Positions 1 through 14,537 are shown, counted from the stretch's first letter. The stretch: 14,537 nucleotides of DNA from a bacterium (GCA_044869275.1 JBIOXB010000237.1:1-14537), one strand, 5' to 3'. The notes: generated by a model not told the origin, from the letters alone. Made by a program: numbers and translations.

Positions 1-14
1 CGCGCCTCGGGCCA

Positions 15-56
15 TCCCCCCGCCCCACCACCCGCAGGGTGGTGGGAGCGAGGAGA
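15..56 (-). other. Long GC-rich hairpin, structurally favoured on the minus strand
   Basis: Core CCCACCACCC (24-33) / GCA / GGGTGGTGGG (37-46). On the minus strand it extends to 19 bp with one bulge (47) and two G.U pairs. Confidence 0.5.
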
Positions 57-79
57 GTACCAAGCAGCGTCACAGCGAG

Positions 80-108
80 AATCCAATAAACATCTAAGAA
101 AGTGTCAA
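80..108 (-). promoter_or_regulatory. Possible leftward (divergent) sigma70-type promoter
   Basis: Perfect TTGACA on the minus strand (108-103), an AT-rich 17-nt spacer and a weak -10 TGGATT (85-80). Confidence 0.3.
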
Positions 109-230
109 CTAATTTCAGGACGAGACAGTGTAAGGTGCAATTCAAATACGCATCCATCATCCTCAGTTACTTTTGATGTAAAACTACTGGAGCAAAGGAC
201 CGTGGGAACCGTTAACGTGGATTCGCGCCG

Positions 231-238
231 AGAGGGAG
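231..238 (+). promoter_or_regulatory. Ribosome-binding site for gene 1
   Basis: AGAGGGAG immediately upstream of ATG 241 (GAGG 5 nt before the start). Confidence 0.6.
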
Positions 239-240
239 CC

Positions 241-3200
241 ATGGCTGAGAGCAGGAAGCGCTCTTTTTCGCGGAAGTTCTTTTCTGCCGCCGCTGCTTGC
301 GCCGCTGCTTGCGCCATGCTGCTCGGATTTGCTGCGCCGCATGCGCTGCTCGCACAGCAAAAGATCATGCCTTTGGGCAATTCCATTACCGAAGGCGTCG
401 GCTCGACCACCGAAGCAGGCTATCGCCAGCCCCTGTATGATTTGCTAACGAACGCCGGCGTTTCGTTCGACTTTGTCGGCAGTTTGCAGCACGGTAATGC
501 CAGTCTTCCCGACCAGGATCACGAAGGCCACGCCGGTATTCGCGCCGATGAATTGCAGGTGGCAAATTATCTCAGCGCCAATCCCGCCGACGCGGTTTTG
601 CTCGAAATCGGAACGAATGACATTTCCTCCAGCGAAAGCGCCGCGCAGGTGCGCGACGACATCTCCACTATTCTCGATGCCATCCAAGCATCACGGCCCT
701 CCGCGCGCACATATCTTTCCACGGTCATTCCCCGCACGGACAACAGTGCATTGCGAACCACAACGCAGAATTTAAATAATCTGTTGCCGGCATTAGTGCA
801 AAACAAGGTTACGGGCGGGCAGGACGTGGTGCTGGTTGACATTGCCGGACAATTTCTCGCCAATCCCAATTGGGACACCCAGTTGATGAGTGACACCAAG
901 CATCCCAACGACGACGGTTATGCGTTGATGGCGCAAGGATTTTTCGAGGCATTGCAGGGCGGCGGTAGCGGCAGCGAATTTGTCGATGATTTCAACCGCA
1001 GCTCGCTCGGCCCGGACTGGGCCGCGCACCCCGGTTTCGAAATCCAGAGTGGACAATTGGTGAACACTTCTACCACCGATGCTTGGAACAACCACCTTGC
1101 CATTCCCACGGTGATCGTCAATCCCAATGTTTTGGAATTCACCTACGGCTCGCTCGCGAATGCTGAAGGCCGCGAATTCACCTCTGCGGCCGTGATGCTC
1201 GACAATTCCACCACTACCGCCAACGGCTACATGGTCTTCCGCAACACCGGTTTTGCGCGTTTGTGGACTCTGGTAAACGGTGCGCCCGGAATAGAAGTGA
1301 TGCGCGTGAGCGGCGCACGGCCCGCACCTCAGGCCGGCGATGTGTTCAAAGTGGAATGGAACACGGACGCCGCGGCCCATCGTTTTGTGGTTTATTTGAA
1401 TGGCCAGGTCGACGCCACATTGAGTGATCCCGGAAAATTGCGGGGCAATACGCCGACGCAGTACGCCGGCATGCTGGTGCACGGCAACACCACGGACGGC
1501 GTGGATGATTTCCGCCTGGGCAGCAGCTCGGATTCCGAGCCGCCGGCGACAATCACCGACTTGGACGTCGCTTCCATCACCGCTTCTTCCGTGCAATTGA
1601 GCTGGACCGCGCCCGGTGACGACGGCGCCATCGGCGCCGCACGCGCGTACGATTTGCGCTACTCCACTTCGCCCATCAGCAGCGGCAATTTCAGCAACGC
1701 AACGGAAGTGCAAGGGCTCGGCAATCCCAGCGTGGCAGGCGTAATTGAAAACTTTATCGCGGGCGGCCTGCAAAGCGGCATACGCTATTACTTTGCGCTG
1801 CGCGCCAGCGACGAAGCCGGCAATTTCTCGGAAATCTCCAACGTCGTTGAGGCCACCACCGCCGCTTTGGTCACGAGCGCGGATGAATTCAACCGCACCG
1901 GACCGTCACTGGGCGCAAACTGGGCCGCGGACGCGCGCCTGCAAATCGTCAACAACGAAGTGCAGCACACCGCCACGCTGGATACGTGGAGCCCGGCGGT
2001 TTTCCAAAAGGGCCGCAACGCCCAGGAGGTTTCGATCCGGTTCGGCAACAACGCCACCACCTTCGGCGCGAATTTCGCCGGTATTTTGGTGATGGTCAAC
2101 GATTTCTCCGCCGCGCCCAGCGGCTACATGATTCAGCATTATAGTCAAAACGGCAGAACGCGCCTGTATCACATTCAAAATGGCAACGTGGATAATGCGC
2201 CGTTGATTAATGAGGGCCAGGCTTTCGGTCCGGCGCCGCAAGCCGGCAGTGTGATGACGGTGAGCATTCGCCGGGAAGCCGACGGGCATTATTTTGACGT
2301 CTACATCAATGGCCAATTCGACCGCACGCTAGTGGATGCGCAAAAGCGCGAGAACGGCACCTATTCCGGCTTTGTTTTGGAAAGTACGTTGGGCGCGGAA
2401 AATGCGATCACACGTTTCGTCGTGGGCGCACCGCCGGCCGATCCGGCGACTTTGCAATTGGCCGGCGGCAACAATCAATCCGCGCGCGCGGGCGAAAAGC
2501 TGGCGCAGCCTCTGCGGGTGAGACTGTTGGATGAATTCGCCAATCCCGTTGCCGGCGCGCAAGTGCAGTTCAAAGCGACGGTGGGACAGGCCTTCTTTTC
2601 GAAATCCGACGACAATATTCGCCTCGAAGCCGAAGCCGCGCAAATCAATGCGCCGTTGGTGACGGTCAATGACACCTCCGCTGCGGGCGGCAAATATCTG
2701 GTTTATCCCTCGCCGCAAGCTACGGCAGGCTCGGCAATTTTTACCTTCGACCTCCAAACCGCCGGCACTTATTACATTTGGACGCGCAGTTTGACGCCGG
2801 ACGCCTCCGGCCACGATTCGTGGATGGTCAGCGTCGATGGCGCGAATGCTTTCATCTATGACGTGTTTCAAGGTTCGCGCTCCCAGAATTGGGCCTGGGA
2901 TCAGTTGAGCCAGCGTGGCAACGGTCAGCCGGACAATCCGCAATTCGATCCCAAAACCTACAATTGGGAGGCGGGCGCGCACACCATCACGTTCGCAGGC
3001 CGCGCGCACGATACGCGCCTCGATAAGATTCTGATCACCAGCGATCCGGATTACGTCCCCGAAGGCAGGGAAGAAGGCGGCAATTTGACCGACAATAACG
3101 GCATTGCTTCCACCGAAGTCACGATGGGCAATCAGGTCGGACCGGTGGTGGTGGAAGCCAGTTTTGGCGCACTGGCGCCCGTGCTCTTCAATCTCACCGC

Positions 3201-6200
3201 GAAACCGGCTTTGCCCGGACAAATGGCGCTGGTTTCGGGCAACAATCAATCCGGGCCTGCGGGCCAGCCTTTGGCCCAGCCGTTCGTAGTCACGGTCTCC
3301 GACGGCTTCAGCAATCCCGTGCCGAACGGCGAAGTGGGCTGGGTGGTCACGCAAGGTAATGGCCAGCTTTCCTCTTATTTGACCAGGAGCGACAGCACCG
3401 GCAAAGCCGCGGTGCTCTTCAGCCCCGGCAACACCGCCGCTGCGAACAAAGTTGAAGCGCGCGCGGCGTTCACGAATCAGGCCATCACATTTTCCGCTAC
3501 CACAACCACCGGCATTGGTGCGCAAATCGCCTCAGTGAGCGGCAATGAGCAAACGGGCGGCGTGGCTTCATCTCTGGCGCAGCCCTTGGTCGTGCAGGTG
3601 AGCGACGCCAACGGCGTGGCGATCGCGCGTTTTCCGGTGGAATTCGTAACGCTGCGCGGCGGCGGCAGAACCACGGGCAACAATTCGATTGTCAATCCCA
3701 GCTTTCAAAGCGTGAGCAACGCTGTGCCCTCGGATTGGACGTTGGAAGGCACGCCCACGGCGCAGGAAGTAAAAATCTTCGAAGAGGGCGGGCATCGCGC
3801 GCTGTTGGTCGAGGCCACTCGCACCGGCGTCGGTGTGTCGCAGGGCGTGGGCTACGCCGCCAACAGCAACTACACGCTTTATTTTTGGGCCAAGGTGGAC
3901 AGCGGCACTCTACGCGTCACTTGGCGCATGAATGACGCGAGCGGAAATACCCAGGACAAAACCGTCGACATTACGCGGGCGGCGGCGGGCGCGGACTTTC
4001 AACTCTATGCGCTTTCCGCCAGCAATGGCCTTGCCGGATCGCGCAATTTATTTTTCCGCACGCAAGGCTTGGGAAAATTTTACGTCGATGACGTGAAGGT
4101 TGTGCCGAACACCGGCAGCGACGGCCGTGTGGCCGCAACTTGGACGCTCGGCGACACCACAGGCGTGCAGCAAGTGCAAGCCGTGGCACGCGGCAACAAT
4201 GCCGATCTCAGCGGTTCGCCGGTGCTTTTTTCCGCCACTGCCACCGCCGGCGCGGCGGCAAAATTGGTTGAAATCAGCGGCAACAATCAGCTCGCTTCTG
4301 CCGGCCAGCAGGCAGCGCCGTTGATCGTGCAAGTGGCGGACAATTTTGGCAACGGCGTGGCGGGGGTGAGCGTGCAGTTTCAGGTCACGGCCGGTGGCGG
4401 TGCTCTGAACAACAGCGGCACCACGGCTACCGTGGCCAGCGATGCCAACGGCCTGGCGAGCGCAGTGCTGACTTTGGGAGCGGCTGCAGGCGTCGACAAC
4501 ACCGTGCGGGCGAGCGCAAGCGGTTTGACCGGCAGCCCGATCAACTTCACCGTCAAGGCCGCGATCCCCGCCAATCTCGTGAAAGTATCTGGCGAGGGCC
4601 AGATCGTGACCGCCGGCGCATTGGCGCCGCAGCCCTTGGGCGTGCGCGTGACCGATGCGGGCAACAACGGCATTGCCGGCGTGGCGGTGGCTTTTTCCGT
4701 GTTGAGCGGCGGCGGCACGATCAATGGCAGCAGCAGCGCGGAAATTCGCACGAACACGCAAGGCGAAGCACCGGCGATGTTCGTGGCCGGCCCGGTCCCC
4801 GGAGGCTCGAGCACGGTGCGCGCAACCGCCACGTATAATAACCAGCCGCTCCAGGGTTCACCGCGCCAATTTACCGTGCGCACCGCGACGCTCAAAGCCA
4901 TGGTCCTGGTCTCCGGCAACAATCAAACCGGCAGCGCCGGTGATCCGCTGGTGAATGCTTTCAAAGTTTCATTGCTAGACACCCTCGACCACGGCGTGCC
5001 GCAGCAGGACATTACGTTCAGTGTCTTCGAAGGCAATGGCAAGCTCAACGGCACAGCCAGCGCTATTGCTTTGAAAACCGATTCCACCGGCGCGGCGAGC
5101 GTGAAACTCACGCTGGGCAATTTGCCCGGCACGAACAACAACAAAGTGCGCGCGCAAGCCGCCACCATTGTGAACGGCTCGCCGGTCATTTTTCAGGCCA
5201 GCGCCAAAGCCGGCGCACCATTCGTGCTGCAGAAAATTTCCGGTGACAGCCTTTCGGCCGTCGTGAACAATGCCGTGCCGGCACCGTTCGTGGTGAAAGT
5301 CACGGACAAGGTCGATAATCCTCTGGCCGGCGTGGAGGTAACATTCGAAGTGACCGCCGGCGGCGGCAGCATGAATGGCGCAATCAAAGACACGCTCAAA
5401 ACCAATGCGAGCGGCATCGCGCAAACGACGTTGACCGTCGGCAATACCTCCGGCCTGTTCAACAACCAAGTGCGCGTGCGCGCGTTCAACGGCACGCTGG
5501 AATTGAACAATTCGCCGCTGCTCTTCCGGGCCTCGGCCACGCCGAGCCGCGCGCGGGCGATGTTGCTGAGTGCCGGCAATCGCCAGAGCGGATTGGCGGG
5601 CGAAGCGCTGGCGCAAAGGCTGCGCGTGCGCGTGGTGGACGTACAAAACAATCCGGTGAAAGATCACGCCGTGCGCTTCCGTTCCACCGGCGTGGCGAAT
5701 GGCTCGTTCGCAAACGCCACCAGCCGCGACACGACGGTGATTTCCGATGCCAATGGGTATGCGCAAATCACCTGGCTGCTCGGCAGCGCCGTGCGACCCG
5801 ATAGCCAAACTGTGAGCGCGAGCGCCAACGATGGCGTGCAAGCGTTGCAAGGCTCGCCTGCCACCTTTGTGGGCTATGCCGTGCCGGGCCTGCCCAATGC
5901 CATCGCCTCGAGCATTGCGGCGAATAGTCCGGTGCTGGCAAACGGCCAGGCGAAGGCAAACGTCACCGTCACCGTGCGCGACAAATTTGGCAACGCGATT
6001 GCCGACCGCAAGGTCACGCTGGTGGTTTCCGGCAGCTTGAATGACATCGTGCAACCGAACAGCAACACCGATGCACAAGGCCGCGCCACCGGCACGGTCG
6101 CCTCCACCAAAGCGGAAACCAAGGTAATCACCGCGAAAGTGGATGATATCTACACTCTGGGCGTGGGCGCGCCAGTTCGCTTTGAAGCTTTGGCGGCCTC

Positions 6201-8550
6201 ACAAATCATTGCGCACAGCGGCAACAACCAAACCGGCAACATCAACACCGCATTGCTGCAGCCTCTGGCCGTGCGCGTGGAGGATGATTTCCGCAACGGC
6301 GTGAAAGGCATCACGGTGAATTTCTCGGTGGATGCCGGCGGCGGGCGCATCTCCGGTCCGGCTACCGTGGTCACGGATTCGAATGGCGTCGCCGGCGTCA
6401 TGTACGTGCTCGGCCAGAATCGCGTGGAAAACCGCGTGCGCGCGACTTCCACGGGACTGCGCAATTCGCCGGTCATTTTCGTGGCCAATGCGGTGAATCA
6501 AATCGCGCGCAAGCTGGTGGCGACGGCGGGCAACAATCAAACCGGCGTGATTTTGGAAAATCTACCCAGGCCTTTGACCGTGCGCGTCACCGATCAAAAT
6601 GACCGCCCGGTGTTCGGCACGGCGGTGAATTTTGAAGTGACTTTCGGCGGCGGCCAGGTCAACGGCGGCCAGCAAGCAGTGGTGAATACGAATGAATTTG
6701 GCGAGGCGAGCGTGACTTGGCGTTTGGGCAACACCGCCGGCACCAACGTGGTGCGCGCCAGTTCAGGCAGTTTGATCGGCTCGCCGCTGGATTTTCAGGC
6801 GCAAGCACAAACCGGCGCGCCGGCCAATCTGGTGATGCAAAGCGGCAACGGTGCCGCCGGCGTTGTGAATCAGGAATTGGTCACGCCGCTGATGGTGCGG
6901 GTGACGGATGCCACCAACAACGGCGTCGATGGCGTGCCCGTGTTCTTTGAACTGATTCAAGGCAGCGGCCAGCTTTCGCCCACCGTGGTGTACTCGGCGA
7001 ACGGCGGTTTTGCCTCGACCAAGATCACTTTTGGCAATGAAAGCGGCGACCGCCGCGTGCGGGCAAGCGCGCAGAGACTGAACGGCTCGCCGTTGTTCTT
7101 CACCGTGACTGCGCGCGCTGCAAACGCGACGGCAATGCAGGCCGTCACGCGCACCAACAATCAACGCGGCACCACCGGCCTGCCGTTGAATTTCCCGCTG
7201 CAAGTGAAGATTACCGACGCGTTCGGCAATCCCATCAGCGGCGTGAATGTCGATTTTCTCGTGAAACGTGGCGGCGGCAACCTGGGCGGCAGTCCGACAC
7301 AGACGGTCGCGAGCGATGCCCAGGGCCTCGCGCAGGTGCCATGGACGGTCGGCCCCGGCCGCAATGAAGCCGAAGCACTCAGCGCAGGGTTGGCGGGCTC
7401 GCCCGTGCAGTTCGTGGCCACCGGCGTCTCCGGCAATTACTTCCCAATCTTTGCGGAGGTGCAAGACCAAAACGTGCTGGAAGGTGATCGCCTCGAATTG
7501 GTTCTGAATGCGATCGACGCGGACAACGATCCCGTTCGTTACGGCGCGTCGAATCTGCCGCCGGGGGCGGTGTTCGATTCGCTCGGCACGCGCATTTTTA
7601 CCTGGAAGACGGATGAGAACAGCGGCGGCCGGTATGAAGTCAGCTTTTTTGCGTATGACAATCGCGGCGGGGTTGATGAAGAATTGGTCATCATCACGGT
7701 GGCAAACGTCAACCGCCCGCCGGTGATCGTGAGCCGCTCGCCGCGCGGCGGCACAGTTCCGGACACCGCCATCGCCGGCGGCACGATCACAATGAGTGTC
7801 ATCGCGCAAGATCCCGATAACGACGTGCTGAGTTACCGCTGGCTGGCCAACGGCCAAATGACCAACACCATCACTAGCACCTTCGTGTTCGGCAGCGAAA
7901 TCAAATGGAGTTACGTCGAAGCATGGGTGTTCGATCAAACCGATACGGTGAAAACCGCGTGGTACATCAAAACCCCGGTGCAGATGCAGGCCTTTACCGC
8001 GACCGCCCTGGCCAGCAACCAGATTCAATTGGAATGGCAAACCGCGGCTCAAATCAACAGCGCCGGCTTCAACGTATTGCGCAGCCGCAGCTCCTCCGGC
8101 AATTATCAGCGCCTCAATGCGGAATTGATTCCGGCGAATAGCGAAGGCCGCTACACCTACGCCGACGCCGAGGTGCAAGCCAACGAGCGCTATTTCTACA
8201 AGCTCGAAGAAATAGACATGCAAGGCAATGCCACGCTGCACGGCCCAATTTCGGCAACGGTGGCCGCACCCATGACCTTCGAGCTGATGCAGAATTATCC
8301 GAACCCGTTCAACCCGACGACGAAGATCAGTTACTCCGTGCCGCGCGACGTGCAGGTGAAGCTGACGATCTACAACCTGCTCGGCCAGTCTGTGCGCGAG
8401 CTGGTTAATGAAACGCAAAGAGCCGGATTCCACACGCAAGTGTGGGACGGGCGCGATGCCAACGGCGGCTTGCTGCCTTCCGGCTTGTACATCTATCGCC
8501 TCGAGGCAGGTGACTTTAGAGCGGTGAAGCGGATGATGTTGATGAAATAA
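241..8550 (+). CDS. Giant secreted modular SGNH/GDSL esterase-adhesin (SGNH + 2 ConA-like sandwiches + FN3 + 13 Big_1/invasin-like Ig repeats with 2 inserted CBM-like domains + Ig domains + T9SS type-A/FlgD-like C-terminal domain), 2769 aa
   Basis: Uninterrupted ORF (track 202..8550). ATG 241 preferred: AGAGGGAG at 231-238 and a basic/hydrophobic signal peptide MAESRKRSFSRKFFSAAAACAAACAMLLGFAAPHALLA|QQ. Domain motifs are listed in the sub-features. Confidence 0.95.
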   Translation: MAESRKRSFSRKFFSAAAACAAACAMLLGFAAPHALLAQQKIMPLGNSITEGVGSTTEAGYRQPLYDLLTNAGVSFDFVGSLQHGNASLPDQDHEGHAGIRADELQVANYLSANPADAVLLEIGTNDISSSESAAQVRDDISTILDAIQASRPSARTYLSTVIPRTDNSALRTTTQNLNNLLPALVQNKVTGGQDVVLVDIAGQFLANPNWDTQLMSDTKHPNDDGYALMAQGFFEALQGGGSGSEFVDDFNRSSLGPDWAAHPGFEIQSGQLVNTSTTDAWNNHLAIPTVIVNPNVLEFTYGSLANAEGREFTSAAVMLDNSTTTANGYMVFRNTGFARLWTLVNGAPGIEVMRVSGARPAPQAGDVFKVEWNTDAAAHRFVVYLNGQVDATLSDPGKLRGNTPTQYAGMLVHGNTTDGVDDFRLGSSSDSEPPATITDLDVASITASSVQLSWTAPGDDGAIGAARAYDLRYSTSPISSGNFSNATEVQGLGNPSVAGVIENFIAGGLQSGIRYYFALRASDEAGNFSEISNVVEATTAALVTSADEFNRTGPSLGANWAADARLQIVNNEVQHTATLDTWSPAVFQKGRNAQEVSIRFGNNATTFGANFAGILVMVNDFSAAPSGYMIQHYSQNGRTRLYHIQNGNVDNAPLINEGQAFGPAPQAGSVMTVSIRREADGHYFDVYINGQFDRTLVDAQKRENGTYSGFVLESTLGAENAITRFVVGAPPADPATLQLAGGNNQSARAGEKLAQPLRVRLLDEFANPVAGAQVQFKATVGQAFFSKSDDNIRLEAEAAQINAPLVTVNDTSAAGGKYLVYPSPQATAGSAIFTFDLQTAGTYYIWTRSLTPDASGHDSWMVSVDGANAFIYDVFQGSRSQNWAWDQLSQRGNGQPDNPQFDPKTYNWEAGAHTITFAGRAHDTRLDKILITSDPDYVPEGREEGGNLTDNNGIASTEVTMGNQVGPVVVEASFGALAPVLFNLTAKPALPGQMALVSGNNQSGPAGQPLAQPFVVTVSDGFSNPVPNGEVGWVVTQGNGQLSSYLTRSDSTGKAAVLFSPGNTAAANKVEARAAFTNQAITFSATTTTGIGAQIASVSGNEQTGGVASSLAQPLVVQVSDANGVAIARFPVEFVTLRGGGRTTGNNSIVNPSFQSVSNAVPSDWTLEGTPTAQEVKIFEEGGHRALLVEATRTGVGVSQGVGYAANSNYTLYFWAKVDSGTLRVTWRMNDASGNTQDKTVDITRAAAGADFQLYALSASNGLAGSRNLFFRTQGLGKFYVDDVKVVPNTGSDGRVAATWTLGDTTGVQQVQAVARGNNADLSGSPVLFSATATAGAAAKLVEISGNNQLASAGQQAAPLIVQVADNFGNGVAGVSVQFQVTAGGGALNNSGTTATVASDANGLASAVLTLGAAAGVDNTVRASASGLTGSPINFTVKAAIPANLVKVSGEGQIVTAGALAPQPLGVRVTDAGNNGIAGVAVAFSVLSGGGTINGSSSAEIRTNTQGEAPAMFVAGPVPGGSSTVRATATYNNQPLQGSPRQFTVRTATLKAMVLVSGNNQTGSAGDPLVNAFKVSLLDTLDHGVPQQDITFSVFEGNGKLNGTASAIALKTDSTGAASVKLTLGNLPGTNNNKVRAQAATIVNGSPVIFQASAKAGAPFVLQKISGDSLSAVVNNAVPAPFVVKVTDKVDNPLAGVEVTFEVTAGGGSMNGAIKDTLKTNASGIAQTTLTVGNTSGLFNNQVRVRAFNGTLELNNSPLLFRASATPSRARAMLLSAGNRQSGLAGEALAQRLRVRVVDVQNNPVKDHAVRFRSTGVANGSFANATSRDTTVISDANGYAQITWLLGSAVRPDSQTVSASANDGVQALQGSPATFVGYAVPGLPNAIASSIAANSPVLANGQAKANVTVTVRDKFGNAIADRKVTLVVSGSLNDIVQPNSNTDAQGRATGTVASTKAETKVITAKVDDIYTLGVGAPVRFEALAASQIIAHSGNNQTGNINTALLQPLAVRVEDDFRNGVKGITVNFSVDAGGGRISGPATVVTDSNGVAGVMYVLGQNRVENRVRATSTGLRNSPVIFVANAVNQIARKLVATAGNNQTGVILENLPRPLTVRVTDQNDRPVFGTAVNFEVTFGGGQVNGGQQAVVNTNEFGEASVTWRLGNTAGTNVVRASSGSLIGSPLDFQAQAQTGAPANLVMQSGNGAAGVVNQELVTPLMVRVTDATNNGVDGVPVFFELIQGSGQLSPTVVYSANGGFASTKITFGNESGDRRVRASAQRLNGSPLFFTVTARAANATAMQAVTRTNNQRGTTGLPLNFPLQVKITDAFGNPISGVNVDFLVKRGGGNLGGSPTQTVASDAQGLAQVPWTVGPGRNEAEALSAGLAGSPVQFVATGVSGNYFPIFAEVQDQNVLEGDRLELVLNAIDADNDPVRYGASNLPPGAVFDSLGTRIFTWKTDENSGGRYEVSFFAYDNRGGVDEELVIITVANVNRPPVIVSRSPRGGTVPDTAIAGGTITMSVIAQDPDNDVLSYRWLANGQMTNTITSTFVFGSEIKWSYVEAWVFDQTDTVKTAWYIKTPVQMQAFTATALASNQIQLEWQTAAQINSAGFNVLRSRSSSGNYQRLNAELIPANSEGRYTYADAEVQANERYFYKLEEIDMQGNATLHGPISATVAAPMTFELMQNYPNPFNPTTKISYSVPRDVQVKLTIYNLLGQSVRELVNETQRAGFHTQVWDGRDANGGLLPSGLYIYRLEAGDFRAVKRMMLMK
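361..957 (+). other. SGNH/GDSL hydrolase domain (CE3/XynB-like subtype) in gene 1
   Basis: Block I KIMPLGNSIT (G-N-S at 376-384), GYR...FDFVGS...HEGHAG, block III IGTND (607-621), block V DTKHPN (D-x-x-H, 892-903). Confidence 0.9.
976..2427 (+). repeat. Two homologous ~180-aa D[DE]FNR beta-sandwich (ConA/lectin-like) domains (976-1521, 1876-2427) flanking an FN3 domain (1531-1860)
   Basis: Shared motifs in both copies: D(D/E)FNR..LG..WAA, GYM, RL....NG, PAPQAG.V..V, H.F.VY.NGQ.D.TL.D..K, Y.G. FN3 motifs: LSWTAPGDDG...YDLRYS...GL..G.RYYFAL.A.DEAGN.S. Confidence 0.75.
2431..7428 (+). repeat. Array of 13 intimin/invasin-type bacterial Ig-like (Big_1-like) domains
   Basis: Twelve units begin with SGNNQ-like motifs and contain PL.V.V.D..gN.V.G..V.F.V..GGG...T...G.A...TLG...G.N.V.A....GSP..F.A. 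One unit (5893-6189, SSIAANSPVLANGQAKANVTVTVRDKFGNAI) is of the invasin D3 type. Confidence 0.85.
7435..8268 (+). other. Cadherin/He_PIG-like Ig domain, a second Ig domain, and a 'PVEL..F'-type FN3-like domain preceding the C-terminal sorting domain
   Basis: NY.P.F....DQ.V.EG..L...L.A.D.DND...Y...NLP.GA.FD.....FTW (7435-7710). TPVQMQAFTA......I.LEWQTA.Q.NSAGFNVLRS...YTY.D......YFYKL...D..G (7972-8268). Confidence 0.7.
8269..8547 (+). other. T9SS type-A (Por secretion) C-terminal sorting / FlgD-Ig-like domain
   Basis: P.TFEL.QNYPNPFNPTT.I.Y......V.L.IYN.LGQ.VR.LV......G.H...WDGRD..G..LPSG.YIYRL.AG.F...KRM.LMK at the extreme C-terminus. Confidence 0.9.
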
Positions 8551-8557
8551 TTCTGGC

Positions 8558-8588
8558 ACTGACTGGTCGCCGTTAGCGGCCGGTCAGT
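8558..8588 (+). other. 13-bp RNA hairpin immediately after the gene 1 stop codon
   Basis: ACTGACTGGTCGC (8558-8570) / loop CGTTA / GCGGCCGGTCAGT (8576-8588): 11 Watson-Crick plus 2 G.U pairs on the + strand; no U-tract. Confidence 0.65.
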
Positions 8589-8605
8589 AAGCCCGCAACG
8601 ATAGC

Positions 8606-8643
8606 AAGGGCGATTGGCAAAATGCCAATCGCCCTTTTGTTTT
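8606..8643 (+). terminator. Rho-independent terminator of gene 1
   Basis: Perfect 14-bp inverted repeat AAGGGCGATTGGCA (8606-8619) / AAA / TGCCAATCGCCCTT (8623-8636), followed by TTGTTTT. Confidence 0.9.
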
Positions 8644-8812
8644 ATGGTAACCTCGGCATTTGGTAATGGCAAGGGTTGATTCAGCCGCTCCTCTGTTGTT
8701 GTGATTGGCCAGATTTCGTGCTTGCGTTCTTGCCAATTATTTATTATCCAAAGCTATCCGGTGAAACGGGGGTGCTCGCGACGCTTCAGAGATTTTTCAA
8801 AAACAGGTTTTT

Positions 8813-8915
8813 GCACTCTTTTGACCGCGGATGCCGCGGATCAGGCGGATTTTCACGGATTTAGTGCTATCGTGGCTTTGAATTTGTCAGATTCATTTTG
8901 GCGGTCAAAACGTGC
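8813..8915. repeat. Degenerate ~100-bp inverted-repeat (REP/MITE-like) element with tandem CGGAT units
   Basis: Terminal inverted repeat TTTTGACCGC (8819-8828) / GCGGTCAAAA (8901-8910), extended by GCAC/GTGC. Four CGGAT units end at 8832, 8841, 8850 and 8860. The inner arms 8838-8851 and 8881-8894 pair 13/14 when G.U is allowed. Confidence 0.6.
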
Positions 8916-9117
8916 TTCTCTAGTAGAACGTTTGCGAAAACAACTTGCCAAATGCTGTGGGAATGCTCCTCTGCAAATTGCTCAAAAATCGGTGAGTTTT
9001 TGACTGTTCGTGCGTCTATATCATAGAGGCGACAGTTTTGCAGCAATGCCACGTAAGGCCGTGGCTTGTCCTACCGTTTTGAGATAATCAGGTGATAACC
9101 GTTCACTTTGGCTGGCA

Positions 9118-9123
9118 GGGAGG
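9118..9123 (+). promoter_or_regulatory. Ribosome-binding site for gene 2
   Basis: GGGAGG 4 nt upstream of ATG 9128. Confidence 0.75.
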
Positions 9124-9127
9124 CTTT

Positions 9128-12100
9128 ATGGCACGGCAAGTTCGGCTCGTCCCGTTTTTAATTATTCTGATTTTAGGGCTGTTTTCCAATGCCGTGTGGC
9201 CACAAGCGAGGGAAAAATATGCTCCACAACAGGTCATCGTCAAACTCAAACCCCATGCGAAGAAGAGTGCCTCCATAGCGAGCTTGACGCAAAGCCTGCA
9301 CGCGACCGTCCTCCGCAGCTTTCCGAGCATCGGCGCCGAGCTTTGGGAAATCTCTGGTGTGTCGGTGGCAGAGGCCGTGGCCCAATATCGCAACGATCCC
9401 CGTATTGAATACATCGAGCCGAACTACAAAGTACATGCAATTCGCGCCACACCTTCTGCTGTTCCAAATGACCCACGGCTAGCCGAGATGTGGGGGTTGC
9501 ACAATACCGGCCAAACCGGCGGTACGCCGGATGCCGATATCGATGCCTTGGAAGCGTGGGACATTGAGACCGGCGATAGTGTCGTGGTCGGCATCATCGA
9601 CACGGGCATCGATTGGCAGCATCAAGATTTGGCGCAAAATATCTGGACCAATCCCGGTGAGATCGCCAACAACGGAATTGATGATGACGGCAACGGGTAC
9701 GTGGATGACCTCCACGGGTGGGATTTCTACAACAATGACAATAATCCCTTTGACGGGGACGGCCACGGCACGCACGTCGCCGGCACCGTCGCGGCGGCGG
9801 GAAATAATGGCATCGGCGTAACCGGCGTGAGCTGGTCTGCCCGGCTCATGGCGCTGAAGTTTCTCAGTGACGGCGGTTCGGGAACCGATGCCGATGCGAT
9901 TCTCGCGATCGAATATGCCTCGCGCAACGGCGCTCGAGTGACCAATAATAGTTGGGGCGGCCCAGAGTTTTCGCAGGCGCTTTACGATGCCATCGCCGCC
10001 GCAGATCGCGCCGGCGTTTTATTCGTGGCCGCGGCGGGCAACGACGGCTGGGACAATGACTTCATTCCGAATTATCCCTCCAATTATGATCTGAACAACA
10101 TCATCGCGGTGGCGGCCACCAACCACTACGATCTGTTAGCGGGGTTTTCCAACTTCGGCAGAGAGTCGGTCGATCTGGGTGCGCCTGGCGAATTCATTCT
10201 CAGCACGATTCCGGGCAACCGCTACGCTACCTACAGCGGAACTTCGATGGCCACACCGCACGTGGCCGGCGGGGTGAGCTTGATATGGTCGCGCGCGCCG
10301 GGGTTGACTTACGCGCAAGTGAAAGATCTGATTCTGCGCACGGTCGATCCTTTGCCGAGCTTGCAAGGCCAAACCGTGAGCGGCGGCCGGTTGAATATTC
10401 ACCGCGCCTTGATCTTAGCCGAGCCGGACAGCATTGCGCCGGCGGGCGTGACCGATCTGGCCGTCAGCACCATCAAATCCAATTCCATCACACTAACTTG
10501 GAAGGCCAGCGGCGATGACGGCACCGCTGGCCGCGCCGCGCAATATGATTTGCGCTATGCCGCAACCCCCATTGACACCAGCAGTTTTCCTCAGGCGCGC
10601 CGCGTCGCGAATGTTCCGCCCCCGCAAGCCGCCGGCACGCAGGAGACCTTCACGGTCGAAGGATTGGATTTCAACACGAGGTATTATTTTGCCTTGAAAG
10701 TCATGGACGAGCAGGGCAATACTTCTGTTCTTTCGAATTCGCCTGCGGGCACAACGCTGGGCATTCCGGATATTACATTTGCGCCTTCGGCGATGGCGGA
10801 AACCCTGCTCACCGGCGCACCCTCAACCCGTGTATTGCGTGTTTTCAATCAAGGCGAGGGCACGCTCGATTTCGCGCTGGCGATTTCGGTAGCTTGGCTC
10901 TCTGCCACGCCAAGTGCCGGCACGGTGCCGGCCCATGACAGCGCCACAGTCACGCTCAACTTCGATGCCCTCGGCTTGAACGGCGGCACCTATCAAACAG
11001 ATCTCGTGATCAACAGCAACGACCCGGACGAGGGCGTCGTGCAAATGCCGGTTCATTTGCACGTCATCGGCGCGCCCGACATCGAAATCGCATTGCGGGC
11101 CATCGATTTCGGCGGTGTGTTGATTGGCGATACCGGCACTGTCAAATTGAATGTTTCAAATCCCGGCACGGACCTTTTGACCGTAAACAGCATTTTTACG
11201 AATTTGAGCGCGGTGACGATCTTTCCCCAAAGTTTCAATTTGGCCCCGAAAGCGTCGACGGAAGCAATTGTCCGCTTCCTGCCCACCAGTGCCGGTGTGG
11301 TGGAGGGGGCGCTGCAAATCGAAAGCAATGATCCGGACGAGCGGGTGTTGAGCGTGCCGCTGCGAGGCGAAGGGCTCGAGCCGCCGAAAATTGTGCTTTC
11401 TCCGGAGGCGCTGTCGGCGAGCTTGTTTACCGGACAAATCTCGCAGCAAATCTTCAGCATCGCCAACACTGGCCGCAGCGATTTGCGCTTCGATCTCGCC
11501 GTTGACAATGTCAAAGTACCCGCCTTTTCATTGAAAGCACGCCGCATTTCTGATGCGCAGCGCACCACGAGGGATTGGCCGGCGCAATTGCAACAAGCAG
11601 CGCAGCAGGTGATTGCTGGAGTACGATGGCAGTCCATGGCTTTGGAAAATGCAGAAGCTGCGCTGGCAGCCAATCGTGAGGCGCTTGCGCAATTCCGTAG
11701 CCAGCTTTCCGTCTACGCCGATCTGGTGAGCCGCGCCCGCACGATAGCGGCCCTGCCCGCTATCGGTGTCGCCGGCGCTTTTTCCGCGAGAATGATGTTC
11801 GATTTGCTTGAGGATCCTGACTTGGTCAGCAAATACACCTTCACCGATCTTGGCGACAATTTTGTCCTGGCCACGATTCAAAGCTTCGAGGCCCTGATCA
11901 TCAATGAAGGGGACGCCGCCCTTTCCATCACAGAAGCGCAAGCCTTGCGCAGCTACACCGCGGCGGGCAAAAATGTTTTTTTGGGGATGGACGACATGGA
12001 TGAGATTGGCACGGCGGCGCAAAGCGAAATCTTTCCATTGTTTGGAATTTCAGCAGTCGCCGACCGCAATTTTTTGTTTGGATCATTGAATCCGCAGAAT

Positions 12101-14537
12101 CCGATCACAAAAGACGTGGCGGCGATGGACAATTTCATCAACACTGACAATGATTTCTATACGCTGAATGGCGCGGATTGGGTTTTTGCCGGCGTGGAGG
12201 GAGGTTATTATGGCGTGTCACATCGGCTTCGGGGCCGCACCGTGCTTTTCGGCGAGATTTTGTCTGAAATTTGGGAAAGCGGCGTGAACAACCAAAAGCT
12301 CATAGCGAATGGCATCGATTGGTTGATTGCCGGCGGTGCAGGTTGGGTGGCGCTCGATACGACTGCCGGCGTGGTGCCGGCCGGTGAACGGCTCGAGGTG
12401 GAAGTCACTTTTAATGCCGTCGGGCTGCGTGGAGGCGATCACACCGCCGAACTCATCGTCACCAGCAACGATCCGGGCGAGAAGCGGAGCGTGGTACCGA
12501 TCCGCTTGCGTGTCACCGGTGCACCGGATATTGCCGTCGCACCGGATACACTGAATTTTGGGGGACTATTCGTGGGCGTTTCCGCCTCATTGAAGGTGGA
12601 AGTGCAGAACCTGGGCACCGAGGATTTGCTGATCACAAATGCGGCCACGAATCGGCCGGATTACACGATCTCGCCGCGTTTTGCCGGCGTCAATCCCGGG
12701 GAAAAACAGATTTTCAACGTGCGCTTTCTGCCTTCTGCGCCCGGCGATCTTTCCGGCACGCTTGCTTTTACCAGCAATGATTCCGACGAGGCGACATTCG
12801 TAGTTACATTGCTCGGCGAAGGATTGATCCCACCGGACATTGCGGTGCAGCCCGACTCTTTCTCATTCACTTTGAACGGCGGCGATAGCACCTCAGCCGT
12901 AATGGCCATCACCAACACCGGCGGCAGCCCGCTCAATTTTGCCATCCGGGATGAAGAAGCCGCCAGCGCGACGATTTCCGCCAGCCAAAGAATCTATTGG
13001 AGCAAATTCTGGTCTACGGCGCCGGATACCATGCGGCGGAGCGATCTCGACGGCGCAGAGCGCGAAAATCTCTTAAGCGTGTCGAGTGATATTGCTGGCA
13101 TGGTGATCGACGAACAGCACCTCCGGATTTATTTTGCTGATGCAGAGGAGGGCGTCATTCGCTCGAGCAATTTGGACGGCAGCGAGGTGAAGGTTTTGGT
13201 GAGTGGTCTGGCCATCCCGGCTGACGTGGCTCTGGATGTCGCGGGCGGTAAAATGTATTGGACTGATTTTGGCACTAACACCATCGGCAGAGCCAATCTG
13301 GATGGCAGTGGCGTAAGCATCATTGTGCAGGGCACGGGCAAGACCCATGTCGCTTCAGACTATTGGATGGTGTATGCACCCGCCACGCGTCAGCCCAACT
13401 TGTCACCAGAGCAAAAGGCCGCATTGCTTTCGAGCCCATGGGGTATTGCTTTGGATTTGTTGCATGGCAAAGTTTACTGGACGGAACAAAACGGCGATCG
13501 ACTTAGCCGCGCCAACCTGGATGGCAGCCAGCCGGAGACCATTATTTCATCCGGGCTGAGCGGCCCGCGCGGCATGAAACTGGATCCGGTAGCCGGCAAA
13601 ATTTATTTTGTGGACAGTTTCAATAACGCGATCAAGCGCGCCAATTTGGATGGCAGCGCAGCCGAAACCCTGCTCCAACTCAGTGACGTCAATCCTTTGG
13701 ATCTCGAGCTGGATCCGGCAACACAAGAGTTTTACTGGACGGATAACCTCTCCGATTTGATTGAAAAAGCCAATGTGGACGGAAGCAACCGGCGCGCCAT
13801 TATTACCGACCCGGCTTTTGACATCGACGGCCCGATTGGCCTCGCGTTGCTCTCCGGCAACAATTGGTTGACGGCAGCGCCCGTACAGGGTGTGATTGCG
13901 CCGGGCGCCATCGCAGAGATCGGCCTGAACGTGAAATCCCAGAGCTTGTTGGGTGGCCATCACCGCGCCGCGGTGTTCATTCAATGCAACGATCCTGACG
14001 AGGCTAGAGTGCGCGTGCCGGTACACTTGCAAGTCATCGGTGCGCCACTCATCACTTTTTCGCATGATAGTTTGGATTTTGGCGAAGTTTTTCTCGGCGT
14101 CTCGGCGCGGGATACGCTCATCATTTCCAACAGCGGCAGTGATTCATTGCAGGTCTTCAGCCTCTCCTCCAGCCATAGAGATTTTGAGGTCGCGGCGGCC
14201 GGATTCCCGCTTGCGCCGGGCAAGAAACAAATCGTGCCGATTGTGTTTTCGCCCAGCGCAGTCAGCCGCATCGATGGCGCCCTGACCATTGCCAGTAACG
14301 ATCCGAAACGCCCCCTCGCCACGGTCTTGTTGTTCGGGCAGGGTATCGTCCCGCCGGAGATTGCGGTGCAGCCGGAAACCTTGCGCGCGGATCTGAAAAC
14401 CGGAGAAACTCGCACACAAGCTTTGACGCTCTCCAACAATGGCGGCAGCCCATTGCAGTGGAAGCTGACCATCAATTTTGCCGAGAACTTGAGCGTATTG
14501 CATCACAGTCCGCTTTTCTCTTCCAACCAAAGGACAG
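9128..14537 (+). CDS. Large secreted S8 (subtilisin-like) serine peptidase with FN3, alternating Ig-like (BACON / choice-of-anchor-D / ASH-like) repeats and inserted GATase-like and YWTD beta-propeller domains; 3' partial (>1803 aa)
   Basis: Manual translation from ATG 9128 finds no stop before the window end. Signal peptide MARQVRLVPFLIILILGLFSNAVWPQ; prodomain (QVIVKLK...EAVAQYRNDPRIEYIEPNY); catalytic Asp in IIDTG (9599), His in HGTHVAG (9764), oxyanion Asn in AAGND (10040), Ser in GTSMATPHVAG (10244). Confidence 0.95.
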   Translation, partial: MARQVRLVPFLIILILGLFSNAVWPQAREKYAPQQVIVKLKPHAKKSASIASLTQSLHATVLRSFPSIGAELWEISGVSVAEAVAQYRNDPRIEYIEPNYKVHAIRATPSAVPNDPRLAEMWGLHNTGQTGGTPDADIDALEAWDIETGDSVVVGIIDTGIDWQHQDLAQNIWTNPGEIANNGIDDDGNGYVDDLHGWDFYNNDNNPFDGDGHGTHVAGTVAAAGNNGIGVTGVSWSARLMALKFLSDGGSGTDADAILAIEYASRNGARVTNNSWGGPEFSQALYDAIAAADRAGVLFVAAAGNDGWDNDFIPNYPSNYDLNNIIAVAATNHYDLLAGFSNFGRESVDLGAPGEFILSTIPGNRYATYSGTSMATPHVAGGVSLIWSRAPGLTYAQVKDLILRTVDPLPSLQGQTVSGGRLNIHRALILAEPDSIAPAGVTDLAVSTIKSNSITLTWKASGDDGTAGRAAQYDLRYAATPIDTSSFPQARRVANVPPPQAAGTQETFTVEGLDFNTRYYFALKVMDEQGNTSVLSNSPAGTTLGIPDITFAPSAMAETLLTGAPSTRVLRVFNQGEGTLDFALAISVAWLSATPSAGTVPAHDSATVTLNFDALGLNGGTYQTDLVINSNDPDEGVVQMPVHLHVIGAPDIEIALRAIDFGGVLIGDTGTVKLNVSNPGTDLLTVNSIFTNLSAVTIFPQSFNLAPKASTEAIVRFLPTSAGVVEGALQIESNDPDERVLSVPLRGEGLEPPKIVLSPEALSASLFTGQISQQIFSIANTGRSDLRFDLAVDNVKVPAFSLKARRISDAQRTTRDWPAQLQQAAQQVIAGVRWQSMALENAEAALAANREALAQFRSQLSVYADLVSRARTIAALPAIGVAGAFSARMMFDLLEDPDLVSKYTFTDLGDNFVLATIQSFEALIINEGDAALSITEAQALRSYTAAGKNVFLGMDDMDEIGTAAQSEIFPLFGISAVADRNFLFGSLNPQNPITKDVAAMDNFINTDNDFYTLNGADWVFAGVEGGYYGVSHRLRGRTVLFGEILSEIWESGVNNQKLIANGIDWLIAGGAGWVALDTTAGVVPAGERLEVEVTFNAVGLRGGDHTAELIVTSNDPGEKRSVVPIRLRVTGAPDIAVAPDTLNFGGLFVGVSASLKVEVQNLGTEDLLITNAATNRPDYTISPRFAGVNPGEKQIFNVRFLPSAPGDLSGTLAFTSNDSDEATFVVTLLGEGLIPPDIAVQPDSFSFTLNGGDSTSAVMAITNTGGSPLNFAIRDEEAASATISASQRIYWSKFWSTAPDTMRRSDLDGAERENLLSVSSDIAGMVIDEQHLRIYFADAEEGVIRSSNLDGSEVKVLVSGLAIPADVALDVAGGKMYWTDFGTNTIGRANLDGSGVSIIVQGTGKTHVASDYWMVYAPATRQPNLSPEQKAALLSSPWGIALDLLHGKVYWTEQNGDRLSRANLDGSQPETIISSGLSGPRGMKLDPVAGKIYFVDSFNNAIKRANLDGSAAETLLQLSDVNPLDLELDPATQEFYWTDNLSDLIEKANVDGSNRRAIITDPAFDIDGPIGLALLSGNNWLTAAPVQGVIAPGAIAEIGLNVKSQSLLGGHHRAAVFIQCNDPDEARVRVPVHLQVIGAPLITFSHDSLDFGEVFLGVSARDTLIISNSGSDSLQVFSLSSSHRDFEVAAAGFPLAPGKKQIVPIVFSPSAVSRIDGALTIASNDPKRPLATVLLFGQGIVPPEIAVQPETLRADLKTGETRTQALTLSNNGGSPLQWKLTINFAENLSVLHHSPLFSSNQRT
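10427..10756 (+). other. FN3 domain in gene 2
   Basis: DSIAPAGVTDL......SITLTWKASGDDG..G.A.QYDLRY...GL...TRYYFALKV.DE.GN.S..SN. Confidence 0.85.
10766..14537 (+). repeat. Alternating A/B Ig-like scaffold: A1 10766-11071, B1 11072-11380, A2 11381-12520 (split), B2 12521-12829, A3 12830-14041 (split), B3 14042-14350, A4 14351->end
   Basis: A units: P.I...P..l...l..G......l.I.N.G...L.(F/W) ... W....p..G.v.......v.F.a.GL.GG.....l.I.SNDP.E....vPv.L.V.G. B units: AP.I......lDFG.v.vG......l.v.N.G...L......P......v.F.P...G...G.L.i.SND.......v.L.G.G. Confidence 0.85.
12989..13855 (+). other. Six-bladed YWTD (LDL-receptor class B / LY repeat) beta-propeller
   Basis: Six motifs IYWSK (12992), IYFAD (13127), MYWTD (13253), VYWTE (13472), IYFVD (13601), FYWTD (13730), each followed by a (R/K)(A/S)(N/D)(L/V)DG-type motif. 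Most are preceded by P.gla.D. A closing PIGLAL strand follows the last repeat. Confidence 0.9.

Follow-up and report, generated by a model that had tools for sequence, protein, structure and literature searches.

The window analysed here, a stretch of 14,537 nt, is the entire contig C237 of the genome bin G000 (6.67 Mb). It ends within the ORF of a modular protein, here termed the rack protein, whose features are given in Table 1. The domain order is prodomain, S8 protease, FN3, and A1-B1-A2-B2-A3-B3-A4, after which the contig ends. The N-terminus was judged by eye to be signal-peptide-like. The S8 motifs are intact (DTG at 9599, HGTH at 9764, AAGND at 10031, and GTSMA at 10238; PF00082 score 210 bits), and the Asp/His/Ser triad, the oxyanion Asn, and the prodomain of S8A subtilases are present. 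The stalk of the protein follows the plan (N-half/cargo/C-half/intact Ig)n. The two halves make up a type A host domain, the intact domains are of type B, and the point at which a cargo is inserted is referred to as the socket.

The region upstream of the rack gene (202-8550) encodes a 2782-aa T9SS protein with an SGNH hydrolase, FN3, and Big_1 repeats. Two of the Big_1 repeats appear to be split at one shared loop by CBM-like inserts of approximately 150 aa, at about 2600-3085 (weak GH115_C match) and about 3675-4110 (CBM_4_9, E 5e-4).

Table 1 Features of the rack-protein gene and of the likely tail ORF on contig C210. Positions refer to the window unless another contig is named.
Feature	Position	Strand	Evidence and remarks
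Rack-protein ORF	9128..14537	+	probable ATG start at 9128; runs off the contig end; about 1800 aa visible
Fervidolysin-type prodomain and S8 subtilase domain	9200..10351	+	Pfam PF22148 E 5e-16; PF00082 E 4e-62
FN3 domain	10448..10723	+	PF00041 E 5e-7
A1, uninterrupted host Ig domain	10763..11074	+	HMM E 2e-31; empty socket at 10888-10895
B1, intact ASH/HYDIN-type (choice-of-anchor D) Ig domain	11075..11380	+	profile matches
A2 N-half	11381..11506	+	model (strands A, A', B, C), HMM
Cargo 2 leader, predicted loop and two helices	11507..11749	+	model; lowest confidence region
Cargo 2 (class G5), ThuA/GATase1-like alpha/beta domain	11750..12343	+	4jqs Z 16.8
A2 C-half	12344..12523	+	model (strands D, E, F, G), HMM
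B2, intact Ig domain	12524..12829	+	PF22544, NF012200
A3 N-half	12830..12955	+	two-unit model, HMM
Cargo 3, YWTD beta-propeller	12956..13864	+	PF00058 E 3e-29; LRP4 3v64 Z 35.5
A3 C-half	13865..14044	+	two-unit model, HMM
B3, intact Ig domain	14045..14350	+	profile matches
A4 N-half	14351..14476	+	HMM E 3e-7
Slot-4 insert start (leader)	14477..14537	+	best match U4-class leader, weak alone; C210 start supports
Likely tail ORF on C210 (L076)	G000:C210:3572-5623		U4 cargo end, C-half, cohesin, dockerin-like stretch (by eye), T9SS sorting domain

A first-pass annotation of the sequence had described one uninterrupted type A domain followed by two that are split by about 280 and 305 aa, and all motifs were recovered as described. 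In A1, NQGEGTLDFALAISVA (10847-10894) is directly followed by WLSATP at 10895. NTGRSDLRFDLAV of A2 stops at 11503 and the domain resumes with WVALDTTAG at 12344, with 280 codons intervening, while 305 codons separate NTGGSPLNFAIR of A3, which stops at 12949, from WLTAAPVQG at 13865. The corresponding stretch of A4, NNGGSPLQWKLTI, stops at 14473. An HMM whose input was restricted to 21 uninterrupted A domains from other proteins matched A1 as a whole and A2 and A3 as two pieces each. The N-halves of A2 and A3 matched HMM positions 1-43 and 1-46 (E 2e-5 and 4e-4) and the C-halves positions 34-107 and 45-107 (E 1e-14 and 8e-13), respectively; the A4 N-half was matched as well. For A4, the presence of the N-half agrees with the earlier description, but the further insert that was asserted is not visible in the window, because contig C237 ends 21 codons past the N-half. 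Profile comparison found B1, B2, and B3 each whole, as had been claimed for the type B domains (PF22544 E 6e-53; NF012200 177 bits; also PF15780).

The A2 unit (380 residues) was modelled with AlphaFold2 using a 32-row alignment (pLDDT 89, pTM 0.78), and the model was compared with 48,161 structure chains. The model range 1..380 superposes on single ASH/PapD/MSP domains with just 100-114 aligned residues, which argues that residues 1-45 and 322-380 of the model form one ASH/PapD-like domain. Superpositions were obtained with CEP192 (6fvi, Z 14.2, rmsd 2.8), 7ptb (Z 12.9), the MSP domain of VAP-A (6tqr, Z 12.0), and the Vpr protease (8jmw, Z 12.2). The insert exits after strand C, the third main strand (residue 45), and the leader of cargo 2 has a pLDDT <50 at residues 48-56. 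In a two-unit model (887 aa, pLDDT 86), all four halves form strands with high confidence at an overall pTM of 0.43. A Foldseek search of the PDB with the one-unit model listed cargo-type matches alone. The modelled A2 unit thus conforms to the proposal that the split halves refold as one Ig domain, and the cargo would project sideways off the stalk axis. Among structures of eukaryotic central-pair ASH domains, 9ijj_P (1067-1231) and 7sqc_F0 (288-463) align with about 100 residues over 165-176 chain positions and may carry insertions at a comparable loop.

The core of cargo 2 superposes on ThuA-like 4jqs with 190 aligned residues (rmsd 2.9) and on GATase1-like 3rht with a Z of 15.6, so that a class I glutamine amidotransferase fold is predicted; no Pfam match below E 0.01 was obtained. 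The position taken as the nucleophile elbow, which we presume from the G-x-C motif, is occupied by Asp, not Cys, and Cys is present in one of the 32 alignment rows at each of two candidate elbow columns. None of 4997 candidates (364-2000 aa) proved to be a stand-alone relative of cargo 2 at E 1e-5, which is weak evidence. Cargo 3 is a YWTD propeller (PF00058, LDL-receptor class B repeats), which in the two-unit model aligns with LRP4 (3v64) over 254 residues with an rmsd of 1.8.

Relatives were collected by a search with the stalk, which gave 683 matches, all of them from metagenome assemblies. The best 120 were examined, and 99 of these carry pairs of N- and C-halves; together with the window protein, they form a set of 100 proteins with 442 pairs. 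The insert comprises 200-350 aa in 399 pairs, ≤12 aa in 22, and 13-99 aa (leader only) in 15. The junction from B to the next N-half is tight in all 369 cases and that from C-half to B in 372 of 383; inserts are found at the same point of the host domains, and the postulated fixed socket is borne out. In 348 of 360 cases, 100-119 aa separate a C-half from the next N-half, and the remainder contain one extra domain of about 120 aa. Because this spacing is nearly constant and the exceptions carry one extra domain, B is regarded as uninterrupted throughout the 100 proteins. A second protein set contained 11 gaps >300 aa among 528. A count of 15,879 rack proteins at E 1e-30 was rejected, since these matches include proteins with B repeats only.

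The 410 inserts of the 100 proteins fell into 34 groups by BLAST; the class labels (G5, U4, and so on) are our own. Pfam supports NIDO, MAM, LamG, DUF4350, DUF4394, Kelch, glutamine cyclotransferase-like, LVIVD, LTD, GEVED, whole S8 with prodomain, and M43 cargos, and lectin-like folds and propellers are also among the classes. Whole S8 proteases with prodomain occupy sockets in P0044, P0120, L020:4505-5761, L059, and L065, and M43 metalloproteases in P0094 and P0104. No Pfam match was found for 17 of the 30 scanned cargos. The conserved U4 cargo of about 220 aa (L070:9755-10564 and 34 other units) had neither a Pfam match nor a usable match in the ESM Atlas, and U6 and U19 likewise gave no Pfam match; the three are candidate new domain families, and the flanks delimit them and many GATase-like groups exactly and hence provide ready construct boundaries. 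By analogy, the non-catalytic cargos probably serve as binding domains.

The first-pass annotation had suggested that cargos be collected between the two halves across the lineage, and dozens of classes were obtained in this way. The 100 proteins show 76 cargo orders, a number that is inflated because some proteins are fragments; 43 orders occur in the 63 S8-headed proteins, and 76 of the 100 proteins mix broad cargo groups. In a further set, 97 of 131 proteins carry at least two cargos in 94 orders, 33 are S8-headed, and 22 more sequence groups were recorded. Sequence comparison indicates that the split-socket plan is common to about 200 related proteins with dozens of cargo classes. Since the halves refold in the model and since the cargos vary and their orders differ between homologs, neither separate, independent half-domains nor identical inserts in a fixed order, the two outcomes that would speak against the proposed rack, were encountered. 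The heads are exchangeable, too: L070:4211-14056, L071, and P0003-P0005 combine stalk and FN3 with an Asp-box/BNR-type head (PF13088) instead of S8. In L017 and L029, the rack genes are broken into overlapping frames by frameshifts or assembly errors.

Relatives span Zixibacteria, Eisenbacteria, Krumholzibacteria, Marinimicrobia/Fidelibacterota, Ignavibacteria, Bacteroidota, Rhodothermales, Calditrichota, and Acidobacteriota. Among 41 related genomes, 23 gave a match at E 1e-20 and seven (G000, G004, G007, G013, G016, G021, and G025) contain strong full-length C-B-N blocks; none was found in the same-genus genome G001.

The assembly breaks at the fourth host domain. Contigs of two runs of one study, one of which may be the source of the window, break at position 14352, the second base of the A4 N-half. 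The piece starting there is 1020 and 1061 nt long, with 186 nt of it inside the window, and would, by the lengths in relatives, comprise the N-half, a U4 cargo, and 85-135 nt of the C-half. Its depth is 21.2 versus 12.1-13.7 for its neighbours in run X1 (1.6-1.75 times) and 5.3 versus 2.5-4.9 in run X2. X1 contains no second copy of B3 at ≥85% identity, and the ends of the piece were found on no other contig of the bin, which contains no pieces below 2 kb. The missing ends and the higher depth fit a near-identical second copy of the slot-4 cassette, in the rack gene or elsewhere, which would explain the assembly gap; such a recent copy is likely, and a second strain sharing just that piece is a possible alternative source of the depth. 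No joint skipping a whole cargo was supported in the four runs searched, in contigs from which rare variants are dropped. Joints with short sides in S8 motifs or YWTD repeats were taken as belonging to other organisms.

Contig C210 is likely the end of the rack gene. Its first 21 residues match the ends of U4 cargos best (21 of the top 25 among the 410 inserts), and over 664 aa it shares 62.5% identity with the tail of P0001, the closest relative among the best 120 of the 683 matches. The ends of C237 and C210 do not overlap, and synteny with the gene downstream of the relatives' racks is not kept on C210. Judging from C210 and the relatives, the A4 insert would be a further cargo, of class U4. 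The genome encodes SprA (670 bits) and has 150 matches to T9SS sorting domains; one of them (TIGR04183, 39 bits) lies at the end of C210, which we infer to continue the rack ORF, so that the rack protein would be exported by the T9SS with its signal located on C210. Such export is not universal in the family, because a PNPF-type C-terminal motif is present in 48 of the 99 relatives (from the best 120 of the 683 matches) and some end in dockerins.

Host halves and cargo are usually inherited together. In 287 of 516 units (39 expected), and in 77 of 78 at ≥80% identity, the unit closest by identity of N- plus C-half carries the same cargo. The tree of a 55-unit family requires 12 cargo changes (minimum 11, shuffled 32.9), with YWTD (19 units), G5 (8), and U4 (4) each forming one clade; 81 of the 91 supported cherries in the tree of 572 units share their cargo. 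These results would be expected if each cargo had entered the loop once and whole units alone had evolved since then, apparent swaps being gene conversion of the arms or tree errors. The flanks of the differing slot fit this reading in part: they are clearly weaker in three of seven pairs of proteins that differ in one slot, and less alike also between the orthologs of the same-genus genomes G004 (-/G5/YWTD/U4/YWTD) and G007 (-/G5/YWTD/G3/YWTD), which differ solely at slot 4. Within proteins, near-identical halves around different cargos can reflect conversion of arms without movement of cargo. Nevertheless, evolution by whole units only is unlikely, as orthologous flanks enclose unrelated cargos in P0063/P0085, in slot 2 of the G016 ortholog (MAM/DOM/YWTD/G11/YWTD), and in P0097/P0098. 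At slot 4 of P0063/P0085, the N-halves are 74%, the C-halves 64%, and the tails 76% identical around unrelated cargos, and the slot-4 cargo matches the other protein's slot 1 at 76%. P0100 and P0111 (head 88%, tail 92%) differ in slot 1, a one-slot difference like that of the G004 and G007 orthologs, and in P0075 halves with 93% identity flank unrelated cargos. The C-half and tail of C210 are closest to those of P0001, where the slot holds YWTD, yet C210 begins with the end of a U4 cargo. Empty sockets are, moreover, nested among filled ones (P0017 slot 3, P0001 slot 4).

Incongruence between scaffold and cargo phylogenies, for which the first-pass annotation had proposed a test, is partial. 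It is evident for the DOM13 cargo, for which three origins are forced, one of them inside the G5 scaffold clade (support 99/97), but the number of changes in the family tree is close to its minimum. The tree of all units requires 227 changes (minimum 41), its starred branches forcing just 1-7 origins per class; trees of 102 columns are weak. Along the C-B-N block, a linkage map gave no more than a weak excess of identity, between C-half and upstream cargo and between N end and downstream cargo, and it carries no weight here.

The opposite reading, a strong version of what the first-pass annotation had proposed, is an active cassette-exchange system in which the half-domains are kept for use as recombination arms, with high-rate switching of cargos within or between lineages. 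The likely recent copy at 14352, bounded by half-domains, would be in line with it, as would P0122, a protein with ten slots in which unrelated cargos lie between halves of up to 91% identity, and P0033, which matches P0015 except for one unit lost between N/B arms of 86-90% identity, although an assembly collapse could account for this loss. Four of 22 genes show patchy identity that includes exact runs of 25-80 nt and drops at the cargo edges. Most arms are too diverged: those of slots 1-3 in the window are 51-52% identical at the DNA level with a longest exact run of 14 nt, the median over 145 pairs in the 22 genes is 54%, and of the pairs compared within proteins, just 4 of 747 and 8 of 789 have halves ≥80% alike around different cargos. 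Recombinase, integrase, and RT families were absent from 101 of 107 flanking ORFs at 21 loci (E 1e-10). Two HTH_38 matches upstream of rack genes (L016:550-1566 and L018:12-983), presumably IS30-type transposases, were taken as incidental. Silent donors, that is, other G5 or U4 copies, were not found among the ORFs and contigs of G000 (94% complete, the bin being without pieces under 2 kb). The GC3 of the cargos in the window is 0.60-0.63 versus 0.67-0.69; a foreign origin of cargos on this basis was rejected, because the GC3 of cargo and scaffold is equal over 32 genes (p 0.69). A dedicated diversification system is thus not supported, and high-rate exchange is quite improbable; the half-domain flanks may act as recombination arms on occasion, as single-slot swaps, the patchy arms, and the slot-4 copy suggest, while as a rule N-half, cargo, and C-half travel as one. 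That the halves are not one domain at all, being beads on a string or a permuted domain of each C-half and the next N-half around B, draws on the invariant, contiguous C-B-N block but is largely refuted and very hard to maintain against 21 natural uninterrupted N+C domains and A1, arrays that begin with N and finish with C, single split domains without B, and the superposition of the one-unit model on single domains.

Three such single split host domains lie in unrelated T9SS proteins of G000 (C120:24485-28852, C137:29302-32088, and, judged by eye, C213:50359-54423), where the inserts appear to be NIDO-like, DOMON/CBM9-like, and, again by eye, jelly-roll plus PKD, respectively.

The explanation that we consider probable is that of a subtilase, likely secreted by the T9SS, with split, refolding stalk domains whose cargo sets are reshuffled by ordinary recombination. 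In the stalk, intact ASH/PapD-like Ig domains would alternate with homologous hosts split after the third main strand, whose halves would refold around an inserted module, likely a binding domain; the non-catalytic cargos may hold the protease on particulate protein or matrix substrates. Duplication and deletion of units, together with homologous recombination inside the constant Ig blocks, would reshuffle the module sets. Most events would carry N-half, cargo, and C-half together; in a minority, the cargo would be replaced by crossovers at or near its edges or deleted, leaving an empty socket with or without leader. Because a C-B-N block of 200 codons lies between all cargos, the reading frame is preserved and a complete Ig domain restored by any crossover in register, so that shuffling would be viable without special machinery. 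A broader, doubtful extension is that in FCB-type bacteria the ASH-like half-domain pair serves as a general socket, with cassettes still being copied between slots and genes by half-bounded gene conversion, as the slot-4 copy would suggest, in a live combinatorial display of cargo from dozens of families that include enzymes.

Given that the socket tolerates inserts of 130-460 residues, many folds, and whole proteases, it represents a natural scaffold for multi-domain display. Domain annotation misses such split hosts, and the exchange of nested domains becomes a testable question with long reads.

Programmed diversification systems (vls/pil gene conversion, shufflons, and DGRs) have constant flanks around a variable part. 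The rack resembles them in its constant flanks; in contrast, no silent donor array, recombinase, or RT was found for it, and its arms are mostly far too diverged. The host Ig family is otherwise known from cilia and centrosomes. The B domains match the ASH/PapD-like repeat profiles PF22544, PF15780, and NF012200 (HYDIN, CEP192), the C-B-N profile matches Hydin (E 5e-48), and the modelled A domain superposes on the C-terminal Ig domain of Bacillus Vpr, on CEP192, and on the MSP domain of VAP-A. Unlike in the rack, the domains of HYDIN, CEP192, choice-of-anchor D proteins, and Vpr are described as uninterrupted repeats.

The gingipains RgpA/Kgp and HagA of Porphyromonas gingivalis contain interchangeable adhesin modules (CAD, DUF2436), flanked by ABM1/ABM2 motifs and arranged in combinatorial orders between strains, and ABM2 has been proposed as the partner of ABM1, according to the parts of the two sources available (PMC5266723, PMC10319874). 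As far as these accounts describe them, they share with the rack a protease, T9SS-secreted in the gingipains and likely so in the rack, followed by interchangeable modules between recurring flanks; they differ in the C25 protease, the two module types, and the proteolytic processing to a non-covalent complex. ABM1 and ABM2 may together form one FN3-like domain.

The closest parallel is found in RTX adhesins (MpIBP, Vibrio cholerae FrhA, and Aeromonas hydrophila AhLap), in which, in the available portions of the sources, a ligand-binding domain buds out of split Ig-like domains (PMC12077191, PMC10865825), and for which mix-and-match domain orders and single-domain swaps are described in what was accessible of a preprint (bioRxiv 2025.09.30.679566). 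From these portions, both systems have several discontinuous Ig domains per protein with intact extenders between them, and the rack domains, by model and sequence, likewise appear to close around the insert. In the BIg domains of the adhesins, the split is described there as lying behind the first strand or ahead of the last two, whereas the ASH/PapD-like rack domain is split after strand C; the adhesins are secreted by the type I route and carry CBM, PBD, vWFA, or beta-roll cargos. The rack family differs from them in its strict A/B alternation with as many as 10 sockets, in heads that are proteases or of other types, in tails that are mostly of the T9SS or dockerin type, and in dozens of cargo classes, whole S8 and M43 proteases among them; the window protein itself has an S8 head and the likely tail C210 with cohesin and T9SS sorting domain. 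The first-pass annotation knew of no description of such a system. This holds for split ASH/choice-of-anchor D domains with cargo, none of which were described in the literature searched (most subscription journals lying outside it), but not for the principle, which is published for the RTX adhesins in the portions cited. The rack is the published split-domain principle in another Ig family, at another loop, and probably with another secretion route. Split-domain display, so far a feature of RTX adhesins, is thereby extended to a large, previously undescribed family of secreted proteins of uncultured bacteria.
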